Positions 1-64,000 of a stretch of 64,000 nt of DNA are shown one piece after another. The translations under genes were made by a program, and so were the position numbers. Within the stretch, counting starts at the first letter, position 1, and each line of letters starts with the position of its first letter. The notes below the pieces were generated by a model that was not told where the DNA came from, made no database searches, and saw nothing but the letters and a program-made list of their open reading frames with translations. The stretch is from contig JBEVXU010000001.1 in assembly GCA_040505895.1 (NCBI GenBank), positions 124,834 through 188,833 on the forward strand, given 5' to 3'. Source of the stretch: Sedimenticola sp. (lineage in GTDB: Bacteria; Pseudomonadota; Gammaproteobacteria; Chromatiales; Chromatiaceae).

Positions 1-961
1 CGCTACGCAGGGAGTCAAGCAGACCCTGTCCCGGGCTTTCGAACTGTCCCCGCTCTCGCTCAAGATCCGACTGGCTGACAAAAGAATTCCCCAGATCAAA
101 GTCAGCTTTGACCTCGGCGATAAGGGGATTATCTCCATTTTCTGCACAGGCAACATAGTAAAGCAGATTCTTCAACATGCCATTGGCAGGAGTTTCAGCT
201 ACCGTCAGCTCACCATGGTCGATGATCCTTTTTATCTCTTTGTCGACCCTCCCCAGCAAGAGCTTGGTGGCAACACCGATGTCGACCACCCCCTCCTCCA
301 TGGCAATGGCAACAGTTTTACCAACCGTAAATAACCGTTTAACCTGCTCGGTGCCGGACTCTGTTTCCAGCTGACCAAAAATCTCTGAAATACTCCGCAG
401 GCCACCCGCAGCATCACGATCTCTATAAAGATCCAGCAGAGCTTTGTGGTAAGGATGACGCAGCTTTCGCGCCAAACCGGAGAGAGATGGATTGGGCTTA
501 CCGCTAATTACGCCGGAGGCAAGATTGCGCTCCAGCTCAGGGGCGAAGAGAGTTACTTCAGAAAGTAATGGAGCATCCCTTACTGCACGCAGCTCATTGA
601 GTGTCGGCAGAAGGAATAGGGGCAGATCTCTGGCGCCAAACTCAAGCTTTTCCAGATAGCCTGGAAGTTGCACGAGCCCCAGCATTAATGCCTCGGCGGC
701 ATCGTCACGCTTTTGAACAGTCTTCTCTTGGAGCGCCCGGGCAACGAGCTCCATCTCTTCAGCCAGCATAGCGGCGCCAAAGAGTTGTACCAGACTCAAA
801 GTACCATAGACCTGGTGGAGCTTAGTGATGCAGCTATCGATCAGCTCACCATCACCGTCACTATCCATGTAACCTTCAAGGTCACGGCGAGCAGAATCAA
901 TGGCTGAGTCAAGCTCACCCTTGATCCACTTTAATATGCTGTTATCACGAACATTACTCAT
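1..961 (-). CDS. chpA: ChpA/PilL-type hybrid histidine kinase of the Pil-Chp system. Only the N-terminal Hpt part is present because the gene runs off the left edge.
   Basis: Absent from the ORF track because no stop codon lies inside the window. My translation of the minus strand from ATG 959-961 gives MSNVRDNSILKWIKGELDSAIDSARRDLEGYMD...CITKLHQVYGTLSLVQLFGAAMLAEEMELVARAL, open to position 1 and Hpt-like. It starts 36 nt downstream of pilJ. Confidence 0.8.
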   Translation of the reverse strand, partial: MSNVRDNSILKWIKGELDSAIDSARRDLEGYMDSDGDGELIDSCITKLHQVYGTLSLVQLFGAAMLAEEMELVARALQEKTVQKRDDAAEALMLGLVQLPGYLEKLEFGARDLPLFLLPTLNELRAVRDAPLLSEVTLFAPELERNLASGVISGKPNPSLSGLARKLRHPYHKALLDLYRDRDAAGGLRSISEIFGQLETESGTEQVKRLFTVGKTVAIAMEEGVVDIGVATKLLLGRVDKEIKRIIDHGELTVAETPANGMLKNLLYYVACAENGDNPLIAEVKADFDLGNSFVSQSDLERERGQFESPGQGLLDSLRS

Positions 962-997
962 ACCAGCTTTTCACATCCGCCAGAGGTTATCAGACGA

Positions 998-3040
998 TTA
1001 TTCAGGGAGGCGGAAGCCTTCCACTGAATTCTGAAGGTCATCAGCCATATCAGCCAACGCCCCAATAGACATGGCTGTCTGACTGGTACCGTCGGAGGTC
1101 TGGGTGGTGATCTCCTGGATAACACTCATAGTGTCATTTATCAGAGAGGCTTCATGAGACTGCTGCTGGGCCAAGTCGGACACCTGCATGACTCGCTCGG
1201 AGATCTGCTTCGATACGGTCTCAATCTCTTGCAGCGCTTCACCGGCATCCTCCGCCAGCTGAGCACCGGCGACCACCTCGGTAGTGGTAGCCTCCATTGA
1301 CCTCACCGCTTCGTTGGTATCCGCCTGAATGGTTTTAACCAGTGCTTCAATCTGCTTGGTGGCATTACCGGAGCGTTCAGCAAGTCGCTGCACCTCATCG
1401 GCAACCACCGCGAAACCGCGACCCGCCTCTCCGGCCATAGCCGCCTGCATGGCGGCGTTCAATGCCAGGATATTGGTTTGGTCCGCGATGTCATCAATCA
1501 GCTCAACGATGTCACCAATCTCCTGGGAGCTTTCACCAAGACGTTTGATTCGTTTTGATGTCTCCTGGATCTGCTCACGAATAGTATCCATGCCGTTGAT
1601 GGTCCGGCGCACGGTCTCGGCACCATTACCGGCGATCTCAAGCGAGTGCTGGGATACTTCAGCAGATTCCGTTGAGTTCTCCGACATCTGATCAATGGTG
1701 GTAGCCATCGATTTGATTGAGTCAGTAGCCGAGGTAATCTGCTCAGCCTGATGTTCACTCGCCTCCGCAAGGTGCATTGCCGTGGCACGACTCTCCTGGG
1801 CGGAAGATGATACCTGGGCGGAGATTTCGTTAATGGTCGTTACCAGGCTGCGCAACGCTTCAATAGCGTAGTTGATTGAGTCGGCGATAGCTCCCGTCAC
1901 ATCCTCGGTAACTGTGGCGGTCACTGTCAGGTCACCGTCGGCGAGATCACCCATCTCATCCAGCAGTCGCAGAATAGCTTCCTGGTTCTTCTCATTCTGG
2001 GTCTTACTCTCCTCCTCACGTCGTTTTGACTGAAGCAGCAGAGAGTAGCCGAGCAAGATAAGTAAAAGCACCGCAACAACTGCGAGTACTGCCAGCAGAG
2101 GAGTACCCACCCTGATGCCGGCAATTTGTATCAACCCCGGCTTATTACCATAGGCCTTAATCAGAACAGAGGTGGTATCCTTAACGGTGTCTGCCACAGA
2201 CGTTACTTGTATACCCGCCTCAAGTGCCGGCAGTACCGAAGGAACTGTCTCAATGATCTCACTGGCATGATCATTAATTGAACTAAAGAGCATTGCCACT
2301 TCACGCAGCAAGGCAACAGCCTGAAGGTCCTCTACCGGCTTAATTTCCAGAGATTCACTACCCTCAAGCATCGCCTCAAGCACACGGCCAAACTGGTCAG
2401 CATCTCGGCTGAACTGATCGATCGCCGAGGCAGTGGTCTGACCACCTGCCAATACCTTGGAAACGTTCTTATCGATTCGTTCCGCCAACATCAACTGACG
2501 CGACGCCGTAGCGACCTGACCCGGTGAGGCACCACTGTTTACCAGACTGGAGACCACCTCTTCTGAGAGCGCCTGCAGTTGAGGAACAAATTCAGTGATG
2601 ACATTGATAAACTCCTGCACGGAGAGAATCGGATCCTTATTTGAAAGCACGTCATCAGCTAGCTGGCGGAGCTCCAACCAACTGTTTTCAACCGTCCGCA
2701 ACTTCTTCTTCACCTCTGCTGGAGATGGAGGCAATCCCTGTGCGGGAACACCGCGCTTCAACTCATTTATGAGCCGCTCGAAGGAGTCACGAGACTCCCT
2801 AAGTCTGCCGAAAGCAGCCTGGTCACCACCTGCACCTGTTAGCGCGTACTCTGTAGTCTCCAGTGCAATCACCTGCATCGCACTGGCACGCACGAGATAG
2901 GACTCGTTGTTGGATGTCCACTTGCTAACATGAGCAAATGTCAACAAAGCCAGGATCAGCGAAACAAGCAATCCGACTGATAGGAATACAATAACTCGAT
3001 TGGACGCAAATCCCGTCCCCGTGGCAGACCTTTTTTTCAT
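998..3040 (-). CDS. pilJ: Methyl-accepting chemotaxis protein of the type IV pilus chemosensory system
   Basis: 680 aa with an N-terminal TM segment, a second TM segment, and a C-terminal MCP signalling domain ([40 protein letters not shown]). It sits in pilGHIJ order. Confidence 0.9.
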
Positions 3041-3124
3041 TTCCGTCTCTCTCCCGAAAGAGCTTATTGTCTTAAAACTCTATTTAATAGCCTATCGGCT
3101 ATCGTTTTACAATCGCCAAAACTT

Positions 3125-3670
3125 TTAAATGGCTGCAACCCGAAAATCCGAGTTCTCAGCCAGCATTCCCATACTGAATACAGACCAAACTGCACCCTCC
3201 AGTTTGTAGGCACGCTGTATATACTGCCTGACGCTATCCGGCAGTGCAGGCACCGGCGCCCCCTGTTCATCCGTCAGATGACGTATACCCCTAACATCAC
3301 CGACCAGTAGTCCTGTATATAACCCCTGATGATCAATTACCAGAACCCTGCTGCGCCGACCTATCTTTGTGGGTTCGCCACCCAAATAGAGCTGCAGGTC
3401 GATAAGTGGAAGGAGATTACCGCGAATATTAGCCACACCCAGCATCCAGGGCTTGGTACCCGGAACCGATGTCACGGCAGGAGGGTAGTTCAGGATCTCT
3501 TTAACTTCACTCAGGGGCGCTATTGAATGCATAGCGGAGGAGAGAAAAAGAACCCCCTCCCAAAATTGCTTAGCTTCAACCTGCTGGGGCAGTCCCGCAG
3601 CAAACCTGCGACTTCTACTCTCGATATCCCGAAGTAGTTTAATCGTCTCATCTGATGTCATTACGGCCAT
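3125..3670 (-). CDS. pilI: CheW-like coupling protein
   Basis: CheW-type sequence (GVANIRGNLLPLIDLQLYLGG...SRVLVI). I chose the internal start MAVMTSDE at 3670, which lies 7 nt after the pilH stop. The longer track ORF overlaps pilH. Confidence 0.85.
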   Translation of the reverse strand: MAVMTSDETIKLLRDIESRSRRFAAGLPQQVEAKQFWEGVLFLSSAMHSIAPLSEVKEILNYPPAVTSVPGTKPWMLGVANIRGNLLPLIDLQLYLGGEPTKIGRRSRVLVIDHQGLYTGLLVGDVRGIRHLTDEQGAPVPALPDSVRQYIQRAYKLEGAVWSVFSMGMLAENSDFRVAAI

Positions 3671-3677
3671 ACAGGAT

Positions 3678-4097
3678 TCAGCTTTCCAGAACACTCTTGA
3701 TTTTCTGCAGCAGGTCTGCTGCGGCGACGGGCTTGACCACATAGTCCTTTGCGCCTTGGCGCATTCCCCAGGCCCTATCTGTCTCCTGATCTTTCGTCGT
3801 CACTAGAATTACAGGAATATCAGCAGTCTCCGGTGCCCTCGTCAGCTGTCGTGTGGCCTGAAAACCGTTTAACCCGGGCATCACTACATCCATCAATATG
3901 ACATCGGGGTGTGTCTGTTTCGCCTCGGCAACACCACTCTCTCCGTCTTCTGCGGTAATCACCGAATACCCCCCCTTTTCGACAATTCCCTTGATGATAT
4001 GTGTCTCCGTAGGTGAATCATCAACCACGAGTACGGTTTTCTCGGTGCCTGGAACTCCCTCGGGAGCCGAGCTGTTTTTCTTGAAAAAGCTTCTCAT
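3678..4097 (-). CDS. pilH: CheY-like single-domain response regulator
   Basis: Receiver domain motifs VLVVDDSPTE and ILMDVVMPGLNG...VTTK. It sits between pilG and pilI. Confidence 0.9.
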   Translation of the reverse strand: MRSFFKKNSSAPEGVPGTEKTVLVVDDSPTETHIIKGIVEKGGYSVITAEDGESGVAEAKQTHPDVILMDVVMPGLNGFQATRQLTRAPETADIPVILVTTKDQETDRAWGMRQGAKDYVVKPVAAADLLQKIKSVLES

Positions 4098-4153
4098 AGT
4101 CTTTTTATTTATTACCGATTTCTGTTGTTATGCAGTATCTAACATCTCAGGAA

Positions 4154-4555
4154 TCATGCAGCCCGCTGTGCATATTTTCGAATAGCACCCAGTAGCTCAT
4201 CCTTGGTAAATGGCTTGGTCAGGTACTGTTCTGAGCCAACAATCCGCCCTTTTGCCCGATCGAAAAGTCCATCTTTGGATGAGAGCATGATCACCGGTGT
4301 TTTCTTAAATTCACTATTATTTTTTATCAGGGCGCATGTCTGATAGCCATCAAGGCGCGGCATCATGATATCGACAAAAATCACGTCAGGGTGGCTGTCT
4401 GCAATAATTGACAGCGCTTCGAAACCATCGGTAGCCGTCAGCACATCGCAGCCAGCTCGTTTCAACAGGCTTTCAGCGGTTCGACGAATCGTCTTGCTAT
4501 CATCGATCACCATCACCTTTAAAGCGGAGATACCGGTATCGAAGGTTTCACTCAT
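4154..4555 (-). CDS. pilG: CheY-like response regulator PilG
   Basis: LKVMVIDDSKTIRRTAESLLKRAGC...FVDIMMPRLDGYQTCALIKNN...MLSSKDGLFDRAKGRIVGSEQYLTKPF closely resembles PilG. The internal start MSETFD (4555) is preferred over the track start. Confidence 0.9.
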   Translation of the reverse strand: MSETFDTGISALKVMVIDDSKTIRRTAESLLKRAGCDVLTATDGFEALSIIADSHPDVIFVDIMMPRLDGYQTCALIKNNSEFKKTPVIMLSSKDGLFDRAKGRIVGSEQYLTKPFTKDELLGAIRKYAQRAA

Positions 4556-4613
4556 CACCTGACTTCCTCTATGTAGACTCTTTACAATAATCTTTTCCGC
4601 TGACAACGCCTGC

Positions 4614-5375
4614 TCAGCCCTGAGGTGTCACTGTCGTCAACCCAAACAGTTGCCAGATCTGCATTCCGCCGCGGTAGTAGTAAATCTTACTTGCAGGGTA
4701 TCCCGCCTTAAGCAGGCCTTTGATAGCGCGTGGAGACTGTCCGCAAGCCGGGCCATTACACCACAGAACCAGCTCCTTGGCGCTGGAAAAGTCCCAATCT
4801 TTGGTCTTGTTCTCACTATCTATGACGCCCCACTCCTCCATAGTGCTGGTGAAAGCACCGACATCACCACGCTTCTTGGCGCCAAAAGATTTCAAAACCG
4901 CAACCATTTCAGCCTCACTGTTTTTCTTACTCAAAATAGTGAAGGGAACACTGACAGACCCAGGGATAGTGCCTTTCTCAAACCAGCTGGTGGTCCTTGC
5001 GTCCACCAACATGCCGATACCATCCCGCAGCTGATTTTCCATAAATTCAAAAACTTCAATCTCACCCACTGTCTTAACTCTAGGGTCGACCGATATGTCC
5101 ACAATACAGAATGGCGGACACTTTCTGATGGTCTTTGCAAAATAGCCGCGTAACTGATAATCAGCATCCTGAACGCGCTGCACTTTGACTGAGCGACCCT
5201 CGTGCATTACGTGGAGATAGGGCTTATTTTTATAAAGCGGAACAACGGTGGAACCTCCCACCTTGACTTCACCCTCCTCCTCGGCAGCCATCACCACACC
5301 GTTGATGGCCAGCAGCAGAAAAGCTGTAATTAATGTCGGCACTTGAAAAAAACTCACGCTATTTACCTTTCTCAT
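4614..5375 (-). CDS. Secreted rhodanese-domain protein
   Basis: Signal-like N-terminus (MRKVNSVSFFQVPTLITAFLLLAINGVVMA). The C-terminal rhodanese-like module has the active-site-loop-like LVLWCNGPACGQSPRA and YYYRGGMQIWQ. Start M15 has a GGAG 11 nt upstream. Confidence 0.65.
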   Translation of the reverse strand: MRKVNSVSFFQVPTLITAFLLLAINGVVMAAEEEGEVKVGGSTVVPLYKNKPYLHVMHEGRSVKVQRVQDADYQLRGYFAKTIRKCPPFCIVDISVDPRVKTVGEIEVFEFMENQLRDGIGMLVDARTTSWFEKGTIPGSVSVPFTILSKKNSEAEMVAVLKSFGAKKRGDVGAFTSTMEEWGVIDSENKTKDWDFSSAKELVLWCNGPACGQSPRAIKGLLKAGYPASKIYYYRGGMQIWQLFGLTTVTPQG

Positions 5376-5495
5376 TACTGTTAGCACTCCAAAATTAACC
5401 CCACCGGCGGAGACCATAACTGAAGCAGGGCCCCTTGCACGGTCGCTTCAGCAACCGATCAAATAGTCATCCCACACCAGGGGAACACCCAGTCA

Positions 5496-5909
5496 TCAAC
5501 GCCGTTTCAAAAAACGATCCATTATCCTTTTACGTACTTCTGCATAGGGGGCGCCGCCAAGATATACCTCATAAATCTCTTCCTGGCTCCGAGGTTCCAG
5601 CTTCTTATAAAACACCCCACTACCGGTATATTTTTCCTTCAGGTATACACTAAACTCCTCCATCGACATCCCAGAGGTAAAGCCTAGACCTGCTTCCCGG
5701 GCCACCGTCGAACCACTGTCACGGGAAGGTTGACTCTGTCCAGTGCGTTTGCCTACCTTTTCCCCCTCCATATTGATCTCGCTGAGATAGTCATCCTCCT
5801 CAGCCGCAGATAGATTGAACGGAAGTAGACAACAGAACATCGCCAGACCGTATAGAGGAAATGCACACAGACACAGACGCCGTATTCTCCGGCGTATTCC
5901 GAAATTCAT
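5496..5909 (-). CDS. Hypothetical secreted protein
   Basis: 137-aa ORF with an Arg-rich N-terminus followed by a hydrophobic signal-like segment ending SAAEE. I recognise no domain. Confidence 0.4.
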   Translation of the reverse strand: MNFGIRRRIRRLCLCAFPLYGLAMFCCLLPFNLSAAEEDDYLSEINMEGEKVGKRTGQSQPSRDSGSTVAREAGLGFTSGMSMEEFSVYLKEKYTGSGVFYKKLEPRSQEEIYEVYLGGAPYAEVRKRIMDRFLKRR

Positions 5910-6269
5910 GGCAATAAAGCCTCCTTAATCTCACCCTAAAAACTTGATACTTCTGACCAACCCCGAAACGTTGGCCTTATAATTAAATTGTTATTGTGTG
6001 GTCCCTGCTGCAGGACTCTTAATGCTTTTTATTCGCCACAATCCCTAAAGATGATGGCTTGTGGAAAAACCACGGTCCAGAAAGTAACAAGTGAGATCGC
6101 ACACTGCAACTATAAATCACTCGCCTGTTGCTGGATATCGAGCACACACAATACATAATCCATTGATTTTTCAGGCGATTAAAAAATTGAGTGGAAAGGA
6201 GCGAAGTATCAATAAAAACCCCATCTGGGGAACAGGTCGCCGACAAATCTAAATAGCTCAGGTATCATA

Positions 6270-7223
6270 ATGCCCATGACTATCAGACTTGGTGTAGTGA
6301 TGGATCCTATCGGCTCCATCAACACAAAAAAAGACAGCACCTTCGCCATGCTTCTCGAAGCCCAGCGGCGAGGCTGGGAGCTGCACTACATGGAACAGGC
6401 AGACCTGTTTCTAAGCGACGAGACCCCATTCGCCGTTACGCGTGAACTGGAAGTAACAGACAACACCGGCAGCTGGTTCAGCTTGAAACCTGAAAAGGTG
6501 ACCGCACTCGAACAGCTCCATGTCATCCTGATGCGCAAAGACCCCCCTTTCGATATGGAGTATATCTATACCACCTATATTCTGGAGAGGGCGGAAGCCC
6601 AGGGCACACTGATAGTAAACCGGCCGGCAAGCCTGAGGGACTGCAATGAGAAGCTGTTTACCGCTTGGTTTCCCCAGTGCTGCACCCCGACACTGGTGAG
6701 CAGCCAACACCAGCGACTCAACGCCTTCCTCGAACAGCACAATGACATCATTCTAAAACCTCTGGGTGGAATGGGCGGCGCTTCAATTTTCCGTCTCCGT
6801 ACCGATGATGCCAACCGTAATGTCATCATTGAGACACTGACTGACAACGGCACCAAATATGCCATGGCACAAAAATTTGTTCCTGAGATCAGTGCCGGCG
6901 ATAAACGCATCCTTATGGTCGATGGCGAACCTGTTCCTTATGCCTTGGCACGTATTCCAAAAGAGGGGGAGACCCGTGGCAACTTGGCCGTCGGCGGGCG
7001 GGGAGAAGGGGTTGCGTTATCACAACGGGACCTGTGGATCGCCCAAGAAATAGGCCCTGCTCTGAAAGAACGAGGCATACTCTTTGCTGGGCTTGACGTT
7101 ATTGGTGACTACCTGACAGAGATCAATGTCACCAGTCCCACCTGTATCCGGGAGCTTGACAGCCTCTACCATCTCAATATCAGCGCGGACCTGATGGATA
7201 GCATCGAGCTAAAGCTGAAATGA
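6270..7223 (+). CDS. gshB: Glutathione synthetase
   Basis: LGVVMDPIGSINTKKDSTFAMLLEAQRRGWELHYME and an ATP-grasp C-terminal part. Near-colinear with E. coli GshB. Confidence 0.95.
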   Translation: MPMTIRLGVVMDPIGSINTKKDSTFAMLLEAQRRGWELHYMEQADLFLSDETPFAVTRELEVTDNTGSWFSLKPEKVTALEQLHVILMRKDPPFDMEYIYTTYILERAEAQGTLIVNRPASLRDCNEKLFTAWFPQCCTPTLVSSQHQRLNAFLEQHNDIILKPLGGMGGASIFRLRTDDANRNVIIETLTDNGTKYAMAQKFVPEISAGDKRILMVDGEPVPYALARIPKEGETRGNLAVGGRGEGVALSQRDLWIAQEIGPALKERGILFAGLDVIGDYLTEINVTSPTCIRELDSLYHLNISADLMDSIELKLK

Positions 7224-7287
7224 CAGGGTTACCGCCTCTAATACAGCCTCCAGGTGATAAGTCGGGATACACCACATCACTGAAGCA

Positions 7288-8217
7288 TTGCCTGAAAAAA
7301 ATAGTTTCCGTCTCAGGGCAGAGCGGATGAACGGCAGTACAACCGTCACCCCTGTTGATAGATTTGGCCTGACCCTATTTGTCGCCGTAGCGTTGCATGC
7401 AGTGGTTATCCTCGGTATCAGCTTCAGCCTGGATGAGCCGAAGCGTCCAGCCAACCCAGACCGCACCCTGGAGATCATGGTGCTACAACAGCCAAAGAAG
7501 ACAGAGGCTCCTAAAAAGGCTGATTACTTAGCACAGATCACTCATGCAGGCGGCGGAAACCAGGAGAAGAAGGCACGGCCAACAACGGTTGCTCCCTCAC
7601 CCAAACCCGCTCCAAAACAGCCCCCTGCACCGCAGAACCGCCCGGTAAAGCAACCTGCTCCAATTCCGCCAAAAAAGGTGAAAAAGGTACTTAGCCAAAA
7701 AAGCCCGGCAAAAAAGAGAGTGATCACCAAGCCAAAAACACCACCAAAAAAGCCTCTCAAGAAGAGAGTGACCGCCGCCCAATTACTGGCCAGCGCAAAT
7801 CCGGAAATCGCACGACTCACGGCTGAGATTGCACGCAAGGAGAGAGCGTATGCAAAGCGTCCTAGAAAAAAATTCATCAGCGCCCGCACTAAAGAGCACA
7901 AGTACGCCAGCTACCTGGACAGTTGGCGACGCAAGGTTGAAAGTGTCGGCAATCTCAACTACCCGGATGAAGCGAGACGAAAAAAACTTTATGGCAACCT
8001 TGTTCTAGAGGTCTCGATCCGCCAGGGAGGCGATGTCAGTGAGATTGCGGTCAGAAGATCTTCCGGGCATAAACTACTGGATGACGCAGCAATACGTATC
8101 GTCAAGCAGTCCGCCCCGTTCGCTCCCTTCCCTGCCGAGATCAGGGAGGAGACAGAGATCATCGTCATCACCCGCACCTGGCAGTTTCTTAAAAGTAACC
8201 GGCTCTTTGCAAAATAG
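7288..8217 (+). CDS. TonB-family energy transducer (TonB3-like position next to gshB)
   Basis: N-terminal TM segment, a Pro/Lys-rich spacer (PKPAPKQPPAPQNRPVKQPAPIPPKK) and a TonB C-terminal domain (YPDEARRKKLYGNLVLEVSI...GHKLLDDAAIRIVKQSAPFAPFP). The start may be the internal MNGSTT at 7327. Confidence 0.8.
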   Translation: MPEKNSFRLRAERMNGSTTVTPVDRFGLTLFVAVALHAVVILGISFSLDEPKRPANPDRTLEIMVLQQPKKTEAPKKADYLAQITHAGGGNQEKKARPTTVAPSPKPAPKQPPAPQNRPVKQPAPIPPKKVKKVLSQKSPAKKRVITKPKTPPKKPLKKRVTAAQLLASANPEIARLTAEIARKERAYAKRPRKKFISARTKEHKYASYLDSWRRKVESVGNLNYPDEARRKKLYGNLVLEVSIRQGGDVSEIAVRRSSGHKLLDDAAIRIVKQSAPFAPFPAEIREETEIIVITRTWQFLKSNRLFAK

Positions 8218-8259
8218 AGTAGGGTTGCGGTCACCCCGCTGGAGCCGGATACTAGCAGC

Positions 8260-8823
8260 ATGAACAACAGCATCGACCTCACCAACCATCTGCTTATCGC
8301 TATGCCCGGCCTGAATGATGAGAATTTCCGTCACACGGTCACTTATGTCTGTGAACACGATAACCAGGGTGCCATGGGAATCATCATTAACCGCCCGTCA
8401 GGACTACGTCTCGGTGACATCCTCGATCAACTCGATATCTCTGCCGACAGCGCCCAAAACATAGACCAGATCATATACACCGGTGGGCCGGTACAGAACG
8501 AGCGGGGTTTTGTACTGCACACAAACGACAGTAAGTGGGACTCAACCCTGCCGATCACTGCAGCCACCAGTATCACTACATCGCGTGATATTCTGGAGGC
8601 AATAGCTCACGGACAAGGGCCGGAGAAAAGTCTCATATCGCTCGGCTATGCGGGCTGGGCGGAGGGTCAACTGGAAGAGGAGCTCAGGTCAAATAGCTGG
8701 CTCAATGGCCCCGCAGAAGAACAGATCATCTTTGACCTGCCCAGTGACCATCGCTGGCAGGCCGCCGCCCTCGCGCTGGGTGTCGATATCAACCTCCTCT
8801 CCGGTGACGCAGGTCACGCCTAG
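8260..8823 (+). CDS. yqgE: YqgE/AlgH family protein (UPF0301)
   Basis: LLIAMPGLNDENFRHTVTYVCEHDNQGAMGIIINRP...GYAGWAEGQLEEEL, with the family-typical ...GHA C-terminus. Confidence 0.9.
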   Translation: MNNSIDLTNHLLIAMPGLNDENFRHTVTYVCEHDNQGAMGIIINRPSGLRLGDILDQLDISADSAQNIDQIIYTGGPVQNERGFVLHTNDSKWDSTLPITAATSITTSRDILEAIAHGQGPEKSLISLGYAGWAEGQLEEELRSNSWLNGPAEEQIIFDLPSDHRWQAAALALGVDINLLSGDAGHA

Positions 8824-8984
8824 GGAACCTCTGAATAAGTCATGATTGCTTTACGCTGGCTAAAACCGCCCCAATTTGCTCCGAAGATCGCAGCAATAGA
8901 GTGGCTATTACCGCTCACTTCTAAACAAATTGGAGCAATTTTATCTCAGCCTAAATCGAACCAGACTTATTCAGAGGCTCCCTA
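8821..8984. mobile_element. MITE-like element, family 1, copy A (inverted orientation relative to copies B and C)
   Basis: TA-flanked. Terminal inverted repeats are TAGGGAACCTCTGAATAAGTC ... GACTTATTCAGAGGCTCCCTA. It fills the whole yqgE-ruvX gap. Confidence 0.8.
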
Positions 8985-9383
8985 GTGAGTTGTCTACTGG
9001 GATTCGACTACGGCACAGCCAAGATCGGCATCGCCGTAGGCCAAACAGTGACGGCATCGGCAACCCCATTAACCACCCTACGGGCAGTCAATCAGAAGCC
9101 CGACTGGGAAGCCATCAGCCGGTTGATTGAAGAGTGGAAGCCGCGGGCACTGGTGGTAGGGCTGCCACTGGATTTGGATGACAGCGATGCCCAGGTAGCC
9201 GACAAAGCACGCCGCTTTGCCCGCCAGCTTGAAGGGCGCTACCGGCTGCCGGTACATATGGCTGATGAACGTCTCACCTCGATGGAAGCACGACGACACT
9301 TCGGCAAACCACCAAAGAACAGAGATGAACTGGATGCCGTGGCGGCTAAACTGATACTGGAAACCTGGCTGAGGAGACCATGA
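8985..9383 (+). CDS. ruvX: Holliday-junction-resolvase-like nuclease RuvX/YqgF
   Basis: The N-terminus LLGFDYGTAKIGIAVGQ is the YqgF signature. A GTG start is inferred, as there is no in-frame ATG nearby. Confidence 0.9.
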   Translation: MSCLLGFDYGTAKIGIAVGQTVTASATPLTTLRAVNQKPDWEAISRLIEEWKPRALVVGLPLDLDDSDAQVADKARRFARQLEGRYRLPVHMADERLTSMEARRHFGKPPKNRDELDAVAAKLILETWLRRP

Positions 9384-9481
9384 CCAGCACCAACACCCCT
9401 TTCCTCGGCTGGGAGTTTACCGGCCGGGTGACCCACACCCTGTTTGAAGGCAATATCGTCTATAAGCGAGACAACAACTGA
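9380..9481 (+). pseudogene. 33-codon ORF resembling the extreme C-terminus of a class I dihydroorotase (pyrC/pyrC' remnant)
   Basis: My translation is MTSTNTPFLGWEFTGRVTHTLFEGNIVYKRDNN. The pattern NTPF-G-x4-G-x-V-x2-T-x3-G-x-(I/V)VY is the usual dihydroorotase tail. There is an ATGA overlap with the ruvX stop and a TGATG overlap with the next start. Confidence 0.4.
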
Positions 9482-10371
9482 TGAGTACTGACAAGAGCCA
9501 CCGCGATACTATTTTCCTGGAAGATGCAGAGATCCTCTCCCATGACGCCTTTGACGGCGAACAACATATCCTCAGACTGCAGGCACCTGAGTGTGCATCA
9601 TCGGCCAAACCGGGAAGCTTCGTCCACGTTCAGTGCACCCCCAGCAGACCATTGCGGCGGCCAATTTCGATCATGCGCGTCTCCCCCTCATCCGGCTGGG
9701 TGGAACTTCTTTATAAGGCTGTTGGAGAAGGAACCCGCTTGTTGTCGGAGCGAAAACAGGGAGAGATAATCAGTATTATGGGGCCTATTGGCACACCGTT
9801 TCTGGTGCACCAAGAACGTAGCCGTCCTCTGCTGATCGGTGGCGGTGTCGGTATGCCGCCTATGATTTTCCTCGCCGAGGCACTGGCCGACAACCCGACA
9901 TACCGGCCGATGGCAATTCTTGGCTCCGAAGTGCCATTCCCCTTCCAAGCGACAACTTCAGAGATCCCGGTGCCCGGTATCGCCGGCAATGTCTCAGCCG
10001 CAATGCCGCTGCTGGATGGATGGGGCATTCCCAGTCGCCTGGCCAGCCTCCAGGGCTTTGATCACTGCCATCAAGGCTATGTCACCGACCTGGCCCGCCT
10101 CTGGCTGGATACCCTGGACCCAGAGAGTCTGCAGCAGGTAGAGATATTCTCCTGCGGTCCCCATCCAATGCTGGAAGCGGTAGCCGCCCTGGCGGCGGAA
10201 TATGACGTTCCCTGTCAAGTCTCTCTGGAAGAGTTCATGGCCTGCGGGGTGGGCGGCTGTGCCGGCTGCGTCATTGAGGTGGATACGCCCGCCGGCACGG
10301 CAATGAAACGGGTCTGCGTTGATGGTCCGGTGTTTGACGCTACTACGGTATTTCCCAGCAGCGCCGCCTGA
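9481..10371 (+). CDS. PyrK-like FAD/[2Fe-2S] oxidoreductase (dihydroorotate dehydrogenase electron-transfer subunit family)
   Basis: RRPISI FAD motif, GGGVGMPPM NAD-binding motif, and a C-terminal Cys cluster MACGVGGCAGCV...RVCVDGPVF. Confidence 0.75.
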   Translation: MSTDKSHRDTIFLEDAEILSHDAFDGEQHILRLQAPECASSAKPGSFVHVQCTPSRPLRRPISIMRVSPSSGWVELLYKAVGEGTRLLSERKQGEIISIMGPIGTPFLVHQERSRPLLIGGGVGMPPMIFLAEALADNPTYRPMAILGSEVPFPFQATTSEIPVPGIAGNVSAAMPLLDGWGIPSRLASLQGFDHCHQGYVTDLARLWLDTLDPESLQQVEIFSCGPHPMLEAVAALAAEYDVPCQVSLEEFMACGVGGCAGCVIEVDTPAGTAMKRVCVDGPVFDATTVFPSSAA

Positions 10372-10509
10372 ATTTCAGCCCAAGGACCAACCTCGGGAAC
10401 ATGATAGCCGTGTTCCCGGGAGGCGAAGAGCCTGTCGAATTTAACGCCATTTGGCTGCAAATCCGCTCCTGCGGATTAGTCGCTTCAAACGGTTAAACCC
10501 GACAGACTA

Positions 10510-11640
10510 CTAGAACTCCTCTGGATCGATGAAAGAAGCCGCCTCCAGGCGGGCCGTAAAGCGTTCCTCATCACCCCCGCCAAGCTTAATCATCAACCGC
10601 ACCTCATTAGCAGAATCTGCATGTAATACGGCATCGTCGTAAGTAATCTCGCCCTCCTTGTAGAGATTGTAAAGTGACTGATCGAAAGTCATCATCCCCT
10701 GCTCGGTTGAGCGCTTCATCAAATCCTTGAGCTTATGTACCTTACCCTTACGAATAAGGTCAGAGGCCAAAGGCGTATTGATCATCACCTCCACTGCCGG
10801 TCGCCTGCTCTTGCCATCAGGTCGCCGGATCAGCTGCTGGGCAACGATCGCGCGCAGATTGAGAGAGAGATCCATAAACACCTGGTCCCGCCGGTCTTCA
10901 GGGAAGAAATTGATAATACGATCTAGCGCCTGGTTGGCATTATTCGCATGAAGAGTTGAAAGACAGAGATGCCCCGTCTCTGCAAAGGTGATCGCATTGG
11001 CCATAGTTTCACGGGAGCGGATCTCACCAATAAGAATGACATCTGGGGCCTGACGCATAGTATTTTTCAGTGCAATGTCATAAGACTCGGTATCTATGCC
11101 CACCTCTCGCTGCGTAACGATACAACCCTGATGGGAGTGAACATACTCAATCGGATCTTCGATGGTTATGATATGACCACTGCTGTTACGATTACGATAC
11201 CCCAACAGTGCGGCCAGCGAAGTGGATTTACCAGTACCTGTGGCGCCGACAAAGATCACCAGGCCGCGCTTGCCCATGGCAAGGTCTTTCAACACCGGAG
11301 GTAACAGCAGCTCCTCAATGGAGGGAATACGGGTCTCAATACGCCGCAGCACCATACCCACCGAATCACGCTGAAAGAAAGCACTGACACGAAACCGCCC
11401 CACCCCCTTCCGCGAGATAGCGAAATTGCACTCTTTGGTCTGGGTAAACTCCTCCCGCTGAGCAGGAGTCATCAAACCCAATACCAGCTCCCTCGCCTGA
11501 TCATCTGTAATAACCTCTTTGGCAACCGGCATGATGCGCCCATTGATCTTGATACTGGGAGGTATCCCAACGGTTATAAAAACATCTGACGCCTTCTTCT
11601 GAACCATCAGATTCAGGATTGCGTTGAAATCCACGCTCAT
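10510..11640 (-). CDS. pilU: Type IV pilus retraction ATPase PilU
   Basis: PilT-family ATPase with Walker A GATGTGKST, HIITIEDPIEY and GEIRSRET. The start MSVDFNAILNLM (11640) was chosen because the track's upstream extension reads through a MITE. Confidence 0.9.
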   Translation of the reverse strand: MSVDFNAILNLMVQKKASDVFITVGIPPSIKINGRIMPVAKEVITDDQARELVLGLMTPAQREEFTQTKECNFAISRKGVGRFRVSAFFQRDSVGMVLRRIETRIPSIEELLLPPVLKDLAMGKRGLVIFVGATGTGKSTSLAALLGYRNRNSSGHIITIEDPIEYVHSHQGCIVTQREVGIDTESYDIALKNTMRQAPDVILIGEIRSRETMANAITFAETGHLCLSTLHANNANQALDRIINFFPEDRRDQVFMDLSLNLRAIVAQQLIRRPDGKSRRPAVEVMINTPLASDLIRKGKVHKLKDLMKRSTEQGMMTFDQSLYNLYKEGEITYDDAVLHADSANEVRLMIKLGGGDEERFTARLEAASFIDPEEF

Positions 11641-11718
11641 TTCTATAATTCCATTAAATAGTAATCGGTATACCCTAAATAACTTTACCAAACCGCCCTT
11701 AGATATTTGGAGCGGTGC

Positions 11719-11830
11719 TAGGGAACCTCTGAATAGGTCTGGCCGAATGGTATTCAGCGTAGCTGAGTACCTTCGATCAATTTCTCCTGAGTCCAAGGCA
11801 ATCGGTCATGACTTGTTCAGAGGCTCCCTT
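11719..11830. mobile_element. MITE-like element, family 1, copy B (internally shortened)
   Basis: Shares both ends with copy C (TAGGGAACCTCTGAATAGGTCTGGCCGAAT ... CAAGGCAATCGGTCATGACTTGTTCAGAGGCTCCCT). It lies in the pilT-pilU intergenic region. Confidence 0.75.
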
Positions 11831-11839
11831 GTTATCGGA

Positions 11840-12877
11840 TCAGACAAAAATATCCTTATTCATCGCCTTGGCACGAGCATCCAGGCGACTGACTACCCCC
11901 TTCTTGACCAACTCCTGAAGATGTTGATCCAGAGTCTGCATGGCGTTGGCCTGGCCGGTCTGGATAGCAGAGTACATCTGGGCAACTTTATCCTCACGAA
12001 TCAGATTTCTAATCGCCGGGGTTCCCACCATAATCTCCCACGCCGCAGTCCGACCACCCCCCACCTTCTTCAACAGGGTCTGTGCGATTACCGAACGCAG
12101 TGATTCTGACAGCATTGATCGAACCATCGACTTCTCACCCGCCGGGAACACATCAATAATACGGTCAATAGTCTTTGCAGCGGAGCTTGTATGCAGCGTA
12201 CCAAACACCAAGTGACCCGTTTCTGCTGCGGTCAGTGCCAGGCGGATTGTCTCAAGGTCACGCAGCTCGCCCACCAGAATAATATCCGGATCTTCACGCA
12301 GGGCCGACCGCAAAGCCTCGGCGAAACCCAAAGTATCACGGTGAACTTCACGCTGATTGATCAAACACTTCTTGCTGGTGTGAACGAACTCGATAGGATC
12401 CTCGATGGTAAGAATATGGGCATATTCATTATCATTTTTGTAATCCATCAGCGCCGCCAGAGTGGTGGATTTGCCGGAACCCGTCGGCCCGGTGACCAAT
12501 ACCAACCCCCTGGGTACATCGACAATATCCTTGAACGACTCAGGGCAGCCTAAATCATCCAGGGTAAGTACTTTTGACGGGATGGTGCGAAATACTGCAG
12601 AAGCACCTCGATCCTGATTAAAGGCATTGACACGGAAACGTGCCAGCCCTGGGATTTCGAAAGAGAAATCGGTCTCAAGAAACTCCTCATAATCCTTCCG
12701 CTGCTTGTCGTTCATTATATCGTAGACAAGCCCATGCACCACCTTGTGGTCCAGCGCCGGTACGTTGATCCTGCGAATATCACCATCGACACGGATCATC
12801 GGTGGTAACCCAGACGAAAGGTGTAAATCTGAAGCATCGTGCTTAACACTGAAAGCAAGCAGCTCAGCAATATCCAT
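11840..12877 (-). CDS. pilT: Type IV pilus twitching-motility ATPase PilT
   Basis: MDIAELLAFSVKHDASDLHLSSGLPPMIRVDG..., Walker A GPTGSGKST, and AHILTIEDPIEF. The second ATG was chosen because GGGGGA lies about 9 nt upstream of it. Confidence 0.95.
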   Translation of the reverse strand: MDIAELLAFSVKHDASDLHLSSGLPPMIRVDGDIRRINVPALDHKVVHGLVYDIMNDKQRKDYEEFLETDFSFEIPGLARFRVNAFNQDRGASAVFRTIPSKVLTLDDLGCPESFKDIVDVPRGLVLVTGPTGSGKSTTLAALMDYKNDNEYAHILTIEDPIEFVHTSKKCLINQREVHRDTLGFAEALRSALREDPDIILVGELRDLETIRLALTAAETGHLVFGTLHTSSAAKTIDRIIDVFPAGEKSMVRSMLSESLRSVIAQTLLKKVGGGRTAAWEIMVGTPAIRNLIREDKVAQMYSAIQTGQANAMQTLDQHLQELVKKGVVSRLDARAKAMNKDIFV

Positions 12878-13242
12878 ACGAGCCATCCCCCACTGTATCT
12901 AAATTTAATATTGAGACCTTCTCTCCTAAGGCGACCATCGCACCCACTACAAGGCACCCGGCACTATTTAAGAGAGGGTCAGGCATTATGCTATCTTTTC
13001 CATTCTGGATTGTAATCGTAACAGGAATGAGGTGATTTTTGACCATCGTATGCCAAGAATCTGGAATCAGGCCACATAATGCAAGCACAAACCCAACCGC
13101 TGACAATCCGAAATCATCCACCGCCAGAAAGTAACCAACACTTTGAAAAGACAATTGTCCCACTTTTCCTCTAGAATCAGACTTTCTGAAACCATAAGTT
13201 ATAACACCAGCCCTATTATTATAGACAACCCTGAAAGAGACG

Positions 13243-13965
13243 ATGAATAATCCGATCCACGAGCGCCTTCAACAGGTAAAAGAGCGCATTGCAGAGGCCG
13301 TAGCGCACTGTTCACGAGCAAAGAGCTCGATACAGCTCCTGGCTGTCAGTAAAACCCGACCAGCTGAGGATATACTGGAGGCATTTGCCACGGGACAGCT
13401 CTGTTTTGGCGAGAGCTACCTTCAGGAAGCACTGGAGAAGATCGAACAGCTATCAGGGAAAGGCATCGAATGGCACTTTATTGGTAGGATACAGAGCAAC
13501 AAAAGCCGTGCCATTGCTGAAAATTTTGACTGGGTCCACAGCGTTGGTTCCATAAAACACGCCCAGCGCTTAAACGATCAGCGACCAGCCCATCTGGCAC
13601 CACTGAATGTCTGCCTGCAGATCAACATCGATGATGAAGAGAGCAAAGCAGGTACCTCTGAAGCCGAGGCGGCGGAGTTGGTTACCAAAATCCATAAATT
13701 GCCCAGGCTGCGGTTGCGTGGACTGATGACGCTTCCCGCCCCCAGTGAAGGAATCGAACTGCAACGCCGTCCATTCAGAGCACTACGCCTGATGCGTGAT
13801 AGGCTGGCAACCTCAAACTCGCCCCTGGAAACCCTCTCCATGGGCATGTCATCGGACCTGGAGGCGGCAATTGCAGAGGGTGCAACCATAGTCAGAGTAG
13901 GCACCGACATCTTCGGCCCACGCACACCACTGAAAAACAGCAACCATGAGGTAGAAAAAACTTGA
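13243..13965 (+). CDS. yggS: YggS-family pyridoxal-phosphate homeostasis protein
   Basis: LLAVSKTRP (PLP lysine), WHFIGRIQSNKSR, and SMGMSSDLEAAI. It is divergent from pilT, as in Pseudomonas. Confidence 0.9.
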   Translation: MNNPIHERLQQVKERIAEAVAHCSRAKSSIQLLAVSKTRPAEDILEAFATGQLCFGESYLQEALEKIEQLSGKGIEWHFIGRIQSNKSRAIAENFDWVHSVGSIKHAQRLNDQRPAHLAPLNVCLQINIDDEESKAGTSEAEAAELVTKIHKLPRLRLRGLMTLPAPSEGIELQRRPFRALRLMRDRLATSNSPLETLSMGMSSDLEAAIAEGATIVRVGTDIFGPRTPLKNSNHEVEKT

Positions 13966-13991
13966 ACCACAACACCGCTAGAATTCCCGAC

Positions 13992-14819
13992 ATGTCCAGC
14001 AAAACCATCGCCTTCATAGGTGGCGGCAATATGTCCGCCAGCCTGATTGGGGGACTCATAGCCGACGGCTATAAAGCGAAGCGAATTATTGCCAGCGACC
14101 CGGATGGAGAGAAGCTGGCCGGACTCGCCGCCCGTTTCGGTATCGTTGCCGCCCCAGGCAATAATGACGCCGTCAGCAGAGCGGACATAGTGGTATTGGC
14201 GGTAAAGCCACAGATGATGAAAGAGGTGGTCCAGGGCCTCGCAAAAGCGGCCCAGACCAGCCGCCCCCTGGTTGTTTCAATAGCGGCAGGAGTACGTGAA
14301 AAAGAGCTCGACCGCTGGCTCGGTGGAGGAGTGGCATTGGTCCGTACTATGCCCAATACCCCGGCGATGCTGCAGGCTGGGGCCACGGTACTCCATGCCG
14401 CCCCCGGCGTCACCGATGAGCAGAAAAATCTGGCGGAATCGATACTACGTGCCGTCGGCCTCACCTGCTGGGTAGACAGCGAGGAGAAAATGGACGCAGT
14501 GACTGCACTTTCAGGCAGCGGGCCCGCCTACTTTTTTTTGGTCATGGAGGCGATGGAAGCGGCCGGAAAAGCGATGGGATTACCGGCTGAGGCAACGCGC
14601 CTATTGACCCTGCAGACGGCTCTCGGTGCCGCCCGCATGGCAATCGAGAGTAATGATGGCCCGGCAATTCTGAGGCAACAGGTTACCTCCCCCGGTGGAA
14701 CCACCGAACGAGCCCTCTCCATCCTTGAGGAGGGATCGCTGCGAGAGCTGTTCGGTAAGGCACTGCAGGGCGCACGGGAGCGCTCGATTGAACTCTCCCG
14801 GATGCTGGAGGAGAAATAA
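13992..14819 (+). CDS. proC: Pyrroline-5-carboxylate reductase
   Basis: The IAFIGGGNM dinucleotide fold and the SPGGTTERAL motif. The internal start MSSKTIAF was chosen. Confidence 0.9.
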   Translation: MSSKTIAFIGGGNMSASLIGGLIADGYKAKRIIASDPDGEKLAGLAARFGIVAAPGNNDAVSRADIVVLAVKPQMMKEVVQGLAKAAQTSRPLVVSIAAGVREKELDRWLGGGVALVRTMPNTPAMLQAGATVLHAAPGVTDEQKNLAESILRAVGLTCWVDSEEKMDAVTALSGSGPAYFFLVMEAMEAAGKAMGLPAEATRLLTLQTALGAARMAIESNDGPAILRQQVTSPGGTTERALSILEEGSLRELFGKALQGARERSIELSRMLEEK

Positions 14820-15385
14820 TGGACAGCAACTACGCCACGGCCCCCTTGATTTTTCTTATTGAGGTGATGTTCGGTGCCTATACCATGGTGGTGCTACTGC
14901 GCTTTGTGCTGCAGCGGGTACGAGCCGATTTTTATAATCCGATCTCACAGTTCGTAGTCAAGGTCACCTCCCCGATACTGGTACCGATGCGGCGGGTAAT
15001 TCCCAGCATCGGCGGCGTAGATACCGCTTCTTTGATACTGATGTGGCTATTGAAAACGGTTGAGCTGGTATTGATCCTGTTGCTAAAGGGTTACGGTCTG
15101 CAGATAGCGGCCGCTCTTATCCACAGCATCCCGGCACTGGTGGAGCTGAGCATCAACCTCTTTCTCTTCGCCATCTTCATCCAGGTCATTCTCAGCTGGG
15201 TCAGTCCCGGCGGCTACAACCCTGCAATCGGCCTGATATACAGTATTACCGATCCCCTGCTGCGACCGGCACGCAGGATAATTCCCCCTATTGGTGGACT
15301 CGACCTCTCTCCCATGGTGGTAATGATCGGCTTGGTGCTGCTGAAAATGTTGTTGATACCCCTACTCTCTCCCTCCGGTCTCTGA
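14819..15385 (+). CDS. yggT: YggT-family membrane protein
   Basis: Two YGGT-type repeats (ISQFVVKVTSPILVPMRRVIPSIGGVDTAS and LIYSITDPLLRPARRIIPPIGGLDLSP). Confidence 0.85.
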   Translation: MDSNYATAPLIFLIEVMFGAYTMVVLLRFVLQRVRADFYNPISQFVVKVTSPILVPMRRVIPSIGGVDTASLILMWLLKTVELVLILLLKGYGLQIAAALIHSIPALVELSINLFLFAIFIQVILSWVSPGGYNPAIGLIYSITDPLLRPARRIIPPIGGLDLSPMVVMIGLVLLKMLLIPLLSPSGL

Positions 15386-15410
15386 TCATGACTAGCCCGG
15401 GGACCCTCTA

Positions 15411-15713
15411 ATGCCCGGCTGGTATCGCTGGGAGGGGACGGACCTGCTGCTACAGCTCCGAGTACAACCCCGGGCCGGCAAGGATCAGCTGGTCGCCCCC
15501 CATGGTGATCAATATAAAGTACGCATTACCGCCCCACCGGTTGACGGAAAGGCAAATGCCCACCTTGTCCGCTTTCTGGCCAAGAGCTTTGGCGTTGGAC
15601 GTGCCGATGTTACCCTCGTAAACGGTGGAAGCAACAGAAACAAATGCTTTCGCATCCACTCGCCGCACCGGTTGCCGATAGCGATAGACCGGGCAAACAG
15701 CATGGATTTGTGA
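15411..15713 (+). CDS. yggU: DUF167/YggU family protein
   Basis: LRVQPRAGKDQL...KVRITAPPVDGKANAHLVRFLAKSFGV...VTLVNGGSNRNK is the family signature. Confidence 0.85.
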   Translation: MPGWYRWEGTDLLLQLRVQPRAGKDQLVAPHGDQYKVRITAPPVDGKANAHLVRFLAKSFGVGRADVTLVNGGSNRNKCFRIHSPHRLPIAIDRANSMDL

Positions 15714-15802
15714 ACCATTACAAGACAGTAGAGAATGTTTTGTCTATACTCCGTTCAGTTACGACGTTAATTCTCTAAAAGAGCAGAAAAAAGGATCTCG
15801 CC

Positions 15803-17782
15803 GTGAACCAGACAGCGCTTGAAAACCAGCTCCGGGGCTACGAGCAGTGGAAAGCCAATATCATACGCACCGTTGATGATTACCGTGCCTGGCTGAAAAA
15901 ATTCAAGCTTGCCGGCGCTGTGACTGATAAACGTATAACCGAGTGTCTGTCGAGCCTCCACAGTGACCGTCTCACTATCGCTTTCGTAGCGGAGTTCTCG
16001 CGTGGAAAAACTGAGCTGATCAACGCCATTTTTTTCGCTGATTACGGCAGGAGACTCCTACCATCCAGCGCCGGCCGCACTACCATGTGCCCAACGGAGC
16101 TTTTTTACGACCGACAGGCCGATCAGGCCTATGTCAGACTGCTTCCCATTGAGACCCGGCTACAGGAAGCCGGCATTCGGGAGCTAAAGAAAAAACCGGC
16201 CCACTGGGTAACCTATCCCCTTAATCTTGACTCCGCCGACCAGGTAGAAAGCTGTCTTCAGGAGGTGATTCAAACCCGCACCGTAAGTCTCAAGGAAGCG
16301 GTGCGGCTGGGCATGTATGATCCCAACCAACATCCCCACAGAAGCACCCCACCCACTACTGTAGAGATACCGAAGTGGCGTCATGCACTCATCAGCTTCC
16401 CACACGTGCTACTGAAAGAGGGGCTGGTGATCCTCGACACACCGGGACTCAACGCCTTGGGCAGCGAACCGGAACTGACCCTCAACATGCTGCCTTCCGC
16501 CCAGGGCGTTCTCTTCGTCCTGGCGGCAGATGCCGGTGTCACTCGTACCGACCTGGAGCTGTGGCAAAACCACATCAAGGGCTTCCACACCAGTCGCAAA
16601 CGGGGTTTGGTCGTGGTACTGAACAAAGTGGATACCCTGTGGGATGAGTTACGGGATGAGTCATCGATCAATCAGGCGGTGCGTAAACAGTGCAAAGAGA
16701 CCTCAAGCATCCTCGGCGTATCTCCCAAGGCCATCTTCCCGGTATCTGCGCAAAAGGGACTTCTTGGTAAAATTAAGGGTGATGACAAGCTACTGCAGCG
16801 CAGTGAACTACTCAAGCTGGAGCACTACGTATCCAACGATGTGCTCAACTCTCGCCAGGAGATCATCCAGGAGACCGTTACAGCGGAAATCAGCAATATG
16901 GTCGACAACACCCGCGGTGTAGTCACCAACAAGCTGCGCGGTATCAAGGAGCAACTGAACGAGCTACGTGATCTCAGCGGCAAGAGCCAGGAAGTGATAG
17001 ATCACATGATGGAAAAGACCCGTGAAGAACAGGCCGCCTACATCCGCAATGTGAATAACTTCCAGGCCAGTAGAAAGGTGCTAAAAGAGCAGGCAAAAGC
17101 GCTTCGTGGCGCCCTCGACCTGCAACGCCTGGAAAAATCTATCGGCAAAAGCCACGCATCGATGAAAGACAACTGGACCACGGCAGGCCTGAAAATGAAC
17201 ATGCAGCATCTGTTCGATCATATGCGCAACGATATGCAGACAGTGGTGGAGCAGAGTGAACAGGCACGTAAACTGATACGCAGTATCTACCGGCGTTTCC
17301 AGAATGACCACAACTTCTCAGTGGTGCAACCGAAGATGTTCTCCATCATGCGTTATAGGGTAGAACTGGAGCTACTTTACCAGGAAGCGGAGATTTTCCG
17401 TAAAAGCCCGGTCACTACGATGACCGGGAAGCATTATGTGGTGAAACGCTTCTTTGTCGCCATTGTGAGCCGGGCCAGAGATATCTTTTTCCAGGCACAC
17501 CAGGAGGTCGACTCCTGGCTGAAAACCGCACTGGAGCCTCTGGTCTTTCAGATCAGGGATCACAAGGATCAGATGGAGCATCGACTGCAGGACCTTAAAA
17601 AGGTGAGCCGCTCACGGGACACCCTGGAAAAACGGGTGGATGAACTTCAGAGACAGTACAACGCCATTGCCAAGCAGCTCACCGTACTACGCAATATACA
17701 CAACACCCTTAACAGTACCGTTCTGCTGACGAAAAACGAACAGCCAAAGCCCCGTTTAGTTAAGGGCGGCTCATCCGGCTAG
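15803..17782 (+). CDS. Bacterial dynamin-like GTPase
   Basis: G1 motif AEFSRGKTELINAIF, G3 motif LDTPGLNA, G4 motif VVLNKVD, and a long helical C-terminal part. 659 aa with a GTG start. Confidence 0.8.
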   Translation: MNQTALENQLRGYEQWKANIIRTVDDYRAWLKKFKLAGAVTDKRITECLSSLHSDRLTIAFVAEFSRGKTELINAIFFADYGRRLLPSSAGRTTMCPTELFYDRQADQAYVRLLPIETRLQEAGIRELKKKPAHWVTYPLNLDSADQVESCLQEVIQTRTVSLKEAVRLGMYDPNQHPHRSTPPTTVEIPKWRHALISFPHVLLKEGLVILDTPGLNALGSEPELTLNMLPSAQGVLFVLAADAGVTRTDLELWQNHIKGFHTSRKRGLVVVLNKVDTLWDELRDESSINQAVRKQCKETSSILGVSPKAIFPVSAQKGLLGKIKGDDKLLQRSELLKLEHYVSNDVLNSRQEIIQETVTAEISNMVDNTRGVVTNKLRGIKEQLNELRDLSGKSQEVIDHMMEKTREEQAAYIRNVNNFQASRKVLKEQAKALRGALDLQRLEKSIGKSHASMKDNWTTAGLKMNMQHLFDHMRNDMQTVVEQSEQARKLIRSIYRRFQNDHNFSVVQPKMFSIMRYRVELELLYQEAEIFRKSPVTTMTGKHYVVKRFFVAIVSRARDIFFQAHQEVDSWLKTALEPLVFQIRDHKDQMEHRLQDLKKVSRSRDTLEKRVDELQRQYNAIAKQLTVLRNIHNTLNSTVLLTKNEQPKPRLVKGGSSG

Positions 17783-17825
17783 GTGTATAATGGCGGCCAC
17801 ACCACCCGATCTGGAGTAAACGATC

Positions 17826-18269
17826 ATGAAACAGTGGCTCACTGCCATACTCATCACCTTGCTGCCGGCACTCTCCACTCTCGCCACAGCTGAAAACAGC
17901 ACCCGAATTCCCGGCTACGTAATTCACCACAACGCCATCCCCACGGCCATACTGCAACCGAATATAGCCGCCGGCTACGGCATCATCCGCAGTAAATATA
18001 GGGGGCTTCTCAATATCAGCGTCATCCGTGAGGTCCTCGGCACTACCGGCAAAGCAGTAACCGCATATGCCGATGCCCAGGTGACCAACCTCATCGGCGG
18101 CATGCAGCAGATTAAGCTGCGCAAGATCACCGAAGGTGATGCGATCTATTACATCGGCGAATTTACCATCGTTGACGCAGAGACACTCACCTTTACCCTG
18201 GAAGTACAGCCCAAAGGTACCGATAAGACAGCACGAGTAGTGTTGAAGCAGCAGTTTTTTGTTGATTGA
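17826..18269 (+). CDS. DUF4426-like periplasmic protein
   Basis: Signal peptide (MKQWLTAILITLLPALSTLATA) followed by a beta-rich domain (GYVIHHNAIPTAIL...RGLLNISV). The position is equivalent to the Pseudomonas gene near yggU. Confidence 0.65.
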   Translation: MKQWLTAILITLLPALSTLATAENSTRIPGYVIHHNAIPTAILQPNIAAGYGIIRSKYRGLLNISVIREVLGTTGKAVTAYADAQVTNLIGGMQQIKLRKITEGDAIYYIGEFTIVDAETLTFTLEVQPKGTDKTARVVLKQQFFVD

Positions 18270-18459
18270 CTCCGTGGCAGATATTCTCCCTTTCAAGAAA
18301 CCCCGTCTCAGCCGACGGCATAAAGGCAACACCCTGTGCCGAAACGGGCATCACAAATGGGAGCCGGTCAAAAGCAACCCTTTTGACGTCAAGCAGGGGA
18401 TGCTGGTTACCCGCTACTGTTGCAGTCGTTGCGGTGCTACCCGCACCAAGGGTCAATAA
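18259..18459 (+). CDS. Possible small zinc-ribbon protein (hypothetical)
   Basis: 66-codon ORF with CRNGHHKW ... CCSRCG. It uses a non-ATG start and overlaps the previous stop. There is no other support. Confidence 0.3.
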   Translation: MLIDSVADILPFKKPRLSRRHKGNTLCRNGHHKWEPVKSNPFDVKQGMLVTRYCCSRCGATRTKGQ

Positions 18460-18613
18460 TCCCGCTACGGAAAGGGCTGCGACTGGAAAATAACGCTGAC
18501 TAATCTTGGACAATCCCCCCCGGTTCTGAAACAATCCACGCCACGATCGGCTCCTTGAAACAGCCCTATATCAACCTGCTAATTATTTCCCTAACAACCC
18601 TATCGTCCCGCTT

Positions 18614-19639
18614 ATGCTTCTGGATATTGCTGCTATCATCGCCGGATTCGCGCTCTTAGTCTGGGGCGCCGAGCGCTTTGTCACCGGTGCCTCTGTCATT
18701 GCCCGTAACCTCGGCATCTCACCCATGGTGATCGGGCTGACTATTGTCGGACTCGGCACCTCCGCTCCTGAAATCCTTGTCTCCGCCATGGCAGCATCCC
18801 AGGGCAATCCCGGTCTTGCCATAGGTAATGCGGTGGGATCAAACATCGCCAATATCGGATTGATCCTCGGCATCACAGCCGTCATCGTCCCTCTCAACGT
18901 CAACTCAAACACCCTGAAGCGCGAGTACCCGATTCTGTTGGCGGTCAGCCTAACCACCCTGATCCTGATGTTCGACGGCCAACTGGGCCGGCTCGACGGT
19001 ATGATCCTGTTAATCGGCCTTGTCGCGATCCTCTTTGGCATGGTTCACATTGCCATGCGTGAGCGCAACAGCGGCGACCCCCTGAAGGCTGAGTTTGAAG
19101 CTGAGATGCCGGATGAGATGAGCACAGGTAAGGCGCTGCTCTATTTTGTTATCGGGCTGTCACTGCTACTGGTCAGCTCAAAAATCCTGGTCTGGGGGGC
19201 AGTCAATATTGCCACCGCTTTTGGTATCAGTGATCTGGTAATTGGCCTCACCATTGTCGCTCTCGGCACCAGCCTGCCGGAACTGGCGGCCAGCATAGTC
19301 AGTGCACTAAAAAAAGAGCACGACATCGCCATCGGCAACATTATCGGCTCAAACATGTACAATCTTTTAGCCGTGCTGTCAGTTCCCAGCCTGATAGCAC
19401 CGGGAGCTTTCGATCCCATGGCACTCAGCCGGGACATGCCGGTGATGATCGCCCTGACCCTGGCAATGTTTGTCATGGCCTACGGTTTTCGAGGTCCGGG
19501 ACGAATCAATCGCTTTGAGGGCGCACTGCTGGTGTTGGTCTTCATCGGTTATCAAGCAGTGCTCTTTCTTGGCAATAACGAAGTTGCAACAGACAACTCC
19601 AACACCCTTTTGACCACTCCATACGAACAGCACACATGA
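18614..19639 (+). CDS. yrbG: CaCA-family Na+/Ca2+ antiporter (YrbG-like)
   Basis: Two alpha-repeats (GLTIVGLGTSAPEILVS and GLTIVALGTSLPELAAS). Upstream of kdsD, as in E. coli. Confidence 0.85.
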   Translation: MLLDIAAIIAGFALLVWGAERFVTGASVIARNLGISPMVIGLTIVGLGTSAPEILVSAMAASQGNPGLAIGNAVGSNIANIGLILGITAVIVPLNVNSNTLKREYPILLAVSLTTLILMFDGQLGRLDGMILLIGLVAILFGMVHIAMRERNSGDPLKAEFEAEMPDEMSTGKALLYFVIGLSLLLVSSKILVWGAVNIATAFGISDLVIGLTIVALGTSLPELAASIVSALKKEHDIAIGNIIGSNMYNLLAVLSVPSLIAPGAFDPMALSRDMPVMIALTLAMFVMAYGFRGPGRINRFEGALLVLVFIGYQAVLFLGNNEVATDNSNTLLTTPYEQHT

Positions 19640-20634
19640 GCAAAAAGAGAGCGTTGACTACCGACGAGATGCAGAAGCTACAGGCACTGGGGCTTGCGGT
19701 AATCAACAATGAGGCCGCCGCAATAAAAGCGCTGGCTGAGCGGATAAATGGTGATTTCGCCCTTGCCTGCGGTCATATGCTTAACTGTAAAGGCCGCATT
19801 GTCGTCACCGGCATGGGTAAATCGGGCCATATCGGCGGAAAGATTGCCGCCACACTGGCCAGCACCGGTAGCCCCGCCTTCTTTGTCCACCCTGGCGAGG
19901 CAAGCCACGGTGACCTGGGAATGATCACAGCCGGCGATGTGGTGCTGGCGCTTTCAAACTCTGGAGAGACATCAGAGCTACTCACCATCCTGCCCCTCAT
20001 CAAGCGGCTGGGGGCGCCCCTGATCGCCATGACCGGCAATCCCAACTCCAACCTAGCCACTGAGGCGGATGTCCACATCGACGTCAGCGTCGAGCAAGAA
20101 GCCTGCCCTCTCAACCTCGCTCCCACCTCCAGCACCACCGCCGCCCTGGCCATGGGAGACGCCCTGGCCGTAGCACTGCTGGAGTCACGGGGTTTCACTG
20201 AAATGGACTTTGCACGCTCCCACCCCGGCGGCAGCCTGGGACGCCGTCTACTGCTCCACATCAGTGACGTGATGCAGTCAGGTGAGCGAATACCGGTCGT
20301 TTCAGAAACGGCGAGCCTCACCGACGCCCTGATGGAGATGACTAATAAAGGTCTCGGCATGACTGCCATCGTGGATAATCAAGGCTGTCTGACCGGCATA
20401 TACACCGATGGCGATCTGCGCCGCACTCTGGACAAGGGGGTGGATATCCGTAATAGCCGGGTCAGCGACGTCATGACCCGGGAGTGCAAGACCGTTACCG
20501 CCAACTTGCTGGCCGCTGAGGCGCTGCAGATCATGGAAGAGGGCAAAATCAATGCCCTTCTGGTGGTCGATGAAAATAGCCGGCTGGTCGGTGCACTCAA
20601 CATGCACAACCTGTTGAAAGCAGGTGTGGTATAA
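19636..20634 (+). CDS. kdsD: Arabinose-5-phosphate isomerase (SIS plus tandem CBS domains)
   Basis: VVTGMGKSGHIGGKIAATLASTGSPAFFVHPGEASHGDLG followed by a CBS pair. Confidence 0.9.
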   Translation: MSKKRALTTDEMQKLQALGLAVINNEAAAIKALAERINGDFALACGHMLNCKGRIVVTGMGKSGHIGGKIAATLASTGSPAFFVHPGEASHGDLGMITAGDVVLALSNSGETSELLTILPLIKRLGAPLIAMTGNPNSNLATEADVHIDVSVEQEACPLNLAPTSSTTAALAMGDALAVALLESRGFTEMDFARSHPGGSLGRRLLLHISDVMQSGERIPVVSETASLTDALMEMTNKGLGMTAIVDNQGCLTGIYTDGDLRRTLDKGVDIRNSRVSDVMTRECKTVTANLLAAEALQIMEEGKINALLVVDENSRLVGALNMHNLLKAGVV

Positions 20635-20666
20635 CTTGGCGAACCGTGTAATTAAGAGATAGCAGT

Positions 20667-21188
20667 ATGCAAGATATAATGGAGCGGGCCGCTCAGGTAC
20701 GCCTTGTGATTTTTGATGTTGATGGAGTGCTGACCGATGGAAGTCTCTATTTTGGGGATGACGGCCAGGAGTATAAAGCGTTCAATGCCAAAGATGGGCT
20801 AGGCATGAAAATGCTACAGAAGAGTGGCGTCGAAGTGGCCATTATCACCGCCCGTACCTCTCGTGTAGTGGCACTGCGGATGGAAAATCTGGGAATAAAG
20901 CACTTCTATCAAGGCAGACAACAGAAATTGCCGGCATTCGAAGAGTTGCGGGATAAGCTGGGGTTACGCAACGAGCAAATTGCCTACGTCGGTGACGACG
21001 TGGTCGACCTACCGGTGATGACCCGGGTCGGTTTGTCGATTACAGTCCAGGATGCCCACAAACGGGCTAAGCAGCACGCACATTGGCAAACTACCCTTCC
21101 AGGCGGTCACGGCGCCGCTCGTGAGGTGTGCGATCTGCTGATGGAAGCCCAGGGCACAATCGAGGGTGTCATGAAACAATACCTGTAA
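20667..21188 (+). CDS. kdsC: KDO-8-phosphate phosphatase
   Basis: HAD motifs FDVDGVLTDG and VAYVGDDVVDLP. It follows kdsD. Confidence 0.9.
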   Translation: MQDIMERAAQVRLVIFDVDGVLTDGSLYFGDDGQEYKAFNAKDGLGMKMLQKSGVEVAIITARTSRVVALRMENLGIKHFYQGRQQKLPAFEELRDKLGLRNEQIAYVGDDVVDLPVMTRVGLSITVQDAHKRAKQHAHWQTTLPGGHGAAREVCDLLMEAQGTIEGVMKQYL

Positions 21189-21289
21189 TCCAGTGTCTAT
21201 TGGCAAGGGAGCGGTCATTGCATGAGGCACGCATTTCCATGAACGCTACCAAGCTCACTGAAGCCGTATTTATCACATTGAAGGGGTAC

Positions 21290-21454
21290 TAGGAGCCTAC
21301 CTGAGAATAGAGAACCTACTGCGGGAAAGCTATTTTGGCCCATTTTCCCGCTCATTTTCGTTGAATAAGAGCGACTATTCGCCTCAAATGATCAAAAAAA
21401 TGGACTCAAAATGACCTCCCCTCGCTACGGCTCCTATTCTCGGACAGGCTCCTA
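21290..21454. mobile_element. MITE-like element, family 2 (related architecture to family 1)
   Basis: TA-flanked. TIRs are TAGGAGCCTACCTGAGAATAG ... CTATTCTCGGACAGGCTCCTA. It sits between kdsC and lptC and ends directly at the lptC GTG. Confidence 0.7.
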
Positions 21455-22021
21455 GTGGAACCTAGAAACCTTATTGTTGGCACCCTGCTGTTGCTACTGG
21501 CGGGTGGCAGTTGGTGGCTTTCACAAAGCTCATCCTCTGATAGGGAAGAGACAAAAACCGCTCACCACACCCCCGACTACTATATTGAAGGGTTTACCGG
21601 CATTAACATGGATAGCGAGGGGAAACCGTCACAGCGGCTGACGGCGGAGCGAATGACGCACTACCCGGATGACAACAGTACCGAGCTGATACTACCAAAA
21701 ATGACAGTGTATGATGGTGATCGCCCACCCTGGCGGATTCGCTCAGAGAGAGGGTGGATATCAGGTGATGGTGAGGTAATACTGCTCAAGGGAGAGGTAC
21801 ATATCGACCGCTCAGTAGCGGCCGGGGTGAGGCCGATCCACATCACCACCCGTGATTTACGGGCACAGCCCAAAGATAACTATGTTGAGAGTGATGCTGA
21901 CACCCATATAATCAGCCAGTCGGACACACTCGACTCAAGAGGAATACAGGTCTGGTTTAGTCAACCGGTACGCATAAAACTACTCGCCAATGTTAGAGGA
22001 CGCTATGAAGTCAACCCGTAA
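21455..22021 (+). CDS. lptC: LPS export protein LptC
   Basis: N-terminal TM anchor plus an OstA-like fold. Positioned between kdsC and lptA. The GTG start is inferred. Confidence 0.8.
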   Translation: MEPRNLIVGTLLLLLAGGSWWLSQSSSSDREETKTAHHTPDYYIEGFTGINMDSEGKPSQRLTAERMTHYPDDNSTELILPKMTVYDGDRPPWRIRSERGWISGDGEVILLKGEVHIDRSVAAGVRPIHITTRDLRAQPKDNYVESDADTHIISQSDTLDSRGIQVWFSQPVRIKLLANVRGRYEVNP

Positions 22022-22511
22022 AATTCTATGTTGGCTGGCCATCAGTCTACTGCCAGCCATGCCTTCACTCGCCCAGGCCCTGCAGTCAGACAAGAACCAG
22101 CCCACCCAGATTGAAGCCGACAGTGTCGAGATTGATGATGGCAAGGGCATCAGCATCTACAAAGGCAATGTGGTGATGACCCAGGGCTCAATCCAATTTA
22201 AAGCAGACAAAGTGGTTGTCACCCAGAGAGAAGAGAAAGCCGACCAGATCACCGCGACCGGCACCCCGGTCCAGTTTCAGCAGGAGATGGACAATAACGA
22301 AGGGATGGTCAAGGGGCGCTCCAAAAGGATTGAGTACGAGGCAGACAGTGAAATCCTCTACATGATTAATGATGCAGTGCTAACCCAGAACAAGGACACT
22401 TTCACCAGTGACCGTATCACCTACGATCGTGCCAAGGCGGTAGTCAAAGCCGGCGCCAGCGCCAAAGGAAAAGAGCGTGTTCGTGTCACCATTGGCGGCG
22501 CAAAGAAATAG
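22005..22511 (+). CDS. lptA: LPS transport periplasmic protein LptA
   Basis: Signal peptide [25 protein letters not shown] and an OstA N-terminal-type domain ([26 protein letters not shown]). Confidence 0.85.
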
Positions 22512-23236
22512 TGGGCGAACTGCGGGCAAACAACCTGGCCAAGCACTACCGCCACCGTGCTGTTGTCAACGGCGTCTCTCTCTCCGTTGCCAGCGGAGAG
22601 GTGGTGGGCCTGCTCGGCCCCAATGGCGCGGGTAAGACCACCTGCTTTTACATGATCGCCGGCCTGATTCCCTCAGAAGGGGGCAATATCACCGTCGACG
22701 GCCATTCGATCACCTCTCTGCCAATGCATGCACGCGCCCGCCTTGGCCTCGGCTATCTTGCCCAGGAACCCTCTGTATTTCGCAAGCTCAGCGTCAGAGA
22801 CAACATCATGGCAATCCTGGAAACCCGCAAGGAGTTGAAACGGGAACAGCAGGTCGAAGTGTGTGAGACGCTCCTGTTTGACTTCAGCATCAGCCACCTT
22901 CGGGACAACCTCGCCATGAGCCTCTCCGGCGGTGAACGGCGCAGGCTTGAGATCGCACGAGCTCTTGCAGTGGAGCCCCGTTTTATCCTGCTCGATGAAC
23001 CGTTTGCCGGCATCGATCCAATTTCGGTAAAAGATATACAGAACATTATTCGGGAACTTGCATCGAGGAATATTGGTGTTCTGATCACCGACCACAACGT
23101 CCGCGAAACCCTCGGCATCTGCCGCCGCGCCTATATTATCAATGAGGGCAAGGTGATGACGGAGGGAGAACCCGATGATATTTTGGCCCACGAGGAGGTC
23201 CGCTCCGTCTACTTGGGCGAGGAATTCAGATTATAA
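22511..23236 (+). CDS. lptB: LPS export ABC ATPase LptB
   Basis: Walker [13 protein letters not shown] signature [15 protein letters not shown], and Walker [10 protein letters not shown]. Confidence 0.95.
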
Positions 23237-23378
23237 ATTCTATTTCCCAGCTCAAGTTATTGACCCATAGCAATGGAATGTAAAAGAAGCTTTTGTACCA
23301 GGAGAGGGGTTTTGAGCTAGAATGAAGTTGTGAAAGCCATACAAATAACGTACCAATATTGAAGATCAAGTATCCTGA

Positions 23379-24881
23379 ATGAAGCAAACTCTCCAGCTTC
23401 GCCTCGGCCAACACTTGACCATGACGCCGCAGCTGCAGCAGGCTATTCGCCTGCTGCAGCTTTCGACGCTCGACCTGTGTGAGGAAATTCAGGAAGCACT
23501 CGACTCCAACCTGATGCTTGAAGTCGAGGAAGAGGGCGGCAGTCGCAACGATAGCGAGGCCGCGACCGCACCGTCCCAGAGCAGTGAGCAGCAACCGTCA
23601 TTGGAAACTGGGGGTACAGCGGCGAGCAACGACAACAATAACGAGAAGGAGATCAACGCAGAAGCTAACTCCATGCCGGACGAACTACCGGTGGACAGCG
23701 GTTGGGATGATGTCTACGACAGCGCCCTGCCCCCTTCCTCCGGCGTCGCCTCAAAGGAGAGTGCCGATACCGACTTCCTTGCTCAGCGTCGTGATGCACG
23801 AACCCTCTATGACTACCTCACCTGGCAACTTAACCTAACACCTTTCAGTGAGACTGATCGCAGCATCGCCACTACCATCATCGACGCTGTCAGCGAAGAC
23901 GGTTACCTCACCTGCAGCCTGGATGAAATACTTGAAGGTATGCAGAACGAGGAGATCGATCTGGATGAAATGGAGGCGGTACTGCACCGTGTGCAACAGT
24001 TTGATCCCCCAGGCGTGGCGGCAAGGGGTCCACGTGAGTGCCTGCTAATCCAGCTTGAGCAGTACCCGGAGCCTCACCCCTATCTGGCGCAGGCGAAACG
24101 TCTGCTGCGGGACTATTTTGATCTACTGGCCCAGCAGGACCACAACCAGATCAAACGTAAACTGAAGATCAATGACGATGAATTAAGCGCCATCAATCAC
24201 CTAATCCGCTCCCTGGCACCACGGCCCGGCACACTGGTTTCCGAAACGGAGGCACAGTACGTTATTCCAGATGTTTTCGTCCACCGTAGAGAGGGCGTCT
24301 GGCACGTCAATCTCAACACCGAAGCGACACCTCGGTTGCGGGTCAATGCAGAGTACGCCGGCATGATACGTCGTGCCGACAACAGCAATGACAACACCTA
24401 CCTGAAAAACCACTTGCAGGAGGCTCGCTGGTTGATAAAAAGCCTGGTAAGCCGAAATGAGACCCTGCTTAGGGTCGCCACCAAAATCGTCGAGTTTCAG
24501 CGTGGATTCTTTGAGCACGGCGAGGAAGCGATGCGCCCCTTGGTACTGAGGGATATCGCCGAAGCACTGGAGATGCACGAATCGACCATTTCCCGAGTCA
24601 CCACCCAAAAGTATATGCACACCCCTCGAGGAACCCTCGAGTTTAAGTATTTCTTCTCCAGCCATGTCAGTACGGTTGGAGGCGGAGAATGTTCCGCCAC
24701 TGCAATCCGAGCACTGATCAAAAAACTGGTCGCTGCCGAGCTGCCGAAAAAGCCGCTCAGCGACAATAAAATAGCGGGCATACTCGCAGATCAGGGTATC
24801 AAGGTTGCGCGGCGGACTGTTGCGAAATATCGCGAGTCAATGGCGATACCGCCCTCTAATGAGCGGAAACACCTAACCTAA
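23379..24881 (+). CDS. rpoN: RNA polymerase sigma-54
   Basis: [33 protein letters not shown] and the RpoN box [10 protein letters not shown]. Confidence 0.95.
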
Positions 24882-24896
24882 AGTAAGGAGCTAATT

Positions 24897-25232
24897 ATGC
24901 AAATCAGCCTCACTGGTCACCATATGGACATCACCGATTCACTCCGCAACGCGGTGGATTCAAAATTCGAACGGCTGGAACGCCATTTTGAACATGTTAC
25001 GAATGTCCATGTCATTCTCAGTGTAGAGAAATTGAGGCAGAAGGCGGAAGCTACACTCCACGTCAATGGAGCTGATGTCCATGGCGAGTGTGTCGAAGAG
25101 GATATGTATGCCGCCATAGACGGGCTGATCGACAAGCTCGACAGGCAGGTGAAAAAACTCAAGGAGAAACACACCAACCATCGCAGCAATCTCGATGTGA
25201 AAGGGCTTGAGCCGCTACAGGACGAACTGTAA
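24897..25232 (+). CDS. hpf: Ribosome hibernation promoting factor
   Basis: MQISLTGHHMDITDSLRNAV... of typical short HPF length. It follows rpoN. Confidence 0.9.
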   Translation: MQISLTGHHMDITDSLRNAVDSKFERLERHFEHVTNVHVILSVEKLRQKAEATLHVNGADVHGECVEEDMYAAIDGLIDKLDRQVKKLKEKHTNHRSNLDVKGLEPLQDEL

Positions 25233-25250
25233 AACAGTAAAGAGAAAACT

Positions 25251-25721
25251 ATGTTCCCCGCAGACTTTCTTATCAGTGAACGCGTCAGTTATTGCAATCC
25301 TGCCGCTAGCAAGAAACGCATACTGGAAGCGGTTGGCAAACTGCTAGCCTCTACCACCCCAGGGCTGACTCAGCACCTGGTATTTGACAAGCTTCTGGAA
25401 CGGGAACGTCTGGGCAGTACCGGACTGGGGCATGGCATCGCCTTGCCCCATGCCCGAATGCCTGGAATCAAACAGGCCTACGGCGCCTTCCTGCAACTGG
25501 AAAACAGCGCCGATTTTGATGCCATAGACCGACAACCTGTTGACCTTGTGTTTGGCCTACTGGTGCCGGAAGAGGCAACCCAAGAGCATCTGCAGTTGCT
25601 GGCAATGCTCGCCTCTCTATTCAGCAAGGAAGCGTTTTGCCAGGAGCTTCGAAAGGCCGGTGATTATAGCCAGCTTCTGCAACTCTTCCTCCAGCGGGAT
25701 CTGTTGCAACAGAGCGCATGA
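25251..25721 (+). CDS. ptsN: PTS IIA-Ntr
   Basis: ERERLGSTGLGHGIALPHAR contains the phosphorylatable His motif. Confidence 0.9.
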   Translation: MFPADFLISERVSYCNPAASKKRILEAVGKLLASTTPGLTQHLVFDKLLERERLGSTGLGHGIALPHARMPGIKQAYGAFLQLENSADFDAIDRQPVDLVFGLLVPEEATQEHLQLLAMLASLFSKEAFCQELRKAGDYSQLLQLFLQRDLLQQSA

Positions 25722-26665
25722 GCAAAAACATCACCGTACGCGACCTCTACAACGCCCTCGGCAAAAAGCTTGGGCTGGAGTGGATATCAGGACATGCGGG
25801 ATCTGAGCTTGAACTCAGGGGGCAATTTCCCGGCGCTGACAGTCAGGGGCTTGCAGGGCCGGTAAACTGTATCCAGCCCAACAGAATACAGACCATCGGT
25901 CGTGCTGAACTGATCTACTTCTCTGGTCTTGAGAAACAGTTCTACCAAGATACTCTGGACAAACTGTTTACTGCCAAACCGGCGGCCATCATCCTGGCTG
26001 ACGGTATTGAAGTAGGCAAAAAGTTTATCTCCCGCGCAGAAAAGGAGCGGGTTCCACTGTTACGCTCCTCACTGAGTGACAGTCGGCTGATCAGCGACCT
26101 GCTCTATTATTTAACCAATGTCACCGCCGAGCGCACCACTGAGCATGGCGTTTTCATCGATGTCCTGGGCGTCGGCGTGCTGCTTACCGGAAAACCTGCC
26201 ATTGGAAAAAGTGAACTCGCCCTGGAACTCGTCTCCCGCGGTCACCAATTGATTGCTGATGATGCCCCTGAGTTTTCACGCATTGCCCCCGATATACTCG
26301 ATGGTAAATGCCCATCGATACTCTCGGATTTCCTTGAGGTCAGAGGCCTCGGCCTCATCAATATCCGCTCAATGTTTGGCGACAGTGCCGTTAAACAGCA
26401 CAAATACCTGCAGCTGATTATTCATCTCAAACAGATGACGCCTGAGGAACTCGCCAAGATGGATCGACTGCGCGGCAGCCACGCCAGCCGTTATATCCTC
26501 GGACTGGAGATTCCCGAGGTGACACTGCCGATAGCCCCCGGTCGGGAGATGGCCATTCTGGTCGAAACGGCGGCACGACAACATATCCTGAAACTCAAAG
26601 GTTACAACGCGGCAGATGCCTTTATCGCCCGCCAGCAAGCGGCTATTGAGAAAAAAACAGGCTGA
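25718..26665 (+). CDS. hprK: HPr kinase/phosphorylase
   Basis: P-loop GKPAIGKSELALELVSRGHQLIADD and EVRGLGLINI. Confidence 0.9.
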   Translation: MSKNITVRDLYNALGKKLGLEWISGHAGSELELRGQFPGADSQGLAGPVNCIQPNRIQTIGRAELIYFSGLEKQFYQDTLDKLFTAKPAAIILADGIEVGKKFISRAEKERVPLLRSSLSDSRLISDLLYYLTNVTAERTTEHGVFIDVLGVGVLLTGKPAIGKSELALELVSRGHQLIADDAPEFSRIAPDILDGKCPSILSDFLEVRGLGLINIRSMFGDSAVKQHKYLQLIIHLKQMTPEELAKMDRLRGSHASRYILGLEIPEVTLPIAPGREMAILVETAARQHILKLKGYNAADAFIARQQAAIEKKTG

Positions 26666-26679
26666 GAGACCACTAAAAA

Positions 26680-27537
26680 ATGAAACTGGTTATCATCACC
26701 GGGCTCTCGGGCTCGGGCAAGAGTACTGCACTCCACACCTTGGAGGATATGGGTTACTACTGCATCGATAACCTACCCCTCTTCCTACTTCCCCCCCTTG
26801 CCGGCGGCATGGCCGGCAAAGAGAGCAACCCGTTCCAGCGTGCCGCCATCGTTATTGATGCCCGCACACCCCTGACGGAACTGGAGAGCATTCCCATCCT
26901 CCTGAAACCGTTGCAGGATCAGGAGATCGAATATGAAGTGATTTTTCTTGAGGCCCAGGATGAGACCCTGATCAAGCGCTTCAGTGAGACCCGACGCAAA
27001 CACCCACTTTCAACAGAGGGCTCTCCACTGACAGAAGCGATAGCGCAGGAGCGCCGCCTGATCTCACCCTTCCTAAATGCCGCAGATCTGCGTATCGATA
27101 CCACTCATACCAACCTTCACGAGCTGCAGAACATCATCCGTGACCGTATCGGTGGCCACCGGTCGAGGATAACCTCCCTGCTGTTCCAGTCATTCGGTTA
27201 CAAACACGGTGTCCCACGGGATGCAGACTTCGTCTACGATGTGCGCTGCCTCCCCAATCCCTACTGGCAGCAATCTTTGCGATCATTGACGGGAAGAGAT
27301 GCAGAGGTGATCGACTTTCTCAAGGGAGATGAGCAGGTTCTGCAGTTGCAGCAGGATATATCAGAGTTCCTCGAGCGCTGGATCCCGCTTTTCGAGGCAG
27401 ACGGCCGCAGCTATCTGACCGTTGCCATCGGCTGTACCGGCGGTCAACACCGCTCCGTATTCATAGCAGAACAGCTGACTCATCACTTCCACCAACTCGG
27501 TAGGGAGTCACAGACCCGCCACCGCGAGCTCTCCTGA
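26680..27537 (+). CDS. rapZ: RNase adapter protein RapZ (YhbJ)
   Basis: MKLVIITGLSGSGKSTALHTLEDMGYYCIDNLP and C-terminal GCTGGQHRSV. Confidence 0.9.
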   Translation: MKLVIITGLSGSGKSTALHTLEDMGYYCIDNLPLFLLPPLAGGMAGKESNPFQRAAIVIDARTPLTELESIPILLKPLQDQEIEYEVIFLEAQDETLIKRFSETRRKHPLSTEGSPLTEAIAQERRLISPFLNAADLRIDTTHTNLHELQNIIRDRIGGHRSRITSLLFQSFGYKHGVPRDADFVYDVRCLPNPYWQQSLRSLTGRDAEVIDFLKGDEQVLQLQQDISEFLERWIPLFEADGRSYLTVAIGCTGGQHRSVFIAEQLTHHFHQLGRESQTRHRELS

Positions 27538-27553
27538 GCGACCACCCCTCCGT

Positions 27554-27602
27554 AACTGACAACTGACAACTGACAACTGACAACTGACAACTGACAACTG
27601 AC
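27554..27602. repeat. Perfect heptanucleotide tandem repeat (AACTGAC) x7
   Basis: Counted directly in the rapZ-HPr intergenic region. It begins 16 nt after the rapZ stop and ends 15 nt before the HPr GTG. Confidence 0.95.
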
Positions 27603-27617
27603 AAAACGTAACAGACC

Positions 27618-27887
27618 GTGATTAATAGAGAACTCAACATTATCAATAAGCTTGGACTGCATGCACGTGCAGCAGCCAAGTTCGTCACTACGGCCAGTGG
27701 CTTCAGCAGTAATATTTCCCTCTCCCTCAATGGAATGCAGGTGAATGGGAAAAGCATCATGGGCGTTATGATGCTGGCAGCCGGCCAGGGAAGCAGCCTG
27801 GAGCTCAAAGTGAAAGGAGACGATGAGGATGAGGCAGTGAAGGCGCTGGAGGCACTGGTGAACGACCGCTTTGAGGAAGGTGAATGA
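27618..27887 (+). CDS. ptsO: HPr/NPr phosphocarrier protein
   Basis: His15 context NKLGLHARAA and Ser46 context NGKSIMGVM. Confidence 0.85.
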   Translation: MINRELNIINKLGLHARAAAKFVTTASGFSSNISLSLNGMQVNGKSIMGVMMLAAGQGSSLELKVKGDDEDEAVKALEALVNDRFEEGE

Positions 27888-29629
27888 GCCACCTCTGCTG
27901 CACTGGTATCGGTATTGCCCGAGGTATCTCCATTGGTAGGGCTCACCTACTGCAGCAGAGTCGTATTGAAGTTATTCCCCGTTTTATCGACCCTTCCGAG
28001 GTAGTCAATGAGGTTGAGCGTTTCCGCCGTGCAGTCAATGATGCCCGTCGCCAACTCAAACATGCACGCAGTAAGATCCCCCCGTCCACCCGCAACGATA
28101 TCGTCGAATTTATCGATGCCCACCTGCTGATGCTGGAGGATGCCGCTTTGAGCAGTGCGCCCATCGAGCATATACGGAAAGAGTATTGTGCCGCCGAATG
28201 GGCGCTGCAGCGCCAACGTAATGAGCTGGTTCAGGTTTTCAACGCCATGGAGGATCCCTACCTGCGTACTCGCAAGGATGACGTTGACCACGTAGTCAAC
28301 CAGATCCAGAAAGAGTTACAGCAGCGCGATGAGAACAATCTCAGCAACACCAGTGAGCTCCATGGGAAAATTATACTGGCAGTCGACCTGACACCCGCCG
28401 ATACCTTACTGCTGCGCCACCAGGGTATAGCCGCCTTCGTCACCGAGTACGGCGGCCCGATGTCACACACCGCGATTCTTGCACGTAGCCTGGGTATCCC
28501 GGCAGTTGTGGGGGCTCACCATATCACCCGTTGCCTGAAGCATGGCGAAGAGCTGATTGTCGACGGTCAAGCAGGGGTTGTTCTGGCCGGCGCGACAGAG
28601 CCTATCCTCGCTCACTACCGAAAGCGCATACAGATTGAGATAGAGGAGGCCACAGAGCTGCGCCGCCTTATCGGTGTGCCCGCCATCACTCAAGACGGCA
28701 GCCGCATCCAACTTATGGCCAATATCGAACTGCCGGATGACATTGAGACAACCAGCAAACTAAAGGCGGACGGTGTCGGTCTCTATCGCACAGAGTTTCT
28801 CTACATGAATAGAGACTCGATCCCTGATGAAGAAGAGCACTACCAGACCTACCGGCGCGTAGTAGAGGGGCTTAACGGCATTCCAATCACAATACGCACC
28901 CTCGACCTTGGTGCGGACAAGCGGACCGATCAAAGCAGCAACGAAGCAGTGCCGGGGAGTAACCCGGCATTGGGCCTGCGCGCCATCCGCCTCTGTCTGA
29001 AAGAGCCGGAGCTATTTCTACCCCAGCTACGTGCCATCCTGCGCGCCGCAGCCCTCGGACCCATTCGGCTGATGGTACCCATGCTCAGCAGTTTACAAGA
29101 GGTGGAAAAACTCAAAACACTGGTCAGCGAAGCAGCCGACAGCCTCACCCGGGAGGGCCTTCCCTTCTCTTCTGAAATACCGATCGGCGGCATGATAGAG
29201 ATCCCGGCCGCCGCACTCATCGCCGACGCCTTTGCCAGAGAGCTGGATTTTCTCTCTATTGGCACCAACGACCTGATTCAGTACACACTGGCAGTTGACC
29301 GTATCGATGACGAGGTAAACTACCTCTATGACCCGTTGCACCCTGCCGTATTACGCTTGATAAAGATGACTATAGATGCCGGGGAACGCGCCGGCATACC
29401 TGTAAGCATGTGTGGGGAGATGGCAGGCGACCGTCGCTACACTCCTCTGCTGCTTGGTTTGGGGCTGCGTGAGTTCAGCATGTTGCCGGGCTCTCTGCTG
29501 GAGGTAAAACAGCTGCTGCTCACTCTCAACAGCAAGGAGCTGAAGCGGCGCACCCAGGAGATAATGGCTTCCCTAGATTCCAACAACAGCGCACAACTGT
29601 TATCTCAGTTATGCCCCACAACTCACTGA
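27884..29629 (+). CDS. ptsI: PEP-protein phosphotransferase (enzyme I) with no N-terminal GAF domain
   Basis: 581 aa. Phospho-His region GGPMSHTAILARSLGIPAVVG and the PEP-utilising C-terminal domain GTNDLIQYTLAVDR. ATGA overlap with the HPr stop. Confidence 0.9.
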   Translation: MSHLCCTGIGIARGISIGRAHLLQQSRIEVIPRFIDPSEVVNEVERFRRAVNDARRQLKHARSKIPPSTRNDIVEFIDAHLLMLEDAALSSAPIEHIRKEYCAAEWALQRQRNELVQVFNAMEDPYLRTRKDDVDHVVNQIQKELQQRDENNLSNTSELHGKIILAVDLTPADTLLLRHQGIAAFVTEYGGPMSHTAILARSLGIPAVVGAHHITRCLKHGEELIVDGQAGVVLAGATEPILAHYRKRIQIEIEEATELRRLIGVPAITQDGSRIQLMANIELPDDIETTSKLKADGVGLYRTEFLYMNRDSIPDEEEHYQTYRRVVEGLNGIPITIRTLDLGADKRTDQSSNEAVPGSNPALGLRAIRLCLKEPELFLPQLRAILRAAALGPIRLMVPMLSSLQEVEKLKTLVSEAADSLTREGLPFSSEIPIGGMIEIPAAALIADAFARELDFLSIGTNDLIQYTLAVDRIDDEVNYLYDPLHPAVLRLIKMTIDAGERAGIPVSMCGEMAGDRRYTPLLLGLGLREFSMLPGSLLEVKQLLLTLNSKELKRRTQEIMASLDSNNSAQLLSQLCPTTH

Positions 29630-29705
29630 ATTAACAACTTCTGATTAATTCTGGATAAAGTGGATTCTGAATCAGAATATTCCGGCTCAATAGTAAATAA
29701 CCGAA

Positions 29706-29857
29706 AATGGCTGTGCACAATAATCCGGGAACCAGGTGTAGGAGCGAACTTGTTCGCGAAGAACATGCCCGGTCGCCTGATCGCGAATAAATTCGCTCCT
29801 ACATATGCACTTTTTTCTATGAAGAGAGTGCTTCAGGACTATTGTGCATAGCCACTT
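29706..29857. mobile_element. MITE-like element, family 3, copy 1
   Basis: TIRs AATGGCTGTGCACAATA ... TATTGTGCATAGCCACTT. Internal inverted GTAGGAGCGAACTTGTTCGCGAA ... TCGCGAATAAATTCGCTCCTAC. Confidence 0.75.
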
Positions 29858-29903
29858 AACCGAAAAGCCAAAAAATAACCGGATGTAAAGGAGGACAAGA
29901 GTC

Positions 29904-31727
29904 ATGCCGACAGCTCCCGACCCGCATGCCATCGCTGTACTGATACTGGCCGGCATCGCACTGATTCTATTCACTCGGGAAGAGATTCCACTGGAGTCCT
30001 CCAGTCTGATGGTTCTGGTGCTGCTAACCGTCGGCTTCGAGATCTTCCCCTACCAAGGTGATACAGGCATGCTCCATACAGCCGATTTCTTTGCCGGATT
30101 TGGTCATGAAGCCCTGGTCGCCGTCTGTGGCCTGATGATCGTAGGACATGGGCTGGTCCGTACCGGTGCATTGGAACCTGTAGGGAGGATACTGGCTAAA
30201 GCGTGGATCATATCACCACAACTATCCCTGCTAATGACCCTCTTTTTCGCCGGCATACTCAGCGCCGTGATCAACAACACGCCTATCGTCGTCCTACTGC
30301 TGCCCATTCTGGTGAGCGTCTCCCTGCGCACCCAGACCCCCGCCTCCTCGGTATTGATGCCGATGGGCTTTGCCACCCTCGTCGGCGGCATGACCACCAC
30401 CATCGGCACATCCACCAACCTGCTGGTGGTGAGCATCGCTGCAGACCTTGGCCTTGAGCGATTTCAGATGTTCGACTTCTTTCTGCCGGCGGCAGCCGCC
30501 GGTGGCGTTGGTGCCCTCTACCTATGGCAAATAGCCCCACGCCTCCTGCCACTGCGACAGGCGACAATGAGCGATACCTCGCCAAGAATATTCAGTGCCC
30601 AACTTAATATCACCGAGGAGAGCTTTGCCGCAGGCAAGCCCTTGGCGGAAATTCTGCAGAAGACCGATGGTCAAATGAAGGTCTCCCAGATCAGGCGGGG
30701 CGACAGCAACTTCATTGCCCCTCTTCCGGATGTGGAGGTCAGGGCCGGTGACCACCTACTGGTAAACGACACACCAACCCAACTGAAGGAGTACGAGCAG
30801 CTGCTGGGGGCCCATCTATACTCCGGCGATTTGGCAGTCGATGACGAGCACCCACTGATCAACGAAGACCAGCAGCTGGCTGAGATCGTCATCACTCGTG
30901 GCTCGCCACTGCTCGGCACCACGCTCAACGACACCTGGTTTAGCCATCGCTATCAGATGGTAACCCTGGCCATTCATCGTGCCGGCAGGGTGATGAAGCC
31001 GGAGCACTATAAACTTGGTGACATCCTCCTCCATATTGGCGATGTTTTACTGGTGCAGGGTAACCGAGAGCAATTGGCGGAGATAAAACAGTCGGGACAA
31101 GTCCTGGTGCTGGACGCCACCTCTGACCTACCACACAGCAGCAAGGCCAACCTCTCACTGGCGATTATGGGAGGTGTTATTGTCGCCGCCGCCACGGGCG
31201 TACTGCCGATTGAGATCAGCGCTCTGCTGGGGGCACTGTTGATGATCCTCAGCGGCTGCATCGGCTGGCGTGATGTCGGTCAGGCACTCAGTACCCAGGT
31301 GATTCTTATCGTAGTGGCCAGCCTCGCCCTCGGCATAGCACTAATGCAGACCGGCGCTACCGACTACCTTGCCCAACTCTTTCTGGTAGCGGTCGGCGAT
31401 GCCTCTCCAGCAGTGGTACTTAGCAGTCTGATGTTGCTGATGGCTTTTCTCACGAACGTCGTCTCAAACAATGCCGCAGCGGTCATCGGCACCCCCATCG
31501 GCATCTCCGTCGCACAGTCACTCAACTTACCGCCGGAGGCGTTCGTACTCGCTGTGCTGTTCGGCGCCAATATGAGTTATGCCACCCCCATGGCCTACAA
31601 GACCAACCTGCTGGTGATGAATGCGGGTGGCTACACTTTCTCGGACTTCGTCCGCATCGGTGTGCCGTTGATTCTTATTATGTGGCTGACACTGAGCCTG
31701 ATACTGCCGGCAATGTATGGATTCTAA
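29904..31727 (+). CDS. SLC13/DASS-family permease with two central TrkA-C domains
   Basis: 607 aa. Multi-TM N- and C-terminal halves flank soluble repeats (VSQIRRGDSNFIAPLPDVEVRAGDHLLV and VTLAIHRAGRVMKPEHYKLGDILLHIGDVLLV). Confidence 0.8.
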   Translation: MPTAPDPHAIAVLILAGIALILFTREEIPLESSSLMVLVLLTVGFEIFPYQGDTGMLHTADFFAGFGHEALVAVCGLMIVGHGLVRTGALEPVGRILAKAWIISPQLSLLMTLFFAGILSAVINNTPIVVLLLPILVSVSLRTQTPASSVLMPMGFATLVGGMTTTIGTSTNLLVVSIAADLGLERFQMFDFFLPAAAAGGVGALYLWQIAPRLLPLRQATMSDTSPRIFSAQLNITEESFAAGKPLAEILQKTDGQMKVSQIRRGDSNFIAPLPDVEVRAGDHLLVNDTPTQLKEYEQLLGAHLYSGDLAVDDEHPLINEDQQLAEIVITRGSPLLGTTLNDTWFSHRYQMVTLAIHRAGRVMKPEHYKLGDILLHIGDVLLVQGNREQLAEIKQSGQVLVLDATSDLPHSSKANLSLAIMGGVIVAAATGVLPIEISALLGALLMILSGCIGWRDVGQALSTQVILIVVASLALGIALMQTGATDYLAQLFLVAVGDASPAVVLSSLMLLMAFLTNVVSNNAAAVIGTPIGISVAQSLNLPPEAFVLAVLFGANMSYATPMAYKTNLLVMNAGGYTFSDFVRIGVPLILIMWLTLSLILPAMYGF

Positions 31728-31793
31728 AGCGAGACAAATGAAAGAAGATGGAACACTGAGAACACAAAGAAACACGGAGAAAAAATAAGAACT

Positions 31794-31957
31794 TAGGGAA
31801 GCTCTGAATAAGTCTGGCCGAATTGAATTGTGCTCAGGAGGCGCAAGATCAAGGCGAAGATCGCGGCTAATAGCAGGCTATTAGCAAAATTTTCAACGCA
31901 AGTATTGCGTCTCCTGAGTGCAAGGCAATCGGTCATGACTTGTTCAGAGCTTCCTTA
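31794..31957. mobile_element. MITE-like element, family 1, copy C (full length)
   Basis: TA-flanked. TAGGGAAGCTCTGAATAAGTCTGGCCGAAT ... GGTCATGACTTGTTCAGAGCTTCCTTA. Internal palindromes include GCTAATAGCAGGCTATTAGC. Confidence 0.8.
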
Positions 31958-32028
31958 GGTCTCTCTCTGCGTACTCTGCGCCTTCTCTGTGTTCTCCGTG
32001 TTCCGCTTTTTGTAAGTGACTAATTAAC

Positions 32029-33207
32029 TTACTTCAGCGCCTTCTGTACCGCAGACAGGGCAACACCGGTATTGATCGGTGCACCCATATCCGACAGCAC
32101 CGCTTCCAGCGCCCCAACACAGAGAAGAATGTTCTCCGCCCTGCTGGCATGACCCATCAGGCCGATACGCCATACCTTACCGGCGAGATCCCCAAGGCCG
32201 GCACCGATCTCCAGGTTGTACTCATTCAGCAGCCGCCCACGGACAGCAGCATCGTCCACACCTTCGGGTATAGAGACGGCGTTAAGCTGAGGCAGACGTT
32301 CCTCTTTGGGAACAATAAACTCCAGTCCCATCGACTCCAGTCCCGCCTTGAGAGCATTGTGGTTACCCTGATGACGTCTCCAGGCATTCTCCAGCCCTTC
32401 ATCCTGCAGCATCACCAGCGCTTCGTGCAGGCCATAGAGGGTGTTGACCGGCGCAGTGTGGTGATAGGCCCGCTTGGCACCACCTCCCCAGTACCCCATG
32501 ACCAGATTTTGATCGAGGAACCAGCTCTGCACTTTGCTCTCACGGGCGGCTATCCTCTCCAACGCACGTTCACCAAAGCTTACCGGTGAGAGGCCGGGAG
32601 CACAGGAGAGACACTTCTGGGTACCGGAGTAGATGGCATCGACCTGCCACTCATCCACCTTCACCGGCGTACCACCGAGGGAGGTGACGGCATCGACAAT
32701 GGTGAGACAGTCGTACTTATGGCTCAACTCCACCAGGGTCTTGGCGTCGGATTGAGCGCCGGTGGAGGTTTCAGCATGGACAAAGGCGACTATCTTGGCA
32801 TCGGGGTTAGCCTTTAGCGCATCCTCCAGCTTCTGCGGATCCACCGCACGACCCCAGGCATCCTGCACCATCACCGGCGTACCACCACAACGCTCCACAT
32901 TCTCTTTCATGCGACCGCCAAAAACACCGTTCTGGCAGACGATCACCTTATCGCCAGGCTCCACCAGATTGACAAAACAGCTCTCCATACCGGCTGAACC
33001 GGGAGCTGATATCGGCATAGTCAATGCATTTTCTGTCTGAAATGCGTATTGAAGCAGCTGCTTCACCTCCTCCATCATACCGACGAAGAGCGGATCCAAA
33101 TGGCCAATAGTGGGGCGTGACATCGCCTCCAGAATACGAGGATGTACATCGGAAGGCCCGGGACCCATCAGAGTACGAACAGGTGGATTGAAGCTGCGAA
33201 TTTCCAT
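32029..33207 (-). CDS. Class V PLP aminotransferase (serine/alanine-glyoxylate aminotransferase type)
   Basis: 392 aa, with YSGTQKCLSCAPGLSP (PLP-Lys context) and typical AGT-family colinearity. Confidence 0.8.
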   Translation of the reverse strand: MEIRSFNPPVRTLMGPGPSDVHPRILEAMSRPTIGHLDPLFVGMMEEVKQLLQYAFQTENALTMPISAPGSAGMESCFVNLVEPGDKVIVCQNGVFGGRMKENVERCGGTPVMVQDAWGRAVDPQKLEDALKANPDAKIVAFVHAETSTGAQSDAKTLVELSHKYDCLTIVDAVTSLGGTPVKVDEWQVDAIYSGTQKCLSCAPGLSPVSFGERALERIAARESKVQSWFLDQNLVMGYWGGGAKRAYHHTAPVNTLYGLHEALVMLQDEGLENAWRRHQGNHNALKAGLESMGLEFIVPKEERLPQLNAVSIPEGVDDAAVRGRLLNEYNLEIGAGLGDLAGKVWRIGLMGHASRAENILLCVGALEAVLSDMGAPINTGVALSAVQKALK

Positions 33208-33524
33208 ATGAATAACCTTAAATTAATAAGTAACTTTTTATCTGCAACGGATCATCTCAAGAGAGAATTGATGCTGCTGTGCTGACAAGCTGACAACTCT
33301 AACTCTTTCCGCAGTAAATTAGTAGGTATTAAGCCCCTGCATTTCAGGTGTGTTTATCAGTGTGCCTTTATGGCGCAACCGTAATTACTCAGCACTACGC
33401 CGTAACTGTTCAGATTGCCTCTAAAATTCGTCAGTTCAAGGCGCAAAATGTGAGTTTACAACTGTAAACGATCATTTTGTAACGCAGAAATGGCGGATTT
33501 TAGAGGTGAGCTGAATAGTTACGT

Positions 33525-33938
33525 TCAATCAAACACCTTACCCCGCAACGCCTTGGTCTTGCCACGCTTGGTCTTGCTGTCCATTCGCCGTCTCTTCGCG
33601 GCTCGTGTGGGTTTGGTGGGGCGGCGTTTTTTCTCAATCACCACCGCCTTGCGGATCAACTCCGCCAGCCTGGCCAACGCCTCCTCCCGGTTCTTCTCCT
33701 GGCTTCTGAAGCGCTGTGCTTTGATGATGATCACACCATCAGATGAGATTCGCTGGTCACTCTGTTTAAGTAGACGTTCTTTGTAGAAGTCGGGAAGAGA
33801 TGACGCCCTGATATCGAAGCGCAGATGGATCGCCGTGGAGACCTTGTTGACGTTTTGACCACCCGCGCCTTGGGCACGGATGGCCGAAAACTCAATTTCA
33901 TTGTCGGGGATAGAGACTTGGTTGGAGAGCTTCAGCAT
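33525..33938 (-). CDS. arfB: Alternative ribosome-rescue factor ArfB (YaeJ)
   Basis: GGQ motif ([22 protein letters not shown]) and a basic C-terminal tail ([27 protein letters not shown]). Confidence 0.9.
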
Positions 33939-33967
33939 GGGTCTGTCAGTAGTGAATCACCCGGGCA

Positions 33968-34534
33968 TCAGGCCCGCGAGATGAATTTTCCACTGGTGGT
34001 GTTAACCTTCACCACTTCACCACTCTCAAGATACTCCGGCACCTGGATCTCCATTCCGGTGGTGAGCATCGCCGGTTTTGTTCTACCGGTGGCAGTCGCC
34101 CCCTTAACTCCGGGGGTGGTCTCGGCAATGGTCAGGCTGACAGACTGGGGCAGTTCAACACCTAAAAGTTGGCCATCCACCAGCAGGGCGGTGATACCCT
34201 CCAGCCCCTCGGTGAGATAACCGAGCTGATCCTCCAGGTCATCACGAGAGAGGCCATACTGACTGTAATCCTCCATATCCATAAACATGAATATATCACC
34301 GTCCAGATAAGAGTACTGCACCTGGGTGCGGACACAATCTATCTCTTTGAGGAAGGCATCCCCCTTGTAGGACTCGTCGAGCTTCTGGCCGCTCTGCAAG
34401 TTGATGAAGCGGATCTTGTAGAGTGTCGACGCTCCTCGCGAGGAGGGGCTTTTAGCCTCCACCTGCTTGACACTGTGAGGGGCACCGTTAATCTCAACAA
34501 TTACGCCTCTTTTCAATTCACACGCCTTTGGCAC
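33968..34534 (-). CDS. efpL: EF-P-like protein EfpL/YeiP
   Basis: MPKACELKRGVIVEINGAPHSVKQVEAKSPSSRGASTLYKIRF is colinear with E. coli YeiP, with Arg rather than Lys at the loop tip. Confidence 0.8.
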   Translation of the reverse strand: MPKACELKRGVIVEINGAPHSVKQVEAKSPSSRGASTLYKIRFINLQSGQKLDESYKGDAFLKEIDCVRTQVQYSYLDGDIFMFMDMEDYSQYGLSRDDLEDQLGYLTEGLEGITALLVDGQLLGVELPQSVSLTIAETTPGVKGATATGRTKPAMLTTGMEIQVPEYLESGEVVKVNTTSGKFISRA

Positions 34535-34565
34535 TACCCTCTCCCAGAAAATAATTCATTAATTT

Positions 34566-34718
34566 AAGTGGCTATGCACAATAGTCCCGAAGCACTATCC
34601 ACATAGAGAAAAGTGCATCTGTAGGAGCGAATTTATTCGCGATCAGGCGACCGGGCATCTTCTTCGCGAACAAGTTCGCTCCTATCACCCGGTTCCCATA
34701 TTATGGTGCACAGCCATT
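34566..34718. mobile_element. MITE-like element, family 3, copy 2 (inverted relative to copy 1)
   Basis: Its reverse complement aligns with copy 1 over the whole length, with roughly nine in ten positions identical by eye. Confidence 0.75.
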
Positions 34719-34815
34719 TTAATTTATTGCTCTCATGTGGCCTGGATAAAACAGATTTTCTCAGCGACCTCTGCGTCTTCTCAGCGTTCTTTGCATCCCG
34801 CTTTTTGAAACTCTA

Positions 34816-35526
34816 TCAAATCGGCAAAAAGACCATCGAGGCAACCGTCTGAATCACCGTCTTGATCTGCCGGTTGCTGCTCTCGGCAATAATTAACGCG
34901 GCGCTGTCTTGTAGAGCGATCAATTTACCAAAGAGGCGTTCGTAGCTGAGGTTGTCAACCTCCCCATTTGTCTCATTGCTGATGATAAAGAGTTCACCCC
35001 GGCTATCCCGGTTATGACTCAGCATCCACACGGCAATCTCAATATTGCGGGCGGCATTGTAGAGCTTCTGCGGGTCGAGTTCATCGGTAAGATAGAATGA
35101 CTGCTTACCATCATAGGCTCTCAGCACCATGCTTTTCAGCCCCACCATTAACGCCAGCACACGGTCCCCGGTGTAGTTCTCATCAAAAGCGAGACGGATA
35201 CTCTCGACAGCGCGCTTGCCATCCAGTTCAGGAAAGCCGTTGCCACCGTCCGCGGCGAAGATTCGCTCTAGCGCCGCTTCACGGGTAGCACTTCTCCCCT
35301 TCAACAGCTCCTTTGGATTGCGCCTGTAGAGTTTGTCCGTCAACTGTTTTAAGGAGGAAATAACCAGTCGCAGCTGCACTTCGGTAACCAGATCGACATC
35401 ACTTTTAACCAGATCCTGAATGCGAAATGAGCGTCCCTCTACCGCCGACTCTCTGTGCGCCTTACCGGCACAACCTGACAGCAACAACAGGGAGAGCAAC
35501 AGCAAGCCTATTCTATAACCGTTCAC
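34816..35526 (-). CDS. Hypothetical lipoprotein
   Basis: Lipobox LLLLSGCAGK. 14-nt overlap with the upstream methyltransferase gene. Confidence 0.6.
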   Translation of the reverse strand: MNGYRIGLLLLSLLLLSGCAGKAHRESAVEGRSFRIQDLVKSDVDLVTEVQLRLVISSLKQLTDKLYRRNPKELLKGRSATREAALERIFAADGGNGFPELDGKRAVESIRLAFDENYTGDRVLALMVGLKSMVLRAYDGKQSFYLTDELDPQKLYNAARNIEIAVWMLSHNRDSRGELFIISNETNGEVDNLSYERLFGKLIALQDSAALIIAESSNRQIKTVIQTVASMVFLPI

Positions 35527-36715
35527 GCATATCTCTCATAGCAAAGCCCGCCAGCGGGACATCCAGGTCCCGCGTCAGCCCCAACACCTTGAAACTTTCT
35601 CCCATTTCGGCGGGCAGGGTCAATCTCTTCACCCCCTGTACCAACGTCATGTGGGTGGCTACATCTGAGGGGTCAGAGGCGGCAACCAGCTGATCAAGAC
35701 CACACCCCAGCAAGAAATAAGTTTGGGTGGTATATCCCGCCACCGAAAAACCGGCCTTCTGTGCCGCCTCCGCCATGGCGGTAAAATCGACATGGGCGGT
35801 AATATCCTGCAAACCAGGCAGAATCAGGGGGTCTGGGTGGGTTTGATGCCGGTAGTAGCACATCAGTGTCCCGCGGTCCCGCTGGGGATGGTAGTACTCA
35901 GCTCGTGGATAACCGTAATCGATCAGCAACACCGCACCCGCTGAAATGACCTCTCCCAACGCCTGCAGCCAGGAGGCGGCCCGCAGGTTGATTTCAGATT
36001 CATAGTCATCAGGGTCAAACGCCAGGCGCTCCGCAAGAGGTACGATCGCATCCGTAAGCTCAGCCGATGCCGAGGCGGCCCATTGGGTGACAAAATGGTC
36101 ATCTTCCCAGCCCACCATCTGCTCACTAACCTCACCGTCGGCGATACGAAAGCGCTGTACCGGCATAGCATCAAGCACCTCATTGGCCAACACCACACCC
36201 CTGAAACCCGGCTCCGGCAAACTATCCAGCCACTCAACCCGTGACAGCAGCCCCGGTACCCTGGAAGCGAGGGTTTCGTGCTGACGTGCGCGCAAATCCG
36301 GGCTCAACTCCAGTATAAAATAGTGCTCCGGGAGAGAGCCCAACTGCTCAAGCGCCATCAGCAGATCGGCGACCAATGCCCCGGACCCCGCGCCAAACTC
36401 AAGGATATCTGCACTACCAAGCTGTTTCAGCAGTGGGGCACATTGACGCCCCAAGCACTGGGCAAACAGCGGTGAGATCTCAGGAGCGGTGACAAAATCC
36501 CCGCCTTCACCAAACTTCCGGGAGCCGGCTGTGTAATAGCCAAGGCCGGGAGCGTAGAGAGCCAGCTCCATATAGCGATCAAACGGCAGCCGGCCACCGG
36601 CTGCTTCGATCTCTCCCCGGATAACAGCGACCAGACGCTCACTGTGCTCAAGAGCCTCACCCTCCGGTGTCGGCAGTTTTGATGTTGCCGCTTCCCCTAC
36701 CCGTTGTTCACTCAT
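35513..36715 (-). CDS. MidA/NDUFAF7-like SAM-dependent methyltransferase (DUF185)
   Basis: GDFVTAPEISPLFAQCLG and ILEFGAGSGALVADLL. Confidence 0.75.
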   Translation of the reverse strand: MSEQRVGEAATSKLPTPEGEALEHSERLVAVIRGEIEAAGGRLPFDRYMELALYAPGLGYYTAGSRKFGEGGDFVTAPEISPLFAQCLGRQCAPLLKQLGSADILEFGAGSGALVADLLMALEQLGSLPEHYFILELSPDLRARQHETLASRVPGLLSRVEWLDSLPEPGFRGVVLANEVLDAMPVQRFRIADGEVSEQMVGWEDDHFVTQWAASASAELTDAIVPLAERLAFDPDDYESEINLRAASWLQALGEVISAGAVLLIDYGYPRAEYYHPQRDRGTLMCYYRHQTHPDPLILPGLQDITAHVDFTAMAEAAQKAGFSVAGYTTQTYFLLGCGLDQLVAASDPSDVATHMTLVQGVKRLTLPAEMGESFKVLGLTRDLDVPLAGFAMRDMRERL

Positions 36716-36824
36716 CTACGCCAAAAACTCCCAAATGTTCTCTATCCACACCTCAATGAGGTGCACCGACTAACCAGTTGATTTAAAGTGACTACATAAA
36801 TTGTATCAAGGCTGGAGATAGCAT

Positions 36825-37568
36825 GTGACAACAGATTACCACCCCGTAGCCTTTATAACCGGCGCCGCCCATCGGATCGGCGCCACCATCGCCCGCACAC
36901 TGCACCACAGCGGCATGGACATCGTGATCCACTACCGCAGCTCAGCGGATGCCGCCCAGGCATTGAAGGATGAGTTGGAGCTAGAACGTAGCGACTCGGT
37001 ACTACTGCTCCAGGCCGACCTCCATAATTGCGACCTCTTTTCCGGCCTGATCAGCCGTATTGAGCAGTGGCGGGGGAGGCTCGACTGCCTAATCAACAAC
37101 GCCTCCTCCTTCTACCCCACCCCCGTTGCCGAAGTAACCGAGGCGCAGTGGGATGATCTGATGAGCAGTAATCTAAAAGCCCCTTTTTTTCTGGCACTGA
37201 CCGCCGCGCCACTGCTCAAAAAATCCAACGGTGTGATTATCAATCTGGTCGACATCCACGCCCGGCGGCCACTAAAGAACTACCCCATTTACTCCATGGC
37301 GAAGGCAGGCAATGCCATGATGGTAAAGTCACTGGCACGGGAGCTGGGGCCGGAGATCCGGGTCAACGGTGTGGCACCGGGGGCGATACTCTGGCCTGAA
37401 GAGGGGATGGACCAGGAGACAAAGGAGCTGATCCTCTCTCGCACCGCCCTTGGGCGCCCCGGCACTCCAGAGGATATCGCCAATACCGTGCGCTTCCTCG
37501 CCCTCGATGCCGGCTACATCAGTGGTCAGGTGATCGCCGTCGACGGTGGCAGAAGCACCCAGCAGTAA
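36825..37568 (+). CDS. folM: SDR-family pteridine reductase (FolM-like)
   Basis: TGAAHRIGATIA, a YSMAKAG catalytic motif, and a position next to folK/folB. Confidence 0.7.
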   Translation: MTTDYHPVAFITGAAHRIGATIARTLHHSGMDIVIHYRSSADAAQALKDELELERSDSVLLLQADLHNCDLFSGLISRIEQWRGRLDCLINNASSFYPTPVAEVTEAQWDDLMSSNLKAPFFLALTAAPLLKKSNGVIINLVDIHARRPLKNYPIYSMAKAGNAMMVKSLARELGPEIRVNGVAPGAILWPEEGMDQETKELILSRTALGRPGTPEDIANTVRFLALDAGYISGQVIAVDGGRSTQQ

Positions 37569-37572
37569 GAGG

Positions 37573-38058
37573 CTATGGGAAATCCACCGGCCAGAGCGCC
37601 TGACCGGTTTTATCAAACTTGTCCCATAGCTGCCGGTAGCTCTTGCCTGTAAGGGGGTGTATCTCCTCACCGGCCACCTCAGACAGCGGCAACAGAACAA
37701 AGGCATAGCGGGTAATCTCGTCACGGGGCAACTCCTGCCCCTTATGGTTCATCACACTGTCGCCGTAGGTGAGGATATCGATATCCAGGGTCCTGGGAGC
37801 AAAACGCTCATCACCCCGTTGACGGCCATGAGCCGCTTCGATACCGCGAAGCTCTGCCATCAGCTCACCGGCAGATAGCGTCGTCTCTAATCCTGCCACC
37901 AGATTATAGAAAGGATTGCCGTCAAAGCCCACCGCGTCACTCTCGTAGACGTCTGACAGAATCAGTTCACCAAAGCGCTCTCGCAGCGCCTGCAAAGCAC
38001 TGCGGATATTCCGCTTACGCTCGACATTACTGCCAATACTCAGCCAGACACGAAACAT
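37573..38058 (-). CDS. folK: 2-amino-4-hydroxy-6-hydroxymethyldihydropteridine diphosphokinase
   Basis: LSIGSNV...PRTLDIDIL... is the HPPK signature. It directly follows folB. Confidence 0.85.
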   Translation of the reverse strand: MFRVWLSIGSNVERKRNIRSALQALRERFGELILSDVYESDAVGFDGNPFYNLVAGLETTLSAGELMAELRGIEAAHGRQRGDERFAPRTLDIDILTYGDSVMNHKGQELPRDEITRYAFVLLPLSEVAGEEIHPLTGKSYRQLWDKFDKTGQALWPVDFP

Positions 38059-38415
38059 TCAGCCCGCCTCGCCCCGCTCGATAATCACCCCCACATCACG
38101 AGCGGCACTCACTGCACCTATCTTGTTCAGGGTGAGACGCACCCACTGAACACCAAACTCCTCGCGAACAATCTCCGCACAGCGTTCGGCCAAGGTCTCC
38201 ACCAACTGAAACTCACTCCTCTCGACAAACTCCACCAGCCGCTTTGAAACCGCTTTATAATTCACGGCATCCTCAATGCTTTCAGTCTCGGCAGCGCGTC
38301 TAACATCGGTACTCATCTCCAGATCCAGCACCACTGTCTGTCTGATCTCACGCTCCCAATCGTAGATACCGATAACGGTTTCAATACGCAGACCTCGCAA
38401 AAAAACAATGTCCAT
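38059..38415 (-). CDS. folB: Dihydroneopterin aldolase
   Basis: MDIVFLRGLRIETVIGIYDWEREIRQ... The internal start was chosen. Confidence 0.85.
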   Translation of the reverse strand: MDIVFLRGLRIETVIGIYDWEREIRQTVVLDLEMSTDVRRAAETESIEDAVNYKAVSKRLVEFVERSEFQLVETLAERCAEIVREEFGVQWVRLTLNKIGAVSAARDVGVIIERGEAG

Positions 38416-38597
38416 AAATTCAATACCTAAACGCAAAGAGTCGAGCGGTCAACTGCGGATGCCAGTGTAGTGCCTCAACGAATTCGGGGAAGAATATGGT
38501 AAAGCAGTCCCGAAAATTAACAACCCGCCTTGACCGGGACCCACCTCTGGCCGGAAAATCCCCCCCACAGACCCGACAGGCAACAGACTTAAACCCA

Positions 38598-39203
38598 ATG
38601 ACCGACGCACTCCTAATCATCGCATCCTACCTCCTAGGCTCCCTCTCCAGCGCCATCATCGTATGCAGATTGATGGGGCTGCCCGACCCCCGCAGCCAGG
38701 GCTCAAACAACCCCGGCGCCACCAATGTGCTGCGCATCGGAGGAAAGAAGGCCGCTGCCATCACCCTTGCCGGCGACAGCCTCAAGGGGCTGATTTCCGT
38801 GCTGGTGGCCCGGATGATGGGGGTAGATGATCTGGTGCTGGGGTTGGTGGCCATGGCCGCTTTCCTCGGTCACCTCTACCCGCTGTTCTTCGGTTTCAAA
38901 GGGGGAAAAGGGGTGGCCACCGCCCTCGGAACTCAGTTTGGTCTCGGCTGGGAGATCGGTGGCAGCATCGCCATTATCTGGCTGCTCATCGCCAAGGGGC
39001 TTAACATCTCCTCCCTGGCCGCTCTGGTGGCAATGGCACTGGCACCACTGATTGTCTGGTACTTCACCGGGTCACAAGAGCTGCTAGTGATGCAAATCGC
39101 CATGAGCCTGCTGCTAATCTGGCGCCACCGTAGCAATATCCGCAACCTGATCTCGGGTGAGGAAGGAAAAATCAGCAAGGAGCAGGGTTCGGAAGAGCAA
39201 TAA
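38598..39203 (+). CDS. plsY: Glycerol-3-phosphate acyltransferase PlsY
   Basis: YLLGSLSSAIIVCRL...GSNNPGATNVLRIGGKKAA...GHLYPLFFGFKGGKGVAT. The internal start MTDALL was chosen. Confidence 0.9.
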   Translation: MTDALLIIASYLLGSLSSAIIVCRLMGLPDPRSQGSNNPGATNVLRIGGKKAAAITLAGDSLKGLISVLVARMMGVDDLVLGLVAMAAFLGHLYPLFFGFKGGKGVATALGTQFGLGWEIGGSIAIIWLLIAKGLNISSLAALVAMALAPLIVWYFTGSQELLVMQIAMSLLLIWRHRSNIRNLISGEEGKISKEQGSEEQ

Positions 39204-39325
39204 TCCGCCTCAATCGACCCATTCACAGCCTTGAATAGCCTGATTCACCCAGGCTGTGGCATAATTCGTCGGCTAACGAATTCATTTATTATCTCTACCC
39301 TACATAATTTTAGGAGCTATTTACC

Positions 39326-39967
39326 ATGCGTTTGATTCTTCTTGGTGCCCCCGGCGCCGGCAAAGGTACCGTGGCAAAACTGCTGACCGCCATTGATGGT
39401 TCAGTTCAGATCTCCACCGGTGACATCCTGCGCGCCGCAGTCAAGGCCGGCACCGAACTCGGCATGAAGGCTAAAGCCGCCATGACCGCTGGTGAGCTGG
39501 TTTCCGATGACCTGATCATGGGCATCATGGGCGAGCGCCTGCTGGAAGACGACTGCAAGGCCGGTTTCCTGCTTGACGGTTTCCCACGCACCATTCCCCA
39601 GGCTGAAGCACTGAAAGTACTGCTGGCAAAGCTGGGCATTGAGCTGGACGGTGCAGTCAACCTGAACGTACCCCGCGAAGTGATCCTCGACCGCCTGACT
39701 ACCCGTCGTACTTGCGTCGATTGTGGCGCCATCTACAACGTCAAGTCCAACCCCCCCAAGGAAGAGGGCAAGTGTGATTCCTGCGGCGGTGCCGTAGTAC
39801 AGCGTGACGACGAGACCGAAGAGGCGATTTCCAAGCGTCTCGACGTATTCAACGAGCAGACTGCACCACTGGTCGGCTTCTATGAAGGCGAAGGCATGCT
39901 GATAGACGTCAACGCCACTTCAAGTGACGCTGTTGTTGCTACTATCCAGGGGAAGCTGGCCGGTTAA
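39326..39967 (+). CDS. adk: Adenylate kinase with a 4-Cys (zinc-type) LID
   Basis: P-loop GAPGAGKGT. The LID reads CVDCGAIYNVKSNPPKEEGKCDSCGG. Confidence 0.9.
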   Translation: MRLILLGAPGAGKGTVAKLLTAIDGSVQISTGDILRAAVKAGTELGMKAKAAMTAGELVSDDLIMGIMGERLLEDDCKAGFLLDGFPRTIPQAEALKVLLAKLGIELDGAVNLNVPREVILDRLTTRRTCVDCGAIYNVKSNPPKEEGKCDSCGGAVVQRDDETEEAISKRLDVFNEQTAPLVGFYEGEGMLIDVNATSSDAVVATIQGKLAG

Positions 39968-39995
39968 TCCGACCTTTTCGACTGTATAAAAAGGA

Positions 39996-40030
39996 AAGGG
40001 TGTGGGACTTTGTCCCGCACCCTTTTTTTA
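39996..40030 (+). terminator. Rho-independent terminator after adk
   Basis: AAGGGTGTGGGAC-TTTG-TCCCGCACCCTT followed by TTTTTA. Confidence 0.7.
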
Positions 40031-40300
40031 TGAATGGTGGATTGGCATGTCAGCGGTGGCTACAGAATTGCACTTTTACCCCCTCTCCCCACCGGGGAGA
40101 TGCCTACATGGATGGATGTAGGTAGTAGAGCAATGCAGGAGCAGCTTGCCGAGGGCTAGGGTGAGGGGAATAAATAGGTAACTTATTGATTTAATACACC
40201 CTCATCCTAACCTTTTCCCTCGTAGGGAGAAGGGACTGGAGCTTTTTACAGCACTCTCTCATAGTAAGAGACGCTCGGGCTTTTCAGCACACTTACAGCA

Positions 40301-41335
40301 CTAAATCGCCGGCAACTCTTCCATTGGCCAGCGCGGCCTGGCACCGAACCGTAGCGGCTCCTGTTGCCCCACCCTTAGCCGCTGCCAACCAGCATAGGCG
40401 ATCATGGCACCGTTATCGGTGCAGAACTCCGGCCGAGGGTAGTAGGCCTGCCCCCCCTCCTTCTCCATCATCAGCTGAATACGTTCACGCAGATGGCGGT
40501 TGGCACTGACACCACCGGCCAGCACCAGCGTCTTGGCACCACTGGCCCGCACCGCTCTGCGGCACTTGATCATCAGCGTATCGACCACGGCATCTTCAAA
40601 GGCGCGGGCAATATCGGCACGGGTCTGCTCTCTCACGGCATCATCGAGCGATCCACCCAGCTCCTTCTGCATGGTGTTGAGGGCAAAGGTCTTGAGGCCG
40701 CTAAAGCTGAAATCGAGACCCGGACGATCGGTCATCGGCCGGGGAAAACGATAGCGCCCCGGATCACCCTCAGCCGCCAGGCGGGCCAGTTCAGGGCCTC
40801 CGGGATAGGGTAGACCAAGCAGTTTTGCCGTCTTATCGAAAGCTTCACCGGCGGCATCATCGAGAGACTCACCCAGCAGCCGGTATTGGCCCACCCCCTT
40901 CACCTCCACCAGTTGGGTATGACCACCGGAGACCAGCAGCGCCACAAACGGAAATTCCGGCCCATTCTCCTCCAGCATCGGCGCCAGCAGATGCCCTTCC
41001 ATATGATGTACCCCAAGCGCCGGCACACCCCAGGCCCAGGCCATACTTCGGCCAATCGCCGCCCCCACCAGCAGCGCCCCGACCAAGCCGGGACCACAGG
41101 TGTAAGCAACACCATCAATATCACTCTTCTTAAGACCTGTCTGCTCCAGCACACCATGGATCAGTGGCAGTGTTTTACGCACATGGTCTCTGGAGGCGAG
41201 TTCAGGCACCACCCCACCATACTCTGCATGGACATCGGTCTGACTGTGAACAAGATGGCCCAACAACCCACGCTCACTCTCAAATACAGCCACACCAGTC
41301 TCATCACATGAGGTCTCAATCCCCAGTACCCGCAT
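40301..41335 (-). CDS. tsaD: tRNA N6-adenosine threonylcarbamoyltransferase
   Basis: [17 protein letters not shown]...[10 protein letters not shown]. It is divergent from rpsU, as in E. coli. Confidence 0.95.
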
Positions 41336-41442
41336 ATCTCCGCCTAAGCCTTCCTGAATAGTTTCATATTTAAGTAAATTACAATCGACTATAATAACAC
41401 CCCGGTGAAGTCACCGCGCTGAACATGACAGGTAAATACTTT

Positions 41443-41471
41443 TTGCAAATTGCACGGGCCGAGAGTAGAAT
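41443..41471 (+). promoter_or_regulatory. Candidate sigma-70 promoter for rpsU-dnaG-rpoD
   Basis: TTGCAA, 17 nt, then TAGAAT, about 55 nt upstream of the rpsU ATG. Confidence 0.45.
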
Positions 41472-41524
41472 TCGCGCTCTTACGCTCCAAGTAACCTGAT
41501 TTAAACGATTTTTTGGGACAACAA

Positions 41525-41740
41525 ATGCCTAACGTACGTGTAAAAGAAAACGAGCCCTTCGAAGTTGCTCTGCGTCGCTTCAAACGCGGTTGTGAGAAGG
41601 CCGGCATCCTCGCCGAAGTGCGTCGCCGCGAATTTTATGAAAAGCCGACCACCGAGCGCAAACGCAAAGCCGCTGCGGCCGTCAAGCGCCACCAGAAGAA
41701 AGTCTCCCGCGAGAGCCGTCGCTGGGAACGCCAGTACTGA
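41525..41740 (+). CDS. rpsU: 30S ribosomal protein S21
   Basis: [48 protein letters not shown]. Confidence 0.95.
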
Positions 41741-41777
41741 TACACCTCCCACCCCACCGGGCCGGACGAGAAAACCA

Positions 41778-42221
41778 ATGCTGAAAGCCACTATATACAG
41801 TGACATGAAGGCCGCTATGAAAGGAGGCGAAAAACGCCGCCTTGGCGTAATTCGCCTGTTGATGGCCGCCATCAAACAGCGTGAGGTGGACGAACGGATC
41901 GAACTCGACGACCAGCAGATCCTGGTGGTTCTCGACAAGATGGTGAAACAGCGTCGCGACTCCATCAGCCAGTTTGAGCAGGCGGGGCGTGATGATTTGG
42001 CCGAGCAGGAGGCTTACGAGATCGAGGTCTTGAAAGCTTACATGCCCGAGGCGCTGAGTGAGGAGGATATCACCTCCATGATCAGCGAAGCGATCAGCTC
42101 GACCGGTGCCGAGTCCATGCGTGACATGGGTAAAGTGATGGGACAGCTGAAACCGAAGATGCAGGGACGTGCCGACATGGGCGCCGTCAGCGCACAGATC
42201 AAGCAGCAACTTAGCAGCTGA
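41778..42221 (+). CDS. yqeY: GatB/YqeY-domain protein
   Basis: MLKATIYSDMKAAMKGGEKRRLGVIRLLMAAIKQREVDE. The internal start was chosen because the track's N-terminal extension overlaps rpsU out of frame. Confidence 0.85.
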   Translation: MLKATIYSDMKAAMKGGEKRRLGVIRLLMAAIKQREVDERIELDDQQILVVLDKMVKQRRDSISQFEQAGRDDLAEQEAYEIEVLKAYMPEALSEEDITSMISEAISSTGAESMRDMGKVMGQLKPKMQGRADMGAVSAQIKQQLSS

Positions 42222-42358
42222 TCGACAAACACTTGGTAAAAGCTCCGTTGGCTCAGGCTTCCGGAGCTTTTTCTGTTTATGCGCCTCCACTGATGCCACA
42301 AGCACCCTGCAGGTAGTTCGTTACACCACACCAACCAGCGGTTAAACTCTACGGCACT

Positions 42359-44119
42359 ATGGCCGGAAAAATCCCTCACCACTTCATTGATGAACTGCTG
42401 AACCGGGTCGATATCGTCGATCTCATCAACGGCCGCGTCCCTTTGAAAAAGGCAGGTAAGGATTACCAGGCCTGCTGCCCTTTTCATGACGAAAAAACCC
42501 CCTCCTTCAGTGTCAGTCGAGAGAAACAGTTCTACTACTGCTTTGGCTGCGGCGCCCACGGCAACGCCGTCGGTTTTCTCATGGAGTACGACAACCTCGG
42601 ATTCGTCGATGCCGTTGAAGAGCTGGCGGCACGGGAAGGTGTGGATGTTCCCAGAGAGGCCGGCGGCCAGAGCAGCGGCCCCGACTTTCGCCCCCTTTAC
42701 GAAACACTGGAGCAATCAGCCCTCTTTTATCAACAGCAACTGCGCCATCACGCCCAGGCGAGTGCAGCGGTGGACTACCTCAAGCAGCGCGGGCTGAGCG
42801 GGAAGATTGCCGCCGAATTCGGCATTGGCTTTGCTCCACCCGGCTGGAGCAACCTGCTGGACAACCTTGGCAGTGAAAACCTAAAGCGACTGGAGACTAC
42901 CGGCATGCTCTCACAGTCTGAAAACGGCAAGCAGTATGATCGTTTTCGTGAGCGTATCATGTTCCCCATCCGTAACCACCGCGGACAGACCATCGCCTTT
43001 GGCGGCCGTATTCTCGGCGACGGAAAACCCAAGTACCTCAATTCACCTGAAACCCCGGTATTTCACAAAGGCAGGGAGCTCTATGGCCTCTACGAAGCAC
43101 GCAAGGCACTGCGCAAAATAGAGCGACTGATGGTAGTAGAAGGGTATATGGATGTGGTCGCCCTGGCTCAGTTCGGCATACGCTTCACTGTCGCCACACT
43201 CGGCACTGCCACCACCCCGGATCATCTGGACCGCCTCTACCGGACCACCTCAGAGGTGATCTTCTGCTTTGATGGGGATCGTGCCGGTCGTGATGCCGGT
43301 TGGAAGGCACTGGAGACTTCACTGCCTCACATGCGCGATGGACGCGAGGCACGCTTTCTCTTCCTACCCGACGGCGAAGACCCCGACAGCCTGATTCGCC
43401 GTGAGGGGGTGGAACGTTTTCAGCAAAGGATATCTGAGGCCAGCCCCCTTTCAGACTTTCTCTTCAACAAACTGATGGAGCAGGTCGACATGAACTCACT
43501 GGCCGGCAAGGCACGCCTAGTGGAACTAGCCAAGCCACTACTGGCAAAACTGCCTGGCGGGCTGCTCGGCGGGATGATGCGCAACCGCCTCGGAGAGCTG
43601 GTGGGTGTAGATGCCGACAGGCTTACAGACAGATCCTCAACCGGTCAGCTGCCGCAGCGCCCGGCGAAGCGCCGACAGAAAGGCGCTCAACAGACGGTGT
43701 CACCGGCACGTCTGACTATCGCTCTGCTGCTGAGACGCCCGGAACTGGCCACTCTCGAGCAACTTCCGTTGGCCTGCCTGCAATCAGAGGCACCAGGGAT
43801 GGATTTATTGTGTCAGCTCCTTGATTTACTGAGAAACCAGCCTAATCTTAAGCCATACCAAATTATCGAGCGTTGGCGCGGAGCGCCGGAATTCCCACAC
43901 CTGGAAAAACTGTGGCGCTTAGCCGAGGAGCTTCCACTCCCCGACGAAGGACTGGAAGACGAATTCAGAGGCGCCCTGCAACGTTTAAACGAGCAGCAGC
44001 GCGAACAGGAGACCACGAGGTTGCTTGCAAAAGTAAGTGCAGGAGAGGCCTCGGAGAGTGAGCGGCAGCTGCTGACACAACTTCTTTCCACAAAAAGTGT
44101 GAAGCAGTCTGAAAACTAG
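42359..44119 (+). CDS. dnaG: DNA primase
   Basis: Zinc ribbon CCPFHDEKTPSFSVSREKQFYYCFGCGAHGN and TOPRIM EGYMDVVAL...DGDRAG. Confidence 0.95.
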   Translation: MAGKIPHHFIDELLNRVDIVDLINGRVPLKKAGKDYQACCPFHDEKTPSFSVSREKQFYYCFGCGAHGNAVGFLMEYDNLGFVDAVEELAAREGVDVPREAGGQSSGPDFRPLYETLEQSALFYQQQLRHHAQASAAVDYLKQRGLSGKIAAEFGIGFAPPGWSNLLDNLGSENLKRLETTGMLSQSENGKQYDRFRERIMFPIRNHRGQTIAFGGRILGDGKPKYLNSPETPVFHKGRELYGLYEARKALRKIERLMVVEGYMDVVALAQFGIRFTVATLGTATTPDHLDRLYRTTSEVIFCFDGDRAGRDAGWKALETSLPHMRDGREARFLFLPDGEDPDSLIRREGVERFQQRISEASPLSDFLFNKLMEQVDMNSLAGKARLVELAKPLLAKLPGGLLGGMMRNRLGELVGVDADRLTDRSSTGQLPQRPAKRRQKGAQQTVSPARLTIALLLRRPELATLEQLPLACLQSEAPGMDLLCQLLDLLRNQPNLKPYQIIERWRGAPEFPHLEKLWRLAEELPLPDEGLEDEFRGALQRLNEQQREQETTRLLAKVSAGEASESERQLLTQLLSTKSVKQSEN

Positions 44120-44207
44120 CATGGTGATGGCGTTAATTCGCCTAATTATGCTATACTTGCGCGTTCACCCTTGTGCGGCTCCGCTTACATAATCTCGAAG
44201 ACAAGAC

Positions 44208-46019
44208 ATGGATCAGGAACAGCAGCAATCCCAACTCAAACAACTGATCGCAAAAGGTAAGGAGCAAGGCTACCTTACCTATGCGGAAGTCAATGACCAT
44301 CTCCCCGACAGCATTGTTGAACCGGAACAGATCGAAGACATCATTCGCATGATCAACGATATGGGTATCCAGGTGCACGAGGCTGCGCCGGATGCCGATG
44401 ACCAGGTAATGACCGATACCGCCGTCACCACTGACGATGATGCCGCCGAAGCCGCTGCTGCAGCGCTCGCCACCGTCGACAGTGAGTTTGGCCGCACCAC
44501 CGACCCAGTCCGTATGTATATGCGCGAGATGGGCACCGTGGAACTGCTCACCCGCGCCGGCGAACTTAAAATCGCCAAGCGTATCGAAGAGGGACAGGCC
44601 CAGGTATTAACCGCCCTTGCCACCTTCCCCGATACCATCGTACATATCCTCGAGAAGTTTGCTCTGCTTAAGAGCGAAGATATCCGGATTTCTGATGTTA
44701 TCGCCGGCTTCGCCCATCCCGAGGTCGACATTCCCGTCCCTCCTCCCCCACCATCCGCAAATAAAGACGATGACGAAGAGGAAGAGATAGATACCGGTCC
44801 CGATCCTATTGAGGTCGCAGAAAAAGCAGCCGACATCGGCAAACATTACAAAGCAACGATCAAGGCCCTTGAGAAGTACGGCCGCGAAGACAGCAAGACC
44901 CATAAGGCCCAGGAGAAACTGACCGAAGCATTTATGGAGTTCCGTTACATTCCCGCTTTGGTCATTGCCATCAATGGCAACCTGCGCGCCTCGATTGCTT
45001 TCATCCGCGCCCAAGAGCGGAACATCATGGACTTCTGCATCACCCAGGCCCGCATGCCGCGCAAGGAGTTCATCACCTCCTTCCCCGACAGCGAAACCGA
45101 CCTTGGTTGGATCGATAGACAGGTCAAGGCAGGCAAAGGCTACTCAGATGCACTGAGCGAGGTCTCCGCCGACGTAGTCCGCTGCCAGAAGCGACTGATT
45201 GAACTGGAGTCCAAAACCCAGCTTCACATCAGTGACATCAAAGAGATCAACCGCAAGATGTCCATCGGCGAAGCCAAGGCACGCCGGGCAAAGAAAGAGA
45301 TGGTCGAAGCCAACCTTCGACTGGTAATCTCCATCGCCAAAAAATACACCAATCGTGGCCTGCAGTTCCTCGACCTGATCCAGGAAGGCAACATCGGCCT
45401 GATGAAAGCGGTAGACAAATTCGAGTACCGTCGTGGTTACAAATTCTCCACCTACGCTACATGGTGGATTCGCCAGGCGATCACCCGCTCCATCGCCGAT
45501 CAGGCACGTACCATCCGTATTCCGGTACACATGATAGAGACCATCAACAAGCTCAACCGCATCTCCCGCCAGATGGTTCAGGAGATGGGCCGCGAGGCGA
45601 CACCGGAAGAGCTGGCCGAGCGCATGGACATGCCGGAAGACAAGGTACGCAAGGTACTGAAGATCGCCAAAGAGCCGATCTCCATGGAGACCCCCATCGG
45701 CGACGACGAAGACTCCCATCTGGGCGACTTCATCGAAGATGCAGGCGTTGTATCCCCCATCGAATCGGCCACCGCCGAAGGGTTGGGCGAAGCGACACAG
45801 CAGATGCTCTCGGGCCTCACCTCCCGTGAAGCAAAAGTACTGCGTATGCGCTTCGGTATCGACATGAACACCGACCACACCCTGGAAGAGGTCGGTAAAC
45901 AGTTCGACGTCACCCGTGAGCGTATCCGCCAGATCGAAGCCAAGGCCCTAAGAAAGTTGCGTCACCCCTCTCGTTCGGAGAAAATGCGTAGCTTCCTGGA
46001 CGGTGACTCCTCACAGTAG
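44208..46019 (+). CDS. rpoD: RNA polymerase sigma-70
   Basis: The acidic region, region 2.4 ([29 protein letters not shown]) and region 4.2 are all present. Confidence 0.97.
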
Positions 46020-46034
46020 CCACCAGCAGTTTCC

Positions 46035-46111
46035 GGGCCTATAGCTCAGTTGGTTAGAGCAGTGGACTCATAATCCATTGGTCCTAGGTTCGAGTCCTAG
46101 TAGGCCCACCA
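46035..46111 (+). tRNA. tRNA with anticodon CAU (elongator Met, or more likely Ile2/lysidine type)
   Basis: Folded by hand. Acceptor GGGCCTA/TAGGCCC, anticodon stem GTGGA/TCCAT with loop CTCATAA, T-arm CTAGG-TTCGAGT-CCTAG, and 3' ACCA. It resembles E. coli ileX, which also lies downstream of rpoD (from memory). Confidence 0.9.
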
Positions 46112-46117
46112 TAAATA

Positions 46118-46154
46118 AAAAAGCACTTACTGAATTTCGGTAGGTGCTTTTTTA
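46118..46154 (+). terminator. Rho-independent terminator after the tRNA
   Basis: AAAAGCACTTAC-loop-GTAGGTGCTTTT followed by a T-run. Confidence 0.7.
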
Positions 46155-46186
46155 TTACATGGAAGCAATCTGCCAATAAATCCATA

Positions 46187-46233
46187 CCATTCATAATCGG
46201 TAGATCAGCGGTTCAATTCTGCTCATTGGCTCG
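46187..46233 (+). pseudogene. Orphan 3' half of a second, divergent CAU-anticodon tRNA
   Basis: TTCATAATCGGTAGATCAGCGGTTCAATTCTGCTCATTGGCT is in the same register as the intact tRNA from the anticodon loop onward. The T-arm AGCGG-TTCAATT-CTGCT is intact. There is no 5' half and no CCA. Confidence 0.6.
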
Positions 46234-46530
46234 ATATTTTCAATGAGTTACGCACATTCCTCTTTTTCGGAATTTTTTGTATAGACAGGCGAGAAAAGGG
46301 AAGTTCACGCAATAATAGACCCCCAATGATTTGTACGTAATAATCCCTTGGAGCCCTAGGAATAAAAACTAAGTACAAAGTGGCAACAAATCGCCAGGGA
46401 AGTAATATCGTGTTAACCCAATTTGCATTAATCAGCTCTCCAGCTATAATCACCACCAACAAAACCCGCCAAGGCTATGCTGCTTGCAGTATCCTCAAAC
46501 CGGCGGGTTACTTCTTTCTGGGGAGAAAAA

Positions 46531-47424
46531 ATGCATTTTAATAAACCTCCCAGAAGCTTCCAGGAGCAGGTAAAAATTCTCGAATCTCGCGGTATGGTAA
46601 TTCCTGACCATGCCAACGCTGCTTACTACCTCAGCCACCTCAATTACTACCGCCTTAGGGGCTATTGGCTACCATTAGAGGCAGATCAGAAAAACCACCA
46701 GTTCAAACCAGGCACAACTTTTGAGGAAGCGCTGAACCTCTACATCTTTGACCGGGAACTACGTTTGCTAGTGATGGATGCCATCGAGCGAATAGAGGTT
46801 TCTCTGCGGACCCAATGGGCCTACCACCTAGCCCAGGACCACGGTCCCCATGCCTACATGGACCCAGCCCTATGTAAAAACCCACACTGGCATGAACGCA
46901 ACCTACAATCCCTCAATAAAGAGCTCCAGCGCACAGATGAGGTTTTCATCAGCCACTACAACAGCACCTATACCACACCGGCTACCCCGCCAGTCTGGGT
47001 TGTATGTGAAGTCATGTCCCTAGGACTGCTCTCCCGCTGGTGTAAAAGTCTACGCCCAGCAGATACCAGAGCCGCCATAGCCAAGACATATAATCTTCCA
47101 GATCGGGTACTGGTTAGCTTTATTGAGCACATGGCCTACATAAGAAACATCTGCGCCCACCACAATCGTCTTTGGAATAGGCGGATGACCAAAACCATGG
47201 AGCTTCCACGCACAAAACCCCGTGGATTAAGTGAGAACTTTGATCATACTCAGACCAGAAAGCTCTATAACACCCTGGTCATGACCGCCTACTTGATGGA
47301 TCTCATCAGCCCTGGGAATCATTGGAAAACACGTCTATTTGGCTTGATCGCAGAGCACCAGATTGAACCCCAGGCCATGGGCTTCCCTGCAGATTGGAAA
47401 AACCGCCCTATCTGGCAAATATAA
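46531..47424 (+). CDS. Abi_2 (AbiD/AbiF-like) abortive-infection family protein
   Basis: [16 protein letters not shown]...[62 protein letters not shown] and [16 protein letters not shown]. The start has GGGGAG 6 nt upstream. Confidence 0.85.
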
Positions 47425-47440
47425 TAAAAATGAAATAATC

Positions 47441-47579
47441 GGGGACAGACCCGAATGGCACTAAGTTAAGGGGGTTTATTATCTGATCTATCAACGCCTA
47501 GCCCTTATTCTAAGCGGAATTGGCTGCTGTAGATTTTATGTGAAAAGGGCTTAACTTAGTGCCATTCGGGTCTGCCCCC
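47441..47579. mobile_element. MITE-like element, family 4, copy 1
   Basis: About 29-bp near-perfect TIRs GGGGACAGACCCGAATGGCACTAAGTTAAG ... CTTAACTTAGTGCCATTCGGGTCTGCCCC. Confidence 0.8.
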
Positions 47580-47606
47580 TATTACGCTGTTAGCTCCACT
47601 ATATAG

Positions 47607-48299
47607 TTAACTCCTACCAAATATCGGATCAGTCGATGAGATCTCAAATGTACCGGTTTTGAGCTCTTCAACCAAAAGAGACTGCCTGCGCACACTAAGG
47701 GGAAGACTGTTACACCTAGCTGCATTCTCAATTCCGATCATACCAATTACCCACTCTAGATCTTCTTGCATGACGCGCATTCTGCCATAGAACAGAGCTT
47801 TGAAAATGGCCTCAGACAGATTCTCATGTGCTACCCTCCCTAGGCTACTCGCCATCATAAATAGCGTCACAGAGTTTATTGGAGATATATCAAGATACCT
47901 CTCCCTACAAATTCGGTTTGCCTTTCTCTCGTCAATAATGGGTATCGCATTCTCAGTTGCACAATAGGCGAGCGTTGCAGCCTCACCGTCGTCAAGCGTT
48001 GATAAAGATGCCCCGGAAACCATACCCTCAAATTCCTTCCAACCATCCGGATTTAGAGTAACGCACTTGATAACTTTCTGTTCAATGAGAGACTTTAGTA
48101 CATCACCATCTATACAACCGTTGCTTGCACCCCTCTCAAGCTCTGAAATAATCACATCAGCCACATAGAAAGGCCGAGCAATCAATTGAAGCAATTCTCT
48201 ATAAAAACCGCTTGCTACTATGTTGATAATGACGCTAGCGTCTGCCACCAGCGGAATATCTTGGTCAACCCTAGAGTGATGGTGCATCGTCTGCGTCAC
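47607..48299 (-). CDS. PIN-like nuclease domain protein with a C-terminal extension of about 80 aa (gene 4 of the island operon)
   Basis: The acidic residues follow PIN order: LVADASVIINI, ISELERG, LDDGEAATLAYC and IPIIDERKANRI. 29-nt overlap with the upstream gene. Confidence 0.65.
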   Translation of the reverse strand: MTQTMHHHSRVDQDIPLVADASVIINIVASGFYRELLQLIARPFYVADVIISELERGASNGCIDGDVLKSLIEQKVIKCVTLNPDGWKEFEGMVSGASLSTLDDGEAATLAYCATENAIPIIDERKANRICRERYLDISPINSVTLFMMASSLGRVAHENLSEAIFKALFYGRMRVMQEDLEWVIGMIGIENAARCNSLPLSVRRQSLLVEELKTGTFEISSTDPIFGRS

Positions 48300-49449
48300 T
48301 CCAATCTAGATCATAAGAATCTATAATTTCACGTAAATCACCGCGACTTATGTCTAAAAGGTGAGCTAGCTGACCCTCGCTTAACAAGCCTTGACTCCAT
48401 GCTTGGCAAACTAAAGAGTTGAGCCTATACGTTGTTGGCTTCTCTGAAACAGCTTGGTCCCTGTTAGGGACCGCCATTTCACCCAAGACTTCTAAAGCTT
48501 GTTTGTCAGTGATACCACCATTCATTCCGAACCAATCCCAAGTCCCCTTCGCTACAGCCCCAAGATGCTCACATCTACGAACCATAGCTTCTCTAGACAC
48601 ACCAAAAGTATGTGACAGGATTATTATGTGCCTTCGAGTGAACTGAGTAGATCCAGCAGTAACCTCTTTGAACTTACCCAATATAGCCCTAGAAGGCATC
48701 AAAAAAGCATTCGCAAATGCTATCGCATACCTCTCCTCGCGTGACTTTACAGGATCGCTTTCACAAAGCACCTCAGGCATTCTTCGAGTAGCAATAAAGT
48801 GCCCCAGTTCATGAGCAGCAGTATTCTTTCTTCGATCTTTTGGGTGATTCCCATTTAGTAAGATACAAGCCCCTAGTGATTCTTCATAAGCAAACAAGCC
48901 AGAAATACCACTATCCATTTTTTTAATATAAACACGAACTCCCAAATCAAGCTCTAAGATACTTATAATATCAAGCACGGGACTGTTTGAAAGACCTAAC
49001 CATTGCCTTAGCTCGTTAGCATCTTGCTCTGCTTGTTGAACTACATCACCGGAAAGCAGAGGTCTCTCAGGTGGGTAATTTCTAGTACGCTGTACACCCA
49101 ACAGATTTTCAAGCTCGACTTCAGCTTTAACAAAATGAGATAAAATTGAGGCCGCTTCCTCACTCAACTTTTCGTTTGAATTAAAGTGACGTCTGAATCT
49201 CGGTACAAGATCAACGTGCAATGCTTCTTTTCGGAGTAAAGAATTAACAGTAGTGCCATAGAGACGCGCAAACTCTCTAAGCTCTTCAATCTTCACCCTC
49301 CTTTGTCCTTTTTCAATGGCAACGAGAGTGGTTCGAGCTACCCCAACATCTTTCGCCGCATGGGCTTGAGTTATAGACGCATCCTCCCTTGCCATCCTCA
49401 GCCGATTACCCAGCTCACTAGCACCTATTTCATCGTGCAATCTCTGCAT
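48271..49449 (-). CDS. XRE-family HTH fused to an ImmA/IrrE (COG2856) zinc metallopeptidase (gene 3)
   Basis: HTH LRMAREDASITQAHAAKDVGVARTTLVAIEKGQRRVKIEEL. HEXXH motif in NTAAHELGHFIATRR, followed by ERYAIAFANAFLMP. Confidence 0.8.
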   Translation of the reverse strand: MQRLHDEIGASELGNRLRMAREDASITQAHAAKDVGVARTTLVAIEKGQRRVKIEELREFARLYGTTVNSLLRKEALHVDLVPRFRRHFNSNEKLSEEAASILSHFVKAEVELENLLGVQRTRNYPPERPLLSGDVVQQAEQDANELRQWLGLSNSPVLDIISILELDLGVRVYIKKMDSGISGLFAYEESLGACILLNGNHPKDRRKNTAAHELGHFIATRRMPEVLCESDPVKSREERYAIAFANAFLMPSRAILGKFKEVTAGSTQFTRRHIIILSHTFGVSREAMVRRCEHLGAVAKGTWDWFGMNGGITDKQALEVLGEMAVPNRDQAVSEKPTTYRLNSLVCQAWSQGLLSEGQLAHLLDISRGDLREIIDSYDLDWSDADDAPSL

Positions 49450-49456
49450 CGTATTT

Positions 49457-50818
49457 TCACACCCACTTCATTAAGAAGGATCTAGGATCGAGGGAACTGA
49501 GAAACTGCTCCCATTCATACTCGTGTTTTTGCAGTAATAATATTTGCTTCCTCATCGCTTCGTCGTGATCCATACCGAGTAACCGCGCTAACTGAAGAGC
49601 ATGCAATTCTAAACTCGATTTTTCAGATGGACGCCTGTGGATTTTAGCCATATCTTTAAGATGAGCCATTCCTGCAACAGCATATTTTCTATGCGCTTTA
49701 TAATCGTGCATAGCATCTCTATTCTTTGCCGCGCCCTCCTCAAATTTCTCAGCATTCAGATCATGCCAGAGATAAGTATCAACTTGTTCAGTTAGTCCCG
49801 CAGCATGAACACTCATTCTCCTCAGAAAACAGGCGGCACATATCCCACATTGCCGACGCTTGCCTTCCACAGAGGTTTGACGGGCCCCACGCCAACAGGA
49901 GCGAGTCTTCTGCCAATCAGTTTTGTCGTGTGTAAGGGCCACATATTTCTCTAAAGTTTCACCTTTTGTATTCCATAATCTCGGGAAGCTGAAGTGGATA
50001 CTCTTTTCAAAAAGCGCACTAAATAATCGTTCCATTTGACTAAAAAACACTGGGTGATTTCTATAATCTATGGATGCATGGCTAACAGGCACTAATGCTG
50101 GCCCTAGGGCTCCTTGTCCACTTTCAGTAACTATCACTCTTTCAGCCCCAGACAAATACGATGCGGCTCCACTTAAAACAGCAAACTTAAATCCCCTAGA
50201 CCTCCCACTAGATTCTTTAGAGTCTCCGCGCTGATAAACCTTATACGGTACAGCGACAAAAGGTTTATTTTTACTATCTTCCCTCGAACCCAAACGCACC
50301 CGTACGAGTTTGTCACCATATTGATGTGAAGATATTCCTGATACTGACAAAGAGTCCAACCCGTCACTATAAGCCAGAATCGCTTCTGTATACCCTTCCA
50401 GCTCCAACACCACTTGAGCTGGCCATTCAAACTCAAAGCTTCTTTCCCGAAAGTCTATATTCCACTTATCACCTGTCAGCTTATTGAGAGCTGAGATCAG
50501 TGGCTCGCAAACCTCCTTTGACCCCCAGTGCCTGGGTGAATCCACTGGCACAGATATTGTGAACTCCCTTCCCCACCCCTTTGAGGGACGAGCATGGCAA
50601 TAATCACAATATTCGACAGCCGCTGCGATAGTGAAAGCATCGTATATCAAGGGCTCCCTATTCTTAAAAAAATAGCTCGCAAGTGCATCCGGCTGGAATA
50701 TTAAATTCTGGTCTATAACACAAGGAGACCAACCCTCAGGAGTGGCATCTCCAAAATTATGAACATGTACTTTCTTGTGAGGCAGTTTGAGAGGCTTAAT
50801 GCGTCTAGTTGACTTCAT
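49457..50818 (-). CDS. QueC-like PP-loop ATPase with an N-terminal extension of about 140 aa (gene 2)
   Basis: PP-loop variant AILAYSDGLDSLS. SRGFKFAVLSGAASYLSGAERVIV. Zn-Cys cluster TRSCW...QCGICAACFLRR, colinear with the QueC SCY...CGxCxxCxLR. There are no queuosine-pathway neighbours. Confidence 0.7.
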   Translation of the reverse strand: MKSTRRIKPLKLPHKKVHVHNFGDATPEGWSPCVIDQNLIFQPDALASYFFKNREPLIYDAFTIAAAVEYCDYCHARPSKGWGREFTISVPVDSPRHWGSKEVCEPLISALNKLTGDKWNIDFRERSFEFEWPAQVVLELEGYTEAILAYSDGLDSLSVSGISSHQYGDKLVRVRLGSREDSKNKPFVAVPYKVYQRGDSKESSGRSRGFKFAVLSGAASYLSGAERVIVTESGQGALGPALVPVSHASIDYRNHPVFFSQMERLFSALFEKSIHFSFPRLWNTKGETLEKYVALTHDKTDWQKTRSCWRGARQTSVEGKRRQCGICAACFLRRMSVHAAGLTEQVDTYLWHDLNAEKFEEGAAKNRDAMHDYKAHRKYAVAGMAHLKDMAKIHRRPSEKSSLELHALQLARLLGMDHDEAMRKQILLLQKHEYEWEQFLSSLDPRSFLMKWV

Positions 50819-51378
50819 AATCCCGGACCTACATCTAAGTCTGTCTGTTTAGTTCGCTTCGTTTTCCAACCTGATCTTTTTGGGTCTATCAGTTCTCTAG
50901 CAATCTGGAGAAATGGTATTGTGTTGATTAACTTCTGCAATTTTTCAGACATATGCTGTGACCTTTCGACTTTAGACTCTCTTATATAATGCTCCTCGAT
51001 ACTTCTGGCGTTTCGATTCGTACGTTCCTCAAGAGCCCTAGCGCACCCCAACTCTATGGTTCTCTCATTCAAAGAGCCGCCCTCAACGCTAGCCATGTCT
51101 ATATAGTCAACGCACCTATCAGCTAAATCATTTCCGGCTACGTGCCCCCGGATTGAGTCAATATCGATATCAGGGAATAACTGACCCTGCTCACCAATTA
51201 GCGCATCCCGCAAATGGCCAACTACTTCATAGCCATGCTCTTGCTGAAAATCAGCCGCAAGCGCATCTGAAAGGGCGGCCGAACACTCAGCCAAAGATGA
51301 CGCCTCATTGTCACAGGCCTCCGCCATTTTCTTCCATCGTCGTCGCAAATTTAAGCTGAAATGTGGGCCATCACTCAT
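50815..51378 (-). CDS. Hypothetical 187-aa protein with no recognisable domain (gene 1)
   Basis: The start MSDGPHFSL was chosen because GGAGG lies 7 nt upstream. 4-nt ATGA overlap with the QueC-like gene. Confidence 0.55.
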   Translation of the reverse strand: MSDGPHFSLNLRRRWKKMAEACDNEASSLAECSAALSDALAADFQQEHGYEVVGHLRDALIGEQGQLFPDIDIDSIRGHVAGNDLADRCVDYIDMASVEGGSLNERTIELGCARALEERTNRNARSIEEHYIRESKVERSQHMSEKLQKLINTIPFLQIARELIDPKRSGWKTKRTKQTDLDVGPGL

Positions 51379-51417
51379 AAGCAAACCTCCAATGTTATAT
51401 AGCCAGCCCCTAAATCC

Positions 51418-51459
51418 TGACATTGTCACTATAATTACATCACATACCTGACATTGTCA
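51418..51459. promoter_or_regulatory. Two identical palindromes (C)CTGACATTGTCA, 31 bp apart centre to centre. Candidate operators/promoter of the island operon.
   Basis: TGACA-T-TGTCA occurs at 51418-51428 and at 51449-51459, 40-80 bp upstream of the gene 1 start. The distal copy reads TTGACA on the coding (minus) strand. Confidence 0.5.
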
Positions 51460-51855
51460 AATGGTCGCTTAATGCCTTCGATTCAGAGGAGAGTAGTAAA
51501 AAATCTAAAAGACCTGCTATTGAGGTGAATATTCAAGCAAGCCCTCAGAGGATGAGGGGGAAATCTTATATCGGCCGATAAGTCGCACAAACATGAGGGT
51601 TACAACAAGCAAAAGTTTTGAATCGATGGGGTCAGACTCGATTGATTTAACCGGTACCATCACCCTTTTGTTTCTATTTTTTAAGGCATGGTACAAGTGA
51701 ACAACTGGGGGGGGCAGCCCACATTGGGATCAAATATGATATTTGGGGTCAGAGTAAAAACTATTGGAGCATTAGCAGCATTCTCTACCCTAACCCAAAA
51801 TATCATTCTTTAAGAAACAGTACGATATATATCCAATCTAGCCAGTAGCAGGATA

Positions 51856-52359
51856 TCAATCAGTACCCATCATCTTTTTGTACTTTTGACAGGCTACTTT
51901 TCTTGCTGCTTCATCCTTTGCACTTCCTGTTTCTCCTGCTTGAAGTGTAAGCAATGAACACTTCTGTCTTGCATCTCCAATTATCATTGACTCGCTGGAA
52001 GGACGAGTGATGGTCGCGTAGGTAGGTGTGAATGAAGCCGCAGCATTGCAGTACATGTTTTTGAGTTTTTTATACTTCCAGTGAGTCTTCTTATGTCCAT
52101 TAAGATATGAGCATGTCTCACTGAAAAGATCTTTGGCTGCTATTGTGCAATCAGAGAAGTGTTGGATATTGTTTTTCTTCGCAGCACATACTGAAGGTTT
52201 TCTGATCTGCCATATCTGATACTGATAATCGATAGTGGTACCTCTGTATTCAACCACCTCTGCTTCAATTTCAGTACCAATAATCTCACTAATTCCCGAG
52301 TCGATAGGATTCACGAGAGCCTGCACAAATGCAGAAAATATCACTGCTGATACATCCAT
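51856..52359 (-). CDS. Hypothetical Cys-containing protein
   Basis: 167-aa ORF in the AT-rich island with six Cys. I recognise no domain. Confidence 0.4.
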   Translation of the reverse strand: MDVSAVIFSAFVQALVNPIDSGISEIIGTEIEAEVVEYRGTTIDYQYQIWQIRKPSVCAAKKNNIQHFSDCTIAAKDLFSETCSYLNGHKKTHWKYKKLKNMYCNAAASFTPTYATITRPSSESMIIGDARQKCSLLTLQAGETGSAKDEAARKVACQKYKKMMGTD

Positions 52360-52580
52360 GTCTTTTGGTCTCTCTTATATTTTCTGTGAGCATGCATGTT
52401 GCCGTGAATGACAGTCGCAAAACATCCTGAGCAATGCAGCGGTTCATTTCAATCTCCCTTAAAGATAATATTTCCTAATTATTTATGCAAACCAGTAGCC
52501 GCAAATACCGATACCATAACGATAGGGGCAGCCCTTAAATCAATACCTCTCTACGTGCTGGTCATTAAAGGAAATCAACA

Positions 52581-52718
52581 GGATCAGACTCGAATGGTAC
52601 TGGATTAAAGGGCTTTATCATGTGCCAGGCCAAAGACTTAGCCCTTATCATAAGCGGAATATGGAGGAGCTCATTCAATATTAAAAGAGCTTAACTTAGT
52701 GCCATTCTGGTCTGCTCC
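52581..52718. mobile_element. MITE-like element, family 4, copy 2 (same orientation as copy 1)
   Basis: GGATCAGACTCGAATGGTACTGGATTAAAG ... CTTAACTTAGTGCCATTCTGGTCTGCTCC. It shares the internal GCCCTTAT(T/C)(C/A)TAAGCGGAAT. Confidence 0.75.
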
Positions 52719-52954
52719 CTATTATTCCATTATCGATTCAGAAAACTTTTTTCAATCAAAATCTCATGACTAGACTGTGATCAATCCTCCATGCGTTCGG
52801 TCATGATATAAACAGGCTGATTGTGGGTTATCTAGAGAATAGCCCCCTACTGTTGCTGTTTCCTGGTTCAGGAGCTTAAGCAAGAGACACCCATGATTAG
52901 AAAGGGGAGTATCTCTGCCCTTCATCTCGCCAATTATTAACTACGGAGTAACAC

Positions 52955-53464
52955 ATGAAGCATCACGTTTTTGCCTTGGTGATTAGCGCTACCGCGCTAG
53001 GTATCTCCATTCCGGCTATGGCTAGCAATACAATTCTGTGCCCCGATATCGCCAAAGCCAAACAGGTTGCAGAGTGCCCAGCAGAGGAAGAACTGGACCG
53101 TATGTTTACGGTCAGCTGCGGATTCGAACGGGACCCAGAGGCAAAAAAACCGGAGTTGTGTGATTCCTACGCGGAGTTTAAGCGTCGCAAGCACACAGCG
53201 CTATGGGAGTCCTCCGACGGTGAATTCATGGGTTACGTCACATGCGCCACCCCTTCTGCGGAAATAAAGATGGCTAAGCCGTCGAGTGTAGCCGTCTCCC
53301 AAAAAAATGGGCTGCATAAGATTTCATGCAACTACCAGGGAGCTATTAAATTTACTATGCGCACCCGTGACACATGCAAAGTTCTCGCTGTTAATAATGC
53401 AAATATCGCTATGCAAGGTGATTGCAGTTCTGATGCATCAAACTGCAAGGTAGAGTGTGACTGA
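52955..53464 (+). CDS. Secreted cysteine-rich protein (hypothetical)
   Basis: Signal peptide MKHHVFALVISATALGISIPAMA, then ten Cys in the mature part. Confidence 0.55.
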   Translation: MKHHVFALVISATALGISIPAMASNTILCPDIAKAKQVAECPAEEELDRMFTVSCGFERDPEAKKPELCDSYAEFKRRKHTALWESSDGEFMGYVTCATPSAEIKMAKPSSVAVSQKNGLHKISCNYQGAIKFTMRTRDTCKVLAVNNANIAMQGDCSSDASNCKVECD

Positions 53465-53486
53465 TTAGTTGTACTCAGCTACTGAT

Positions 53487-53819
53487 TCAGGAGGGTGTGA
53501 ATAATAGAGGCAAGGCTAGGATCAGTGCCGTATAGCAGCCCTTGTCCGATAGTTCGACCTGAGCCTTCTTCTCCAGCAGCAGCTTAACCACCGCTTCGTG
53601 ACCGTTGAGTGATGCCTTCATCAGCGGCGTCCACTGGCAGAAATCACGGCTGTTGACGCCCGACTGCAGGGAGAGCAGGCGATCGACCTGAGACAGATCA
53701 CCCACTTCGGCCGCCGCCACGATGGCGGGCACCGGCTCTGCCGTCGGCGGCTCGGTCCAACGTAGCGCCAGCATGGCCGTCAATGGAGGAATAAGAAGAA
53801 CGAACAGGTGCTGTTTCAT
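53487..53819 (-). CDS. Ankyrin-repeat protein, probably 3'-truncated
   Basis: N-terminal signal-like segment, then about 1.5 ANK repeats (WTPLMKASLNGHEAVVKLLLEKKAQVELSDKGCYTAL). The repeat pattern breaks off just before the stop. Confidence 0.55.
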   Translation of the reverse strand: MKQHLFVLLIPPLTAMLALRWTEPPTAEPVPAIVAAAEVGDLSQVDRLLSLQSGVNSRDFCQWTPLMKASLNGHEAVVKLLLEKKAQVELSDKGCYTALILALPLLFTPS

Positions 53820-54230
53820 GGCACCATTTAACTACGGCATGTGAGACGGGGCATTGATGATTGTCTACAGCCCTACCTTGATATTCAGCAGCAATTTAGT
53901 CTCGTACTCAGTAGGGACGAAGCGATTTATCAAAATCAACTTTCCCATTTTTCATACCCTGTGCTGTTAAACTTTGCCTATTCTCTTCCCTTGCCGAAAC
54001 TCCGCTTGATAAAAAACAGGTCACAGCAAAGCGTTTTACCCTGCTAAACAACCTAGATAAGCGGTCGCTGACTGATAAAATGATACTGAGTTTGTTCATC
54101 ATATCTCCCACCGTTATTCCCTTCACTAAAGAGTCATCATCTAGTGGATAGGCATACCTGTACATGGTTAAAAATATTGACAAACAAGGAGCCCTATCAT
54201 CTCCGGTTGATTAACCTATTACAGATACCA

Positions 54231-54635
54231 CTAGCGCAGCACATGCACCGAGCAGGATGCATAACGAACGATCCGCGCCGCTGTCGAGCCAAGGAAAAAA
54301 TCACGCAATCCGGGCTTATGCGATCCGACTACAATGCAGTCAGCATCTACCTCCGCCGCGTAGTCGGTAATTGCCCGCCCCGCATGACCGGAAATCACAA
54401 CGGCTTCAATATCCTTCTGATCACCGATCCGTTCTGCAATGACCTCTTTTGAGGATTTCAGGATTTTCTCACCATACTCCGATGGCACATATGAACTGAC
54501 GGAACTGTTAACCGGCTCAAACACGTGAACCGCAATGATGTGACCGCCTTCCGCCCTTAGCTTTCTGGCAAGTTCCAATGCCCTTGGACCGTAGCCATGG
54601 TCCAATGCTAACGACACAATTATCTTGTTGTACAT
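54231..54635 (-). CDS. Universal stress protein family
   Basis: MYNKIIVSLALDHG...IVVGSHKPGLRDFFLGSTAARIVRYASCSVHVLR. Confidence 0.85.
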   Translation of the reverse strand: MYNKIIVSLALDHGYGPRALELARKLRAEGGHIIAVHVFEPVNSSVSSYVPSEYGEKILKSSKEVIAERIGDQKDIEAVVISGHAGRAITDYAAEVDADCIVVGSHKPGLRDFFLGSTAARIVRYASCSVHVLR

Positions 54636-54703
54636 TTCCTATCCTCTGACTGATCAGGTTTCCGGATGGCGCCGATGAATAACACTATCCGGAAACCATT
54701 TGA

Positions 54704-55879
54704 CTATGCGCTCTCGTAGAGACGGGTCAGTACAAACTCGTTGTGACCCAGCGCCTCGGCTGCAGTATTCCGGCCATTGGCGGTACGTAACGTCATATCA
54801 AGCAAGGCATCACCTGCCTCATCCGGTGACATTTCACGACTGAGCAGACCCGAGACATCCACATCGACATGCTCGGACATGGTCCTCACTGTTCTTGGGT
54901 TAGCACAGATCTTGATCACCGGCACAATCGGATTACCGATGATGTTGCCCTGACCGGTGGGAAACAGATGGACCGCATAGCCCGCTGCACCACACAGCGT
55001 TACCATCTCGGCAGCGGCCGATGAGGAGTCCATAAACCAAAGACCTGAGCCAGTCGGCTCCTCGGCCTTATCCAGTACACCGTCAACGAGGCACTTTTTG
55101 CCGATCTTCTGGATGTTACCCAGGGCCTTCTCTTCAATGGTGGTCAAACCACCTGCGATATTGCCCTTGGTGGGCTGGGAGTCTGACAGGTCACTGGTCT
55201 TATGACGCTCGATCATCTCCTGGTAGCGATTGAACATGTCCATAAACTCACCGCGGACCTTGTCATCCTTGCAGCGCGCGGCTACCAAATGCTCACCACC
55301 GGTAATCTCGGAGGTTTCACCGAACAGCAGGGTGTTGCCCTGGGCATAGAGTTTATCGAAGGCGTTACCCACGGTGGGGTTGGATCCACAACCAGAAGTG
55401 GTATCAGACTCACCGCATTTGGTGGAGACCCACAACTCGCTAATCGGTGTCTCTTCGCGTTGTAGCTCAGTGGCCCAGTGGACATACTCCTTGGCGGCCT
55501 TGGAGGCGCGCATGATGGTGTCGTGGTCACCATGCTGTTCAATACCAAAGCCCACTACCGGTTTACCGGTCTTGGCGATTCCGTCGACCACCTTCTGAGT
55601 CCAGCCATCCTCAATACCGATAACGACGACTGCCGCAACATTAGGATTGGCGCCAGTCCCGATCAGGGTACGGAAGTGCAGATCCAGGTCGGCACCAAAC
55701 TGCAGGCGGCCATAGGGATGCGGCAGAGCCATTGAACCCTTGATATTGTTGGCAACCGCTTCGGCAGCGGCGTTGGAAATGTCATCGATCGGCAGGATGA
55801 TGACATGGTTGCGGACACCGACACGCCCGTTTTCACGTCGGTAGCCCAGGAAGGTTGCGTTGTTTAAATCAAGTGACAT
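54704..55879 (-). CDS. UxaA-family dehydratase/lyase large subunit (SuyB-like)
   Basis: 391 aa, colinear with the C-terminal two thirds of altronate dehydratase-type enzymes. It is paired with a separate SAF subunit. Confidence 0.75.
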
Positions 55880-55921
55880 AAGTAGTTCTCCAAAATAGGT
55901 TAGATGTGGTTAACAGTCGGC

Positions 55922-56203
55922 TTACCAGCGCTTGGTCTTGATGTTATGGACGTGGGCATGCTCACCGGTACCGATGTCTGCAACCACACGACCGATATCA
56001 ACGCCGTACTTGATCACTGTGTCACCATCAGCCAACGGGCGGATGGCTAGTTTATGGCCGATGGGAATATCACTGGCCGCCTGAAAGGTGATCTCTTTAT
56101 CCTGATCCATCACCCAACCGGACATCTCATCGCCGGCCTTAACACCTTCAACCACCACGACACCTACTGAGTCGTTTTCATCATGAACCACAAAATCAAT
56201 CAT
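55922..56203 (-). CDS. UxaA-family SAF-domain small subunit (SuyA-like)
   Basis: 93 aa, with DSVGVVVVEGVKAGDEM...IPIGHKLAIRPLADGDTVIKYG (SAF domain). Confidence 0.75.
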   Translation of the reverse strand: MIDFVVHDENDSVGVVVVEGVKAGDEMSGWVMDQDKEITFQAASDIPIGHKLAIRPLADGDTVIKYGVDIGRVVADIGTGEHAHVHNIKTKRW

Positions 56204-56233
56204 CTGTTTTCTCCAAATTCATACTGTTAATTT

Positions 56234-57232
56234 CTAATTAGGGGTCAGCACAATCTTTGCCGCCGGAGTCTGCCCTTTTGACAGATCGGCAAAGGCACTG
56301 GCTCCCTCACTAAGTGGGCGCTGCTCAAACCAGTCCAACGGCCCGAGCGCACCTGAATAGAGGGCCTTTACCGTGGCCCTGACATCAACCATCGTGTAGG
56401 TGTAGCACCCGATAAAGGTCACCTCCTGAAGGGTTAATTTACGGATATCCAGACCGCCTTCGTTATCCATCAGGCCGATATGGACAATAGTGCCTCCCGG
56501 TTTTACCGCTCGGGAAGCAGCTTGACGGGTGGCAGCACCACCCACCGCATCGATAACAATGTCCCAGCTGTCCGCTTCCGGCTCTGGACCATTGATCGGG
56601 TCATACACATCACAAACCTGGGTTGCTTCCACGGTACCGCGACGTAACGCATTGGTTTCTCCAAGCCGTATGTTGCGACAGCCATGACTATGAAGTATCA
56701 ACGCCACGGCAATGCCGATGGCACCTCCCCCCAGCACCAGTACCCGTGAATCAGCAAGAGGTCGACGTGACACACGCTCAGCCTCAACAACAGCGTGCAT
56801 ACCGGTAGCTACAGGCTCGGTAAGCGCCGCATGGAGATAGCTCATGTCATCGGGGATCGCTATCAAGTTTCGCTCGGGTATCTTCAGCAGTTCGGAAAAG
56901 GCGCCCTGTCGTGGCTGCATGCTGATGATCTGACGCTGACGACAGAGGTTGGAACGACCACTCAGGCAATCATCACAGTGCCCACAGGTCACCAGCGGGT
57001 TAATCACAACCCGTTGTCCCTGCCGATCACCGCTGACCACCTCACCGCTGACCTCATGTCCCAAAATCAGCGGCGCTGGGCGTCGATCATCATGGCCAAA
57101 GTAGGCGTGCATATCCGAACCGCAGATACCACTCGCCTCTACCCGGACCAGAACCTCATCAGCCTCTGGCTGCGGATCCGCTTCATCCCGGTACTCCAGC
57201 TGTTTTGGTGCGACATATACCAGTGCTTTCAT
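56234..57232 (-). CDS. Zinc-type medium-chain alcohol/polyol dehydrogenase
   Basis: MKALVY...GICGSDMHAY...GHEVSG, the structural-Zn cluster CGHCDDCLSGRSNLC, and GGGAIG. The start has AGAGG 6 nt upstream. Confidence 0.85.
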   Translation of the reverse strand: MKALVYVAPKQLEYRDEADPQPEADEVLVRVEASGICGSDMHAYFGHDDRRPAPLILGHEVSGEVVSGDRQGQRVVINPLVTCGHCDDCLSGRSNLCRQRQIISMQPRQGAFSELLKIPERNLIAIPDDMSYLHAALTEPVATGMHAVVEAERVSRRPLADSRVLVLGGGAIGIAVALILHSHGCRNIRLGETNALRRGTVEATQVCDVYDPINGPEPEADSWDIVIDAVGGAATRQAASRAVKPGGTIVHIGLMDNEGGLDIRKLTLQEVTFIGCYTYTMVDVRATVKALYSGALGPLDWFEQRPLSEGASAFADLSKGQTPAAKIVLTPN

Positions 57233-57242
57233 AGCTGCCTCT

Positions 57243-58022
57243 CTATTTCGCTGTGAAGCCGCCATCAACGGGAATGATCTGCCCGGTGATGTAGTTGGAA
57301 GCAGCCGAGGCCAGGAACACGGTTACACCATCGAGATCTTCCAGTTCACCGTTGCGACCGATTGCGGTCATCTGTGCGTTGTGATCAAGCACCTCAGGAT
57401 TGTCATAGACCTTTTTGGTCAAGGCAGTAGGGAAGAAACCAGGAGCAATAGCATTGACCATCACACCGTCTGCCGACCAACACTCGGCCATGGCCCGGGT
57501 CAACTGGGCAATACCACCTTTTGATGCACCGTAGGGGATGCTGTTGGCAAAGGCCCTGAAGGATTGTAGGGATGCGATATTGATAATATTTCCACCACCC
57601 TTCTCTTTCATCCCCGGTAGACAGTGACGGGAAAGAAAAAAGGCCGTGGAGAGGTTGATCTCAAGAGTCAGATCCCAACTCTCATCGGTAATCTCATCAA
57701 ATGGCTGGCGTAGGTTCACACCCGCTGCATTCGTGAGAATATCTGGAGCGCCAAAATTGGATGCAGCATTCTCTACCAGATCACCCAGTGAGGAGCGATC
57801 AAGCAGATCGGCAGCAAGAGTTGCCACCCGTCCACCATCTCCCGATCTGAGCTGCTCAGCGGCACCCTCCAGACCCTCTTTATCCCGATCAACCAGAACC
57901 ACATCAGCTCCGCCCTGGGAGAGGGCCCAGGCCATCCGCCGACCAATCCCCGATGCGCCACCAGTACAGAGTGCGACGCGACCGTTCAAATCAAAAAGTT
58001 GTCTCATATTCTCTTGCATCAT
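57243..58022 (-). CDS. SDR-family oxidoreductase
   Basis: TGGASGIGRR, NAAG and YGASKGG catalytic motifs. Start M14 of the track ORF has GAGGA upstream. Confidence 0.85.
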   Translation of the reverse strand: MMQENMRQLFDLNGRVALCTGGASGIGRRMAWALSQGGADVVLVDRDKEGLEGAAEQLRSGDGGRVATLAADLLDRSSLGDLVENAASNFGAPDILTNAAGVNLRQPFDEITDESWDLTLEINLSTAFFLSRHCLPGMKEKGGGNIINIASLQSFRAFANSIPYGASKGGIAQLTRAMAECWSADGVMVNAIAPGFFPTALTKKVYDNPEVLDHNAQMTAIGRNGELEDLDGVTVFLASAASNYITGQIIPVDGGFTAK

Positions 58023-58104
58023 TCCGTCCTCACAGACCGACATGGGTGGACCAGGATCCATTCAGTAAATGGCGGAGGGCACCAGGCCCTCCACCATCAA
58101 CTCA

Positions 58105-59421
<1,317 letters not shown>

Positions 59422-59430
59422 TTAAGTTTT

Positions 59431-59448
59431 AATGTAAGCGCTTACATT
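59431..59448. promoter_or_regulatory. Perfect 18-bp palindrome AATGTAAGCGCTTACATT, a LacI-family-type operator
   Basis: It lies 22 nt upstream of the HisD-like gene start. A TTGACA occurs on the coding strand at 59474-59469. Confidence 0.6.
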
Positions 59449-59613
59449 TTTAACGCTTAATCATGTTTTGTCAAGTACATTTTCAGGGAATAAATCTACG
59501 TATTATCTTTATATTCAGGTGGTTACAGGAGCTCGCCCAGAACTCCTGCAACACCATATAGCTACGATACCGCGTTAACTTCTATACCAACTCCACAACA
59601 CTTTCTGAACCCA

Positions 59614-60921
59614 TCAGAAAGCCCAAAGAGAAAGCTGCGGGATAAACGCAATCAACATAACGACTGTCAACAGGGCCAGCACATAGGGAACTGCCCGCAC
59701 CGCAATGGGCAGTATGGGTGTGCCTGTCAGGCTCGACACAACGAACAGGTTGAGGCCAAACGGTGGGGTAATAAAACCGGCACCCAGAGCGGTTACCATC
59801 ATGATGCAGAAGTGGATATCACTCATGCCGATTTCTTGTGCCAGAGGTAGCAACAGTGGTGACAGAATCACAATGTTGGGGGTGGTCTCCATGATACAAC
59901 CTGCAATAACAAGGATCGCAATCATCATCAGAATCAACACAGTGGGGTCATCGGACAACGAGGTCATATACTGGACAAAACCTTGGGGAATATCCAATGC
60001 CGCAAGGGTCTGAGCCAAAGGTAGTGAGACGGCAATAATAGGCAGAATCACACCGTTCACACGGGCAGAGCTTTCAAACATCTTGGGGAAATCCGATACC
60101 TTTATCGTTCCCTGGAAGAGTCCAATAATAATGGTACTGACCACAGCTACAGCTGCCGCTTCGGTCGGGGTAAAGATGCCGCTGTAGATGCCCCCAAGAA
60201 TAATAAAGGGCACCATTAATGCGAAACGCCCATCATAGATGGCTCGTAACCAGCGTTTGAAAGAGAAGCCCCGATCTGAGCGCTCGTATTTGTAAATACG
60301 ATTAACGACTACATTGGTCAGCATAATGGCCAGCATCACCATCAGTCCCGGTACCATTGCCGCGAGGAACAGAGTCGAAGCAGAAATCCCAAGGATCAGA
60401 CCGATAATAATATAGGCGATCGAGGGAGGAATCAGGATTCCGGTACAGGCCCCACCGGCCACCAACGCACAGGCATAGGGTCGGGGGTACCCTTGTTCAA
60501 CCAATCGATCGATGGTCATTCGCCCCACAGCAGCAGCACCGGCAGCATCCGAGCCAGAGATACAGGCAAAGAAGCCACAGCCCAGAACCGTAGCCGTACC
60601 AAACCCGGATTTAAAGCCACCCACAGTGGCCTCGGCCACATCAAGCAGTTTGTTGGCAAGGCCGGTTCTGGCCAACACATCACCAGTGAGGATAAACAGT
60701 GGAATGGCAATCAATGCAAAGGCATCGATGCCGTCAAAGAGCGCCTCTCCCATCAGGGCAGGAGGCAGTATCTCGGTAAAATAGAGAATTGACACCGTGC
60801 CCAAACCGAGTGATACCCAGATCGGCACCGCAAATACGATCATCACAAGAATAGAGATCAGCGGGATGTAGAATTCCCAGCCAAGATCGGTAGCCATCTG
60901 ATTTTGTAAAATGTCATACAT
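59614..60921 (-). CDS. TRAP transporter large permease (DctM family)
   Basis: 435 aa, polytopic, with typical DctM motifs. It follows DctQ. Confidence 0.9.
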   Translation of the reverse strand: MYDILQNQMATDLGWEFYIPLISILVMIVFAVPIWVSLGLGTVSILYFTEILPPALMGEALFDGIDAFALIAIPLFILTGDVLARTGLANKLLDVAEATVGGFKSGFGTATVLGCGFFACISGSDAAGAAAVGRMTIDRLVEQGYPRPYACALVAGGACTGILIPPSIAYIIIGLILGISASTLFLAAMVPGLMVMLAIMLTNVVVNRIYKYERSDRGFSFKRWLRAIYDGRFALMVPFIILGGIYSGIFTPTEAAAVAVVSTIIIGLFQGTIKVSDFPKMFESSARVNGVILPIIAVSLPLAQTLAALDIPQGFVQYMTSLSDDPTVLILMMIAILVIAGCIMETTPNIVILSPLLLPLAQEIGMSDIHFCIMMVTALGAGFITPPFGLNLFVVSSLTGTPILPIAVRAVPYVLALLTVVMLIAFIPQLSLWAF

Positions 60922-60929
60922 AGTAATAC

Positions 60930-61448
60930 CTATCCGTCTATCAGCTTGTCGCCTTCATATACCGGGCGGCCTTTGATCAGGTCATTCACATCTCGGTAGA
61001 TGGATTGAATCACTCTGAAAGTCAGCATAGAAAACCCTATGGGAACCGCAGCAAAAAACCAGGCCTGACTGATTTGCAGACCATGGGTGACCGAACCAAA
61101 TTTTATCGAGGTCAGCACCGGCTCAATGGATAGAAAAAGAACAATGACAGCAAGAACAAGCGTGGCAATATCGCCAAACAGATACACTGCGGCCTTGCCA
61201 CGTGCTGGTAGGTAGTGCAACAGAATATCGATACGGATCTGTGCGCGTCGCTTAACTGCGGCGGACGCTCCTATCCATGCAAGATAGATAAACGCGTATC
61301 GCGCAATCTCTTCCCCCCAGATGGAGGAGTAACTCAAGCCAAAACGACGAACCACCTCAACCGTAACCGTGGCAACGATGGTTGAATAGAAGATCAACAG
61401 CAGCCAGCGCTCACCCTCTTCGTCAATCTTTTTTAGAATATTTTTCAT
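60930..61448 (-). CDS. TRAP transporter small permease (DctQ family)
   Basis: The internal start MKNILKKIDEEGERWLL was chosen. Four TM segments. Confidence 0.85.
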   Translation of the reverse strand: MKNILKKIDEEGERWLLLIFYSTIVATVTVEVVRRFGLSYSSIWGEEIARYAFIYLAWIGASAAVKRRAQIRIDILLHYLPARGKAAVYLFGDIATLVLAVIVLFLSIEPVLTSIKFGSVTHGLQISQAWFFAAVPIGFSMLTFRVIQSIYRDVNDLIKGRPVYEGDKLIDG

Positions 61449-61509
61449 AGGGTCCACCTTATATGTAATGAAAAAGACCCTCCCTTGAGGTAGGGAGGGC
61501 AACAGTCAA

Positions 61510-62664
61510 TTACACATCGTGAACGTAGTACTTACCCTGGGTATTTGCCGCCTCCAGCAACTTATCAAAGGTAGCCATGGAACCGGCCAGCTCTTTCTTG
61601 AAGGAGTCCCATTGTGGCAGCTGATGACCACCCTTTGCGACCCACTGGGCCATCTCATCGGCATTAGGCGAATAGAACTGAATATCGTTCTTGGCCAGCT
61701 CAGCCATGGCATAACCTCTGGCTGCAGGTACCTTGGCAAGGTTCTGCTGGGAGGTGACCTCGGAGGCAAATTCAATAGCTTCACGAATATCCAACGGCAG
61801 GCTATTGAACCACTCCAGGTTACAGGAGTAGACCTGGGCATCGGGTACCGAACGGATAAAGGTGACTGAGGAGAGCACATCTTTAAAGCCAAATACATTC
61901 AGTGCCTCAACAGAGGGGTCCAGCGCATCAGCAACACCCTGCTTGATTGCAGATGGGGTCTCGCCCCATGCCACGGGAGTAGGATTGGCGCCCAGCAAAC
62001 GATAGAACTGCTGAAGGATCTTAGAACCGGGTACACGGAATTTGATGCCCTGCAACTGGTCCGGGGTCTTTATGGGTCCATCTATACCCTTGCGTAGGGC
62101 AACGACACGAGGATCGATACAAACGTACCAAAGTGGTTTGAAGCCCTTGGCCTCTACCTTGGGGTTCACCTCTTGTTTCCAAGCCTCGGAATTGACCAGG
62201 TTGATAAACTTTTGGTTTTCACCACACCAGTAAGGAACATTGATCAGATCAACCGTCGGCGCATAGGCTGCAAAGTTTGACAAAGAGTGCTGTGCCGCCT
62301 GAATGGTTCCAGCCTGTACTTTCTGTGCAAGCGCGCCACCAGCGCCAAGCTGACCAGCCGGAGCCAGTTTCACATAGACCTGGCCATTGGTCAGGTTCTG
62401 AATATTCTCTTTCAGATCCAGCTGCATGATAGGATAGCTGCGTGAAGCCCCAAGCCTATAGGCAGTGGCAATGATCATGGTGTATTTTGCTGCTTTCTTA
62501 CGCTCTTTCTCTTCGTTGGCGGTGGCGGCTACAGCCTCACCTGACATCAGGGTGCCGGCGCCTGCTGCTACAACTGCGGTGGTAAAACCAAATTTTCCTG
62601 ATAGTTCAAGAAAACGGCGGCGCTCTATAGATTCCGGATGTTCATCATTTCGATTACGTGCCAT
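61510..62664 (-). CDS. TRAP transporter solute-binding protein (DctP family) with a Tat signal
   Basis: Twin-arginine ERRRFLELSGKFGFTTAVVAAGAG followed by a DctP-type fold. Confidence 0.85.
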   Translation of the reverse strand: MARNRNDEHPESIERRRFLELSGKFGFTTAVVAAGAGTLMSGEAVAATANEEKERKKAAKYTMIIATAYRLGASRSYPIMQLDLKENIQNLTNGQVYVKLAPAGQLGAGGALAQKVQAGTIQAAQHSLSNFAAYAPTVDLINVPYWCGENQKFINLVNSEAWKQEVNPKVEAKGFKPLWYVCIDPRVVALRKGIDGPIKTPDQLQGIKFRVPGSKILQQFYRLLGANPTPVAWGETPSAIKQGVADALDPSVEALNVFGFKDVLSSVTFIRSVPDAQVYSCNLEWFNSLPLDIREAIEFASEVTSQQNLAKVPAARGYAMAELAKNDIQFYSPNADEMAQWVAKGGHQLPQWDSFKKELAGSMATFDKLLEAANTQGKYYVHDV

Positions 62665-62717
62665 TACTTAAATCCTCTCAATCTCTGGTAGTTTTTTAGT
62701 GTATGAGCCTTATCGCT

Positions 62718-62933
62718 TTAAGACCCCTTTAGCGCCTTTTCCTGCTGCAGGATGAAAATCACAAAGAAAATGGAAACAAGGAAAAGAAGCAGAAACTCCA
62801 TTACATCAGTGAGTTTGATCAGAGGCTCTATTCCAAGATAGATCGCCGCCTTTCCATAAAGGATGTTGGCGACAAACACCAAAAAGAGAACCAGAGAAAT
62901 TCGCCCTGCTATACGACCTATCATTTTTGCCAT
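62718..62933 (-). CDS. Small two-TM membrane protein (hypothetical), first gene of the TRAP operon
   Basis: 71-aa ORF with two clear hydrophobic helices. There is no other support. Confidence 0.4.
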   Translation of the reverse strand: MAKMIGRIAGRISLVLFLVFVANILYGKAAIYLGIEPLIKLTDVMEFLLLFLVSIFFVIFILQQEKALKGS

Positions 62934-62996
62934 GGACTCTTAACCCTCGTCTGCTGATTATAAAATCATCTCAATGATCTAATGACTAAGCAACTC

Positions 62997-63010
62997 TGTA
63001 AGCGCTTACA
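62997..63010. promoter_or_regulatory. Second copy of the TGTAAGCGCTTACA palindrome, a LacI-family-type operator
   Basis: It lies in the divergent region between the TRAP operon and the LacI-family gene, and has the same 14-bp core as the site at 59433-59446. Confidence 0.6.
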
Positions 63011-63155
63011 TTTAGGTTAGATTGATTAACAGGGCTTTGTCAACACATAAGTAGTTTTATTTAAGTAGTATTTACAATATAAGCATTATTATGCTTTAAT
63101 ATCATAATGATACAGGCGTATTAACCGATTATTTAATATACATACTTCACCGGCT

Positions 63156-64000
63156 ATGACAGAAAACAATACAGATAACGCTTACAAAAAAGCCACAAGA
63201 CAACGGAAATCCAATGGAAAGCCCGTCTCCTTGAGCGATGTAGCCAAACACGCAAACGTCTCCACAGCGACCGTCTCACGGGTCCTTAACAATCCCGAAA
63301 AGGTTGCAGAAAAAAAGCGGCTACAGATTGAGGCGGTCATTGATGAACTAGGCTATATACCGGATGGGGCGGCCCGCGCCCTCGCCTCTCGACATACAAA
63401 GACTATTGGCGCCGTTGTTCCCACCCTGGACAATGCAATTTTTGCAGCCGGAATACAGGCTCTCCAAAGTCAACTTAAGCGGCAGGACTACACCCTGATC
63501 ATTGCCAGCCATGAGTACGACATTACCGTAGAGCTACACGAAGTCAGGGCACTGTTGCGGCAAGGAGTGGAAGGATTGATGCTGGTTGGGTCAAGTCATA
63601 ACCCCCAACTCTACCAACTTCTGGAGGGGCAACAGGTCCCCTATGTTAATTGCTGGAGCTACAATCAGGACTCCCCCTACCCCTATATCGGATTTGATAA
63701 CCGCCTTGCCGCACAGAAAGTAGCCAACTATCTACTGGATTTGGGACATCGTGAATTTGCCGTGATAGCAGGCCATACCAAAAACAATGATCGTGCCGCC
63801 GACCGCCTCCAGGGCACCAGAGAAACCCTAGAAGCGCGTAGCGTGGCGTTACCCAGGGAGAAAATACTGGAGCGCTCATATTCGGTTAAGCAAGGGCGTG
63901 AAGCGATGCGAATTCTACTCCAGACCGATCCTCCACCAACCGCCGTTATCTGCGGTAATGATGTATTGGCACTGGGCGCGCTGACCGAGTGTCAAGCTGC
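63156..64000 (+). CDS. LacI-family transcriptional regulator. Partial, runs off the right edge.
   Basis: Not in the ORF track because there is no stop in the window. My translation is MTENNTDNAYKKATRQRKSNGKPVSLSDVAKHANVSTATVSRVLNNPEKVAEKKRLQIEAVIDELGYIPDGAARALAS..., followed by a periplasmic-binding-like core. Confidence 0.85.
   Translation, partial: MTENNTDNAYKKATRQRKSNGKPVSLSDVAKHANVSTATVSRVLNNPEKVAEKKRLQIEAVIDELGYIPDGAARALASRHTKTIGAVVPTLDNAIFAAGIQALQSQLKRQDYTLIIASHEYDITVELHEVRALLRQGVEGLMLVGSSHNPQLYQLLEGQQVPYVNCWSYNQDSPYPYIGFDNRLAAQKVANYLLDLGHREFAVIAGHTKNNDRAADRLQGTRETLEARSVALPREKILERSYSVKQGREAMRILLQTDPPPTAVICGNDVLALGALTECQA

Follow-up and report, generated by a model that had tools for sequence, protein, structure and literature searches.

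Which kind of system is encoded by four tightly packed genes that lie in a low-GC island of Sedimenticola sp. and combine a QueC-like enzyme with a repressor-protease fusion and a PIN-like nuclease? An earlier note, made from sequence alone, had proposed that this operon might be an undescribed defense-type system. To address this, we examined the window, a 64,000-nucleotide stretch of contig JBEVXU010000001.1 (GCA_040505895.1, positions 124,834 to 188,833), in which the genes, here referred to as g1 to g4 in order of transcription, occupy positions 47607 to 51378 of the minus strand.

Gene content and boundaries of the operon

We first assessed whether the open reading frames and their junctions were as described, and the observation held in full. 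The maximal g1 reading frame, from a GTG, spans 50815-51429, but the real start is the ATG at 51378, which gives the 187-aa product stated in the earlier note. The g2 gene (49457-50818) encodes 453 aa, g3 (48271-49449) encodes 392 aa, and g4 (47607-48299) encodes 230 aa from a GTG, although the family alignment favors the ATG at 48287 and a product of 226 aa. As claimed, g1 and g2 share an ATGA (4 nt), g2 and g3 are separated by 7 nt, and g3 and g4 overlap by 29 nt (17 nt if g4 starts at 48287). The operon follows dnaG, rpoD, a tRNA-Met gene (46035-46111), and an Abi_2/AbiD gene (46477-47424), in a region where GC content falls from about 0.56 to about 0.44 between 46 and 53 kb.

A consensus scan identified a single predicted promoter upstream of g1 (51418-51460, minus strand), with a -35 box TTGACA at 51460-51455 and a -10 box AATTAT at 51436-51431 (10/12 match). 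The end assigned to the locus in the earlier note, 51459, falls in this -35 box. The palindrome TGACAaTGTCA occurs at 51459-51449 and again at 51428-51418, and a Shine-Dalgarno sequence, GGAGG (51386-51390, minus strand), lies 7 nt upstream of the g1 ATG, with a GGAG at the equivalent position in most related loci. In 70 of 80 loci from many phyla, TTGACAnTGTCA, an AT-rich spacer of about 20 nt, and a second TGACA lie just before the g1 start, the palindrome overlapping the -35 box. Binding of the g3 helix-turn-helix domain to this conserved putative operator is inferred. The same scan placed a weak terminator-like hairpin at 47439-47454 (minus strand), about 150 nt downstream of g4, which may mark the end of the operon; however, the number of such sites is not above shuffle expectation.

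Predicted identities of the four proteins

We next aimed to identify each product, beginning with the QueC-like g2 protein. The motifs AYSDGLDS and SCW...QCGICAACFLRR reported in the earlier note are present and conserved across the family. Although NCBI annotates g2 as a 7-cyano-7-deazaguanine synthase, it is not a housekeeping QueC: it scored 17.6 bits on TIGR00364 against a cutoff of 150, lacks the canonical QueC catalytic motifs, and matched QatC at 1e-28 to 4e-34 (1.1e-28 with the PADLOC QatC profile). The NCBIfam QatC model gave 118 bits, below its cutoff of 280, and the only significant PDB matches were QatC (9vlk and 9zee). All QatC cluster-2 motifs listed in PMC13329287 are present, and in an alignment with six canonical QatC proteins g2 was collinear over the N-terminal extension, the PP-loop core, the R-x-R-x-x-x-F adenine site, the H-P loop, the P-x4-T-K motif, the Zn-Cys cluster C..CGxCxxCxxRR, and a C-terminal helical extension. 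At 25 to 29% identity, g2 represents a distinct sister clade of QatC. Its PP-loop is S-[D/N/E]-G-x-D-S in the family (SDGLDS here, compared with SGGLDS in QatC), and its substrate loop is D-Y-R-N-H-P where QatC has T-R-T-T-H-P (within S-T-R-T-T-H-P). Because the second glycine of the PP-loop is replaced by D, N, or E, catalytic competence is assumed.

The g1 protein belongs to a new, predicted all-helical family (AF2 pLDDT 81) that comprised 770 clusters at 50% identity, all of them standalone proteins of about 185 to 190 aa. It had no hit in Pfam, PADLOC, NCBIfam, PHROGs, or PDB, and no fold match was found in PDB or BFVD. The earlier note had suggested that g1 might correspond to QatB, but no similarity to QatB was detectable (hhalign probability, 0.6%), and g1 is at most an analogue. 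It is about 80 aa shorter than QatB and lacks both the 30- to 90-aa disordered tail and the N-terminal glycine of that protein. An EEHY.R motif and a GLDDGV.L-type C terminus are conserved, and the N terminus M-S-D-G-P (S2, D3, G4, and P5) is invariant in 77 of 77 loci despite free synonymous codon change, indicating strong selection at the protein level. This parallels the N termini of QatB (MGTS) and CD-NTase (MGGS), which are essential for defense (PMC13279940). However, some family members begin M-I-D-G-P or, as annotated, R-D-G-I; there, removal of the methionine would not expose residue 2, and a simple model in which the N-terminal amine of residue 2 is the target may be wrong.

The HTH and HEXXH motif (HELGH) claimed for g3 were confirmed, and a third domain was found. 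The protein is a triple fusion of an XRE HTH (about residues 12 to 75; HTH_31, 1e-12), an M78/COG2856 ImmA/IrrE peptidase (about residues 135 to 300; Pfam Peptidase_M78, 9e-16), and a UPF0175-like C-terminal domain (about residues 345 to 387). UPF0175 was hit weakly by 52 of 59 family members, always below Pfam's gathering score. PADLOC profiles matched RmrA (3e-27), capP (2e-16), and capH (1e-6), with RmrA profiles not covering the last 90 or so residues. With a mean pairwise identity of 63%, g3 is the most conserved gene of the cassette. Structure prediction likewise confirmed the PIN fold proposed for g4 (AF2 pLDDT 92.3): all of the best-scoring Foldseek hits (ranks 1 to 42) were PIN/VapC-type domains with a probability of 1.0 and a TM of about 0.7. 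The g4 protein is of the COG2405/DUF3368 type, with about 150 aa of PIN-like nuclease plus a conserved helical C-terminal extension. D16, E49, D100, and D119/E120 are invariant, homologues carry PF11848, and 9 of 60 members hit Pfam PIN weakly.

Linkage, codivergence, and genomic context

To evaluate whether the four genes form a unit, we fetched 80 of the loci behind 398 species hits, which were distributed patchily, by horizontal transfer, across Alpha-, Beta-, and Gammaproteobacteria, Acidobacteriota, Verrucomicrobiota, Chloroflexota, Gemmatimonadota, Binatia, and others. The order g1-g2-g3-g4 and the strand were kept in 74 of 74 complete loci, the other 6 being cut by contig ends, an arrangement far beyond chance. 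The cassette also occurs on 25 plasmids, and the order was kept in the 5 plasmid loci inspected, at 34 to 46% g2 identity. Overlapping or abutting junctions are conserved, including those between g2 and g3, and g1 and g2 overlap by 4 nt in 62 of 79 loci. Pairwise divergences of all four genes correlate (r = 0.80 to 0.88), with cross-module correlation as high as within-module correlation; the Mantel value for g2 versus g3 was 0.877, against a permutation maximum of 0.148. Besides the adjacent AbiD gene in the window, immediate neighbors elsewhere include Fic/SoFic (n = 13), GajA, AbiEi, MADS, AbiLi, AriA, R-M methylases, HipA, and Shedu. No copy was found in phage or IMG/VR collections, which is neutral with respect to defense.

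We then asked whether the operon corresponds to a named system. PADLOC-DB 2.0 and NCBIfam assigned none, and no paper in the literature library searched describes it. Thus, none of the computational outcomes that the earlier note had set as refuting its reading (a housekeeping QueC, a lack of co-occurrence, or an already named system) was observed. Among the closest known systems is QatABCD (Gao et al. 2020) with its QatB-QatC core (Nat Commun 2026: PMC13279940, PMC13376578, PMC13639016), which likewise has a small helical, translationally coupled partner gene immediately upstream of the enzyme and occurs in defense islands and on plasmids. However, no QatA (KAP NTPase) or QatD (TatD) gene is present, and the effector side is instead the XRE-M78-UPF0175 fusion plus the PIN nuclease. 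In the Cap9/CD-NTase deazaguanylation of type IV CBASS (Wassarman et al. 2025, bioRxiv 10.1101/2025.04.06.647259), the QueC-superfamily enzyme Cap9 is proposed to act on the conserved N terminus of the CD-NTase encoded next to it, and g2 has a tyrosine at the position of the base-stacking tyrosine of Cap9 (Y-R-N here, Y-x-D there). Neither a CD-NTase nor a Cap10/TGT gene is present, g2 has QatC-type extensions that the minimal Cap9 lacks, and g1 has Ser/Thr followed by D-G-P rather than Gly-Gly-Ser.

The g3-g4 pair resembles RosmerTA (RmrT/RmrA), a validated defense system in which RmrA-type HTH-M78 antitoxins act, and the predicted three-component toxin-antitoxin type of XRE-COG2856 fusions with downstream COG2405/DUF4411 PIN proteins (Makarova 2009, PMC2701414; Matelska 2017, PMC5499597; Ernits 2023, PMC10440598). 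The overlapping downstream COG2405/DUF3368 PIN gene is exactly the pairing described by Matelska et al., and UPF0175 is reported to occur exclusively with COG2405 PIN proteins. Here, however, the pair is always preceded by, and codiverges with, a QatC-like enzyme and its partner under one promoter, and g3 is a triple fusion. In the CapH/CapP, ImmR/ImmA, and DdrO/IrrE switches, an M78 metallopeptidase is likewise expected to cleave an XRE repressor on a stress signal, and a palindromic operator overlaps the promoter of the controlled operon. In g3, the two are fused into one polypeptide, encoded inside the operon, joined to an extra antitoxin-like domain, and more conserved than the genes they would regulate.

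A proposed Qat-like module coupled to a protease-gated PIN toxin

The earlier note's preferred interpretation, a Qat-like core rewired to a PIN effector under a protease-gated XRE switch, is supported as the best fit to these data, and we give it a probability of roughly 0.5. Its alternative, two fused two-gene modules, is true historically, because XRE-COG2856 and PIN pairs are a known predicted toxin-antitoxin type, but in this family the two halves are never seen apart and they codiverge. It remains possible, although we consider it unlikely, that two independent systems are merely cotranscribed: a minimal QatBC-like defense pair and a RosmerTA-like pair that works alone or only stabilizes the island or plasmid as an addiction module. 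QatB and QatC alone protect against some phages (PMC13279940), XRE-COG2856 and PIN pairs are common as stand-alone predicted modules, and RosmerTA defends as a two-gene system, so that linkage does not prove functional coupling. Against this stand the unbroken linkage in 74 complete chromosomal loci and in the 5 plasmid loci inspected, the conserved g2-g3 junctions, the cross-module codivergence, and the single conserved promoter/operator upstream of g1.

Equally unlikely is a reading in which g3 is only a CapH/CapP-like stress-responsive transcription switch, activated for example by DNA damage, and modified g1 directly activates or targets the PIN nuclease, with no toxin-antitoxin relationship between g3 and g4. 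The capP and capH matches, the conserved operator, and the ImmA/ImmR and IrrE/DdrO precedents for M78 peptidases cleaving XRE repressors favor this view. However, the strong conservation of g3 includes a C-terminal domain resembling antitoxins of exactly this PIN type, and g3 lies inside the operon and overlaps g4, unlike the divergently encoded CapH/CapP regulators. A nonimmune role, such as 7-deazapurine-related metabolism or a stress-response module of mobile elements, is very unlikely, despite the NCBI annotation of g2 and the absence of a known phenotype, given that g2 fails the QueC models, that no queD, queE, queF, or tgt gene is nearby, that neighborhoods are dominated by defense and toxin-antitoxin genes, and that the distribution is patchy.

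What the analysis establishes is the identities and folds of the genes, their strict linkage and codivergence, the conserved operator, and the defense-island context. In contrast, the role of g1 as the g2 substrate, operator binding and neutralization of g4 by g3, the direction of signaling between the halves, the protein modification step, and the defense phenotype are inferred. In our view, the four genes form one transcription unit that behaves as a single mobile cassette and is most likely an anti-phage system of the abortive-infection type. By analogy with QatB-QatC and CD-NTase-Cap9, the g2 ATP-pyrophosphatase would bind g1, which sits in the QatB position and is translationally coupled to g2, and act on its N-terminal peptide (M)-S/T-D-G-P. 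The likely reaction, which has not been reconstituted even for canonical QatC (PMC13279940, PMC13639016), is ATP-dependent ligation of a carboxylate-bearing small molecule, and the altered substrate loop (Y-R-N instead of T-R-T in QatC or Y-x-D in Cap9) suggests a substrate different from both. The g3 HTH would repress the operon at the TGACAnTGTCA operators, its UPF0175-like domain would hold the g4 nuclease inactive, and its peptidase domain would be the switch. On infection, the state of the g1-g2 module (modified versus unmodified g1, or a g1-g2 complex disturbed by a phage factor) is proposed to trigger the peptidase, which would destroy the repressor/antitoxin, derepress the operon, and free the PIN nuclease to degrade RNA.

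Gene organization of the island

The island lies downstream of dnaG (42359-44119), rpoD (44208-46019) and tRNA-Met (46035-46111), all on the plus strand, where GC content falls from about 0.56 to about 0.44 between approximately 46 and 53 kb. This stretch contains an Abi_2/AbiD gene (46477-47424; Pfam, 7.6e-60; PADLOC AbiD, 1.9e-78) and four codirectional minus-strand open reading frames (ORFs), here referred to as g1 to g4. The longest ORF for g1 spans 50815-51429, but an alignment of 79 homologues shows that the true start is the ATG at 51378, giving a protein of 187 aa. g2 spans 49457-50818, g3 spans 48271-49449, and g4 spans 47607-48299, although the family alignment favors an ATG at 48287 as the g4 start. 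The junctions are those described in the earlier note: an ATGA overlap, a 7-nt gap and a 29-nt overlap. Upstream of g1, a consensus scan identified a good sigma-70 promoter (TTGACA-18-AATTAT, 51460-51431). An 11-nt palindrome, TGACAaTGTCA, overlaps the -35 box and is repeated 31 nt downstream, and a GGAGG lies 7 nt before the ATG. No Rfam element, such as a preQ1 riboswitch, was found upstream of g1.

We next looked for features that might mark the island as a mobile element. No tRNA-derived att repeat or integrase was seen within it. However, an 86-nt direct repeat (47499-47584 and 52639-52724; 79% identical) brackets the four-gene operon together with an ORF at 51856-52359, and a 19-nt core of this repeat also occurs inverted just after the AbiD gene, as a partial copy at 47453-47471. 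The repeats do not fold into a stable attC-like hairpin (z of about 0.6), so their identification as integron attC sites is not supported, but they could mark the boundaries of inserted cassettes. The bracketed ORF (minus strand, 167 aa) lies between the operon promoter and the distal repeat, has no Pfam, PADLOC or NCBIfam hit and only a match to phrog_7381 (unknown function) at 1e-6, and is not conserved next to the cassette in other genomes. At the 5' end of the AbiD/Abi_2 gene (46465-46508), there is a weak match to the abiF RNA motif (RF03085) of 29.2 bits, below the gathering score of 37, in the position where this motif is expected.

Sequence and predicted structure of the four proteins

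To identify g2, we compared it with models of the QueC superfamily. It matched the QatC models (PADLOC, 1.1e-28 over residues 59-366; NCBIfam NF041925, 118 bits, below the 280-bit equivalog cutoff), and the only significant matches among PDB sequences were QatC (9vlk, 3e-14; 9zee, 2.9e-13). In contrast, it only grazed the QueC models (Pfam, 4.8e-6 on residues 254-338; TIGR00364, 17.6 bits against a cutoff of 150.3; PADLOC QueC, 0.0094). The motifs of canonical QueC (SGGxDS, YxQxHxxE, VPxRN and YPDC) defined in PMC13329287 are absent from the family alignment, and no que genes lie nearby, which rules out housekeeping preQ0 synthase. NCBI, JGI and UniRef nevertheless name g2 and its relatives "7-cyano-7-deazaguanine synthase" or "Queuosine biosynthesis protein QueC"; the motif and model tests indicate that this is almost certainly a misannotation, propagated over hundreds of genomes. 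When aligned with six canonical QatC proteins taken from plasmid Qat operons, g2 is collinear from the N-terminal extension to the C-terminal helices and keeps the QatC-cluster motifs described by Libby et al. 2026 (D..R..W.R, LTGD.W..F, R.R...F, E.G, HP, P....TK and C...CG.C..C..RR). Three differences are family-wide: the PP-loop is S-[D/N/E]-G-[L/M]-D-S instead of SGGxDS; PENG becomes ESGQG; and the loop holding the invariant, essential T278/T280 of QatC (S-T-R-T-T-H-P) reads D-Y-R-N-H-P, which is neither the QatC pattern (T-x-T) nor the Cap9/QueC base-recognition pattern (Y-x-D). We therefore regard g2 as belonging to a sister clade of QatC rather than as an equivalog.

g1 had no hit in Pfam, PADLOC, NCBIfam (E of ≤0.1 for the latter two), PHROGs or PDB sequences. 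An exhaustive HMMER search found 770 clusters at 50% identity (518 at an E value of ≤1e-10), nearly all of them stand-alone proteins of 185 to 190 aa. The AF2 model (pLDDT, 81; pTM, 0.77) is all-helical, with about 10 helices and a disordered C-terminal tail, and Foldseek searches of PDB (to 2026-04-08) and BFVD returned nothing better than an E value of 0.1. Given its position, we asked whether g1 might be QatB, a protein of about 250 to 290 aa with an N-terminal MGTS, a long disordered tail and a 10-helix globule. A g1 profile found no QatB chain among PDB sequences at an E value of ≤10, and profile-profile comparison (hhalign) of the g1 family with six QatB sequences from plasmid Qat loci gave a probability of 0.6%. 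This identity is therefore rejected at the sequence level, although the predicted fold is all-helical like QatB and the QatB structures may postdate the fold library searched. The striking feature of g1 is its extreme N terminus. S2-D3-G4-P5 is invariant in 77/77 loci while the Gly and Pro codons use all four synonymous forms, indicating selection on the protein and not the DNA. Among the 149 best cluster representatives, 134 start MSDGP, 7 MTDGP, 1 MIDGP and 1 MGDGP. An EEHY.R motif and a GLDDGV.L-type C terminus are also conserved, although the latter may partly reflect the Shine-Dalgarno sequence of g2.

g3 contains an XRE helix-turn-helix (HTH_31, 1e-12) and an M78 (COG2856) ImmA/IrrE peptidase domain (9e-16) with a conserved HE.GH. 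It matches PADLOC RmrA models (best, 3.3e-27) and, more weakly, capP (2e-16) and capH (1.3e-6). The last 110 or so residues are not covered by the RmrA profiles; in 52 of 59 family members they hit Pfam UPF0175 (best, 1.3e-6), but all of these hits are below the gathering score. According to Matelska et al. 2017, UPF0175 occurs exclusively next to COG2405 PIN genes. g3 is the most conserved of the four genes, with a mean pairwise identity of 63%, compared to 51% for g2, 46% for g4 and 37% for g1.

g4 had no sequence hit of its own in Pfam or PDB, and its assignment as a PIN protein required the structure model. Its homologues carry PF11848/DUF3368 (= COG2405) in precomputed annotation, and 9/60 members hit Pfam PIN weakly. 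The AF2 model (pLDDT, 92.3; pTM, 0.86) has an N-terminal domain of about 150 aa followed by a conserved helical extension. All of the best-scoring Foldseek hits of that domain in PDB (ranks 1 to 42) are PIN/VapC-type domains (1y82, 5h4g VapC4 and 1v8o PAE2754; probability, 1.0; target TM, about 0.7). D16, E49 and D100 are invariant and D119/E120 are nearly so, consistent with the conserved acidic quartet of PIN nucleases of the VapC-like group.

Linkage, codivergence and genomic neighborhoods

To determine whether the four genes form a unit, we carried out a pattern scan of one genome per species (185,579 species), which found 398 genomes encoding a g2-type protein, and retrieved the best 80 loci. 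phmmer searches with the four proteins found g1-g2-g3-g4 in the same order and on the same strand in 74 loci, while the other six are truncated by contig ends. The hosts span Alpha-, Beta- and Gammaproteobacteria, Acidobacteriota, Verrucomicrobiota, Chloroflexota, Gemmatimonadota, Binatia, Entotheonella and others. On plasmids, 25 records carry a full-length g2-type gene at 34 to 46% identity, and all five inspected have the same four genes. Below about 30% identity, the hits are canonical qatABCD operons; the exceptions among those inspected were one ASCH-containing variant, a lone QatC-like gene beside IS3 transposases, a qatC-qatD locus with no annotated qatA/qatB and one locus without gene annotation. 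The ASCH-containing variant, on Bradyrhizobium japonicum USDA 123 plasmid pUSDA123-1 (locus L095, 417-6170), encodes a 1041-aa protein, a 274-aa partner starting MGSGSFGGGSGS... with a glycine-rich tail, a QatC-like protein and an ASCH-domain protein in place of TatD.

Gene junctions are conserved: g1/g2 overlap by 4 nt in 62/79 loci and by 1 nt in 11, g2/g3 mostly overlap by 1 to 17 nt, and g3/g4 always overlap. Pairwise divergences of the four genes are strongly correlated across 73 loci (r = 0.80 to 0.88), and the cross-module pair g2-g3 (0.877) is at least as high as the within-module pairs, against a label-permutation maximum of 0.148. We therefore see no sign of shuffling between the g1-g2 half and the g3-g4 half within this family. 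The promoter architecture is also conserved, with TTGACAnTGTCA, an AT-rich spacer of about 20 nt, a second TGACA and the Shine-Dalgarno sequence lying directly before the g1 start in 70/80 loci. This matches the very high conservation of the g3 HTH, whose binding at these sites is inferred. In the plasmid copies at 34 to 38% g2 identity (loci L082, 4373-6311; L090, 3328-5278; and L081, 4363-6317), the divergent branch has a partner starting M(M)TDGP and a g2 loop reading DYRNFP, while in the most distant copy the annotated partner starts VRDGIW, the loop reads DLRTHP and the PP-loop is SNGLDS. This hints at covariation between the N terminus of the partner and the substrate loop of the enzyme, based on only three clades.

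The immediate neighbors of the cassette in 67 other genomes are enriched in defense and toxin-antitoxin (TA) genes: Fic/SoFic/PDC-S24 (13 of 134), Gabija GajA, AbiEi, MADS, AbiLi, PARIS AriA, type I/II methylases, HipA, ArdC and integrases. In 13 of the related loci, mainly from Hyphomicrobiales (L006, L012, L016, L023, L024, L029, L034, L036, L043 and others; about 6100-7300, minus strand), a Fic-domain gene (PADLOC SoFic/PDC-S24, DUF4172+Fic) lies divergently, immediately upstream of the cassette promoter; it may be a recurrent island partner or may simply reflect shared ancestry of the island. One plasmid copy sits next to Shedu, and in the present genome the neighbor is AbiD. The idea of a phage-borne system found no support, with no copy in 50,697 phage records or in IMG/VR.

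Relation to known systems and proposed mechanism

We compared the operon with each related system in turn. QatABCD requires the KAP-family P-loop NTPase QatA and the TatD-family nuclease QatD. No ORF between 46 and 56 kb corresponds to QatA, and PADLOC, Pfam and NCBIfam scans of the operon and its neighbors revealed no KAP NTPase; QatA is also absent from the 80 related loci, where the cassette starts at the g1 promoter. No TatD was found, and the position after g2 is occupied by g3 and g4. QatB and QatC form a 1:1 complex that suffices for defense against some phages, for which the QatC active site and the disordered N-terminal tail of QatB with its MGTS motif are essential; an N-terminal modification analogous to Cap9-catalyzed deazaguanylation is suspected but has not been reconstituted (PMC13279940, PMC13376578, PMC13639016). 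Only about a third of the QatC sequence similarity network (SSN) cluster lies next to qatA/qatD, and Supplementary Table S2 of the PF06508 survey lists only KAP_NTPase and TatD as neighbors for that cluster (PMC13329287). Type IV CBASS comprises a CD-NTase, Cap9 and the TGT-like Cap10, but no ORF of the island had a CD-NTase or TGT hit in Pfam or PADLOC, and g2 matches QatC rather than the short Cap9-type QueC. The operon is therefore not a member of QatABCD, type IV CBASS or canonical QueC.

XRE-COG2856 fusion proteins followed by PIN genes (COG2405, DUF4411 and others) were predicted long ago to be three-component TA systems, and RmrA-type HTH-M78 antitoxins function in the validated RosmerTA defense. 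g3 has the XRE and M78 domains of such antitoxins, and the adjacent g4 is confirmed as a PIN of the COG2405/DUF3368 type, but in the loci examined this pair never forms a two-gene unit, as g1 and g2 are always attached. CapH and CapP are separate, divergently encoded repressor and protease genes, and g3 resembles them only at the domain level: here the two domains are fused in one protein encoded by the third gene of the operon. Thus, each half of the operon has a known relative, but we found no description of the obligate combination, the g1 family with its S/T-D-G-P N terminus, the remodeled g2 pocket or the triple-fusion g3. PADLOC 2.0 and NCBIfam do not name the operon, and literature searches on QatB and QatC, deazaguanylation, RosmerTA and QueC-like proteins in the context of PIN, ImmA, XRE or defense found no account of it.

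The observation in the earlier note of a tightly packed four-gene operon is confirmed as a real, widespread and strictly conserved cassette. Its interpretation, that a Qat-like core might be rewired to a PIN effector under a protease-gated XRE switch, is essentially supported. We consider the following mechanism most likely; the identities and linkage of the genes are established by our analysis, but each mechanistic step, including PIN toxicity and its neutralization by g3, as well as the chemistry and defense function, is inferred. g3 would repress the operon through its HTH at the palindromic operators and keep the g4 PIN nuclease inactive through its UPF0175-like domain, while g2 would bind g1 and use ATP to modify its invariant N-terminal peptide. 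Infection would change the state of the g1-g2 module and thereby activate the M78 peptidase of g3, and cleavage would remove both repression and antitoxin function, allowing the PIN nuclease to degrade RNA and abort the infection. The direction of signaling could be the reverse; for example, the peptidase could process g1 at D3|G4 to expose a glycine for g2. Variants starting MIDGP, or annotated RDGI, argue that D-G-P rather than a free residue-2 amine is the key determinant.

Alternatively, the operon may comprise two independent cotranscribed modules, g3 may act purely as a CapH/CapP-like regulator, or the cassette may have a nonimmune role. We consider each of these less likely, and the third least likely. 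The absence of shuffling between the halves speaks against the first, the UPF0175-like domain of g3 and its position inside the operon speak against the second, and the defense-rich neighborhoods and the failure of g2 to match canonical QueC speak against the third. A more speculative reading, which we consider unlikely, is that the g1-g2 pair carries out a protein modification chemically different from Cap9-type N-terminal deazaguanylation. The most invariant feature of g1 is Asp3-Gly4-Pro5 and not a free small N-terminal residue, and the g2 pocket is remodeled (SDGLDS; Y-R-N), so g2 may activate or ligate at the Asp3/Gly4 position, either by ATP-dependent adenylation of the Asp side chain or by acting on a Gly4 N terminus exposed by the g3 peptidase. 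In this view, the modification would be the signal that gates the protease-antitoxin g3 and releases the PIN nuclease, which would be a new kind of posttranslational immune switch.

QueC-family enzymes were only recently recognized as protein-modifying immune components. Cap9 has a defined chemistry, whereas the reaction of QatC and its downstream consequence are still unresolved despite three structural papers in 2026. The cassette described here is a third, widespread QueC-family system, seen in about 400 species genomes, that we interpret as a form of the Qat/type IV CBASS-like defense logic coupled to a known type of protease-gated PIN TA module. It offers a short, invariant and easily mutable putative substrate peptide, a differently built substrate pocket and an unambiguous predicted output (repressor/antitoxin cleavage and PIN toxicity) that can be read out genetically. 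It could therefore make directly testable what QatC-like enzymes attach to their partners and how that modification is converted into an immune response. Together with the ASCH-containing variant, it also suggests that the QatBC-type core is a portable module combined with different effectors, of which TatD+KAP and the PIN+protease form described here are two examples.
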